Assembly (NCBI GenBank): GCA_964016885.1
Contig: OZ024747.1
Span: 23,622,001-23,686,000, forward strand
Source: Eledone cirrhosa
Taxonomy: Eukaryota
Direction of reading: 5' to 3'
Length of the DNA stretch: 64,000 nt
Positions 1 to 64,000 of this stretch are shown here, piece after piece. Position 1 is the stretch's first letter. Each line of letters begins with the position of its first letter. The position numbers and the translations under genes were made by a program. The notes beneath the pieces are model-generated. The model was not told the origin of the DNA, did no database searches, and saw nothing but the letters and a program-made list of their open reading frames with translations.

Positions 1-412
1 CAAAGGGCCAGAGTAAATCTATGGAGAACTACATCATTCTGATGTCTTTTGTGAACTGATGTAAACTGCCTTAGATGGCCAAGGGCAGACTATTTATGAA
101 GATAGCATATCTTCTGACAATCTACAGATGACCTCTAGAGAACCATTTCTCCAGACAATCAATTATTATGGTAGGGTTTAAGTATGGACATTGGAAGATG
201 AACAGTAGTGTATCATAAAAGTTAAATGATCTGGCACATATACATATTCATCCAAAAATGTTGTATTGTTTTCATTATCAAAGCATCCTTGAATTACCAC
301 TAAATCCTCATCCTCATTGTGACATCATGACCAATGCATTATTTACTTCCAGTATTTTTTTGTTTATTTACACCATGCTAAGATGATTATCATGTCCTCT
401 TGATAATTGCAC

Positions 413-597
413 AAAATATTTTAACCAATCATGGTCTCTAAATCATTGCACATCAAAATATTTTAACCAATCGTAGTCTCTAAATCATTGCACATCAAAA
501 TAGTTTAACCAATCACGGTCTCTAAATCATTTCACATCAAAATAGTTTAACCAATCACGGTCTCTAAATCATTGCACATCAAAATATTTTAACCAAT
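413..597. repeat. 42-bp minisatellite, about 4.4 copies
   Basis: Unit aaaatattttaaccaatcatggtctctaaatcattgcacatc. Confidence 0.9.
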
Positions 598-712
598 GTT
601 GAAGCCTCACCAAATATTTGCTGCTTCTTTTTTCTCTGTTTTATTTTGTTGTTGTTTGGGGATTTTTTTAAAAGCTATCGACTGAAACATTAAACTCATC
701 TGTTTCTTACAT

Positions 713-881
713 CAGTGGTTCCCAAAGTGGGTTCCACAAAGGAGTGTCTGGGGTTCTGTGAAAAAGAAGGTAGAGGAGTATATTTATATTAAGACCATAT
801 AACAGTATCACACTTTAGGGTTCCCCCGAAAGTTTCTGAACCAAAAAGGGTTCTGCATTTGAAAAAGTTTGGGAAACCCTG
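713..881. mobile_element. hAT-type MITE
   Basis: TIRs CAGTGGTTCCCAAA / TTTGGGAAACCCTG, flanked by an 8-bp near-TSD tcttacat/ccttacat. Confidence 0.8.
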
Positions 882-1077
882 CCTTACATTATAAAATTAA
901 TTACTTTTTATTCCTGCTTGTTTTTGATGCTTCTTTTTCCTGATTTTTATTTTTCTCTATTTGGGGAATGGGGTTATCATTAAAATATTGGTGTAAACAA
1001 TACCTCTGGATTACCCAGGATTTAACTTCTATAAATACAATTCAAACCTATCCGAAAATAATCATTTGCCTCTACAT

Positions 1078-1826
1078 TTGTATGTATTCCTAGACCCGTA
1101 ACTATTGGTAATTGTATGTATACATGGACCTGTAACTATTGGTAATTGTATGTATTCATGGACCTGTAACTATTGGTAATTGTATGTATACATGGACCTG
1201 TAACTATTGGTAATTGTATGTATACATGGACCTGTAACTATTGGTAATTGTATGTATACATGGACCTGTAACTATTGGTAATTGTATGTATACATGGACC
1301 TGTAACTATTGGTAATTGTATGTATTCATGGACCCGTAACTATTGGTAATTGTATGTATATATGGACCCGTAACTATTGGTAATTGTATGTATACATGGA
1401 CCTGTAACTATTGGTAATTGTATGTATACATGGACCTGTAACTATTGGTAATTGTATGTATACATGGACCCGTAACTATTGGTAATTGTATGTATACATA
1501 GACCCGTAACTATTGGTAATTGTATGTATATATGGACCCGTAACTATTGGTAATTGTATGTATACATAGACCTGTAACTATCGGTAATTGTATGTATACA
1601 TGGACCTGTAACTATTGGTAATTGTATGTATACATGGACCTGTAACTATTGGTAATTGTATGTATACATAGACCTGTAACTATCGGTAATTGTATGTATA
1701 TATGGACCTGTAACTATTGGTAATTGTATGTATACATGGACCTGTAACTATTGGTAATTGTATGTATACATGGACCCGTAACTATTGGTAATTGTATGTA
1801 TACATGGACCTGTAACTATTGGTAAT
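1078..1826. repeat. 34-bp minisatellite, about 22 copies
   Basis: Unit ttgtatgtatacatggacctgtaactattggtaa, contiguous with no spacers. Confidence 0.95.
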
Positions 1827-2588
1827 CACTGAAAGAATACAATTGAGCACATCCCTCTTCAGGTGTGAACATGGCTGATTTCTTTCAGAGAAGGAGAGAG
1901 AGTATTAGAGAAGTGAAAAATAGATAGGTAAGAAGAATTAACCCCACTACTTGACTGGTACTTTGTTTATCAATCTTGAAAGGCTGAAAATCATAGTTGA
2001 CCACAATGGGATTTGAACTCAGAGTGCAGAGGTTCGGAATGAATATTGCAAAACTTTCTATCCGACGGTCTAACCACTTGACTAATTGACTGCCAACACC
2101 TCTACATTTCTTCTTTTTCATCTCCTTTTTCGTCTTCACTTACTTATTCCTGAGAAGGTTGTGGGGTTAAATCCTCAAACACACCTTCAATTGATCCAGC
2201 TGGATCCTCAAGCGAGACCAGTCAAGCTTCCATATCTTGCATTTGTTAAATGATTTCTACCCAATCTAGCTTTACATTGAATTTTTAAATGCTTTTCTTT
2301 TTTTAGTACCAGTTATATAACAAGGTTGATTCAATTAGCTATGCCATCACTTTCCTGCAAAAACTGGACTTTGTGTCAAATTAAAAGTATACCCTAGCAA
2401 AAAAAACACAGGCAAAGTGGTGTTATATAATGTTTTCTGAAATCAAAATGTGCCTGGGTATATTTTCTGTTATAACTAGATATTTGCCTTTTATCTTAAA
2501 AAAAACCATTAATATCACAACTTGCTATTTCTTCTCTACATCTATATACATCAGTGTAGTTTGTGTATGTCTCTGTTTAAGATATATA

Positions 2589-2679
2589 CCGTATTTCCTG
2601 GCACCGAAGACGCTTCATCCTTGAAGACACACCCTAATTTTAGGGAAAGAAGTAGCGTCTTCAACGCCAGGAAATACGA
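2589..2679. mobile_element. Small pogo/Tc1-type MITE
   Basis: ta|CCGTATTTCCTGGC..GAAGACGC ... GCGTCTTC..GCCAGGAAATACG; about 25-bp imperfect TIRs. Confidence 0.7.
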
Positions 2680-2833
2680 CATATATGTGTGGGTGTGTGT
2701 ACCACAATAAATGTATTGGATAATTTTTGTTGTTGTAAATCAATATTTATATATAAATGTATAGAGAGAGATGAATTTCAAATTGATTGTTTATGAATCC
2801 TTCTGATATTTTCTATTTATTATATTTATTTAG

Positions 2834-2959
2834 GCATCTGGAGTTGAGAAGAAAGAACATTTATATAAGATTCTTGTTATTGGAGAATTAGGAACAGGGA
2901 AGACAAGCATCATCAAACGTTATGTCCATCAATTCTTCTCTCAACATTACCGAGCTACT
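2834..2959 (+). CDS. RAB32: Rab32/38-family small GTPase, first visible coding exon (G1/P-loop)
   Basis: After ttag acceptor reads ASGVEKKEHLYKILVIGELGTGKTSIIKRYVHQFFSQHYRAT (126 nt, phase 0); donor is GTATCCTT (U12-type). The upstream start exon was not identified. Confidence 0.93.
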
Positions 2960-3529
2960 GTATCCTTCATATTGCTACATTATTTTTTTATGTTTAGAAA
3001 GCAAACATGTATGCATATATATATATACATACACATACATACCTTCACACATTCATGTATACATAAATACGTACATTTACATATGGTGGCTGCCAACTCG
3101 TTTTTGAGTACGGCCACTACTTTATATCCATGTAGGAGAACCCCTACCGATGCGCTGTGACTTTTTAGTCCAGCCAGCAACTTGAAAACTCTGGTACAAA
3201 CACTACACCTGTGACAATTATTGACACATAGTGCTGGGCCCTTGGTACCATGTGACGACAAGTGCAGAGAGATCTCCAGATATAAAGAAATGCCTGTGCC
3301 GTGAAGCTTTTATAGTGAGCAAAGGCACTGCAAAAAGCCAGTCCCACTCTCTTAACCAAGATGATATTTACCAAAAAGAAGAACAAGTCAACATCATTGG
3401 ATACCATCAGAGTTGCAGGTGTTACATCAGAGTTTTCCTTCTCCTAGAATTCTGCCTTGACAAAGGCTAAGGGGTCATCTCTCCTGGTGATTTTGGATGG
3501 CCATTGACTCTTAAGAGCTCCTTTGCCCT

Positions 3530-3948
3530 TTACATATACATACACACATTCACATATACATACATACCTACACACATTCATGTATACATACATACATACA
3601 TTCAAATATACATATATATATATATATATATACACACACATACATACCTTCACACATTCATATATACATACATACATACATTCACATATACATACATACA
3701 TAATACCTACACATTCACATATACATACATACACATTCACATATATATACATACATACATACACACACACATTCACATATACATACATATATACATACAC
3801 ACACACATTCACATATACATACACACATTCACATATACATATGTACATACACACATTCACCTATATATACATACACACATACATACCTACACACATTCAT
3901 ATATACATACATACATACATACATACATACATACATACATACATACAC
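3530..3948. repeat. Compound (CATA/CA/TA)n microsatellite
   Basis: Direct inspection. Confidence 0.9.
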
Positions 3949-4155
3949 AGACAAAAAATGGCCGTGATATCTGGCACCTTCAAATTTGCAAAACAATCTT
4001 GTGATTCAAGGGATGACAATTTCTTTTCTTTTACAACATTGCCGCCAGGAAGGTGGCCGGTCAAATATGTACTCGGAATTAATAGTAAGAGAAAACATAC
4101 ATATGTACATACATGTATTACATGTATGTGTATATATGTGTATGTATGCATGTAG

Positions 4156-4186
<31 letters not shown>

Positions 4187-4831
4187 ACGAATGGGAGAAA
4201 ATGGCTGAGGAGCGAGGAGACGTTTGATCAAGTCAGGTAGTGAACACTTTGAAACTCGTCGAGGAGAACACCTTACACTGAAAAGGAAGGTAAGGAAAGG
4301 AGACTGTTCTGAACTGCCTGCTGTTGAACATCGTCTGGTTTGCCAGCAATGTGGTTGAGTCTGCCTGAGTAAAGCTGGTTTGACTAGATATGAACAAAGT
4401 CATATCAGTAGACCTCAGGTAGATTATGATCTGAGAAGGTGCAAGGAATGTGGCATGGGAGGTCTCAAAAGGCACATGAGAACACACAGCCAGAACAAAA
4501 CAATGGAAAATCCCGGAGGAGCCTACACTTGTGTGTGCCAGAGGGTGCAACTCTTTGGCTGGTTTAAAGAGCTACATTCGTGCCTCACATTGTTTAGCAT
4601 TTTATCAGGCAATGTGTGCGTGTGTATGTATGTATGCATGTTTGTATGTTCATATATATATGTGTATGCATGTAGGTATATGTAGACATGTATATCTGTA
4701 GGTGTGTGTGCATGCATGCGTGTGTGTGTAACCATTTTATGTCTATCTTCCATGCTTGCATGGGTTAGACATATATTTCTTAGATAGATAGATATATAAT
4801 TCTTTGTATACAAAGAAATGTATATCATTAT

Positions 4832-5400
4832 TACGTCCCTTTACGATCTGAGTTCAAATCCCGCCGAGGTTGACTTTGCCTTTCATCCTTACGGGGTCGA
4901 TAAAATAAAGTACCAGTAATGCACTAGGTGATTGCTGGCCTTGTGCCTAAAGTAGAAACAATTATTATCATCGTGGATTGGCAGAATCGGTAGAGAGTCG
5001 GACGCCATGCTTTGCAGCAAAGAGTTACGGCCCTTTATGGTCTGAGTTCAAATCCTGCCGAGGTTAACTTTGCCTTTCATCCTTACGGGGGTCGATGAAA
5101 TAAAGTACCAGTAATACACTGGGTTAATTCCTCGCCTTGTGCCAAAAGTAGAAACAATTATTATCATCGTTTGAGGATGGTGGATTGGCAGTATCGGTAG
5201 GGGGTCGGACACCATGCTTTACAGCATAGAGTTACGGCCCTTTATGATCTGAGTTCAAATCCTGCCGAGGTTAACTTTGCCTTTCATCCTTATGGGGTCA
5301 ATAAAATAAAGTACCAGTCACACACTGGGGTCAATTTAATCGACTTTCCCTTCGCCCCTAAATTGCTGGCCTTGTTCCTATATAAGAAACCATTATTATC
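4832..5400 (+). mobile_element. Three head-to-tail copies of tRNA-derived SINE family 1
   Basis: A-box-like tggcagaatcggtag, B-box-like gagttcaaatcc, core tttgcctttcatccttacggggtcgataaaataaagtaccag and an (att)n tail, repeated three times. Confidence 0.85.
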
Positions 5401-5540
5401 CTCGTTTTTACATCCAATTTTCTGTGTTGCTCTGGACGGGATGTTTTTAGACAATGATCTACAGCCAGATATATCCTTCCTGACACTAATCCCTTTCAGT
5501 CACCTCTTACAACACACTGGGATATGGTCTACATGTGGCA

Positions 5541-5742
<202 letters not shown>

Positions 5743-5933
5743 GGTCTTTGATAAATTAAAATGAGAAAATGAGGTGCTAATTATAGAGAACACCCAACCT
5801 TCTCTGGTAAAAGAAGATTGTTGAAATAGTCTTATTTCAAATGATCAGAAGTTATTAACAACAAATTTAAAGTATGAAATTATTTTGTCTTTGTCTTTGC
5901 TTCTAACAATATTTCCTTAACTGGTGCCAACAG

Positions 5934-6012
5934 ATAGGTGTTGACTTTGCACTAAAAGTCATTAGTTGGGATTCTGACACACTTATCCGATTGCAACTAT
6001 GGGATATTGCAG
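5934..6012 (+). CDS. RAB32: Rab32/38 coding exon (switch I / G3)
   Basis: cag|IGVDFALKVISWDSDTLIRLQLWDIA-G|gtaaag. WDIAGQ (instead of WDTAGQ) and FALK are characteristic of the Rab32/38/29 subfamily. Confidence 0.95.
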
Positions 6013-6045
6013 GTAAAGTATATATTACTGTTCAGTTTAATATTG

Positions 6046-9000
6046 GAACATATCAGTTACACAGTAGAACACATTAGATACACAGTAGAACACATCAGTT
6101 ACACAATAGAACACATCAGTTACACAGTAGAACACATCAGTTACACAGTAGAACACATCAGTTACACAGTAGAACACATCAGTTACACACTAGAACACAT
6201 CAGTTACACAGTAGAACACATCAGTTACACACTAGAACACATCAGTTACACAGTAGAACACATCAGTTACACAGTAGAACACATCAGTTACACAGTAGAA
6301 CACATCAGTTACACAATAGAACACATCAGTTACACAGTAGAACACATCAGTTACACAGTAGAACACATCAGTTACACACTAGAACACATCAGTTACACAG
6401 TAGAACACATCAGTTACACACTAGAACACATCAGTTACACAGTAGAACACATCAGTTACACAGTAGAACACATCAGTTACACAGTAGAACACATCAGTTA
6501 CACAGTAGAACACATCAGTTGCACAGTAGAACACATCAGTTGCACAGTAGAACACATCAGTTACACAGTAGAACACATCAGTTACACAGTAGAACACATC
6601 AGTTGCACAGTAGAACACATCAGTTACACAGTAGAACACATTAGTTATATAGTAGAACACATCAGTTACACAGTAGAACACATCAGTTACACACTATAAC
6701 ACATCAGTTACACAGTAGAACACATCAGTTACACAGTAGAACACATCAGTTACACAGTAGAACACATCAGTTACACAGTAGAACACATTAGAATACATCA
6801 GTTACACAGTAGAACACATTAGATACACAGTAGAACACATTAGATACACACTATAACACATTAGATACACACTATAATACATGAGTTACACAGTAGAACA
6901 CATCAGTTACACACTAGAACACATCAGTTACACAGTAGAACGCATCAGTTACACAGTAGAACGCATCAGTTACACACTAGAACATATCAGTTACACAGTA
7001 GAACACATCAGTTACACAGTAGAACACATCAGTTACACAGTAGAACACATCAGTTACACAGAACACATCAGTTACACAGTAGAACACATCAGTTACACAC
7101 TAGAACACATCAGTTACACACTAGAACACATCAGTTACACAGTAGAACACATCAGTTACACAGTAGAACACATCAGTTACACATTAGAACACATCAGTTA
7201 CACACTAGAACACATCAGTTACACAGTAGAACACATCAGTTACACAGTAGAACACATCAGTTACACACTAGAACACATCAGTTACACAGTAGAACACATC
7301 AGTTACACAGTAGAACACATCAGTTACACAGTAGAACACATCAGTTACACAGTAGAACACATCAGTTGCACAGTAGAACACATCAGTTACACACTATAAC
7401 ACATCAGTTACACAGTAGAACACATCAGTTGCACAGTAGAACACATCAGTTGCACAGTAGAACACATCAGTTACACAGTAGAACACATCAGTTACACACT
7501 ATAACACATCAGTTACACACTATAACACATCAGTTACACAGTAGAACACATCAGTTACACACTAGAACACATCAGTTACACACTAGAACACATCAGTTAC
7601 ACAGTAGAACACATCAGTTACACAGAACACATCAGTTACACAGTAGAACACATCAGTTACACAGAACACATCAGTTACACAGTAGAACACATCAGTTACA
7701 CAGTAGAACACATTAGTTATATAGTAGAACACATCAGTTACACAGTAGAACACATCAGTTACACAGTAGAACACATCAGTTACACAGTAGAACACATCAG
7801 TTACACAGTAGAACACATCAGTTACACACTATAACACATCAGTTACACAGTAGAACACATTAGATACACAGTAGAATACATCAGTTACACAATAGAACAC
7901 ATCAGTTACACAGTAGAACACATTAGATACACACTATAACACATTAGATACACACTATAACACATTAGATACACACTATAATACATCAGTTACACAGTAG
8001 AACACATCAGTTACACACTAGAACACATCAGTTACACAGTAGAACGCATCAGTTACACACTAGAACATATTAGTTACACAGTAGAACACATCAGTTACAC
8101 ACTAGAACATATCAGTTACACAGTAGAACACATCAGTTACACAGTAGAACACATCAGTTACACAGTAGAACACATCAGTTACACAGTAGAACACATCAGT
8201 TACACAGAACACATCAGTTACACACTAGAACACATCAGTTACACACTAGAACACATCAGTTACACACTAGAACACATCAGTTACACAGTAGAACACATCA
8301 GTTACACACTAGAACACATCAGTTACACAGTAGAACACATCAGTTACACAGTAGAACACATCAGTTACACAGTAGAACACATCAGTTACACAGTAGAACA
8401 CATCAGTTACACAGTAGAACACATCAGTTACACACTAGAACACATCAGTTACACAGTAGAACACATCAGTTACACAGTAGAACACATCAGTTACACAGTA
8501 GAACACATCAGTTACACAGTAGAACACATCAGTTACACAGTAGAACACATCAGTTACAGACTAGAACACATCAGTTACACAGTAGAACACATCAGTTACA
8601 CACTAGAACACATCAGTTACACACTATAACACACCAGTTACACAGTAGAACACATCAGTTACACACTATAACACATCAGTTACACAGTAGAACACATCGG
8701 TTACACACTAAACACATTAGTTACACAGTAGAACACATCAGTTGCACACTATAACACATTAGATACACACTATAACACATTAGATACACACTATAACACA
8801 TCAGTTACACAGTAGAACACATCAGTTACACACTATAACACATCAGTTACACAGTAGAACACATCGGTTACACACTAAACACATTAGTTACACAGTAGAA
8901 CACATCAGTTGCACACTATAACACATTAGATACACACTATAACACATCAGTTACACAGTAGAACACATCAGTTACACAGTGAACACATCAGTTACACACT

Positions 9001-9990
9001 GAACACATTAGTTACACAGTAGAACACATCAGTTGCACAGTAGAACACATCAGTTACACAGTAGAACACATCAGTTACACAGTAGAACACATCAGTTACA
9101 CAGTAGAACACATCAGTTGCACAGTAGAACACATCAGTTACACATTATAACACATCAGTTACACACTATAACACATCAGTTGCACAGTAGAACACATCAG
9201 TTGCACAGTAGAACACATCAGTTACACAGTAGAACACATCAGTTACACAGTAGAACACATCAGTTGCACAGTAGAACACATCAGTTGCGCAGTAGAACAC
9301 ATCAGCTATACAGTAGAACACATCAGTTACACAGTAGAACACATCAGTTACACAGTAGAACACATCAGTTACACAGTAGAACACATCAGTTACACAGTAG
9401 AACACATCAGTTACACACCAGAACACATTAGTTACACACTATAACACATCAGTTAGACAGTAGAACACATCAGTTACACACTAAACACACCAGTTACAGA
9501 GTAGAACACATCAGTTACACAGTAGAACACATCAGTTACACAGTAGAACACATCAGTTACACACCAGAACACATTAGTTACACACTATAACACATCAGTT
9601 AGACAGTAGAACACATCAGTTACACACTAAACACATCAGTTACAGAGTAGAACACATCAGTTACACAGTAGAACACATCAGTTACACAGTAGAACACATC
9701 AGTTACACAGTAGAACACATCAGTTATACATCAGAACACATTAGTTATACAGCAGAACACATTAGTTATACAGCAGAACACATTAGTTATACAGCAGAAC
9801 ACATTAGTTATACAGCAGAACACATTAGTTATACAGCAGAACACATCAGTTATACAGCAGAACACATCAGTTACACACCAGAACACATCAGTTACACACC
9901 AGAACACATCAGTTACACACCAGAACACATCAGTTACACACCAGAACACATCAGTTACACACCAGAACACATCAGTTAAACACTAGAACA
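6046..9990. repeat. 21-bp minisatellite array, about 3.9 kb (roughly 190 units)
   Basis: Unit agaacacatcagttacacagt with recurring variants (cact, ctataac, ttgcac, 18-bp deletion units). Confidence 0.97.
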
Positions 9991-10136
9991 CTTCACATTA
10001 ATCAATAATTTGGATATATATATATATATATATCATCATCATCATCTTCGTTTAATATCCATTTTCCACGCTAGCATGGGTTATATATATATATAATATA
10101 TATTTGAAAATGTGTGAGATGCTTGGTGCAGTTAGG

Positions 10137-10358
10137 TATATTTGAAAAAAAGGAAAAGAATGACTTCACTTGTAGTGTTAAAAAATGTATGATTTAATGG
10201 TATAATATTATAATATCCAACTCATAATATTTAATGGTATAATATTATAATATTATACCATTAAATATTATGAGTTGGATATTATAATATTATACCATTA
10301 AATCATACATTTTTTAACACTACAAGTGAAGTCATTCTTTTCCTTTTTTTCAAATATA
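10137..10358. repeat. Perfect 222-bp palindrome (111-bp arms, no spacer)
   Basis: tatatttgaaaaaaaggaaaagaatgac...aatatta|taatatt...gtcattcttttcctttttttcaaatata. Confidence 0.92.
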
Positions 10359-10449
10359 TATATTTATACATAATCATCCTCATCGTCGCTTTACTCTCCG
10401 CTTTCCCTGCTAATATATATATATATATGTATATATATATATTATAAAA

Positions 10450-10855
10450 TCCTTGCAAATTCTTGGTCTTATCAGCCACAGTAAGATTTTGTTTAATCTG
10501 TATTCTGTAGGGTATTTCTTTAGAACCGCTGTATCACCTCTTCTACAAGTTTCTGTGGAGAGACCCAAGGATTGGCTTCTCTTAGTCAGTGTTCATTTTA
10601 AGCTCTGTTCAACAGACTCTTGGACCATATCATTAACTTCCAGTGTACACATTCTGGATTGTCCACGGTAGGTAGGACAGTCCTCAGATTTTGTATTGAG
10701 ATTCTCCACTGTCTCGTGGTCTCAAAATTCTTCATTCAGTTTTGTATATTGCCTTTGAAGGGAGACTTTTTTGGCTCCAAAAAATGCATAAAATTGCTCC
10801 TGGACCCTCTTGTGTGTACCACACAGAAAATTCAGTGCTGGAGCTTCCATTGGGG
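10450..10855 (-). mobile_element. Degenerate Tc1/mariner (rosa/DD41D-like) transposase N-terminal fragment
   Basis: Minus strand reads approximately ...VQESVEQS..T.TKRSQSLGLS.ET..R.....KKY/PYRIQIKQNLTVADKTK, resembling the HTH plus PYKIQ..Q.L...D motif; stops and a frameshift are present. Confidence 0.55.
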
Positions 10856-11518
10856 TCTTGTGGTCTTCTTAGACATTATATCTGCTATGTACTGAATTTT
10901 AAGGTTGATTGATAAGGAAATGAATATACAGTGAGACAAAACATGAGTGAGGACATTTTTTTAGTCAGCCTGTATGTATCTTACATTTAAATGGGATGAA
11001 TATACTATATATGTGTGTGTGTGTGAACTTACGAAAATGCTTGCTTGCATCTGACAAGGTATATAGATTGAAACCTTCATCAAATTCTGCGTATAACAAA
11101 GTATATGTTGTTCTCCAATAGAGAAAGTAAACAAAGAAATGTGTGCTCTTATGGAAGTTAGCTATGTAGCTGGTAGAAACACCACATGAAAAGTTGGTCG
11201 TGCTCAAACAGTAGCTTTATATACTTTCATAGGTATCAATTTACATGTATTACACCTGCAATTATATGTACACAAAGACATGTCATGAATTGATATGTGA
11301 TAATCTTTAGAAGTTGGCCTTTTAGAAACCTATTTGTTTTATTAGATTGGATGAAAACTGATATAAGTAAAGAGAAATATAACAAAAAAAAAAAAAAACA
11401 TTCATATATGTAAATCCTTCCTAATGAGGTTATCTAAAGTTTATCAAATATTATTTTATGTCAAGAAGTTTCTTAAATGCATTCTCTTTTTCTATCCTCA
11501 CCAAATGTCATGCACTTA

Positions 11519-13330
11519 TCATCATCCTTTTTATGTCTACTTTTCCTCACTTGCATGGGTTGGATGGGTTCTTTTCAGCATACCTTTTCCCCATAAGTGT
11601 TGCTTTGTCATCTCCACTGCGAGTTTCAGTGGTTTGAGATCAGTTCTCATCAACTCTGCCCAGGTCCTCCTTGGTCTACCTCTACTGCAGCTTCCTTCTA
11701 CTGGGAATTCCTGGCACTTCTTCACCCAGTGATCATCATCCATGTGCATCATATGCCCTAACAATGCATTCTTCTCTCTTGCACACTACATCTGATTCCT
11801 CTTAAATCTGATTTCTCTCTCAGTTTATTCAATCTCTGCCATTCTCTCACATTAACATTATACATCCATTGAAGCACGCTTGCTTAATTTCTTTCTAGCC
11901 TACACATGTCCCATGAAATCGCCACCATGTAGCATGGCACTTTGCACACAGGCGTCATATACCCATGTTTCGTTTGTAGGGTGAAACATTTTGTAGCTCT
12001 CTAAACTTCTTCCATCTTATCCTTATTCTAGCTATTATGCTATGGGAGCACCATCCTCCACTGCTATTTAGATCACCTAGGTAGCAGAAGCTATCAACCA
12101 CTTTTATGAATCCTCCATGTGATTTGAAAAGGCTTATATCACTGACACTCTTCCTATAGATTACCTCTGTGCATCTATTACATACAAAGTCTTCCTTTCC
12201 TGTTAGTCTGCCTGTTGTCCCACTACCCTTCTTGTGTGCTGAAGATTTGTATTGTGTACATTGTATAAAGTTTCTGCCTACTCCTTTTTTGAATATCAAA
12301 CAGAGCCACTTCCCTGGTGGAATCAGGGTCCTGTCTTCTTTCCTGCTTAACAACACTTTAGTTTTTTCTAAGTTTACTCTCAGCTCTTTTGATTGTAAGT
12401 TCTGTTCCTGCAGTCGGAACTTATTCTCTAGTTCTTCTATGGATTCAGTCATAAGAACCAAATCATTCACATAAAGAAGTTCCCAAGGACAACCAGTTTA
12501 AACTCCTCTGTTATGGCCTGGAGAACTATAATGGACTGAGGACTGAACCATGATGAATTCTTACCTGTACCTTGAATTCATCACTAAATTCATTTCCTAC
12601 TCTCAATTTACTTACACCTCGTCTATACATGGCTTGCATTGCTCTTACCAGCCACTTTTCTACACCAATTCCCTTAAAGACCAGCAGAGAATAGATCAAT
12701 GTACTCTGTCAAAAGCCTTTTCTACATCAACAAAAGCTAAATATAGTGCCTTATTCTTGGCTCGGAACATCTCTTATAGTTATCTAAGGAAAGGACATCT
12801 CTAGTACTTCTCCCTGGCATAAAACTGAACTGCATTTCATCTAATTTGACTCTTTCCCTGATTAGCTGTACTAGAACTCTTTCTGACACTTTCATAACTT
12901 GGTCCATTAGTTTCATTCTTTATAGTTTCACCTCCCTAGAGACCTTTTCCCATGTAGTAAGTTACGATTATCCTGCTGCACCAATCATTGAGTATGACTC
13001 CATCCTGTATTACCTTATTGACTATGTGGGTTACTAGTTTAGCTTCTTCTTCTCCCAATGCTTTTAGCAATTTGCCGACTATCTGTGATGGTCTTGTGGC
13101 TTTACCATTCTTCAACTCTTAGATTGCTTCCTTGACCCTATAACTATCAATTCCCAGGCCACTTTCTCTTGAACATCAGTGATATTAAATGCACCAGTGT
13201 CATTTCAAACATACCTTCCCCCAACCACATCGCAATTTACACTGACACATTGCCTTACAATGCAGAACACTTCACATCTCTGATCCTCATATTGCAAGAC
13301 ATTATCAAACCTTCTTTCAGTCTCTTTGCA
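11519..13330 (-). mobile_element. Degenerate RTE LINE in the Rab32 intron before exon 13399
   Basis: ORFs 11537-11764 (GRPRRTW) and 11955-12470 (NLEKTKV, FCYLG) are homologous to the 24.3-25.8 kb element; multiple stops and frameshifts. Confidence 0.88.
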
Positions 13331-13398
13331 TGTTATGTATATTTGTCATCTACCTTCTCACATGAATTAAAATAATTTTTTCTAAACATTAACTGCAG

Positions 13399-13580
13399 GT
13401 CAAGAACGATTTGGTAATATGACACGAGTGTACTACAAAGAGGCTGTTGGAGCCTTTGTAGTATTTGATGTAACAAGAGTGCCTACATTTGAGGCTGTGG
13501 TTAAATGGAAAAATGACTTAGACAGTAAAGTTCAATTACCTGATGGCAGCAATATACCATGTGTGTTACTAGCAAATAAG
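13399..13580 (+). CDS. RAB32: Rab32/38 coding exon
   Basis: tgcag|(G)QERFGNMTRVYYKEAVGAFVVFDVTRVPTFEAVVKWKNDLDSKVQLPDGSNIPCVLLANK|gtaagc; phase 1 entry matches the previous exon. Confidence 0.95.
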
Positions 13581-15654
13581 GTAAGCTAATATTTCATTAA
13601 TTACAGTTGATTTCAATGCAGAACATTATGCTAAAAACAGAAGCATAAGCATTCATACTCATATATATACATATACATTCTGTATGCAAATGTACATATA
13701 CAATACATTCACCCATATTGATATGCATACATAAGTACACATGGATAAACATTTTTTTGTGGCACCACCATCACTTTACACAGTGTACTTGGGTGTGTGT
13801 GGGGGGGGGGGGGCAGCACCAATATTAACACTACAGAATGTTCTGGGTGCATTTTATAATGGCACCAGCACTAGAGAGATTACCACATGCTCATCAAGAC
13901 TGAAGGGGCTTCACAAACGCTATATTGATTCCATTCGACTACCAACCAACACTGTTGCCTTTAGTCTATCACCACATTTGCCTTTAGTGTCACAGTACTT
14001 GTACTGGGCAGGTCTTTCATATTATGGCACATCACTAGTCAGCTCAGTCATGTATCATCTCCTTCAGTTCAGTTCTTGAGATTATTCTTCACAGTTTTGT
14101 CCCATGTCTCTTTGGTCTCCCTTGGCGGGGGTCGGCTTATATTCAGATCAGCTTATATTTGAGTATATATGGTTATAAATTTCATTATTTAAATGATCAA
14201 TATTTATGGCATGGCTGCATTGATGACCATAGGCAATTATTTGTACCATCCCAACTACTGTTTATACAAATAGAATAACTATTACTTCTATTGTTGCTAC
14301 CTTTTTATAATAACATAATTGCTTGCAATGATTTTCTTAGTGGCACTGTAATTTCTGTCAGTTGTCACTGTGATGTAAGGTGGTGGTGGTTTGGTGTGGT
14401 AGTGGAGTGGAGAGGCTAATATTGTCACCAGATTGATAGTAACATCTCCAGTAAGCTACAATTACATCTTACTTCTTAATTCTGTTCCAAGCTGAACAAC
14501 ACAACGGCCCATCCTTAGAAAGTTTCTGTACAATAACAGTTTTTTTTTCCAAAGGAAAAGGTTAATAGCCCTTCACTCAACTCCTTTTTTCATTTCTGAA
14601 GAAAGATCTCACACAGCGCTTCTAATAACATAATACACCTGATTCATAAGACAGACAGAGAAACTGACAGAAAAATTTACACCAGTTTTTGACTGGTACT
14701 TTATTTATGTATCCTAGAAAAAAATGAAAAGCAAAGTTGACCTCAATGGGATTTGAATTCAAGTTTTCAGATAGCTGGAACAAAGGCATTTGTTTAATTT
14801 TCTAATGGTTCAGACAATTTGGCAACTTACAATTACATCAAGTCAATCAAAAATAGAAAGAGTGAATATTAAAAGTGACTGAATGAATATGAATGATCCT
14901 GTAACTCCTGATGGAGTCATAGAGGCACCATAGTGTCATATAGTGTGCCTTGGATATTTTAAATCCGATGGTGTCCATTCCTCACTAGGTCTGAACACAC
15001 TCAATTTCTTCCCAAGAAAAAAGAGTGATGAAAAGGAAGTGTCAAAGGAATATTGGGGAAGAATTGACCTCAGTAGTCGACTGGTACTTTTTTTATCAAC
15101 CTCGAAGTATGAAAAGCTAGGTTGACTTTAGTGGGATTTGAACTCAGAGAGCATAACGATCTGGAACACAAACCACGAAGCATTTCAGCCAGCATCTTAA
15201 TGATTCTGCTAATTCACTGCCTCTTAAACATGATTACAAGTAAAAAAATATATTAGCTATGGCATTTCTGATAACCCTTTTAATACCAAACTGCTCAAAA
15301 CAGTCCCTGTTTCTATAAAACAAGACCAACCATTTTAAAGAGTTCTGATATAAATTAAAACCTTCATACATAATTTGAGATCAGAACTTTTTCCTCACAC
15401 ATGTTACAAATATGATCTTAATAATGAAACAATAATTTTAGTAAATCTCTCAAAATGTTTCATTAATTGATTCAAACAATATTTCTTAATAATTGTCGTT
15501 AATGAACAAAAGAAGCAATAGAAGATGTTGGTAAGAATTCTGATGTTAAATGACAGTGAAAGATGGACAATAAATTTATATTATCTGCAAAAAATCAAGA
15601 GGACTGGATTAAATATAATCGGTAGAGAAAGAGTTATGCAGATTTATAAATATA

Positions 15655-15987
15655 CAGTGTACCCCTGGCTTTCGCGGTCCCGACATTTGTGGTCCTGGTT
15701 ATTCGCAGAATTTTCCTTAGAACCGAATTAATACTTGTTCGTGGAAACTACTGCATATTCGTGGAATCATAAATATCTTTCATGATTTTTATTTTTCTGG
15801 CTTTTTTGTGGCAATATATATATATTTTAATGCTAAATTAATAACAATATACCGTATTTGCCGCCTATATTTTACATTATATTTTGACGTTTATAGGCAT
15901 TTTTATGGACCACGTCCAATATTTCAGTTTTTCACTCTTCACGGGTGCTCTAGGAATGTAACCCCTGCAAATACCGGGGCATAACTG
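15655..15987. mobile_element. Tigger/Tc1-mariner-type MITE
   Basis: ta|CAGTGTACCCCTGGCTTTCGC ... GCAAATACCGGGGCATAACTG|ta; TA target duplication. Confidence 0.6.
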
Positions 15988-16711
15988 TATATACAATACA
16001 ATCAGTTGTTTGTTATACATAATATTAGGAATAACACGGTTATAAAATAATTGATAAAAGATGTAAAAAAAATGCTTAAATTTTAAGAAAAATCCAACCC
16101 AGTACAGTATGGAAAAAAATGATCCCTTATAAGCCTCAGCTGTGTATAAGAAATATTTTTGAAATATGAAAGAATCTACTTTGTTGAGGAATTATCTGTT
16201 CTAGTTTTTCAAACAAAATATAAATCTTGTCACAAGTTAGATAATAATATTCATCACAATGAACTAATGATAAGTTTTCAGGTACAGTGTACTCAGACTG
16301 ATTAACAAATAGTTATGAGTAATAGAAACATAATATGATAAAGAGCAGGAGGAGGGACATGTGGAAGTAGTGGAGGGGGAGGGGGATGAGTAGAGAAAGA
16401 AGACACAAATAAATGATCAGAGGTGGAGAATGAAGTGAACAAAAGAAAAGGTGATACTTAATTGGATCACAGAAGTGGGTCAACGTTGGCTGGGAGACTG
16501 TATATGATTAGTGAAATTTGGTATTTAACGGTTTTAAGAGACTGTTGTTGCATACTTGTATCTGTTTCATTTGTATAATAGTAATAATTATTGTTACTTA
16601 CTTATTTATTTATTATTATAATTATTATTATTACTTATTTATTTATTTGTTTGTTTGTTATAATTATTAATAATAATAATAATAATAATAATGTAAATAT
16701 TGAGATATATA

Positions 16712-17420
16712 GTGGAATAACAAGTAGACTAACAGGAAGATAAGACTTTGTATGTAGAAGATGCACAGAAGAAATCATAGTGAAGAGCGGCAGTGGTATA
16801 AACCCCTTCAAGTCTCAGGAAGGGTCCATAGAAGTGGTTGACAGCTTCTGCTTTCTAGGTGACAGAATCAGCAGTGAGCACATAATAGCCAGAATAAGGA
16901 TAGGATGGAAGCAGTTTAGTGAGCTACGCTCTCTGTTGACAACAAAAGGTTTCTCCCTACATACAAAAGGACAACAGTATGATACCTGTGTTCAAAGTGC
17001 GATGCTGAAGATGGGCAGTGACTGCAAAAGGCATGTGAAAACTGGAGAGAAATGAAGCAGCCATGCTTCATTGGATGTGCAACGTAATTGTGAGAGAAAG
17101 GCAGAGCTTGAAAAAACCTAGGTCTAAGAGGAATCCACAGTAGTGTGCAAGAGAGAAGACTGCATTTGTTGGTACAGATATGTGATGTGCATGGATGATT
17201 ATCGTTGAGTGAAAAGGTGCCAGGAAATGCCAGTAGATGGAAGCTGCAGTAGAGGTAGACCGAGAAAGACCTGGGCAGAGATGGTGCAGGCTGACCTCAA
17301 ATCAAAGAGACTAAAAGAGGAGATGATGAAGAAATGTGGCAAGTGGAGAGATGCTGTGCTGAAAAAGACCTGTCCAACCCCATGCAAGCGTGGAAAAATG
17401 GATGTAATGATGATGATGAT
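16712..17420 (+). mobile_element. Degenerate RTE LINE 3' end in the Rab32 intron after exon 13399
   Basis: IEVVDSFCFLG, GRPRKTW and a gatgatgat tail. Confidence 0.88.
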
Positions 17421-17499
17421 ATATTGCACTAATTCCTATAGCCATTTGCTTTATATCCAGATGACCCTGCATTTCTCAATTTTCTTTTTCTTTATCTGT

Positions 17500-18895
17500 A
17501 TGTTCCACTTCTGTAGATCCTACCTCTGTATGTCCTATCTCCCTACATCCTATTTCTCTATGATCTATCTCTCTACATCCTACCTTTGTATGTCCTAACC
17601 CTCCACATATCTGTCTATATCCAATCTCTGTATGTCCTATCTCTCTGTATCCTAACTCTCTACATCACATCTCTATGTCCTATCTCTCTACATCCTATTT
17701 CTCTATGACCTATCTCTCTACATCCTACCTTTGTATGTCCTAACCCTCTACATCAAATCTCTCTGTCCTAACTCTCTGTGTCCTAACTCTCTCTGTCCTA
17801 ACTCTCTCTGTCCTAACTCTCTGTGTCCTAACTCTCTATGACCTAACTCTCTGTGTACTAACTCCCTGTGTCCTAACTCTCTGTGTCCTAACTCTCTATG
17901 TCCTAACTCTCTGTGTCCTAACTCTCTCTGTCCTAACTCTCTATGTACTAACTCTCTGTGTCCTAACTCTCTATGTCCTAACTCTCTATGTCCTAACTCT
18001 CTGTGTACTAACTCTGTGTCCTAACTCTCTGTGTCCTAACTCTGTGTCCTAACTCTCTCTGTCCTAACTCTCTATGTACTAACTCTCTGTGTCCTAACTA
18101 TGTCCTAACTCTCTATGTCCTAACTCTCTGTGTACTAACTCTGTGTCCTAACTCTCTCTGTCCTAACTCTGTGTCCTAACTCTCTCTGTCCTAACTCTCT
18201 ATGTACTAACTCTCTGTGTCCTAACTCTCTATGTCCTAACTCTCTGTGTCCTAACTCTCTGTGTCCTAACTCTCTCTGTCCTAACTCTCTATGTACTAAC
18301 TCTCTATGTCCTAACTCTCTATGTCCTAACTCTCTGTGTACTAACTCTGTGTCCTAACTCTCTGTGTCCTAACTCTGTGTCCTAACTCTGTGTCCTAACT
18401 CTCTCTGTCCTAACTCTCTATGAACTAACTCTCTGTGTCCTAACTCTCTATGTCCTAACTCTCTGTGTACTAACTCTGTGTCCTAACTCTCTGTGTCCTA
18501 ACTCTGTGTCCTAACTATCTCTGTCCTAACTATCTGTGTCCTAACTCTCTGTCCTAACTCTCCTAACTCTCTCTGTCCTAACTCTCTATGTACTAACTCT
18601 CTGTGTCCTAACTCTTTATATCCTAACTCTCTGTGTACTAACTCTGTGTCCTAACTCTCTGTGTCCTAACTCTGTGTCCTAACTCTCTGTGTCCTAACTA
18701 TCTGTGTCCTAACTCTCTGTGTCCTAACTCTCTATATCCTAACTCTCTATGTCCTAACTCTCTGTGTCCTAACTCTCTGTGTCCTAACTCTCTGTGTCCT
18801 AACTCTCCGTGTCCTAACTCTCTGTGTCCTAACTCTCTACATCATATCTCTGTGTCCTATCTTTCTACACCCAATCTCTGTATCTCCTATTTCTA
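17500..18895. repeat. 15-bp (and 13-bp variant) pyrimidine-rich minisatellite
   Basis: Unit tgtcctaactctctg/a; homogeneous core at about 17764-18840 with degenerate flanks. Confidence 0.95.
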
Positions 18896-18988
18896 CAGGG
18901 TAAACCACTACTGCTTACTTTCAATCTTATAGTTTTATGAAAATTAATTAGATATATTTATTTTGAAGAATGAATCTTATATTTCCAG

Positions 18989-19132
18989 TGTGATCAAACC
19001 AAGGAAGGCCTTGTGAATAATACAGACCAAATGGATGATTTCTGTAAAGAAAAAGGTTTTCTGAACTGGTTTGAAACTTCAGCAAAAGAAAATATTAACA
19101 TAGATGAGGCTGCTCGATATTTGGTTGGACAG
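18989..19132 (+). CDS. RAB32: Rab32/38 coding exon (G4 end, G5)
   Basis: ttccag|CDQTKEGLVNNTDQMDDFCKEKGFLNWFETSAKENINIDEAARYLVGQ|gtaata; NKCD and ETSAK motifs. Confidence 0.95.
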
Positions 19133-19149
19133 GTAATATTATTTCTTTA

Positions 19150-19530
19150 TTTTGATCTACAGTGTCAGTAGAGTGCCAGGCAACATGCTTTGTGGTATTT
19201 AGTTATGGTTCTTTTATCCACTTTCCATTCCCTTTAAATTGCTGGCCTTGTGCCAAAAGTGGAAACAATTATTATTACTACTACTACTACTACTAGGGCG
19301 GTGGAGTGGCAGTATCAGTAGAGCATCGAATACCCTGCTTTGCGGCATAGAGTTGCAGCCTTTTATGTTCTGAGTTCAAATCCCTCTGAGGTTAGCTTTG
19401 CTTTTCATCCTGACGGGGGAGGGGGGGGGGTCGATAAAATAAAGTACCAGTAATGAACTGGTGTCAATTTAATTGACTTTCCCCTCCCCCAAAATTGTTG
19501 GCCTTGTGCCTAAATCAGAAACCAATATTT
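19150..19530 (+). mobile_element. SINE family 1 (a deleted copy followed by a full copy)
   Basis: gggcggtggagtggcagtatc ... gagttcaaatcc ... gtcgataaaataaagtaccag. Confidence 0.8.
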
Positions 19531-19994
19531 ATACCAAGCCACAAATTTAGGGAGACCAAACAATTAAATCAATCCAGTTCTTAACTGGTCCATTTTGTTT
19601 TATTAACCTTTAACATGCTGAATTGTTTTATGAATTGCTTCCCTTGACACTGAATTATGTATTAAGAGGGATTACTCTATTGTCGCAACTTGTCGATGAC
19701 AGTGCTTTAAAGGTTAAATATCAAAATGTTTGAATAAGCCATTTTGTTCCGCTCTTTCTATTGATTCTTCTATCTGTTGAACATGTGTTTGGGTTGATTT
19801 AATTAACTTTGCCTTTTCCCAGATTTGTTGGCCTTGTATCAAAATTAGAAATCAGTATTAAAATATTTATGAAGCCTGGGAGGATAATAAAGATGATGCA
19901 ATAATATTTGTGGAGGAGGATATGGACATTTTCAGAGAAAAAAAAACAGAAAAATAAAGAAAAAAGAAATACAACCTAAAGCATTTTGATAAAA

Positions 19995-20283
19995 ATAATT
20001 GTTTCTACTTTTGGCACAAGGCCAGCAATTACCCAGTGTATTACTGGTACTTTATTTTATCGACCCCGTAAGGATGAAAGGCAAAGTTAACCTCGGTGCG
20101 ATTTGAACTCAGAATGGCAAGGACCGTAACTCTATGAGTCAAAACATGGCGTCCGACCCTCTAACGATACTGCCAATCCACTGCCATTTTGATAAAAATA
20201 ATAATATTAAAACACTTATGAAGATTGAGAGGATAATAATGTGTGTGTGTATATATATATATATATGTGTGTGTATGTATATA

Positions 20284-20316
<33 letters not shown>

Positions 20317-20525
20317 GGGCGCGCTACGGATAGATGCATAGTGAATAATTGTTTCTACTTTTGGCACAAGGCCAGCAATTACTCAGTGCATTACTGGTAC
20401 TTTATTTTATCGACCCTGTAAGGATGAAAAGCAAAGTTAACCTCGGTGGGATTTGAACTCAGAATGGCAAGGGCCATAACTATGTGTTAAAGCATGGCGT
20501 CCAACCCGCTACCGATAATGCCAAG
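19995..20525 (-). mobile_element. Two antisense SINE family 1 copies (19995-20187 and 20345-20525)
   Basis: Reverse complement of the same core (ctggtactttattttatcgaccc..aggatgaaaggcaaag..ggatttgaactc). Confidence 0.85.
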
Positions 20526-20999
20526 CATTGAAACATCTGTGACCCATAGTTAACTACTGACGAAGGGAGACTGTCCACCTCTTGTTTGTGTCCCCTTACC
20601 TTCTAATACTCGTTATCAGTAACCACACAGCCCTCTTCTCGTCCATATTTGATATATATATATTTTTTTTTTAAGCTGTAAATTATAATCAATGTGATGT
20701 GTTAACTGGCTTACCAATGTATGCAGTGAATTTATTTGCCCTGGGTGTCAGGAAGACACTCAGCATATATCAGAAACAATGCTGAAGGAAAAGGAAAAAA
20801 TAATAAAAAATAATAATAATGGTTTCTTTATTAATAATAATGCAATAATATGTAAGAATTGATTGAAATTTTCAGATAAATGCTAAACTAAGAAGAATCC
20901 AATATAACCTTTCAATTTAATCCAATTTTACACAATTAATCCTAATAATCTACTTGTCTGAAATCTATTTTTTCATATTTTTGAGTGATAACAATCAAT

Positions 21000-21395
21000 G
21001 TTAACTGATTAATTGTTATATAATTAGTTATATAATTGTTATATAATTAATCATTATATAATTAGTTAACTAATTATACAACAATCAAATTATATATATA
21101 ATTACTTGTACAATTAATTGTTATATAATTATGTATATAATTGTTATGTAATTGGTTATATAGTTAATTGTTGTATAATTAACTGTTATATAATTATGGA
21201 ATTGTTATATAATCAGTTGTTATATAATTAGTTATGTAGTTAGTTGTTATATAATTAGTTGTATAGTTGGTTATATAATTAATTGTATAATTGTTTGTAT
21301 GATTAGTTATATAATTAGTTGCATAATTATTATATAATTAGTTAAAGAATTAATTATATAATTAGTTATAGAATTAATTGTTATATAATTAGTTA
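21000..21395. repeat. Degenerate AT-rich short tandem repeat
   Basis: Recurrent ttatataatt(ag/aa)ttg units. Confidence 0.8.
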
Positions 21396-21968
21396 TTTTT
21401 GCCAAAGAGGAAACATTTGAAAATTCTTGCTTTACATAGTCACAGGCATGGCTGTATTGTTAAAGAGTTTGTCTCACAACATGGTTATGGATTCAGTCCC
21501 ACTGTACTTGTCTTTTACTATAGACTCAGGTTGACCAATGACTTGAGAGTGAAATTTTGGAAACAGAAACTAAGTCCATCATATATACATATATATATGT
21601 CTGTGTTTATGTTTGTGTCTGCATCTGTCTATGTCCAGTAACATAAAGAGATCAGTAAAATAAGTACTAGACTTTAAAAAATATCGGCCTCAGCATGGTA
21701 ACACTCTAATGACTGAAATCAATAAAAGAATAAGCTGCACTGGGTTGTTTTCTTGGTCTGATCTGAAGATCATTTCTTTTCTTCCGTCAGGAGTTGTGAC
21801 TGACAGACAGTATCAGCAAAGGAAACATTGTTTCCATTGGTCTGATCTGACAATTGGTTCCTTTTCTTTTACTTGAGTAGCTCCATAAATAAATTCTGTT
21901 ATGAAATGATTAGCCTGAAATGTTTTTAAGATAATGCTTCTTTTTTTTTTTTTAACCCCCTACTTCAG

Positions 21969-22082
21969 ATCCTGAAAAATGATCAAAGCATGAATACTGG
22001 TAGTACAGAAGAAGACAAAGAAAGAATTCAATTGGCTAACGCCAACCAGCAAGAAGCAACAAAAAAATCTTGCTGCAGATAG
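21969..22082 (+). CDS. RAB32: Rab32/38 terminal coding exon with prenylation motif
   Basis: Polypyrimidine tract, ttcag|ILKNDQSMNTGSTEEDKERIQLANANQQEATKKSCCR*; C-terminal CCX geranylgeranylation motif. Confidence 0.9.
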   Translation: MLKNDQSMNTGSTEEDKERIQLANANQQEATKKSCCR

Positions 22083-22257
22083 AAGCTTTGAACTCTGAAT
22101 TAATTATTCAAATAGTTTTTTTTGTTTATATATATATAAATAACTATTGCTTTCTTCCTTTAACTTCTTTCCATGTGAAAAACTAAAAAAAAAAGAAAAA
22201 CAAAAAATAACATATTTCCTGTATTTTTTTTTTTATTTCAATAATTTTAACCTAGTT

Positions 22258-23348
22258 TAATAATTGTTTCTACTTTAGGCACAAGTCCAGCAATTTTTGG
22301 GGAGGGAAAGTCAATTAAATCGACCCCAGAGCATTACTGAAAGGGATTAGTGTCAGGAAGGATATCTGGCTGTAGATCATTGTCTAAAAAGATCCCGTCC
22401 AGAGCAACACAGAAAATTGGATGTAATAACGAGGATAATAAGGGTTTCTTATATAGGCACAAGGCCAGCAATTTGGGGGGAAGGGAAAGTTGATTAAATT
22501 GACCCCAGTGTGTGACTGGTACTTTATTTTATCAACTCTGTAACAATGAAAGGCAAAGCTAACCTCAGTTGGATTTGAACTCAGAACGTAAAGGGCCGTA
22601 ACTATGCTGTGAAGCATGTTGCCCGACGCTCTATTGATACTGCCAATCCACCGCGCTACCCTAATTTAATAATGGACTCTGTATCAAGGAAATTGAAAAA
22701 TGATCCAAATATAGAAATAACCTGAATGTGGATGATGAAAAAAACATACTGACAGATATATAACTGAAAGCCCAGGACTTAGAAATATATAAAACTACAA
22801 GATACTGCACACGTTACAAAGAGTAATCTCAATACAATAGAAATAACACCAAAACCAACACCTCATATACCCAAGGCACACATAACTGTGCTCTGTGACG
22901 ACATGCAATAAAAATAAGACTAATAATGATAATTTCTACTTTTGGTACAAGGCCAGCAATTCAAAGAGAAATGAACTGGAACCCCAGTGCATTACTGGTA
23001 CTTTATTTTACTGGCTCCGTAGGGATGAAAGGTAAAGCTAACCTCGGCAGAATTTGAACTCAGAACGTAAAGAATCGTAACTATACCACAATGCAGGGTC
23101 TCCAATTCACTACCAATACTGGCTAGCCACTGCCCTAATAATGATTTCTACTTTAGGCACAAGGCCAGTAATTTGAAGGGGAGGGGAAAGTCGATTAAAT
23201 CGATACAGTGCATTACTGGTGCTTTATTTTATCAACCTTGTAAGGATGAAAGGCAGAGCTAACCTTGGCGGCGTTTGAACTCAGAACATAAAGGGTTGTA
23301 ACTCTATGCTGTAAAGCATATTGTCCAATGCTCTACCAATACTGGCAA
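22258..23348 (-). mobile_element. Cluster of antisense SINE family 1 copies downstream of the Rab32 stop (22258-22660 and 22930-23348)
   Basis: Same reverse-complement core. Further degenerate copies lie at about 1930-2097, 14680-14830, 15055-15222 and 33860-34070 (-), and 44130-44232 (+). Confidence 0.8.
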
Positions 23349-23623
23349 AATATATATATATATAAACTATTGGTTGGAAGATTAAGTTGGTAAAATTATG
23401 CCAAGAAATGTCATGCACAATGTAGTTCTGCAATCATCCAAAGAGGTATCCATATGGAACCAAGAATTAAAACATTCGGTAAACAAATCTGGGTTGTATG
23501 AGTGTAAGTACACAGAGCATCTAAATAATAAATCCAGGAATTCTGAGGTAATTTAAGACATTTTTATTCGTCTTACACATGTTTCAACAAACTCAATGTG
23601 AAGAATATGGAAGTGTTTGAGAG

Positions 23624-23941
23624 TAGGGGTGTGCATCATATTCCATTGGCGGGCCACTTTTGAACATTGGAACACCTATTAGGGCCATTAATATTTATCA
23701 ACCACTATTCCAAAGATTCACCACCAACTTCTTTCCATAACATGGAACTGGGAAATTATAACACACATAACCCTATCAGTGAAGCCCTTTAGTATAGGTC
23801 AACTAACGGAATATTGTATTACGGTTACAAAACAAATTCTAAATAAGTCTACAAGGGAAAAATTAAAAAGTTATTGTGGTCCACTCTGACTGGTCTGGCG
23901 GGCCGGATTGTGGCCCACGGGCCACCTGTTGCACGCCCCTG
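23624..23941. mobile_element. hAT/Charlie-like MITE
   Basis: TIRs (T)AGGGGTGTGCA / TGCACGCCCCTG; subterminal gcgggccggattgtggcccacgggcc is typical of Charlie-type elements. Confidence 0.7.
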
Positions 23942-24324
23942 CATTAGAGTATATACTAAAACACAAACATAAAACTGAATAATCTCCCTTTACACAATTT
24001 TATATCTCATTTGTGTCTTCAAAGACATTACAAACACAAATTGGAAGAAATCTCTATTTGCAAATAATATCCGAGCATCACAATAATATTATAACTGAAA
24101 AAAGATAAGTTTTCTGAGCTGCTAAATTAGAGGTTAAATTTAAATTTAAATAAAGATAACAAGAATTACATAATGTTGAAGAGAGGAACTGAAAGTAAAG
24201 CCAGTTGAAGGTAGATAAATAGTTATACAAAATTTTAAGTAAGAAATATACCAAAACAATATTTAATATTTTAATAACATATACATTATGTGTGTGCTTT
24301 TGTTACATTCACATATTTAATATA

Positions 24325-25847
24325 TCATCATCATCATCATCATCATTTTACGTCCGCTTTTCCCTGCTTGCAAGGGTGGGACGGGTCTTATTCAGCACAG
24401 CATCTCTCCACTCGTCACGGTCCCTCGTCATCTCCACCGTGAGCTTCAATGATCTGAGGTCTGTTCTCACCACCTCCGCCCATGTTTTTCGTGGTCTACC
24501 TCTACCACGTCTTCCTTCAACTGGCATTTCCTGGCACTTCTTCACCCATCGGTCATCCTCCATGCGCATCACATGTCCATACCACCTCAGTCTCCTCTCC
24601 CGTACACTACATTCTATCCCTCTCAGACACAGTTTCTCTCTCAACACATTTATGCTGGGTCGTTCACGCACATTTACACTGCACATCCAACGGAGCATGC
24701 TTGCCTCATTTCTCTCCAGCCGTCGCATATCTTCTGCGGTTGCTGACCATGTCTCACTACTATGCAGCATCGCGCTCCTCACACAGGCATCATACAACCG
24801 GCCTTTCGTATGCAGGGAGAAACCCTTCTTCGTCAACAGAGGAAGCAGCTCCCTAAACTTCTTCCAACCCGTCCTTATTCTAGATACTATGGCCTCGGAA
24901 CACCCTCCTCCCATGCTAATCTGATCTCCTAGGTACCGGAAGCTATCCACCACCTCTATAGCGCCCTCTCGCATTTGAAAAATGTGTCTATCAGTGCGAC
25001 TTCTACTGTCTAATTTCCCTGTACATCTACTGCATACATATTTCTCCCTACCTGTTAGTTTGCCTGCTATCCCGCTACATCTCTTGTGTACCCAGGACCT
25101 GCATTGTGTGCATTTTATAGAATTTATGCCAGTTCCTTTTCTGCATATCGAACATGGCCATTTCCCTGACGGAATCAGGGTTTTGTCCTCTTTTCTACTT
25201 ATCAACACTTTTGTCTTAGCTAGATTTACTCTCAGTCCTCTTGCTTCCAACTGCTGTTTCCATAGCCGGAATTTATTCTCTAGCTCCTCTACTGATTCTG
25301 CCATAAGAGCCAGATCGTCAGCATAGAGAAGTTCCCATGGACAGCCAGTCTTAAACTCCTCTGTTATGGCTTGGAGGACTATAATGAACAAGAGCGGGCT
25401 GAGGACCGAACCCTGATGTACTCCTACTTGTATCTGGAATTCCTCACTAAACTCCATTCCTACCCTGACTTTACTGAGAGTACCTCTATACAAAGTTTGC
25501 ACTGTCCTCAAGCCATTCCTCAACACCCAGCTTCCTTAGGGACCACCAGATGACAGATCGGGGTACCCTATCAAAGGCCTTCTCTAGGTCAACAAAGGCT
25601 AAGTATAGTGGCTTATTCTTCTCTAAGAACCTCTCTTGCATTTGTTTCACCAAGAAGAGGGCATCTGTTGTACTCTTCCCAGGCACAAAACCAAACTGCA
25701 TCTCATCTAGTTGGACTCTTTCCCTAATTAGTTGTGCTAAAATCCTTTCTGCCACTTTCATAACCTGATCTATCAGTTTTATACCCCTATAATTGCTCCT
25801 CTCCAAAGCATCCCCTTTACCTTTGTAGCAATTTATGAGAATACTGC

Positions 25848-25851
<4 letters not shown>
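24325..25851 (-). mobile_element. RTE-clade LINE, 5'-truncated, relatively young (one frameshift near 25520), with (TGA)n tail
   Basis: ORFs 25486-25806 and 24348-25526: NYRGIKL, QFGF, AFVDLEKAFDRV, GVHQGSVLSP, LLYADDL, FRYLG, RRLRWYGHV, GRPRKTW; the 3' end is followed by TGA/GAT repeats. Confidence 0.95.
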
Positions 25852-25884
<33 letters not shown>

Positions 25885-25889
25885 TTTAA

Positions 25890-27130
25890 AAAAAGGAGGC
25901 CTGGAAATGTCATGATGAGAGACTGATGAATGTGGAGAACGAATGGGACAGAGAAATTACCACCAGTAGACCCGACAGAGGGACTAGCTATTGAGATTGA
26001 CGAATATAGTGTACAAGAGGAAATGAATGGTAAGGATGCTGGACCATCGGGGATAGTTGCCAAGATGCTGAAAGCATCAGAAGTAGGCACTAAACTAGTT
26101 GCACGCATCATTAATCAAGCTATATATGGTGGTGTCATACCCAAAGACTGGTGCAGCATTATTCTGATAAATTGCTACAAAGGTAAAGGAGATGCTCTGG
26201 AGAGGAGCAATTATAGGGGCATAAAGCTGATGGATCACGTTATGAAAGTGGCAGAGAGAATATTAGCGCAACTGATTAGAGAAAGGGTCAAATTAGATGA
26301 GATGCAGTTTGGTTTTGTGCCTCAGAAAGGTACAACAGATGCCCTCTTCTTAGTGAGGCAACTACAAGAGAGGTTCTTAGAGAAGAATAAGCCACTATAC
26401 TTAGCTTTTGTTGACCTAGAGGAGGCCTTTGATAGGGTACCCCGATCTGTCATCTGGTGGTCCCTAAGGAAACTAGGTGTAGCGGAATGGCTTGTGAGGA
26501 CAGTGCAAGCTATGTACAGGGGTGCTGTCAGTAAAGTGAGAATAGGAATGGAGTTTAGTGTGGAATTCCAGATACAAGTAGGTGTACATCAGGGTTTGGT
26601 CCTCAGCCCGCTCTTGTTCAGTATAGTCCTCCAAGCCATAACAGAGGAGTTTAAGACTGGCTGTCCATGGGAACTTCTCTATGCTGATCTGGTTCTTATA
26701 GCAGAATCAGTAGAGGAACTACAGAATAAATTCTGGCTATGGAAACAGCAGTTGGAATCAAGAGGCCTGAGAGTGAACATAGCTAAAACAAGTGTTGATA
26801 AGTAGAAAAGAGGACAATACTCTGATTCCATCGGGGAAATGGCCATGTTCGATTATAGGAAAGGAACTGGCATAAATTCCATAAACTGTACGCAATGCAG
26901 GTCTTGGGTACACAAGAGATGTAGTGGGCAAACTAACAGGTAGGGAAAACTACGTATGCAGTAGACATACAGGGAAAGTTGGCAGTAGTAATCGTAGTGA
27001 TAGACACATTTTTCCAATGCAGGTGGGTTCTATAGAAGTGGTTAATAGCTTCCAGTACCTAGGTGATCAGATTACCATGGGGGGGGGGGGGGGGTCTGAG
27101 GTGAACACTGACGAGAACTCTAGGATAGGA
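25890..27130 (+). mobile_element. RTE-clade LINE fragment of the same family, opposite orientation, truncated at both ends
   Basis: ORF 25930-26805 carries the same RT motifs (YADD reduced to YAD), with further frameshifted sequence to about 27130. Confidence 0.93.
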
Positions 27131-29190
27131 AAAACTCATCAGTACTCCACCAATATGCCAAAATAGAACATAGGGACACATTAGAAAACATAAAAATTAT
27201 ATCCACACACAGAAAAGATGCAATGCTCAGACAATTCACAGAAGCAACAAACAAACGAACTCCAACCAAAATTAAACAGAAAATATGAGTGGAATAGCAA
27301 CATCCCATCTAGTAATTAAGGACAAAATGAAGAGATACAGACACACACAAAAATCAAACTAACAAAACAAATCAGATACACAGATAGAACAAACAACCAG
27401 CTAGTGACAAATAAAAACACACACACACACGGATGTAACGCATGTGCAAACTAAGCACACAACACACAAACAAGACAGTTTAGGACAGAACAAAGATACA
27501 CAAAAAAAACCTAGTCTCCGAGGTCAGAGATGACGAAAGAGCTTTGACAATATATATAAACCATTCAGTTATCGAACCAACCTCTTGACCAAAAATTTAT
27601 AATAAATTGAAGTGAAAACCAACAGGTGCATGTGTTTTTATTGGCAGCATCACCATCCCAAAGTATAACAATATGTATATATGTAATTGTTTCTACTTTT
27701 AGCACAAGGCTAGCAATTACTCCAGTGCATTACTGGTACATCATACTGATGTTAAGGTATTGTTCTCAAAATAAATATCAAAATCTCAGATTCAATATTA
27801 TTTTAGATAATTAAATGAGATAAAGCCTTTAGACAAAAAATACAATAGTAAATAGAGTAATGTAAATGCTAAAGGGTTTTAATCTTTTTATTTTCAAAAC
27901 GATTGATAATCAAAAGAATATATATAGGAAATTGGAAACAGAAATACTAAGAGAAATTAACTGATTTCATTAACTTGGAACTGTCATACTGTTTACCCCA
28001 TATCAGACAACAGATGCATATATTCACTAGCAATATACATCTCATCAAATTCCTAAGATAATATTCTGAATGTGGAAGATCATAACTAATGGTTGAGACC
28101 TGTGGAAGAGGTAGATAAAAAAGACAAAAGACATGGGTAATGTTATAAACACTGATCTTACGAAGCTAATCCTTGTAATAGATATAACAAAGGACCATGA
28201 TGATTAGTGACTTGCAGTGCTAGAGATGATGCACCCGCTAACATAACTTAGGCACCCAACATGACTTAACGCCACTCTCCCTTCATTTTTAATGTGCTAT
28301 TCTTTACTTTTCACCCAACCCCTCACCTATTGCACCAATACTAATGATATTTGGCCCTCCACTTTTTATTAATTCTGCTATTTCCCTCACATCCGTTTCA
28401 TTCCACCTATGCATTACAAGATTACAATAAGCCTAGAGTTAGTCACTATAAAAATGCACTTGGTACTCTGCCTTCTGTTACCAGTTGAATGTCACTTGGT
28501 AACATTCAACTGGTAACAGAGAGCAGAGACAGCCCTTCAGTCAAGTCTATAACCCGACAACCATATTAGTGCTGGTACCATGATAAAATGCTCCGCTCCC
28601 AGTATACTTTGTAAACTGGTTGGTGTTAGGAAGGACAGTCAGCTGTAGAAACCATGCCAAAACTAGAACATCTGAGAGATGTGGCCCCTGATCCATCTGA
28701 GAGGACTGTAGCTCCAATTAAGTACTGACTCGGTCTGCGACAAATCATCGACTTCATGTGAGAACATGGAAAAATGAACATGAAAGGGGATGATGAAATG
28801 TTTGCTTTGATAAAAACAAACTATGAATAATGACAATGAATTAAAACAAAACAACAATTACGTTTTTGAAGAAAACAAATTTATTCACTTTTGATGACTA
28901 TTTGTTTATATACAACAGCTCCATTAAATAGAAAATGAAGGCCAAATGTTACTTCAGTCTGTCACACAGATGTGTCAGATCACAATATAGCTCATACAAG
29001 TGTAACATGACTATGCCTTAAACATGAACAACATACAATGGAATACAAAAGCTTGCTCCTTGAATTTAAGATGACAAAATGAATTTTCTTAATCAAATCA
29101 AACAGAATTTAACATTTGAGGTATAACCAAATCAATTTTTTTTACAAAAAGCGGAAAGCCGTGCAAAAACATTTTAAATTTATTTAACTG

Positions 29191-29229
<39 letters not shown>

Positions 29230-29676
29230 ATAAAAACATTTTGTAGAATGCATTCTAAAAGTTTAAAGCATTTACCATGGAGAGAAGGATGAGCAAAACA
29301 GTTAATTGAAGTTTAACAGAAAATAATACAAAGTGTGCATGTATGTGGATCATGCAATATGCATTGCAATGCTGTAGCAATTTCAATCATGAATTTAACT
29401 GCACTTTAATGCTAAATGGAAGTATATGAGACTAGACTTCAATACTTTAGTAGTCCTAGCATGAGACTAATGGCTCAGCAATTGACTTTCAACAGAATTA
29501 GATTCTCTCAAAACAAAAATCCATTTATCAGCAACATAACTTGGAATTGATATTCTATTCAGTTATTCATATAAATATTTATAACATTTTCACTTCTTTT
29601 ATATCATGGTTATAAAAACATCTCAGGCAGCTAGATATCTAAAAATCTAATGTTAGCACAAATAAAAATGTTGACT

Positions 29677-29940
29677 TAATCTTTAGCATTTAAACCAGCC
29701 GTATCCGGCCAAAATTCTCTCACCTCTTTCTGTTCAAACCAGCCTATAACCAGCTGCTTATGCTGAAATTAAGGTATTGTTCTCAAAATAAATAATATCA
29801 AAATCTCATAGATTCAATATTATATTAACCCTTTAGCATTTACATTACTTTAGCATTTACTACTGTATTTTTCGTGGTAAAGGCCTTTACCACGAAAAAT
29901 ATAGTAGTAAATATAGAGTAATGTAAATGTTAAAGGTTAA
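29677..29940. mobile_element. piggyBac-like MITE (TTAA ends) with an internal fold-back; related copies at about 27750-27881 and 45945-46140
   Basis: ttaa(c/t)ctttagcattt ... aaatgytaaag(g)gttaa termini; shared internal ttaaggtattgttctcaaaataaata. Confidence 0.65.
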
Positions 29941-31325
29941 TCTTTTTATTTTCAAAATGATTGATAATCAAAAGAAAATATATAGCAAATTGGAAATAGA
30001 AATACTAAGAGAAATTAACTGATTTCATTAATTTGGAACTGCCATACAGTTTACCCCATATCGCAGACAACAGATGCATATATTCACTAGCTATATACAT
30101 CTCAATGTCGATATTCACTAGCTATATACATCTCAATGTCGAATTCCTAAGAATAATATCCTGAATGTGGAAGATCAAAACTAATGATTGATTCTATTCA
30201 AAAAGGAAAGCATACTAAAAACTAAATTACACAAAACAGATATTCTTGAATCTATTCATATTTTGAACTAAATCATCATTTCATTTTACGTCCGCTTTTT
30301 CCCTGCTTGCAAGGGTATGAAAATTCTAATCCTTACAAAATAAACCCAAGTAACATTACAAGCTTATTATATTGGCATAATTGTAAACTGCTAGCTTATG
30401 TTCAAGAATTGGAAGCCATGCATTTGATACTTCTCAAATTAAGTGTATAATATTTAGACAGAAATGCTTGCCAAACTACAGCTTAAATTCTAAAGTTCTA
30501 AATACAAAAATTAATAATGCACTGTTTAACAATTATGAACACCAAAATGTTCCACTAAACACCACAATAAAAACTCAAGTAGTCAAGGGTACCATTTTTC
30601 TTAAATATATATATATAACGGTGAGGTAGCACCATAATTATTTTTGAATAAGAGTAGTCTTGCATAATAAAGTGCCTAAAATTATAGAGCAGGAAGCAAT
30701 GTAGCAGCTATGTGACATATTCCATGCAAATATAAAACATTTATAAATCTTTCATTACTGAATGCAAGACTTGTACATAAAATGCTAACAATAGCTTTAT
30801 ATCATGAATTATTATAAAATGTTACCATGCAAGGTTTGTTAAACACAGCCATACACACAACCAGACCAGTATATAAAAGTTATTCAGTAACAACTAAAAA
30901 GTTGCACTATAAATCTTTCTTTTAATATTTAATTTTCTTCAAACAAAAGTATCAATGAACAAAGGAAAATTCTTGAGAAATTAGAAATGAAATTTTCAAA
31001 CATGAATATTTAATACGGCAATAGGAATATTACCAGCACCACTGAAGAAAAATCATCTGTTAATCCCACAATCATTTGGTTTATTAATGTTTAATAAATA
31101 AATAAAAAGGTTCCCTAATTTTAGAAAATACAAAAATTAAAAAAAAAAAAAAGATACAAACGTCACTATTGTATAAATGAATAATTTCAAGAGCAAGTTT
31201 AATGATAAGGTTGAAAGTTAGGAAATGTATTAAATTTTTTTTTAAAATGGAGCTCAAGAATAATCTATATACAAATCTGAAAGGCCGTAAAAAAAGAATA
31301 GGTCTGGAAGGGGAATGGAAGCAGT

Positions 31326-31472
31326 TCACTTTTTCCACTTTTCTTGGGGATGGTACTCTGTCATTGGTTTTCCGCCAGTTCCACACGTACCAATTCCTAC
31401 CCTTCCATTGATGTTATCAGGAGAGGCAAATATGGATCTCTTCACTTTTCCCTTGTTTGTCTTGGAAAATGT
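31326..31472 (-). CDS. SMNDC1: SMNDC1 terminal coding exon
   Basis: tttcag|TFSKTNKGKVKRSIFASPDNINGRVGIGTCGTGGKPMTEYHPQEKWKK*; SIFASP...GRVG.GTCG...KPMT is the SPF30 C-terminal signature. Total 244 aa. Confidence 0.95.
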   Translation of the reverse strand, partial: TFSKTNKGKVKRSIFASPDNINGRVGIGTCGTGGKPMTEYHPQEKWKK

Positions 31473-31844
31473 CTGAAAGAATTTTAAATTATGCCTTAAT
31501 ATTTTCTTTTGCTTCATTACATACATTTTATATATTTAAATGTAAATATTGTAAGATATTTTAAATATGACATACAAAGAACATAGGCTATCAAACAATA
31601 CAGTCAAAGTGCAAAGTTTTTATTTTTGAACCTTCATAGATTGGAGAGAAGGCAACAATCACCTAACACTCAATCAAACAATACCTAGTAGTTTTATTTG
31701 TAGCAAAACAAATTTCTTTACAAGACATAAATATTGAAAGTATCCTTGCCATATTTTAACTTATGTGAGAACTACCAAAAGATGATATATTGTCATCTAA
31801 ATGTACATTCAGTGGAAGTAAATATTACAAAAATAATATCTCAC

Positions 31845-31971
31845 CTTTACATTGAAATCAAGCCATTTATTTTTCTCTGTTTCCCTCTCCTCCTCAAGTT
31901 GTTTCATGCGCTGGGCTTTCTTCTGGGCTTTTTTCCGTTTTTTCTCACGTTCCTCAGCAATCAGATCTTTC
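31845..31971 (-). CDS. SMNDC1: SMNDC1 coding exon 6 (basic/NLS region)
   Basis: aatag|G-KDLIAEEREKKRKKAQKKAQRMKQLEEERETEKNKWLDFNVK|gtgaga. Confidence 0.93.
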
Positions 31972-33686
31972 CTATTGTGAAATTATTTTTAATTTCAGAA
32001 TAAGCTTCAAATATATTAATATAAATTACTCTATATTTTTTAAACTAAAATAATATGAAATCATCATCGTTTAGTCTGTTTTCCTTGCTAGCAAGAGTTG
32101 GACATGCTGTCAGAGACAGGTCAGTATTTAAGACGAGCCAACATACAATCACATGCTGAACCAAGTGCATCTTATTGTGACACCAACACTAGGAAAGTTA
32201 TGTCTTGACACAGCTGAAGAATCCTTCCAACCCTTTGTTTGGTAGGTTTACTATGGCTGAATGCCCATCCTATCACCAACCACTTTACAGAGTGTACTGA
32301 GTGTGTTTATCATGTCTATGGCACAACTAAAGAGTCTTCCTAATCATGTTAAATAATTTTCTTTTAAGAATTGTAATCAGGTTTTATGACATAAAACTTT
32401 TTTAAAAAAATACAAAATAATTACAGATTTAGTTCCTTAGAAAAGTAACTTCAAATCAACTTACTTGTAATCTTTTGTTGGAAGTTAGTAATGAAAGTGG
32501 CTTTATTTCAAACATTTCTAAAGATCTATATGAGAAATTTTAATATATATTGACTACCAGTATTCACTACCATATTGTGACTGAAAATATTTAACAAAAA
32601 CCAAAATTGGAAAGAAAGTTTTGATATATTTGATATCTAATTTTGTTTTTTAAATATCAGTGCTTTTTAAACATACTATTTTAATCAACCAATTTTTGAG
32701 AAATCAAAAGAAAATACTACTAAACCAAAATAGATTTTATATTTAGTTTTATATAATACCCATTTAGTCTTTCTTCTGATGCTAATATCGAAACTTTAAT
32801 TTTAACCATTTGTAATTCCAAACCTTTAAGATTCTGAACATCACTATCATCATCATCATCATTTTACGTCCACTTTTCCCTGCTTGCAAGGGTGGGACGG
32901 GAACTGATTCTGGCTTGATTTCTACAGCTGGATGCCCCTCCTAACACCAACCTCATTTACAGTGAGTGCTGGGTGCTTTTTTTCCGTGGCACCTCCACGA
33001 CCACTTTGCAGTGGAATGATAGGGACCCCAGTCCTTATCTCATTTCTACAGCTGAGTAAACTGGAGCAATGTGAAATAAAGTGTCTTGCTCAAGGAAACA
33101 ACACATCACCCGAACTGAGAATTGAACTCACAACTTTTCGATTACAAGGCCAATGCTCTAACCACTAAGCCATGTGCCTCCATCTATATCTGCTTAAAAA
33201 TTGTTCCAACACTTTATGCATATACAAAATTTTTAAATCACAGTAGATTAAGTCATCATTTAACAAGCAGTTTCCCTGTTAGCAAAGGTTGGATGGGTTG
33301 TCAATAGACTCAGGTAGAAGTATGGACCCCACGGATGGGCCAGAAGCCTACATATGTTCCTGCACTGAACTGAGTGCTCAGACAAACCAGTGGCTTTTAA
33401 CTTACATATGATCCTATACATTGAGTGTATTTTATCGTGACACCAGCACTAGGGAGGTTATGTTATTGACACAGGTGAAAAGTCTTCCCGGCCCTTTATT
33501 TGGTTGATTTTCTACATCCAGAAGCCTTTCCTATTACCAACTACATAGATTAGGTCACCAACACTAGGGAGGTCAGCTGAAGATTTACAAATAATTGTTT
33601 ATGCTTTGTAGAATATATACAAATATATACAGTGAACCATTGGCTGACCAGTTGAAGTCCTCTTAGAAAACAAATAACCAACTTAC

Positions 33687-33769
33687 TTTGACTTTAGTCG
33701 TTTCGCTTCAGGGCCCAATCCATCAACACCATGATCATTATCAGCATCAGATGGTTTTAATAAATTTGC
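33687..33769 (-). CDS. SMNDC1: SMNDC1 coding exon 5
   Basis: ctctag|ANLLKPSDADNDHGVDGLGPEAKRLKS-AA|gtaagt; phases consistent with both neighbouring exons. Confidence 0.85.
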
Positions 33770-34230
33770 CTAGAGTATTGAGAAAAAATATATAACTTGT
33801 GAATACTCAATTTAATATGGCGACAACTACACAATTAAGCAACATAAAGCTGGTTTTAATATTGGTTTCTAATTTAGGCACATGTCCAGCAAATTTTGAG
33901 GGAAAGTTCATTAAATCAACCCCAGTAGATGACTGGTACTTTGTGAATTCTTAAAAGTAGAAGAATGAAAGGCGAAGTTCATAGAATTTGAACTCAGAAT
34001 TTAAAGAGCCAAAATACTGCAATGGTATTATGTCCAATCCTTTATCAATTCTGCCAATCCACCACCCTTAGCGGGTTTTAAAATCAATTTCATATTATTG
34101 ATATTTCAATATTTAATATCATGAGAAGAATCAAAAAACTACAAGTACTTTTTCAGAAATAACAAAAATTTGAAATTTTGCATTCATTTATAGGACAAAT
34201 AAAAATTAAGTTTCTCTTGATAATATTTAC

Positions 34231-34318
34231 CTGTGTGATGTCTGTATTTCCATAACCCTCAAATGTTACAGTACAAGTTCCATCAGGCAATATCTCATCA
34301 ATTTTCGCTTCATAGAAC
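34231..34318 (-). CDS. SMNDC1: SMNDC1 coding exon 4 (Tudor domain)
   Basis: aaag|G-FYEAKIDEILPDGTCTVTFEGYGNTDITQ|gtaaat; aromatic-cage residues Y, F, Y and the YGN motif. Confidence 0.93.
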
Positions 34319-35049
34319 CTTTAAAAAAAAAAATTAGGTTATCTTAAGAACTAACAAACTGAACAATTTTCTATATGTAAAACACTGAGAAAAGACTTGG
34401 GAAGACAGCTTAGCTCTTGAGATCTAAGACAAATATATCTAGCTGTCACCTTGCCTGGTAACAAAGATTGCATTTTTCCTCTTAGTATCAAAATTCAATT
34501 TTTGTGAAATCAATTCTTTTCCCCTTGAAATTATGTCCCATCTTTTTTGAGTCTCTAACAATTGCTATTTTTTGTTTTCCTGCTTGAATCGAAATTCATT
34601 AACACTATTTTCAGATATATCATTCAATACATCACCTATTTTATCTAAATTCATATCATTGGCTCACTTGAATTATTTTTTGTAATAGAACTACTTTTCT
34701 AATCTATTCGAAAATAAAGACTTATTTTATATAAATTGTTTCAAAATTATCTTTTTTAGTATCCAAGGAAACTAATGATCTGCATTGGTAAACAATACTA
34801 AAATAAGTTTGTATTCCATAAGCAGAGTTGAATTTTGACATTTCAGATAGAGTCCATCAGTTAATGAAATGAAAATGTGTGTCAGATTTAAATATCTTTG
34901 TGGGTTTGAAAAAAGTACTGGCACAAATGAGACCACAAAAATACTGCAATATAGCCAGAAACAGTAAAGACATCCATACCACATCACCCTTCGTATGAGA
35001 TAACAAGGGATGTGTTCAGATTTTAGATGGTCCAGAAGGGAGCAAACCA

Positions 35050-35375
35050 TGACAATTGGTAACTGGAATGTTACAACATTTACAGGCAAGGAGCTGGAAC
35101 TAGTGGAGGAAGCCAGATGCTACTGGTTAGATATAATCAGAGTTTCCTCAACAAAGTTTTGAGGTTCTGATACAGTAAATTTGAAGATGGAAACTCCCAA
35201 TATGCAGGTGTCATGCCGGAAAAGACTGCACAAGCAGGAGTGGATAACATCCATAGGCTTGGCTGGTCTCAGAGATCCAGCCAGAACAATTGGAGATGGT
35301 TGCTTCTGACAAAGACTTGCTGGAAGATAGGACTCCACGACCCTCCTAGGAACTAGTGAAGAAGATTTAGACACA
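35050..35375 (+). mobile_element. Internally deleted remnant of a second RTE-type LINE (endonuclease N-terminus joined to the 3' end); a related 3' end lies at about 40005-40370
   Basis: TIGNWNVTTFTGKELELVEEARCYWLDII resembles the APE endonuclease start; ataacatccat..gcttggctggtc...ggttgcttctgaca is shared with 40240-40310. Confidence 0.5.
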
Positions 35376-35653
35376 AAGAATTAAAAATTGATATATGTGC
35401 AACAATGAAACTCAAAAGTTCATAGAAATAAAATATGAGACGTTAGTAATTGGTAGGAGATATAGATGAAATGTTAGAAGATATAAGTATCTGGTTTTTT
35501 TTTTGCTAGAATGTTTCTTTAGTAATTTCAAATGATTTAACCCTCATCCAACCCTTGGTTGTAGAGAAGACATATGTTAAATGATTTAACACACATCTAA
35601 CTCTGGCTAGCAGAGAAAATGGACGTCAAAAGATGATGATAATGATGACTTAC

Positions 35654-35829
35654 TGTCCATCTACAGACCAAGGAGCTTGACAAGCATCTCCAGCACTCCA
35701 AGTTGTCTGAACAGCTTCTGCAGCTTGAGTGTCATTTGTTGATACTTCTTCACCATTGCCTTCATCAGCATTAGAACTTCCAGAAGTTGGACCAATGTTC
35801 AACAGCTGCAGAGTTAGTTCAATCACCTC
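35654..35829 (-). CDS. SMNDC1: SMNDC1 coding exon 3 (start of Tudor domain)
   Basis: cttcag|EVIELTLQLL...WSAGDACQAPWSVDG-CA|gtaagt. Confidence 0.93.
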
Positions 35830-37710
35830 CTGAAGAGACAAAAAAAAATGTCAGATCAAACAAACCCCACAAAAATAAATACATGAATAAAGCATACAAA
35901 GAAATGTTAGAGGAAAGGACTAAAATCACTGACAACAGTCATTAAAATCCCTGAAACAAGGCCAAAAGAGGTAGGGTACACAACATACAGAACAAATATA
36001 TCAGCTCAAGTCTTAACTGACAGGCATTCTCCAATTTACAAAAACAATTTAATAATCAAATATTTATTTCTTCAAATTTAATGGCTTGAATGCTTAAATT
36101 ACTAATAGTAAAGAAAATAAGTATATTATCTAAACTATCCAACTTTTTATTTCCAACCATATTTAAATATTTTTCTAATAACCTAGAGATCTCTTCTATT
36201 AATTGCTAATGAGTGTAGTTAATAAAAAGAAGCTATAAAATTTCTGCAAAGGAATATTTATACCTAACCAATTCTTTTCTGGTATATTTAACTAACATGA
36301 GCATTTCTTTAAAAGTCTCAGCTACACATCTATAAGCTTTTAAGAATTCACAATAGGTTAGCTTAAAATCATTCAATTGTCATACCAGGAAGGGCAAAAC
36401 TAATTCTAATTAATTTGACTTAAATGAAATGCTTATAAAAGCATATATTCAAATTTGTGATCAAGTTATTGCAGTAAAAATAGTGTAAATGATTGTTAAT
36501 ATCAAGGATTCAAAGAAAATCACAAAACAGTCATCTCAAAGTTGCTGGCTGTGTTAAACAAGCTACCAAAAAGCTCCAATTTTGAAGATCTTTAAATGAT
36601 GCTGTTTTGCTCAAGATGTGGTAATATACTAATTACTGCCCACAAGGATGTATAAAGACATCAAAAAATATTTACATGAATCACTGTATAATTGAGGTGA
36701 CCATACAAGATGAGTCTAAAGGTGCGCTTTTAACAATTCACACAATTCAATTAGTCCAAGGGAAGCAATTCTCATTAGTGTTGAACTTGAGAGAAGCAAT
36801 TCTCGGTGTTGAACTAGAAGTATCTAAATGTCATTACTGATAATTTCTTTCAACAAAGGCCATTTTTCCTCGTGAGATGAAAATAGAACAAACTGGTGAG
36901 ATTACAACTCAGAATGTAGCAGAACAAACATAATTCAATGGCTTTAGTTTGATACTAATCATTCTGCCAACTGGTAATAAGAGGTAAAACAAATTAGTTG
37001 AGAAAATGTATTGGAAACTGATATAAAATTCATGTGGATAGAAATTTAATAGCTATTGTTTCCAAAAACCACACCATATAACTGAGACAATAGAGTTCCT
37101 TTGTAGATAATGGCCACAACGAAAAATAATTGAAACGCAAATTTGAAATGCATAGATTTTGCTGTTAATTAAAAATTACAGATGATTGAATTTGTAATAA
37201 TCCAATTTAGATCTCAGTTCTAGAATATATTTACTTGTCATTAGCTGCTATCTAATTACTCTAAGCTCTATTAGATGATTAATATTTTCAACAATCTAAT
37301 ATTTATCTGCCATAATGTAGTACTAAATTAAACTTCATAACTAAACAGTAAATTTAAACATAGTAGTAATACAGAAGATACAAGTGAAACGACTGTGTCA
37401 ATGGGCTGGCAATCTATGAGCATTCTTCAATTTATTTGCTGGTATATGCTTTGTTATCAAGAGAAATTGGTTCCTAGTAAGAAGTGTCAAGGAACGTTTT
37501 TAGATGCCGACATGTTCCCAAAACACATGAAAACAGGGAAAAATAAACAAGACCAAATTTAATTTAGACTAAAATTTTATATTAAAAAAAAAGTATATAA
37601 GCAAAACAAGATGGGAAAATGTTCCATTTTTCACATGGTGTTGTTTGTGTCAATATCCCACCACAGAAGTGTAACTAGTCAAGTATTCAAACTGTGGAGA
37701 GTATACTTAC

Positions 37711-37773
37711 TACTCAAGGATCACCGTCTGTGAGTCTTTCAAAACATACGAAGAGCGTGTATCGCCCCTTCAT
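37711..37773 (-). other. SMNDC1: Candidate poison (PTC-containing) cassette exon in SMNDC1 intron 2
   Basis: Minus strand: UG-rich tract, ctaac/ctaat branch-like sites, tatttctag|63 nt|GTAAGT. In the SMNDC1 frame it reads MKGRYTLFVCFERLTDGDP* (TGA at 37716-37714). Confidence 0.65.
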
Positions 37774-39769
37774 CTAGAAATACAAGAGTCTGAGAACAAA
37801 TTAGATTGACTCAACCAACATGGACTTAGAGGGCTAGGTTAGGAGGAGCAGAAGACATACATACAACACAAGACAACAACAGCAATGCAGATGTTGTATG
37901 TTGTAACAAGCAACCATACACATACATACTGATAATTCATCAATGAATATGAGGCGACTACAATCTATATAATAGAGATGAAATATACCCATGAACTTAG
38001 AGCAAAAGGAATAAAATTTGCTTATAATTTACAATTTTAAACAGATTACATTTTGTTGAAGTTCTTTTGGATGATTTAAATCAAATAAAATAAACTGAAC
38101 ATCTTAAATTATAAATTAACAAAGTGTTAGCTGCTTGGAATGTAAATGCATGTTCATTCTTAAACCTGAAGGTGATGTTCAATTTTGTTTATAAATAAAT
38201 GTTGATTAAAACTAATTAAGTATATATGGTGGAAGAAAAGGGAGACTGCCACATGGTTTATAGGTACATATTTTAATCACATACTTATTTTGATTGTACA
38301 AACAAACAATTGTTGTTTTCTAATAATTGCCCAATACAAACCCAAATATAGAAGTATTAATTATTAGTCTAACATTAAGAGGTAAAAATAAATATTGTTC
38401 AAGTGATAGATGTTCAAAATTTATAAATTATCTAATTATTTTCAAACGTGATAATTACAACCTGGATAATCATCATCATCATCATTTCAGTATTTATGAA
38501 TTAGTAAAACTCTTATCAATGTAAAAAAACAAATTGTAAATTTTATTTACAAGATGTTAAAAATTTTGCACAAGAGATCTAACTGAAAACCAAAAGGTAA
38601 ATCCAATGCTTGGAACTGGATATTAAATGCTCATGATATTAATCAAGATACATTTCAAATTTATAACTACTAACTATTAGGTAAGTTTTATTTCTGAAAT
38701 ACATTTATTCTTTTACTGGTTTCAGTCATTTTGATCATTGTGAACCCAGCACTTAATTCAGCTTGGTACTAATTTCGTTGAAATTAGTACCAGGCTGAAT
38801 TTCGTTCCTCATAAAGGAGCACAACTATATATGTGTGCACAAAATACTCAGTTCACCTTATAAGGTGATTGGCATTAGGAAGTGTATCTAGCCGTAGAAA
38901 ATCAAACAAGACATGGTTGCCCTAACTGTTTGGCTTAAAATGACAGTCCATCTAAACCATGCAAGCATGAAAACTAGATGCTAAATAGTGGTGGTGGTGA
39001 TGTGCGATATGTAAACACAGTTGTCCAGTTTTCATCTAAATTCCACTTACAAGGCACAACAGAAGACACTTGTGCAAGGTGTCTCACAATATGATTGAAC
39101 CCAAGGTATGTCAAGTGAACTTCTTAACCCCCAGGCATGCCTATACCTTTTACTATTAATTGTTTTTACATATTTAATCTAACTGTATCAGTTGGAGAGG
39201 AAGGCATGGTACTAAAATATAATTTTAAAATGTCAAATAATGAAGACACTAAACTATTTTCTCAAAGTTTCACTCTTGATACCAAACTGCTGGAAGCCAC
39301 CCTTAGTTCTATGATACAAAACTGTTCTAAAGGTTTTAAATTTATCTACAAATCTATCATAATTTTATGAAAAAAACCTTTAAGTTATGTCTCACACACC
39401 AGCTTAATGATGAAAAAGTTATATTATTAAATTTCTTCAAATTATTTTCAGAATGATTTGAAAATTCATAAGCAATCATCATCATAACATCTGCTTTCCC
39501 TGTTAGTTGTTAGTAGATGGAGTTGGTACTCAAAGTGAAGGTACTAACCTCATGGTGGGCTGGGAGACTGCATCCTGTTTATGCTCCTGCACCCTATTGA
39601 CTACATTTTATTATGACTCCAGCATTAGGGAAGTTATGTCCTTGACACAGCTAAAGAGTCCTCCCAATACTTTGTTGGGCAGGTTTTCTATGGTTATGAT
39701 GCCTTTCCTATCACCAGTATCGTTTTATTAAAAAAATGGTAATGAAAGGGTTAAGAGACATGCTATATT

Positions 39770-39897
39770 CCATTTGCTTTAGACCCCAGTAGAAAAGTAA
39801 TAGTATCTTCATTAGCTTTAGACCCCAGTAGAAAGTAATGATATCTCCATTTGCTTTAGACCTCAGTAGAAAAGTAATTATATCTTCATTTGCTTTG
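39770..39897. repeat. About 39-bp tandem repeat, 3 copies
   Basis: Unit cattWgctttagaccYcagtagaaaagtaat..tatct. Confidence 0.8.
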
Positions 39898-41829
39898 TAA
39901 GAAATATTTCTTACATTAGCACAAGATCACAAATTTATAGAAGGAAATGAACAACCCAAGCATATTTAGACAATTAGCAGCAAAAGGGTAATGACCAAAA
40001 GAATACAATCGTGAATACAAGCGGCCAAAATAGGATTACTGCAAAGGGTCTTTGGAGTAATGTTACTCAATAAAATTTGTAACTCAAGGTAGAGCCACTA
40101 TTTCTCCGAATTGAGCGATCACAGCCCTGTTACTATTGGCATGTGGTTAGAATGTCTCAGGAAAAAATCGCTAGACAGATTTTACGGGCAAAACCAGCCA
40201 GCAAGAGACCCAGGGGTAGACCCCAAGCAAGATGGTTTGATAACATCCATGAGCTTGGCTGGTCACGCTTGGGGAGCCAGCCGGATCAGTTGGAAACGGT
40301 TGCTTCTGACAGGAGTGTTTGAGGAGTCTGCCCCAACGACCCTCTTAGGAATAAGTAGGCGAAGAAGAAGCAGCAAAAGGAGACAATTACTTTCTTTAAA
40401 AATTATTTCATTTTCAAAGACCCCTGGAAACAAAAAAGTGCCAAATATTTTTAAAATTTAGAGAACTACTAAGATACAAACAAAATATATATCATAGTCG
40501 CCTCATATTTAAATTAACTAATATAGTTTCATAGCTATTAAGTATTTTTCTTAATCAATATACACTGAATAATTATAAAATAAAAGGAAAAAAAAGAGAG
40601 ATAGAGATATCACAGGCACATTGCTCCCATAAAACCTACCAATGCCAAATATATGAAACCTAGCATTTAATAAGCGCTAGTTAATATAATAGATAAATAT
40701 TAATACAGTAAATGAAACAAGATAAATATAAAATGTAGCCTACTAACGTAAGTTTTTTTTTCGAGATATGAAAAACATTAAGTATCTCAAGTAATTTTTT
40801 GAAGTCATTAATTAGAATTCATAATAACCATGACTATTTCATGCTGTGTAGGTGAAAAGATGTCTAACACTTAAAAAATGGCTTCTATCAAAAGCATTAC
40901 TTTCTTCTTTATGGTATAAAATTTATTAGATTTTTAAAACTTTTTTAACGACTGTTAGCTATTACAAATCATCCCTAGTTTCCACAGATTTTATTGTTTC
41001 ATTAGTAAAAAGAAAAAAAAAAAGGATTTAGACCCTGATTTAGAAATGATGAGGAGGGTGATTTTGGGACACCTTGTGGGAAAAACAAAGTCAGTCAAAG
41101 AATGGAGAAACTGATGGGAGTCAACAGCCATCCAATGTGTACACATACTTGTACATTATGATTATGTATGTACTTTGTAATGGAGTAGTATGTGTGCTTT
41201 TTTTTATCCAGAGGGTTATACTGGCAGGAGTCTGGTAAATTTAACTATATTAGTAAATCCAACTATGCTAGACAAGCAAATGGGTAGGAGCCAGATTTAA
41301 CCTGAATCGTTGGTATAGTAAACCACAATGACAAAAAATCCCACCATGGGATGACTGTGTGGTGGATGTATGACATCAGCAGAAGAACCAGAGTTAAATC
41401 AACAGTGATTCATACAAGATGTTGAGCAAAAGAACATCATGGTAGGATCAAATAATTTCATTAAGTAAAAGAATTCAATATGCATTGACGTGAAACACTG
41501 GATACCCTTCCCAAGTCCAGCTACCTTACAAGGTGTACTGAGTGTGTCTTTTCGTGGCAACAACACTACCACTTTACAATTATTCTTAAATCATAATATA
41601 AAGACAAAACTTCTACTGGAGGATAGAATAAGCAACCAAGCCTGATATCTTTGGATTTCTGTATTTAAAACATCAGGGATTATGATTCCCCAAAATGTTA
41701 TCAAGTTTTGGTCTGGGGTCAAAATGGAAAATTCGGCTGTAGAACAATTATTCAAAGGTTTAGATGATGTCAACAAGGATTTTGCTAGTTTTTGCTTGCC
41801 TTCATAGTCAAACAGGTGGTACACATTTT

Positions 41830-42110
41830 ACCCAGCTTTTCTCTCAGCTCATCCAATGCTTCATTTCTCTCTAATTGCCTTCATCTTCTGCATTTACTGC
41901 CTACGTTTCATTGCCATGCAACATCACACTTCTCACACAGGCATCATAGAGAAAATCCTTTTCTTTGTTAACAGAAATAGCCCCTTAAGCTTTTTCCAGC
42001 CTGTTTTTGCATTGATCTCACAAGCCACTCCTCTATGCCCAGTTTCATTAAAGACCACCAGATAACAGATCATGACACTGTGTCAAAGGCCTTCTCCAGA
42101 TCTAAGACAA
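41830..42110 (-). mobile_element. Highly deleted RTE LINE remnant
   Basis: Patches similar to the 24.7-25.6 kb sequence (cacacaggcatcata, tcaaaggccttctc, gaccaccagat). Confidence 0.55.
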
Positions 42111-43009
42111 AGTAATTCTATGCTGCAAGGCATGGTGTCTCATATCAACCATAATGTATGTTTGTTATATCTATCTTCATACTTAACTCTAAAATGTACA
42201 CACACATACATGATGCCTTCCAACCCCAAGGTCATGGGTGCTAACCCTACATGACCTTGTAAATAGTTATTTCAAAAAAAATTTCTCATATTTAATCCTA
42301 TATGACATTTGAATATACATGCTTAACATTTATGTAGTTATATCCTAGAAATAAATTATTAAAATGTCAGTAATCAACATAAACTATAGGTTTCTTATCA
42401 AAATGCAAATTTCCCAGTTTGCAGGATTCTTCATATATTCGGCATCCCTGGTATATAGATATATATATAGATATATATATATATATATATGGCACTAGTT
42501 CACTAGTACATATATATAACGTGTATGTGTGTGTTATATTTCAAATTATTTGGGTGATATTTAGTGGTCGGAGGGAATTAAAAATTGAATAGTGACCAAG
42601 CTTCACTCAGAGCAGGGAATTAAAAACTTAAATTTGTAGAATCTTTTGTTTCACCCGATGTGTAAAACACAGAACTCTTAAAATTAAAAAAAAATTACAA
42701 TTAGAGTGTTAGAGGTGAACTTTTTCCAAAATGGTAACAATTTTCTTTTTTAATTCATGTAATTTCATAAACTTTCCCATACTAAGATATCACATCATTA
42801 ACTACTTTGTTTTATTTTATTAATAAGGGGAAACAGTAAACTAAATGAATAAAGTATCAAATTTAATTAAAGGAGACAGATAATATTTTGGTAAGTCTAA
42901 AATACTAAGTACACTGACTATATTAAATATAATTGGCAATGGTAGAAAATTTATTAGTGCAACAAAGGTTTTACAATGAAGAAAAGAGGTATGAAATCAC
43001 TGTACCAAC

Positions 43010-43075
43010 CTGTAAATCTTTCTTCAGCTTGAGAAGATCCAAATTATCAGGATCAGATGTTAAAGAAGCTTCCAC
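43010..43075 (-). CDS. SMNDC1: SMNDC1 coding exon 2
   Basis: tttag|VEASLTSDPDNLDLLKLKKDLQ|gttggt; matches the conserved SPF30 N-terminal helix. Confidence 0.92.
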
Positions 43076-45066
43076 CTAAATGAAAATTCTTCAATTAATT
43101 AACTGCAAGTCAGGGCAAATAAAATTTTAATAATTTCAATAAAAATGTTTAAATTATCCACACATCTTAGTAAAGACTCCCTTTGGGCCCGAATGACCAC
43201 GAGATTTGCACCTAGAAAGTTCCCCTCCAAGCACAAGTCTGGAAGACCAACAGTCACCCATGCATACTAGTCTACCCTCTCCACACAACCAACGTTGTTC
43301 ATGGGAAAGGCAAAGACCGATACAGCTTGGCACCAGTGACGTCGCTATTCATATCTACAGTTGAGTAAACTGGAGCAACATAAAATAAAGTGTCTTGCTC
43401 AAGAATACAATGCACCAGCTGGTCCAAGAATTGAACTCACAACCTCATGATTGCAGGCCCACTAATTTACAGTATTAGGTACCCCTCCTTCCCATGATAG
43501 ATTATTATATGACAATATAATCCAAATTAAGGTTAACATGAGGATGGGGAGGAGAGCTGCGACGCTCACAATGAAGTTTTAGTTATTGTTGACGGCTCGT
43601 CTTACCAAACTGATGCCCCTGGTGGGGGTGCCGCTTATTCCAGCGGCTTAGCTATGCTGTAATATGGACTTATGGACGTATCAAGTAATGTACGCGACAG
43701 TGCTTGATTATTCCAGCGCCTTAGCATCGCTAACACCTGCGGTAATGCTACGAGTGAATTGGCTCGTCTCGAATATTATTGGGAGAAAGTACCAGTAATG
43801 TACTGGAGTAATTGCTGGCCTTGTGCCAAATGTAGAAACAATTATTAGGAGAAACTCTAGCGCCTTTGTGGTGGCGCGTAATAGTGTCTTCTCCCATTTT
43901 TTTCTCTATTTTTGTTACTTAAATATAAATTGTGTTTATTTGTATGTATTCTATTGAAATAAATACATACAAATAAACAATTAACTTCGTACTGTCTTAA
44001 CTGTTCAGGCTAAAGGTTGAAATCGTATACCATCAGGATATCTATCTTAACTAACAGTACAAATAATAGTAATTTAAGTACGGGATTCCCGAGCAAGTAG
44101 CAATGTGAATAAGAGGAAATACACAACGAAGCTGTTAACTTTGCCTTTCATCCTTACGGGGTTGATAAAATAAAGTACCAGTAATGTACTGAGTTAATGA
44201 TGGCCTTGTGTCAAAAGTAGAAACAATTATTTACTTAATACAGACGAAGGGTTGAGTTAAGGGGAGTACTTAAAGTCAATTAGATTTGTGTGTACTAGTC
44301 AATCACAAACAATACACGGTTTATCACGATAGTTACGGTAGGACTGCCTAAAATTTTTTTTTTTTCATATTTTGGTGGAGTTTGAGAACACTTTTTTTTT
44401 AAAGTTACAAATTACATAACTTCTATTTTTAAAAAAACATTAAATTTCCGTGGAGGGCTGACCTGTGAAGTGTGAAGTGAATCGACATCAGAACAAACAT
44501 TAGTGGACTAATTAAAAGACGGAGTATAATACACGGAAACAACATTCTGAATTCGTTATTTTCATCTTTATATGTCAATATATATTTTTTATTTGGTTTC
44601 CAAATTGGAAATGAAATCCAGGTCTAAATAAACTACCATAAAAATTAAATAAGTCACCCTCCATTCAAGAGCTTTATCAGAAAAATTGGAGGGAATGATG
44701 AAGACAATAAAAGACCAAACGAAAATGTCTAAGACAATAAAAAATAACACGTGTCGTGAAATAATTACATTGAGTTATTTAATGTTTGACAATGTTTTAA
44801 GAAAGATAAGTAAAAGATTGTTTATTCACTAAGTTTTTGACATCAATATGAAATCTAATAACACAAACACACCATTAGTTCGTTTGTTCACAATGCGTAA
44901 CAATAGAAATTGACATTTTAAAGACACAATAGAAGAGGAAGCAGAGTAAAAATAGAAGACAATAGGATAATCGGTATGCATCGTTAGAAATAACATAGAA
45001 GTTGGATGTATAAACAACTATACATTAGAAATAATACGGTTTTGAAATGTGAAAGTAAAAATATAC

Positions 45067-45114
45067 CTGCTGAAGCTGAGATTTGTACAAGTTTAGTTGC
45101 GTCTCGTCCGCCAT
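45067..45114 (-). CDS. SMNDC1: SMNDC1/SPF30 coding exon 1
   Basis: aaaATGGCG start; MADETQLNLYKSQLQQ|gtatat. Confidence 0.9.
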
Positions 45115-45344
45115 TTTACTATTTTCAAGAAGCCAATGGTGTCTTGAGGCGGCTTTTTAACAAATAAATATAATAGCTAAAATTAAACACTATCTTTAAA
45201 AAATATTCTAGAAATTTCTCAGGTAAATTATCAACTGTATTAAACATTAGAAAACAAAAGGACTTCACTTTTATATTAATAACCTAATAAATATTATCCA
45301 ATGAATATTGCTATGAGTCACAACTTCATCAAGACGTACTTCCG
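45108..45344 (-). promoter_or_regulatory. SMNDC1 proximal promoter motifs
   Basis: YY1-type AAAATGGCGG overlapping the start codon and an ETS-type CGGAAGT (ACTTCCG at 45338-45344); both are typical of housekeeping promoters. Confidence 0.35.
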
Positions 45345-48300
45345 TTATTAAAGATTTTATGGTGGTTCAGACTAGACATAAAAGTTAATATTAACACGTT
45401 TAATAGCGGTACCATTAAGAAAAGGGGTAATTATATGTAAAAGTGCCCAGTTATGAATACAGTATTTTGTTATCAAATAAACATCGCAGTTTGAGATATT
45501 CAGGTTACCGCAGTAGAAGAGACTGATATTTTGACAAGTCCTAAAATATATAAGAAAAGGCTGGTACTAACAATGCTTAAGGTAATGTGCAAGAAATTGA
45601 AATAAATTCGAATTCCACTTGTCTTGCGAAGAATTAAAAAATCGCTAGATCAATAATCAATTCTAATCAAGAATGCCAGGGGAGACAACCCCAAAATTAT
45701 AATTAGTTAAAAATTAAATGTAATACAGTGGAGAAGGCAATCTGATCCTGGTGATACAGTGACAACTCTACATCTTTCAGTTTTATCGTCTGATCAATAC
45801 TCAAGGTGCCACTTGCTTTCTGTAAGAGACTCAAGGATGATACTTTGCCTATGGCCAAGGTTGATGCTTTGCCCAAGTGACCTACTTGGATTGGATGATC
45901 TCTGAATCTCCATCATGCTCAGAGTTGGAGCTGATGTCTGTGGAGTATTTAAACCGGCCGTATCCAGCCAGAATTCTCGCCCCTCTTTCTTTTCAAACCA
46001 GCTGCCCATTCTTATGTTAAGGTATTGTTCTCAAAATAAATAATATCAATATCTCATAGATTCCATATTATGTGAAATATAGGTGTTTACTGTAAAAATA
46101 CAATAGTAAATATAGAGTAATGTAAATGCTGAACAGTTAAATATCAATACCATAAGCTCCTTGGCTCTGCATGGATTGTCTGGCCAGCTGAATGCAGGTT
46201 GCCTTGCTTGTCATACAAAGCTGAACAATAATTGAGCAGAGCCTGACCAGAGTCAGTTTACTCTTAATTTTGGAGCCAGTATTGTTGAGAGGAAGAAATG
46301 ATCTTATTGGTTATACCTCTAACCCAAGTACAACCAATAAGCTCATTTACATAATGAAAGCTATACCCATTTTCACAAGAGAAGATAGCTCCCACCCACT
46401 CCAAAGTGGGTGGGAGATCTCCCCATTGGATGGGGAGAGTTGACAGGTCTGTGAGATGCCATAGTTAGTGGCTCTTTTGTTCCTTTCCATATCTTGAATT
46501 CTGCTATAACTGAACAATGAAATTCTAAAATTCCAGGCATTATTGGCAAATTATATTTTCAGTCCGTGGCTTGTGAGTTTGCTTCTCTTCTCCCACCTTT
46601 TTTCTTTCTTTTTCTCTCTCATTAAATCTTAATAACATACAGTTTTACTAGGTGCAAAATTGGAGTCACTTAGACGTTTCTCATGTAATCACAATATTCT
46701 GCCGAGTCATCAGAATGAGCAAGGAAAAAAACACCTAAAGTCTTCATGTATAGCCAGTTTGATAGTGGACATAGAAATGTTTGGACAGCTATAGCTCAAG
46801 TACAAAAACAAGCTGAAGTGTAATTTTTCAGCAAACAATATACCTTAAGAGACCTTTGAACAAGTGACCTTGGAATGGAAAGACTGGAAATCTGTGTTAT
46901 AATGAGATAAGAAATTTCAAATCTGACTATATCCATTGATTATGAGAAGCAAGGAGGAGGACAAAATATTATCGAGGAGGACAAAATGTTATCAAACATC
47001 CCAACAACATTGTCCTATAAACTTTACACATGCAGCTGAACCTCACAAAGGAGATGACCCAGGATTGAGAAAACTGATGATATTCCATAATACGGACCCC
47101 ATGCAAGCAGAATGAAATAGCACAAGGAAGGTAGCTTCCACCTATCAGTATGTTAATCACCTATCTCCCTTCACCCTATACCTGAAGAAGCAGAAAGGTG
47201 GTATAACAATCAGATCACACCTCCCACATGCCAGTATAATCTTGAATTCCCTGCTGATTCCCTTTCCCCACTCTAAATCTGAAGAAGCAGAGAGATGGAC
47301 CAACTCTCAGGACCTCACCTGCTAGTTTACTTCTGACTTCTTTTCCCAATCCATGCTAGCATGGAAATCTAGGATGAACCCTCGCTGATTCACCTTTCCT
47401 GCTGAACCTTTGCACCCCTAAAACTTTCTCAACCCCAAAAAGCCAAGCACACCCCAAAATGACAGGCACCACCTATCCATCTACTTACTCTAATGCAAAC
47501 CACATATCAATGTGCCTTTTATGCCATCAAGAGAATGTTAGACACCATCTTCTTGCTTCAATGACCCCCACCCAGCAGTGTGATATCTATACCCCAGCCC
47601 AACCCCCCACTATTTTCTCCCCAGCATTACCAAGGACATTGAGCACATTAGTGCTGTATTGAGGTAGTGCTGGTTCCACAACAAAAAACCACCCAGTACA
47701 CCCTGTAAGGGAGTAGTGTCAGAGTCACAATAAAATGCTTCCAGTACAAGCTGTAATGTGATTGATGTTAGGAAGGATATCTAGCAATAGAAACGAAGCT
47801 TCCAGTACACATCGTAAAGTGGTTGGCATTAGAAAGGGAATCCAGTCATAGAAACCAAGCATACCAACAGGATCTAATCACCTGACATGTCTGATCACAG
47901 ACATCTAACCAATGCAATCATAGAAAATAGTTGTTAAACAGTGATGATGATATTAGTCTATCAAATTTCAACAACTGGATTTTCGCAAGTACTTTCATGT
48001 CTTCTGGGATATTCTTCAGGCTAATGTAAACATCATGATGTTATCTTGGCGAATATGGTGACAATGTTTACATTCCTCTAAAGAAATAGGTTATGGCTAC
48101 ACATCTGTGGAATAGTCAGCCACTTGCTCATTAATTTCATGGTTAGGCTGTTCCTTTCATTGCAGCAACTAAAACACTCATCATTCTGACAGAGGTCCAA
48201 AAACATGTGCACACAAATACATACACATCTTAAATTTTTATTATGGTTAATCCAGGACTTCTGTTTCAACCCTACACTTTCAAATATCATTCATTCTTCA

Positions 48301-49724
48301 TAATACTTTATTCTGCAACAAAAGCAAGGAACATTTAATAACACAAGATTTTTTTTTTTTTGTTTTTTTTTTTATTGCCAAATTAATCAACATGATTTAC
48401 AATATCTTTAACATGCCCAAATAAAGGATATGATTGTCATAGCTGGGAATGCCTTCGATCAAAACTGATCAAAGACTTAACAACAACTATAACACTGAGT
48501 TAGTGTACTGTGGCGGTTATACATTGAAGGGATTTGCAGTTGCTTTCTTCAAGCAGGCATGAAACATAGATCTAAGTGGTAGGCTAAATAGGAGTTATGA
48601 GTTCCTTTTTGCCCATCAAGGACTTAAATGTCTTTGGTAAATGGATTACAATCTCATAGACAAGTAGATTATTTTGAATTTCTTTAAATTCAATTTTGTA
48701 TAGCTTCTAGATGATATAACATCACTGGGCCTAACATCCTTCACAGGTGCAAACACAGCAACACAGTTTTTAGTCTGGCTAGAAAGTCACATCGAAACTG
48801 AAGTTTACATGATCAATGTAGAATGATTTTCAATTGTTGCCATAAAATATCACAATCAGAATACAACAGAAGTATACTGAGAATTACTTCAAATAATCAA
48901 TTAAATATCAAAATAAAATGTAGTTGATGTTTTCATTAAGCTTGTATAAAAAGAACAACTTTATATGAATATCTATGCTCAACTTTAAATCATGTTGATT
49001 TTAAAAGTTTTCTTTCGAAAATATTCATTATGAAACATATTCACTAATAATATTTCATTTGTATGTAGTAAGAATAAATTTCAGTTGAAATATATTTGGT
49101 TAATTGAGTTACATAATGTCACCATTCATAAAAACTGAGGTACTATCATTTATAGCTAACAATACCTTAATATATGGATATATATAACAACAATTCATAA
49201 ATAGATATATCAAATCTCACTAAAATAAAAAGATCAAATTTAAGTGTGTGTGTGTTTTTCTTTTAAAGAAATATGTTTTAATATAGTCAATCTTTGCAGT
49301 GAGTGTGCAGTATTTGAATTATATAATTCTGGTGTTTACTTGGAGTCAGTCCTACTCTTAATACTGTAAGATGCATCAGTTTATTACTTATAAGCTCTTC
49401 ACATCATTGAAATATTCTGCTGATGATATACATGATTTCTTTGTGGGGGGTCTTGAAATATAAATTATTTTATAAGCAACAGGAAATTGTAGCAAACATA
49501 GTAATTCAAATATATACATTAAGACAGCAAAATATATCTTAATTATCACATGACATTTAAATATGCCATTAAATGAAATGTAAAATTTTGAAAGATATAT
49601 TTGTAATTAAGAGATTCAGATGAATGTAGAACATATAATAATTATAATTTTTTTAATTGCTTTCTTTTGGAAATTTTAATTATAATTATTAAATAGGTAT
49701 GCTAGCATTGTTTTATAAACATCT

Positions 49725-49882
49725 TCAACTGAAATTACTGTGGGTTCTCTCATCTATCAATTCATGATTATTGTGGCCATTTTTATCCTCTGTTGACTGG
49801 TGTAAACAATGTTTTGCACTTTCAAAACTTGGGTCAAGATTAAGAGCATCTTGCATGTCTTTAATAGCTTCATCAAAGTACC
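49725..49882 (-). CDS. TTC32: TTC32-like terminal exon
   Basis: ttacag|GG-YFDEAIKDMQDALNLDPSFESAKHCLHQSTEDKNGHNNHELIDERTHSNFS*; total 153 aa. Confidence 0.88.
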
Positions 49883-50789
49883 CTGTAATTTAGAAAACTA
49901 GTTTAGTAGTAATAAATTTAAGGTAAAAAAATTCTATATTCATTGACAAAATTAATAGGACATATTACATACCTAAATACCATCTATTGATTTTTTAATG
50001 AATTTATATTTATAGTCTACGATTTAAATACTGATATGAATGAATGATTAGCTTTCAAAAAAATTACAGATTTGGAATTTTTTAACAGCTTAATCATAAG
50101 AATGTGTATTGAATTGTAAAAGTTAAAATAACCTTTATTTCACTAATTCTCCTTTTAAAAATGATAGATTATGTATGGGTTATAGCATAAACAAAGCATA
50201 TATACTACATGTGTTACAGGATAATCTTGGACTACATACAACTTTTCTGTTTAAATGAAAAAGAAATGACATTTCCTAAAAAGATATTAATGAAAGGAAC
50301 CTAATCCAGTAAAAAAATCACTACCACCAAGAATAGATGTATGGAGTATTGTAGAATAGACTCACCTTAACTTTAGACACACATAAGAAGTGAATTTGTC
50401 TCATCCCTCATCAAATTATCCCTATATCTCTTTTTGAACTATATATACAATTCAGAGTCCACACCCATGTATTGAATACAGTTTTGCATACATTGAGAAC
50501 TTTCCCATAATTCTGCACACTTGATAAGAAGTTATAAAAAAAAGTCTAAAACTTTGGATTAGCAGGACAAAAATTCATTTTTCTCCCAAGGTTCTTTGGT
50601 ATCAGGCCATAGCAGGTTCTTCAATGAATTTGTTTCTAGTGATTTCTCCCCAAGTCTAAAGTCTAATACAATGAAATTAAATCTAAGACATTGGCTTTTT
50701 ATCTCCAAGGTTTGTAAGACATAAAATCAACAAACCAGTAATAATTAAAGAAAAAAGATTTTTAAAACTTTTTCAGGCAATAAACTCAC

Positions 50790-50944
50790 CAAGCCTGTAA
50801 TGAATCAGTCCTCGGTTATAGTATGTCACAGGGAGTTGTGTATGGTCTAGACCTTTTGTGTAATCATTAACAGCTTCAGGAAAGTCAACATTCAAATAAC
50901 GAAGATGTCCACGGTTATTGTAAGCTAGAGCAATTTGTTCTTGC
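50790..50944 (-). CDS. TTC32: TTC32-like exon 2 (TPR repeats)
   Basis: ttgcag|G-QEQIALAYNNRGHLRYLNVDFPEAVNDYTKGLDHTQLPVTYYNRGLIHYRL-G|gtgagt; AYNNRG and YYNRGL..YRLG are TTC32 TPR motifs. Confidence 0.9.
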
Positions 50945-52987
50945 CTGCAATGAAAATAAATTATGATTCCTTACGTGAAATCTAAGACCCAGGCAGAGGT
51001 AAATGAGAAGTTATAGTGATCATGTCTTTCTCAAGAGCATGAGAGAAACAGCATTCCCTGAGAAACAAAATACAGTTGGAAAATAAATGAATTACCAAAA
51101 ACTTACAGAAAGTCCAGAACTGTCCATAGCAATCAAAATTAATATGCCATATATATATATATATAATGAGGGGGAAAGGTGGGAAGAAGACGTGCACACT
51201 CAATCACATGCTACAACAAAGGGCACTGGTATTTCCCTCTAAATAAAGTATTTTGTCCAAAGGTTTAAATTTGTCAATCCACCTGGACAGATAGATAATC
51301 ATCAATTAGCACGGGGCCTCATTTGTCCTAAATCTGGCACTGATCACTGATATACATAAATATATGATGTCGATTTAAAGAGGAGTAACTCTACATGATT
51401 ACTCAACCTGCTAAACATAACAGCAAAATCTCACTCAAATCACACCATGTTTTAATAAAAAAAATTTTAAATCACACATTGAATAATGTAGTTCCTGATA
51501 CACTATTTCTGAATAAAAGGTGGGATGTTCATGGATGGAACGATTTTGTTCATAGGTCTGCTTGAAAAGGCTGACCTGGGGGTCAAATAATATGATACAG
51601 CTAATACTTAAATAATAGCCACTGTAATTTACATATTTTTTAATAGGTGTAACATAATATTGGTTAACGCAGTTACAGTAATATATGACTATATTTAAAT
51701 ATATTTCTGTAAAGGCAACCTGGTACATTCAGTGACAGACAGATTTCATTGCCCGACAAGCTGAAGGTCCCAGGCTGTTAGAGTATAGGTCTCTTTATGT
51801 AAGGCTTGTCGTTGAATCTGTAGCGTTGGAGACTTTGGGAGTTCTTGGTCCTTGAACCACCACTCGACTCAATGCTATTGGGATGGAGCTGGCTCCGCGA
51901 GTAGGAATGGTTATTAAAATGCGTCTTCTTGGCCATCCTTCGGGGGTAATGCTTTCTCCATTCTGTCCGCTAGAGCCACGAGGCAGCTTGCTCCTGGGGT
52001 TCTGCACACCCGAGAGCGTTGTCTCACACAGTCCAGGCTAGTATTACTGGGGTAGCAAGGGTTAGATCTATATTAGTCTGCTAAATATAATAACTAGTTG
52101 GAACAAAAGGCATCCACACACACACAATAAACGCAGCTTATTTATTAAGGAGCAAAATGGAACTGCAAATATAAACCAAAATATGCTTATGCACTTCATT
52201 AAATAAACGCCATTGCGGCGGCGTTCAATCTTTGTTTTAGTCTAGACTAACTCCGATCAAGCAGACATATGATCAAGAAATTCCAGTTGCAACCATCCAT
52301 CATTCTAACCTTCCTGGATTCTAACCTTACATTTGTCCCCGTAAATAGTTATTTCTTCGAAGTTGCTCATACATTTAATCCCGTATGGAATTTGTTCATA
52401 TGCGCTAGACATTTATGCAATTATATCCTAGAAATAAATTAGTAAAATATCATCATCTTTACTTGCTTCAATATGTCGGTAATCAACATAAACTATAGGA
52501 TTTCTCTTATGCAAACCGTTAATTTATTAAAACGCAGTTTGTATGATTGTACATATATGTGCTAATACTGCTATATATGGTATACCAAACATTAATACAT
52601 TCAACTCTAATGCCGTCAATATTGACGGCACTGGTTCAAATTTATACAATGCTACGAGTGTGTTGGCTTGCCTCAAAAATAATTAGAGGGAGGCTCCAGC
52701 GCCCCTTGTTCTGGTGTGCAATTAAGTAAGCAGGTCTTCTCCCTCCATCCCACAATTAGTACTGTATATATTCTAACAATCTTACCCTTATTAAATAAAC
52801 CAAATACTTGTGTGTGTATATATATATATAATCTTTTTATCTTCTATATAGCCCATCCCAAACAAATGACAGAGAAAGGTGTTGATAAAACATAATTATA
52901 TAATATCGAGATTTTGTTTATGCAAAGGTAGAAAGAAAATGTGAGATAAAATAAGGGCAACAAAGAAAAAAATCAAGGAACTCTTAC

Positions 52988-53136
52988 AGTTTAAATTTGA
53001 CTGGTTCATTCGGAAGTACCTTTAGCTTACATTCAGCAATATCTATAAACTGGGAATATCGATTCATTGCTTCTTCCCGTCGACCAAAATTGGCAAGTTC
53101 TTCTGCATTTTGAAACATGGTGGCGATATCTTCCAT
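52988..53136 (-). CDS. TTC32: TPR protein TTC32-like, exon 1
   Basis: aaaATGG start; MEDIATMFQNAEELANFGRREEAMNRYSQFIDIAECKLKVLPNEPVKFK-CT|gtaaga. The second Met is an alternative start. Confidence 0.8.
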
Positions 53137-53799
53137 TTTGGTGATAACAGCAGTTGATGAAGAAAATCCTTTAAAAATAATCTGCCGACAAGAAAAACGT
53201 TGCTTACTAATAGCTATGGATGTACGACTAATTAACAACTTAATCTGTAACATTCACGCAGCAAATAGATAAAATAATTGAAGAAACATGCTCGGAGAAA
53301 ACCGTCAACAAAACGTCGCCATTCGTCGCTTAATCAGAATTAAAAAAAGAATACAGCAGCCGAATCATTCGACTATTCCGACTCACTATTCTATTTCTGT
53401 TCGAAAATATATTCTTTTCTCATTCTTTATTCTGAGAATTGATTTTGTGCAGTGAGAAACGACAAAAGGCTTCTGTTACTATGAGATGCGACGATATGTA
53501 AATATATTTTGACAACAAAAATAATATTTACCTACACGGCGCACAGACACGTATGCACTTGCACCGATACACGCATAAACAATTGCACATACGTTTTGGC
53601 TATTCTCGGAATAACACCAACACAGACTATGGAATGATGAATCGATGCAGACTCATCAAATATGTATTTATAGTAACCAGCAATTTTAAAAATAATATTT
53701 ATATGAAATTTGCTGAATAGTTCTACGAATATATATTTTTAGTGTACAGAATTGTTTTAATATTATATACATATATACATGCATACATACATACATACA

Positions 53800-54120
53800 T
53801 CTTCTTGGCACTCCGTCGGTTACGACGATAAGTGTTCCAGTTGACCCGATCAACGAAACGGCCTGCTCGTGAAATTAACGTGCAAGTGGCTGAGCATTCC
53901 AGAAACACACGCACCTTTAACGTAGTTCTCAGTGAGATTCGGCGTGACACAGAATGTGACAAGGCATGCCCTTCGTATTCCAGGTGCAACTCATTTTTGC
54001 CAGCCCAGTGGACTGGAGCAACGTGAAATAAAGTGCCTTACTCAAGGATACAACGCGCCGCCGGGAATCGAACTCACGACCTTACGATTGTGAGCCGAAT
54101 ACCCCTAACCACAAAGCCAC
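53800..54120 (-). mobile_element. tRNA-derived SINE family 2 (other copies at about 33040-33180 and 43176-43460)
   Basis: Minus strand gtggctttgtggttagggg...gtgagttcgattcccggc head, then ccttgagtaaggcactttatttcacgttgctccag core shared by the three copies. Confidence 0.8.
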
Positions 54121-55168
54121 ATACATAAACACTGATAGTGTAGATCGAAAGGAGTACTGGATACCCTAGGGTAGAGTATATGTGTTTATTTATTCAAGGC
54201 CTATGAGAGGGTTGTCCAGTCGGTACTTTGTTCCAAGGCCCAAGAGCTAAGAAGGCCCGCACTGTAACCATGCAACATTTTGAGAAAAATCTTTGCCTGT
54301 TTCGAGCCCTAATGGGGTCTTGTACCGCCTTGCATAATTTCTCTTCGAAGCCCTGTATTTATTAAATATGTTACAGTTAGTGCATTGTCCAAATGGATCT
54401 CCGTCAGGTTCAACGATGAGTATTTAATTGTTCGATCGAGAGTACTACTAGTTCATTAAATTAGCGTGTAAATGGCTGAGTAATCCACGATCACGTGAAC
54501 CCTTAATGTAATCCCTATACAGAATCAGCGTGACAGTGTATTACATGACTAGATCTTTGACTTACAGTCAGTGCTGGATTTACCATTGAACTTAGACGTG
54601 CTTAAGTTGGCTCGGTTGGCCAGTGGAGTGGGGGGCATCTTCCTGTCCCCAGAAATTTTTACGATGATTTTTTCAAATGTTTGGGGCCTCATAACTTATC
54701 ACAGGGCTCCGTTTGTCCTAAATCCGGTACTGCTTACAGTACAATCCATCCGACTGACTTCAACACAGTTTCCATCTAACCCATTTTATTCTTAAGGCTT
54801 GAATCGATTAGAGGTTATGTCAAAAGACACTCGTCCAAGATGTTATGCATTGGCATTTCCGGCAGTACGTGAGTTACTGTGGCGATGACAGCTACTAAAG
54901 GGCTATGACTGGTGTGTGAGGATTTAGAGGAGTTATCTAGAGTAGAGTGGAAGAACGAGTAGGTGGTGACTCTGGATAGAGTTTGGGTGTTAAGGTTTAG
55001 GAAGGGTGTGAGTCACCATGGATAGAGTAGGTGTGGTGTCTACAATCATTAGAGGAAAACACATTCATGTATATTTTCAATATGCTGCAGATAATATTGA
55101 TATGAAGTTAACATCAATACACTTTTAACCATAATAACACGCTATGTGTGTTTGCATATTTATATATA

Positions 55169-55257
55169 CAGGGTGTCTCCCACACATTGATTACCTGTAC
55201 AGGCAATATTTATTAAAATGCTGTTGAAGTGTGTATATTTTTTGGGAGTACACCCTG
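55169..55257. mobile_element. Tiny Tc1/mariner-type MITE
   Basis: ta|CAGGGTGTCTCCCA ... TGGGAGTACACCCTG|ta. Confidence 0.65.
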
Positions 55258-56279
55258 TATATCTCCATCTATAACAATTTAAAATCTACACAAACATAAA
55301 CACATTCATTTCCTATATCAGTTATGTTGCTACAATAAGAAGACCAATTTCCAGTGACAATGTCCTGGGTTCTAACTTTATACTTGTCCCTGTACAGTTA
55401 TTTCTACAAAATTTCTCCTATATTTAATCATGTATATTATTTGCATACATATGTTAAACATTTACGTATTCATACTACTAAAAATATATTAATATAACAT
55501 TTCTATCTTTAATCACTTTTATGTGTCAGTAATTAACATATATTATAGGGTTTCTCTTATGCAAAACTAATAATTCACACAAAGAAAATTAACAATTTTC
55601 AATCACAAATTTTATAAAAAGGTTTGAATTTAACATATTGTAGAAGTGGTGTTAGGCATAAATTCTTGTAATAAAATTCTTTTGGGTCACATATAATAAA
55701 TTTAAGCAAATGTTGAGATAAAGGAACGGAAAATGGACCATACATGATCGGTAATTTGGTGCAATCGAGGAATAGGTAAACTATGTCTCATTTAATTGAA
55801 GTTTCTTGTATCAATATTAACCAAAACAAAAGTAGACAATGGCCAGTTCCGCCCAATTTAGTGATCTGGGTGAGAGCTACTGAAGAGAGAGACTTCACAG
55901 TTTGCTCTGGCTGTAGTTTTTGTGCACAATGAGGTAAATTTACTTATCAGGGTGAAGAAAATCTAGTTGGAGGTGCGATAGGTTTTTAAGTGGGGTGGCC
56001 ACTGTGTTTTGTGTGGAGGACATGAAGCTAAAGAAATTGCAAAGCATGCATCATATTGATGTGAACAAAACTCTGTTTTAAGCCAGTAACTAAGGTGAGT
56101 TTTTGGAAGATTGGAAGTTGTGATGGTGATCATTCAATATATACTATCATTAACTACAGCTGTCACTCACAATTGAGTATGACTTGGTAGTATGTGCCAA
56201 GCTTTTGCTCAGGGCCTTAAGTGCCCATCCAGTTACCCTCATCTATAGATAGAGAGAAAAAGGAACGTCATTTGTGTGT

Positions 56280-56461
56280 CAGACCTGTCAACTTCTAAAA
56301 ACCCAAACGGGGAGTACTATGAAAAAAGGTGCCCCCCCCCCCCCCAGGGGAGATTTTACATAATGAAAGCTATAACCATTTTCACAATAGAAGACATCTC
56401 TCACCCACCCCGCCCAAACGGGTAGATCTCCCCGTCGGACGGGGGAGAGTTGACAGGCCTG
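56280..56461. mobile_element. MITE with CAGRCCTGTCAACT TIRs; a right-half copy lies at 46347-46452
   Basis: cagacctgtcaact ... agttgacaggcctg; the internal tttacataatgaaagctata..cattttcacaa and two GC hairpins are shared with the 46.4 kb copy. Confidence 0.65.
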
Positions 56462-56559
56462 GAGATAGTGTGTGTGTGTGACAAAAAGAGAGAGAGGGTC
56501 GCACTCATCTAGTATATCATAAAATATAGATTATACGAATTTCAATCGAAGGGCAAGTA

Positions 56560-56683
56560 ACTCTAACCCTAGTGTTCCGTAGTGGTACTTCAACTTGATT
56601 TGCTTCTTTCTTGTTTTATTAGTAAATTTTTACTGTTCGTGTTTTGTACCATCGTGGTATGGTTTTATTTACATTCTGTATTG
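56560..56683 (+). other. Possible non-coding first exon of B4GAT1
   Basis: CpG-containing stretch ending at a strong donor TTG|GTAAGT (56684); a strong acceptor (ttttttgcag|) lies at 61635, about 210 nt before the ATG. Pairing of the two sites and the start coordinate are inference. Confidence 0.35.
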
Positions 56684-59201
56684 GTAAGTATTTGCAGACC
56701 TCTTTGTTGAATTAATATTTCAAGTTCACTGAAATATTGCAGCCATTCTTTTGTTTTACTAATTAATCAACTGGTTATTGGAATTTTTTGTTGAGTAAAA
56801 CGTGCAGTAGCTATTACATCCATGTACGTAGTAAATTGTTGAAAACAAATCTCTTGTTTTCACATCAAGATCGCAAAGAAATATTTTGTTAATTTTTTCT
56901 TTTTATTCACGTTTATTTTTTTAAAGACTTTTTAACATACTTATGGATATGCAGTATTTTTGTATTTTAAAAAGTTTTCATTACCTGCTAAACAAAATAA
57001 AAATGTTATCTGAAATTTAAAAATATTGAAGCTACTTTGTTGTTTAAATATGAACGAATTTATCAAGAAATTATATTCCCCAAGAAAACACCAAATCTAA
57101 AGGTGGGGAGAAACAATCTTTATTGTATACAAATTTAATTTTATTGGGATGGCGACTTTGATAGATCTATTAAAAATTTATTATATTTTCCTCTATTTTG
57201 ATGAGTGATTGATGAAACTCATTTTCCTGTTCACTTCGTTAAGTCCGAGTTAACCTGCTTGAAATAACAGCCATATATCAACGCCTTTCCTTGTTTAAAA
57301 GAAGACGCATTAAATGGCGATTGATGCTGTCTATTATCTTATAACAAATATGTAAACATCATTTATTATCACCAAAAAAATATTATCATTATTACTTTTC
57401 TATGAATATGATAATACAATGCTTATAGAATAAAACTATAGACAATACTTAATGAATACTTCTTACAGAATAAAAATATAAACACATATGATAAATATAA
57501 TTAATTATTGCTAGGAACCTTATAAATATAATTCACAAAAATATATGATCAAAACGAGAGAAAAAATAACAAACAAACAAAAAAAAAATCATCACTTCAC
57601 CACCAAGTGCGACACACGGTCACATACCACAAGGGTCAACGGAATTTTTTGAGGCAAGCCATCACCCTCGTAGCATTACAACAGGGGATGGCGAGGTTAA
57701 GGCGCTGAAACAGCCAGACACCCTCACAGGCGTCACCTGAACCTATTGTAAGGTGAGCCGCTAACGATGACAAGAACTTCACTGTCAGCGGCCTAGCTCC
57801 ACCATCTGGAAAAATAGTTATTTGTTAATTCCCGGTATTAAGATTAAATAAAAGAACGTACATGTAATTAATTAATTATTGTTGGGAACCTCATACATTT
57901 AATACACACAAATATATAATAAGAGCGAGATAATAAAAAAAAAAGCATCAATTCAACTCTCGTTAATATAGTACTAAATACACTAGTTTTGAATAGAAGA
58001 CGCGTCCGGGCTGGAATTCATATGATCATAATTATGTCTAATCCATCACGACTGGCCGAGGGCTATACAACACCCTCTTTAAACTCGTCTTGGGCCATCT
58101 CTTTACGAACGTAGTATTTCTTCACTGTACTGTGTCGTTTGCTTTATTTCTGTTTATTTTTGCATATATATATATATCCAGGGAGTGTAACTAGTAGTTA
58201 CTGTAGGTTCACCCGGGTGAGCACTCGATGTTTAGGTTCACTTCTGTATCGAGGTGTAGAGTTAGACAGAGTGTAGTATAATAAAATAAAACAAGGACGA
58301 GTGGTTACTCCTTCATTACGTTTATTGGTTGGTGACGCATGTTTTGCCATCGATCAGCTCAAGGTTCGATCTAGCCCAACTCTAATCCACGGCTCGTCAG
58401 TCCCTTTTAGTGGTATGTATATATATATTTATATAGCTACTGAAATAAAACCTATGACTTGATTGATCCTTCCAACATAGTGAGCCCAACTATTTATTAG
58501 TAGTAGCACCTGAACCAATTTACCTGTGCATTTCAGTTATAAATCTATAAGCTTTAGAGTTATTGTAACAATTTAAATGAAAATTAATGTTTGTTTACAC
58601 ATTACACTAATCACATTATTTACACTATCCTGTAGTTTTCCAAACGGTTCTGCTACAGTTCTATGTAAAATGTGCGCGTATGAAGCATACACGTTTTGCA
58701 ACGAGCACACCAAAAGTTAATTGTTTAAAATAATGTAGTAATTAATAATTATATATATATTTCAAGTTTTACATTTATACGAGCATTCAGAACACATATC
58801 TTTGTCACAAAAATATAATTTGCACAGTTAGTTTGCTTTGTTAGCAGGGCCTATCCTCAAAATGGATGTTGCATGATTGCTGGTGGACCTTTTTAGTTCT
58901 CCGGGGCCCAAGAACTAAGAAGGCCCAACAGCAATCATGCAACATCCATTTTGAGGAAAATCTTTGGCTGCTTCGGGCCCCAAAGGTGTGTTGTACAACC
59001 TTGCAAGATTTCTAGTGTTTGTCTCAGCTTCTGTGATCTTTAGTCAGTTTTACGTTTATTTTGCCTTGTCTAATAACCATCTCTCTGTCGTAGATAAGCA
59101 ATTTGGCATTTTTATTCTCATTTATCATCAGTCTTAATACCATATATTTCTTATAAATTATCAATGACATTTAATCTCTGATCTATTGTCTTGTTGCACC
59201 A

Positions 59202-59450
59202 TTAACCCTTTTGATATTAACCCACATGAAACTACCCTGGTTTTATTATACACAACTGCTCATTTTAAAATGTTCATACTTCTATTATAACCTTCCATCA
59301 TAATTTTAATTAATAAATGTTTGTCAAGTAATGCTTCAAAAATCAGTTTACTAATAAAAAGCTTAGTTATCCCATTAAATTCTTCATATTTTCAAAATTA
59401 ATTGATAGACATAGGCTGAGTATTACAGAAATATGGTAACAAAAGACTAA
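59202..59450. mobile_element. Second piggyBac-like MITE family; related copies at about 15272-15480 and 39265-39755
   Basis: ttaaccctttt(g)atac/tta ... atggtaa(c/t)..aaag(gg)ttaa termini and shared internal motifs. Confidence 0.5.
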
Positions 59451-60066
59451 ATACTTCACAAAAAAAATGTTTGTTCATAACATCTTTTGTTTAGACACAA
59501 AATATTTTTTGTTAGTAGGAGTTTGGTTAATTGAATTAATCTTAAAATCTTACATATATTTTATTAATCATGATCAATAAAGTAATTCTGGCATGGTTCC
59601 AACTCAAAACAATGAATAAAGAATCAAAAACTGATAATATTACACCCACTAATATCCTCTGTTGTAGGTTTGCTGGAAAAATACTAAACTTGTGTTTAAA
59701 AAATACAAAATTCAAACTTAAATTCTAAATATAAGTTATTGGTAACTAAATACCATTTATTGATTAATAAAGTAAGTACTCACATAGTCTTATCCCATCT
59801 CTAAATATAACATATATATTCGTATGTAAGCTGAGAAATATGTGACAAAAAAAATCAATGGTAAAATGGGGGCAGCTTATATTCAAGGTCAATATTTTGC
59901 CAATTTTCAATAACTTAAAAATTCTACATAAATGAGATGGTAAAATATTTTTGCTTAGGGGCGTGAATATTACACTGGTTTTACCTGCGATGTGAAATTC
60001 GTATTTCCTGTTGTTTTGAATGAATATGGCCTTCAATTCAGAACAACTTATATTCAAGTATATCTA

Positions 60067-60417
60067 TATATATATAATATATAAGATCAAAAGATGGTTA
60101 AAAGAGTTCCATGTATTTTATTATGTGCATTTCAAAAACAAATATCATCATGTAATAACATTTGTGTTTTCATCAGATAAAATAGGAAGACATGATATGA
60201 AGGTTAAAAAACACTTGTGAATAGTGCAGTTTTAAATCAACATATCATGATATAAACTGCACTATTCACAAGTGTTTTTTAACCTTCATATCATGTCTTC
60301 CTATTTTATCTGATGAAAACACAAATGTTATTGCATGATGATATTTGTTTTTGAAATGCGCATAATAAAATACATGGAACTCTTTTAACCATCTTTTGAT
60401 CTTATATATTATATATA
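60067..60417. repeat. Long inverted repeat (about 163-bp arms, 2 visible mismatches, about 23-nt spacer)
   Basis: ORFs 60020-60220(+) and 60266-60463(-) encode almost the same peptide because the arms are reverse complements. Confidence 0.92.
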
Positions 60418-60501
60418 CTCCAGTCCTACAAACTGTAGAGTGCTTCTTATCCGATATCTGCATTGCTTTATTGTACTACAATAAAACTCACCTCCTACAT
60501 C

Positions 60502-60533
<32 letters not shown>

Positions 60534-61847
60534 TTTCAAGGGATATGGGGTTTGTGATTCCTATTAGGCACCTCAGATCATTTTTTTTTACATCTCTATG
60601 GATAATTTACTTGATTTAACAGTTATTACAGTTATTTTCTGCACTTGGGATTCTCTCAGTTCCCATATATGTGTGTGAGTCATTAGACTGGCTATCTTAG
60701 GGTATCCTTTTGAAGGAATTTAGTCGATTATATCAACTTCAGTGTATATTTTTTCAGTCTGGTACTTATTTTATCAACTTTTTTTTTCTTAAATGCTAAG
60801 TTATGGGACATGAACAAGCAGCATATGTAAACACAGACACACACACACCACATATGTACATCATCATCATCAGCATTATTTTTATGTTGACTTGTCTCTG
60901 CTGGTATGAGTTTGGACAGGACATTTTCAGGCAGTGTTTTACAACCAGATGCCCTACCTAATACCGACTCTTTTAGTCGCTTCTTACGGCATGCAGGGAT
61001 ACAGTGTACCTATTTTAAACCGAATACATACAATTGTATAAGTCGCACACCCATGACTTAATACATATCACTCCCCACTACCATTGCTCCCTAGAATCTA
61101 CTCCCACTGTCACTATACCCTTCCCTCTATACCCAGAATCACTTCCACATCACCACTTGAACCCTTACATCGAACCTGTCAATCCCCACCTTTTGTTACT
61201 TATCCATGATATACCTAGCGTCCTTTTAATTCCCCAAAGGTAGTAGGGAGGTTTTTGGTTATTGACTCAACTGAAAGTTGAGTCAATAACCAAAAACCTC
61301 CCTAGTGCTGCTGGTGCCAGTTTACCCTGTAAGGTGGTTGGTGATAGGAGGTTGAAAGGAGTCTTTAGTTGCGTCAAAGATACGGCAACCTTTGTCTGGG
61401 CATATCTTAATTTATAACATGAAAGTCAATGAAAAAATATATTTCAAGTTATAGCCTTCCACACTACAGCAAGATTTTCAGGAATGCAATACTTTCATAA
61501 TGACAGGGTGGCTATATTGTTTGTTTGTTTCTTTCTTTTTTGTTTCCTTGTCATTATCTATAAACAAGCTAAATTTTCTTCGAAATAAAAATGAAAATAA
61601 AATATTTTGTAATTTTTCTTTATTTATTTTTGCAGATTAAATAATAAAGAAAAGAAACAAAAAGGAATTTGATGTGGCCCGTCTCTTTTGCTGTTCATCA
61701 TCATCATTTAATGTCTGCTTTCCCTGTTATCAGTGAGAGATGTATGAGCATATTACAACATACTTTTGTAAAACTTGCTTGACCTTGAGAAATAATCTGT
61801 TTTACACCTATTAAGTTTGAGTGGTAACATCAATTTTTTCTTCTAAA

Positions 61848-63092
61848 ATGCTTTTCAGATGGAAGCTTTACTCAAACCAGCGAAAGTTAACTTTATCCAA
61901 ACTGATTATTTCATTCTTTCTAATTGTTGTAGTTATACAAATCACACACATAATTCTTTTATCAAAGATAAGAGGCAATTCAAAAATTGCTAAAAGAAAT
62001 GAGATTTCAGAAATGATTCAGAAAATATATGATTCCTATAAACTTGATTCTTCTGGATCTTATCACATGATTGCAAATGTAGCTCTGTGTAGTACTTGCA
62101 GCCCATCTTCATCTGTCCCTGTTCACAGAAAGTTTGATGTTACTGTAGTAACTCAGACATCACTCAGTAACTTACACTATATTGTCAAATTAGCAAATCA
62201 ATGGGCAGGTCCAGTATCTGTGACCATTTTTGCATTTGACAATTACATTGTTACAGCTCTGTTGGCAATTGCAGCTTTGCGGAAATGTAATCCAATTGTT
62301 TTAGAAATGGTATCATTCCATCTTGTCTATCCTTTGCAAAGATATCCAAAGAATCTTCACAACAATTATGACACCTCAATTGTATCTTGTGAAGATTTAC
62401 CTAATATATTTACTTCAAATGTTCCAAATTATAGCTTTGATAATATTCAATATCCTCATAATGTTCTAAGAAATTTTGCCATCAAGAATTCCAGAACTGA
62501 ATATATTTTTATGGTTGACATTGATATGCTTCCTTCCCCTGGACTAAGAAACAACTTTTCTGAATTCATTAAAGTTGCAGATACATTTTTGCCAAATTTA
62601 ACAGCTTTTGTTGTGCCAAGTTTTGAGTCAGAATTAAATGTCTCAATACCTGTTGACAAGAAAGACCTTCTGAAAAAATGGGATAATCAACAGATTCGTC
62701 CCTTTTATTATGAAGTCTGTTGGAAATGTCAGCAACATACAGACTATGAAACCTGGAGAGAAATTGATGGGTCTTATATGAAAGTAGCCTACAACATCCC
62801 TTGGAAAGACCCCTGGGAGCCATTTTTTATTACTCGACATTTTATGCCACTTTATGATGAACGATTTAAACAATATGGTTTTAACCGAATTAGTAATGTC
62901 TGTGAGTTACATGTTGCTGGATATACATTTAAGGTTTTGAGTAATGCATTTATTGTTCATCAAGGATTAAAAACAGCCACAAACTTCCACAGTAACAAAG
63001 TTAAAGAGTTGAATCAAAATCGCATGTTATTTCGAAAATTTAAAGAAGAACTGAAGACAAAATACCCATATTCAATGAAAAGATGTTATTAA
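61848..63092 (+). CDS. B4GAT1: Beta-1,4-glucuronyltransferase 1 (GT49 family, type II membrane protein), single-exon CDS, 414 aa
   Basis: N-terminal TM anchor (LIISFFLIVVVIQITHIILL), W.GPVSV, YPHNVLRN.A, DxD (VDIDM), WEPFF, YDERFKQYGFNRIS, CELHVAGY.F.VL.NAF.VH.G; first ATG at 61848. Confidence 0.92.
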   Translation: MLFRWKLYSNQRKLTLSKLIISFFLIVVVIQITHIILLSKIRGNSKIAKRNEISEMIQKIYDSYKLDSSGSYHMIANVALCSTCSPSSSVPVHRKFDVTVVTQTSLSNLHYIVKLANQWAGPVSVTIFAFDNYIVTALLAIAALRKCNPIVLEMVSFHLVYPLQRYPKNLHNNYDTSIVSCEDLPNIFTSNVPNYSFDNIQYPHNVLRNFAIKNSRTEYIFMVDIDMLPSPGLRNNFSEFIKVADTFLPNLTAFVVPSFESELNVSIPVDKKDLLKKWDNQQIRPFYYEVCWKCQQHTDYETWREIDGSYMKVAYNIPWKDPWEPFFITRHFMPLYDERFKQYGFNRISNVCELHVAGYTFKVLSNAFIVHQGLKTATNFHSNKVKELNQNRMLFRKFKEELKTKYPYSMKRCY

Positions 63093-64000
63093 TCTGATAA
63101 TATTAATGTAATATTTATATATAATGATACAAGTGTGTGTGTATGTGTGTGTGTGTGTGCATGCTGTTAGATTAATATCAGTCTATTAGTTACTATTACA
63201 ATGACTCTACATCTCGTTATAAATATGCTCGTTTATATCTGAAATTAGTGCACTGGTAAAGCTTTCAAGTAGCAACCACAAGTTAGTCATTTCAAGTTCT
63301 CTTCACGCTCACTGCTTGACTTTTGGGCAGTAATTGGAGGCTGAAACTGGTAGGCAGATGAAGTAAGATGCTCTCAAACCTTATTAGTTTATACTGATAT
63401 CTGTTCAGTTAAAAACATGTGAACATAAAACTAAGTGAGATTTTAACTCTTAATGTCCTGTACTGCATGAAACAGCATTAGCAAAACATTCTTTAAAAAA
63501 AAAGCACTATAACTGTATCACATTAAAGATTGAAATCTTTACAGTAATACTGCAAATTTTCACAACGATTTGTCCAATCTGTAAATACACCATCTGAATT
63601 AACAAATCACATAAAATCACTTTAGCAAGTCATTCTTAAAAATACAAACAGCATTATGATTGCATCACTTTAAAAATTGAAATCTTTATGCTAATACTGC
63701 AAATTTTCACAACGATCTGTCAGACAGTAAAGATACTATAAATTGCTGTTAATGTATCTTTACTATTTAACAGTAAAAATACTATAAATTAACAGACCTC
63801 ATTTTTTTTTTAGCTATTCTCTGTTAATTTGTCATAGGATGTTAAGAGTTAAACAGTTCATTTATATTTTATGAAACTGAATATTTTGAGCAAGTTATCT
63901 ATCTAAAAATGCAGCTCTTTATGAATTGATTTTGTCAAGAATAAGCTGTGATATAAATGAATAGAACTTTGGAAAAGCGCATCAATGTCTATCCAGGGTA

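Follow-up and report, generated by a model that had tools for sequence, protein, structure and literature searches.

Intron 2 of the SMNDC1 gene of the octopod Eledone cirrhosa contains a short exon-like element, matched in cuttlefish, that would introduce a stop codon into the message. It is likely a poison exon that would direct the message to nonsense-mediated decay (NMD), with its inclusion likely promoted by SMNDC1 itself, by which an excess of the protein would reduce its own message. The segment is probably a real poison exon and a new invertebrate member of the circuit known from vertebrates and plants, perhaps coupled to intron retention.

The gene lies on the minus strand of the analysed 64-kb stretch of DNA (the window), and its identity is clear. 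The predicted protein is identical at 236 of 244 residues to SPF30 of Octopus bimaculoides and O. vulgaris/sinensis, the SMN-type Tudor domain (PF06003) scores above cut-off in an SMNDC1 relative (P0065), the top PDB match is the human SPF30 Tudor domain (4a4f), and there is one match in the genome. Full-length homology to named proteins, the Tudor domain and the single locus thus place it in the SMNDC1/SPF30 family, as a preliminary description of this DNA had assigned it. The first coding exon (45067–45114) provides 16 codons from an ATG at 45114, and exon 2 (43010–43075) ends with KKDLQ in phase 0. Intron 2 (35830–43009; 7,180 nt, phase 0) separates this from the EVIEL that begins exon 3 (35654–35829), where the Tudor domain starts. 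Exons 4 (34231–34318), 5 (33687–33769) and 6 (31845–31971) follow, and then the coding part of exon 7 including the stop codon (31326–31472).

The candidate exon has two acceptors, giving a 79-nt form (37711–37789, minus strand) and a 63-nt form (37711–37773). Directly after 37711 is the donor GTAAGTAT (37703–37710), with 8 of 11 matches to the U1 consensus; SMNDC1's own donors score 6–10. There is also an internal donor-like GTATGT (37744–37749; C|GTATGT at 37750/37749). Its use would leave an exon of 40 nt that shifts the frame if 37789 is the acceptor, or one of 24 nt that keeps the frame if 37773 is. A third acceptor candidate is at 37833. Upstream are a branch-like CTAAC (37838–37842; A at 37839, 50 nt before acceptor 37789 with three AGs between), a branch-like CTAAT (37800–37804; A at 37801, 12 nt before 37789 and 28 nt before 37773), and a UG-rich tract (37850–37930) that may bind splicing regulators. 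The branch-point spacing is a better fit to 37773 than to 37789.

Inclusion of the segment places a stop codon far upstream of the last exon junction. The 63-nt form is in frame and stops at 37716–37714, giving with exon 2 a product of 57 aa that ends MKGRYTLFVCFERLTDGDP-stop; the 79-nt form shifts the frame and stops at 37741–37739 (54 aa, ending TLVFLDEGAIHALRMF-stop). The last junction is 477 nt beyond the first of these stops and 502 nt beyond the second, and five exons still follow. The 40-, 63- and 79-nt forms alike stop after 54–57 codons, 463–502 nt ahead of that junction, and seven of the eight acceptor-donor combinations reach a stop 463–564 nt before it, the exception being the 24-nt combination (37773 to 37750), which is in frame and lacks a stop.

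The splice motifs by themselves are not beyond chance. Intron 2 has two GTAAGT sequences, and the second is paired with an acceptor of equal pyrimidine count (39182–39051), as might be expected if the segment were a chance pseudo-exon or a fragment of a repeat. The UG tract, its limits chosen by eye, has 16 TG in 81 nt, a number reached by none of 89 non-overlapping 80-nt windows of the intron (maximum 14), and the candidate exon has four CpG in 79 nt with 0.48 expected, equalled by one other intron stretch (40344–40259). The segment is not a high-copy repeat: it has a single match in the genome, lies in none of the six tandem repeats listed, and in DNA-type runs has a bin depth of 16–23, like its unique flanks, versus 1e5–1e6 in nearby repeats. 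Nor is it a known structured RNA, since the Rfam matches (13 up to E=5) all lie outside it, and folding gives no structure signal (z=+0.78). To this point the preliminary description stands: the two acceptors, GTAAGT donor, UG tract and branch-like motifs are all present, both forms are nonsense, the exon is richer in CpG than the surrounding intron, and it is no repeat. What raises the segment above chance is the match with a cuttlefish.

In the Sepia pharaonis SMNDC1 isoform CAE1268573.1 (P0067), which exists alongside a normal isoform (P0066) on a contig of equal length, exon 2 continues with 15 residues identical to the segment read from acceptor 37789. At least 13 of the 15 must derive from the segment, and the shared core is 37750–37789 (at least 13 codons plus 1 nt, and at most 15 codons, to 37745). 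In a tblastn comparison of this isoform against the window, residues 38–53 match 37792–37745 at 16 of 16 positions (E=1.3e-4, with the acceptor's CAG counted among the 16 as a Q), and this match falls in its proper place after that of exon 2 and ahead of that of exon 3. The chance of finding 13 given residues anywhere in intron 2 is 7e-14, and the runner-up 13-mer over all six frames has 6 of 13; with the single copy, this largely refutes a chance origin, to which we give next to no probability. The core scores 47.8 bits versus at most 14.7 elsewhere. As a control, Sepia-type intron DNA lying ahead of exon 3 (P0220, 73 codons) has no octopod counterpart (best score 20.1 bits, median 15.6 over 23 segments). 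The segment is thus conserved above the flanking intron for its 5′ 40–45 nt only. Its identity (13/13) exceeds that of exon 3 (33/59; p=0.003 in a comparison chosen afterwards) and does not exceed that of the gene overall (201/244). Octopods and decapods separated about 240–245 Ma (PMC13076209).

There are several qualifications to this match. First, the Sepia model skips the GTAAGT donor and, staying in frame, connects the 5′ part to an acceptor some 55 codons ahead of exon 3, so that the match speaks to the 5′ part of the segment and not to its 3′ half, stop or donor. Second, the cuttlefish evidence consists of a single gene model, available only as its protein sequence, the core peptide occurring in one of 221 proteins compared, and a later paper re-annotated the Sepia genome to cut duplicated models. 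Third, other searches added little. Exact patterns from the core had no matches in metagenome and prokaryote collections, which hold few cephalopods; among the best 150 HMMER matches with CAE1268573.1, none had its best stretch over the core; and protein searches for truncated products, weak in that they also missed most normal homologues, gave one match among shorter proteins (P0072, with a normally spliced N-terminus) and one at similar lengths. Two further proteins (P0068 and P0071) begin at the GTG of exon 3, as would be expected if an in-frame stop lay upstream, the situation in a message that includes the exon; these were not counted.

Because the Sepia match reads from 37789, this is the supported acceptor, rather than that of the 63-nt form. 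The preliminary description had put the 63-nt form first and 37789 second; both acceptors exist, but the evidence favours 37789, cross-species support was not found for 37773, and either of two donors may be used. The preliminary statement that the exon is invisible to annotation does not quite hold, since a Sepia gene model uses the 5′ part of the segment.

Could these residues be translated, whether within the Sepia isoform, which is in frame and 315 aa long, or as a microexon of 8 aa (37773–37750)? The identity is visible at the peptide level, the reading frame is kept in the Sepia model and is open in the 24-nt combination, and two Trichonephila models have an in-frame insert of 72 aa at this exon junction. 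It nonetheless seems very unlikely that this is a protein-coding alternative exon. The reading frame identical to cuttlefish ends in a TGA at codon 17 in the window, the final 300 nt of intron 2 offer 12 AGs, none of which restores an open frame with any of three donors, and there is an in-frame stop eight codons ahead of exon 3. Beyond the core, the Sepia insert simply reads through intron sequence that has no counterpart in the octopod, and the microexon frame differs from the matching frame. The core might also be a conserved intronic element acting outside splicing (an enhancer, or a structured or small RNA) that the Sepia gene predictor used as an exon by accident, in keeping with support from a gene model and with the lack of a junction in the E. 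cirrhosa rows listed. This too is very unlikely, given that the match begins exactly at an AG acceptor directly after exon 2, in the intron known for a poison exon, and given the Rfam and folding results.

Contigs were available from four runs (X1–X4) of one study, none recorded as RNA. Those of X1–X3 pass straight through introns and are DNA-like. X4 is RNA-like, with three contig ends, including those at the predicted 43038 in exon 2 and 35803 in exon 3, and one overhang length agreeing with predictions for spliced beside unspliced forms (4/4). Intron 2 is unspliced in this run, six listed contigs covering 6,360 of its 7,180 bases, and part of intron 5 is also unspliced (record 26). Two Logan contigs in the Sepia cluster, P0003 and P0070, carry the 3′ end of intron 2 followed by exons 3–7 in spliced form. 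Transcripts with unspliced intron 2 thus coexist with spliced ones, which the preliminary description did not foresee. In X4 one intron-1 bin has zero cover and one intron-3 bin little; this was not used as evidence, and contig depth can neither rank the parts of a gene nor show whether retention is selective. Among the rows listed for the four runs, none is a junction that enters or leaves the segment, and the junction from exon 2 to the acceptor is known from CAE1268573.1. One X4 contig (record 27, 35803–38703) is unbroken across the expected junction cuts (37763/37746 and 37778/37739), which does not show an absence of exon inclusion because contigs drop rare forms.

The retained intron raises another reading, namely that the segment is a decoy exon, of which intron 4 of erythroid SF3B1 provides an example. 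The conserved splice sites would stall intron 2, nuclear retention would be the main control, and the exon would seldom be included. The RNA-like behaviour and intron 2 coverage of X4, the path of P0003 and P0070, the cluster of weak acceptors with two donors, and the NMD-immune intron-2-retained form of Arabidopsis (PMC12393150) are all compatible with this. However, the Sepia model splices exon 2 to the acceptor, the unspliced contigs may be ordinary pre-mRNA (part of intron 5 being likewise unspliced), and P0003 is equally explicable by an alternative acceptor before exon 3. We regard a decoy as unlikely as the main explanation, although it may coexist with a poison exon.

If the segment is a poison exon, exon 2 would be joined mainly to 37789, and the exon would close at either GTAAGT (37711) or the internal GTATGT (37750). 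The exon-included product would be decayed by UPF1-dependent NMD; the UPF1 zinc-binding domain is present in the genome. By analogy with mouse, high SMNDC1 levels would increase inclusion, and intron-retaining RNA may be a pool from which either the productive or the poisoned form is spliced at a later time, which has been reported in Arabidopsis. More tentatively, and with less than even confidence, we suggest that intron 2 is an ancient regulatory slot from early eukaryotes whose held-back role was inherited, the exon having been formed afresh from unrelated sequences in vertebrates, plants, coleoids and perhaps spiders. The coleoid version would then be a multi-site switch (two or three acceptors, two donors), unchanged for about 240 My, by which retention, decay or productive message is selected.

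The paper that described this poison exon as conserved across kingdoms limited its confirmation to human, mouse, chicken and Arabidopsis and was undecided for other queried species (PMC11357089), and a second argued that the vertebrate cassette arose late (PMC12398788). The coleoid element supplies the missing invertebrate case, conserved and in this same intron, and whether the exon itself is old, or only the intron slot, becomes testable. For cephalopod biology it provides a predicted reporter of NMD whose junctions are exactly specified, and it illustrates that odd isoforms in public annotation can reveal hidden regulatory exons.

Comparison with a vertebrate SMNDC1 locus (L043) shows that the host introns are orthologous in position, a point that the preliminary description had left to be checked. 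The vertebrate intron (373–4227, after a 120-nt first coding exon) interrupts KKDLQ|EVIEL at the same codon and in the same phase, the next intron agrees too, and the AG at −17 relative to exon 4 matches the human exon 4a site (PMC12398788), which fixes the exon numbering. The octopus segment has no likeness to intron 2 of L043 in local comparison (score 24, with 120 of 200 shuffles as good). Four mouse guide sequences match L043 at only 13–15 of 20 positions and the mammalian exon was not located there, so this locus may lack a mammalian-type exon.

As the preliminary description noted, an SMNDC1 poison exon is reported in vertebrates and plants: it lies in intron 2 in human, mouse, chicken and Arabidopsis, and its inclusion increases with SMNDC1 (PMC11357089). 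The vertebrate exon (PMC11357089; PMC12398788) and the octopod one are in the same gene and intron, both are more conserved than the surrounding intron, and inclusion of either would cause a frameshift or stop ahead of the Tudor domain. They differ in length (about 40–79 nt in the octopod, roughly 200 nt in human as judged from products of 500 vs 700 bp; PMC12398788) and in the position of the stop, which is inside the octopod 63- and 79-nt forms but in exon 3 in mammals. NMD and autoregulation are demonstrated in mammals, whereas the octopod exon is predicted from sequence. Human SMNDC1 has a second NMD route through the exon 4a alternative site, judged to have a larger share of autoregulation in human cells than the cassette (PMC12398788); the octopus window has no AG at −17, but AGs 24 and 32 nt before exon 4 would also give stops and are candidates for such a role. 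In Arabidopsis SPF30 the poison-exon site is stated to have the same intronic position as in mammals (PMC11357089), and intron 2, like that of the octopod, combines several splice sites that lead to nonsense forms with a fully retained form (PMC12393150; PMC11357089); later splicing of the retained form is demonstrated in plants and would be expected in the octopod by analogy. Finally, like the ultraconserved poison exons of SR and hnRNP genes (for example SRSF3 and TRA2B), the octopod element is a non-coding exon of a splicing-factor gene conserved over hundreds of My, its own conservation spanning 13–15 codons as seen through a protein.

SMNDC1 lies on the minus strand, with coding exons at 45114-45067 (exon 1), 43075-43010 (exon 2, ending KKDLQ), 35829-35654 (exon 3, beginning EVIEL), 34318-34231 (exon 4), 33769-33687 (exon 5), 31971-31845 (exon 6) and 31472-31326 (coding part of exon 7), the last having one match in the species' own genome. 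The seven exons join into an open frame of 244 aa. It is identical at 236 of the 244 positions to SPF30/SMNDC1 proteins named as such in Octopus, at 217 to Argonauta and at 201 to Sepia, and by this protein similarity the source is an octopod cephalopod. The Octopus homologue contains the SMN Tudor domain, and human SPF30 is its best solved-structure match. Elsewhere in the window are two LINE-type retroelement pieces with reverse-transcriptase ORFs (PF00078; 24348-25526, minus strand, with a PHD-finger match, and 25930-26805, plus strand), an uninterrupted 423-aa ORF matching Glyco_transf_49 (61821-63092, plus strand; PF13896, E=1.6e-98) and an open stretch resembling an exon of an upstream gene, with no Pfam match (49728-49889, minus strand).

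The preliminary description proposed a poison exon within intron 2 (43009-35830), and all of the features it listed, including acceptors at 37789 and 37773 and a GTAAGT donor following 37711, are present at their positions. Both forms are nonsense, as claimed: exon 2 joined to 37773-37711 encodes 57 aa and to 37789-37711 encodes 54 aa, with stops 477 nt (63-nt form) and 502 nt (79-nt form) upstream of the last exon junction. Among the acceptor-donor combinations, seven of eight stop upstream of the Tudor domain and a 24-nt combination stays open. No part of the intron is richer in UG than the tract, whose 16 TG are reached by none of 89 other windows. The element holds 4 CpG in 79 nt, a count equalled by one other intron stretch.

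Splice motifs alone are weak evidence for the element. Intron 2 holds two GTAAGT sequences, and four acceptor-donor pairs pass a filter of 12 pyrimidines at the acceptor, three of them at the element's donor and one elsewhere. A second AG...GTAAGT pair (39051-39182) is of similar motif quality and has no conservation evidence. The intron also contains a 39-nt tandem repeat of 3.3 copies (39771-39896) and, on the sense strand, a weak C/D-box snoRNA-like Rfam match (39448-39490; 28.8 bits against a cut-off of 45) that is probably due to chance. The element itself is not a repeat: it has one match in the genome, and in three DNA-like runs its depth is that of unique sequence. Very high-copy sequence that fits tRNA-derived SINEs is found in introns 5 (32800-33200) and 1 (43400-44250), and a tRNA-like Rfam match at 33114-33173 falls in very high-copy sequence.

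The evidence that sets the element apart from chance comes from cuttlefish. The cluster of a decapod-type homologue contains two SMNDC1 models from Sepia (Acanthosepion) pharaonis, one of 245 aa (CAE1268576.1) and one of 315 aa (CAE1268573.1). In the longer one KKDLQ is followed by TLVFLDEGAIHALRM, the window translation from acceptor 37789. A tblastn comparison of this protein places the shared stretch at 37792-37745, in order between the exon 2 and exon 3 matches. The remainder of its insert is also present in an unspliced Sepia-type intron end, but the sequence just upstream differs there; we infer that in the long model the 5′ part of the element is spliced to an acceptor lying about 55 codons upstream of exon 3. 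The element may be cut at the internal C|GTATGT (37750/37749), and therefore only 13 codons certainly derive from the element. The probability of 13 given residues arising in intron 2 is 7e-14, no other match in six frames exceeds 6/13, and coincidence is an exceedingly improbable explanation. As a control, 23 segments of intron 2 were compared with 73 codons of Sepia-type intron DNA and yielded no counterpart; the core scored 47.8 bits against at most 14.7 elsewhere. The core peptide occurs in one of 221 stored proteins. The element is real and conserved, matched at the protein level over its 5′ half in one species across the octopod-decapod split of about 240–245 Ma (PMC13076209).

The S. 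pharaonis genome was re-annotated to cut duplicated models (PMC13076209). The conservation is independent of how the Sepia model was built; the junction of exon 2 with the acceptor depends on it. A conserved element with no part in splicing is a highly improbable reading. That the element is a protein-coding exon, as the 315-aa model taken literally would have it, is very unlikely. None of 12 AGs in the last 300 nt of intron 2, paired with three donors, restores the frame from acceptor 37789, so that an octopod equivalent of the in-frame Sepia product is lacking; the Sepia product probably reflects a nonsense transcript forced into a coding model.

One run, X4, behaves as RNA, though the runs carry no RNA label on record: its contigs end at 43038, 35803 and 31942, and one overhang measures 127 letters, which are the four values predicted, assuming a 31-mer graph, for spliced beside unspliced forms. 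The listed X4 contigs cover 6,360 of the 7,180 intron-2 bases, and RNA containing intron 2 therefore exists. No junction at the element is seen among the joins listed, most of which come from repeats; contigs cannot show absence, and one X4 contig crosses the element unbroken. Two Sepia cluster proteins, P0003 and P0070, extend from the 3′ end of intron 2 into exons 3-7, which are spliced. Decoy exons offer a reading in which the element acts mainly through intron retention, which we consider unlikely. Arabidopsis RNA that retains the second intron is immune to NMD and is spliced afterwards, to one outcome or the other (PMC12393150). The element is probably a poison exon with NMD-coupled feedback: by analogy with mammalian and plant circuits, its inclusion would send the message to decay and so feed back on SMNDC1. 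A UPF1 domain is present in the genome.

A metagenome scan gave 50 loci; apart from those named below, most resemble spliced messages or genes with few introns and have no bearing on the intron position. L043 is a five-exon vertebrate-type gene whose Tudor start matches a human PDB chain and which matches, by eye, peptides encoded by mouse RT-PCR primers. Its first coding exon (120 nt) ends KKDLQ, and the next exon opens with EVIEL after an intron in phase 0. It has an AG 17 nt upstream of exon 4, the site used by human exon 4a (PMC12398788), and its intron is therefore numbered intron 2, the cassette-exon intron. Positional orthology, left open in the preliminary description, is borne out by codon (KKDLQ|EVIEL) and phase. 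The window lacks the -17 AG; its AGs 24 and 32 nt upstream of exon 4 (34319-34350), each of which would lead to an immediate stop, recall exon 4a. No sequence likeness was found between the element and L043 intron 2, but the mouse guides likewise have no match in L043, so the exons may yet be homologous. Among genomic-looking loci the position is exact in L043 and L044 (17-420; intron of 237 nt), 2 nt earlier in L038 (246-560) and absent in L047, L049 and L050; L049 carries the window's intron-1 position.

For Trichonephila clavata and T. clavipes there are two SMNDC1 models apiece (P0017 and P0224 against P0222 and P0225). In each species one of the two carries a near-identical in-frame insert of 72 aa, placed exactly at KKDLQ|EVI and unlike the cephalopod core in sequence. 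These models suggest that spiders have alternative exons in this same intron, and hint at wider use of the slot.

Human, mouse, chicken and Arabidopsis are reported to share the position of an SMNDC1 poison exon within the gene's introns, and both cycloheximide and over-expression of SMNDC1 raise it; that study describes the other species it queried as undecided (PMC11357089). No invertebrate case was found in the open-access literature searched. The SMNDC1 circuit is already known, and this probable invertebrate instance is new within that literature. The element lies in the same gene as the published vertebrate and Arabidopsis poison exons and, as tested on L043, in the intron that holds the vertebrate one.
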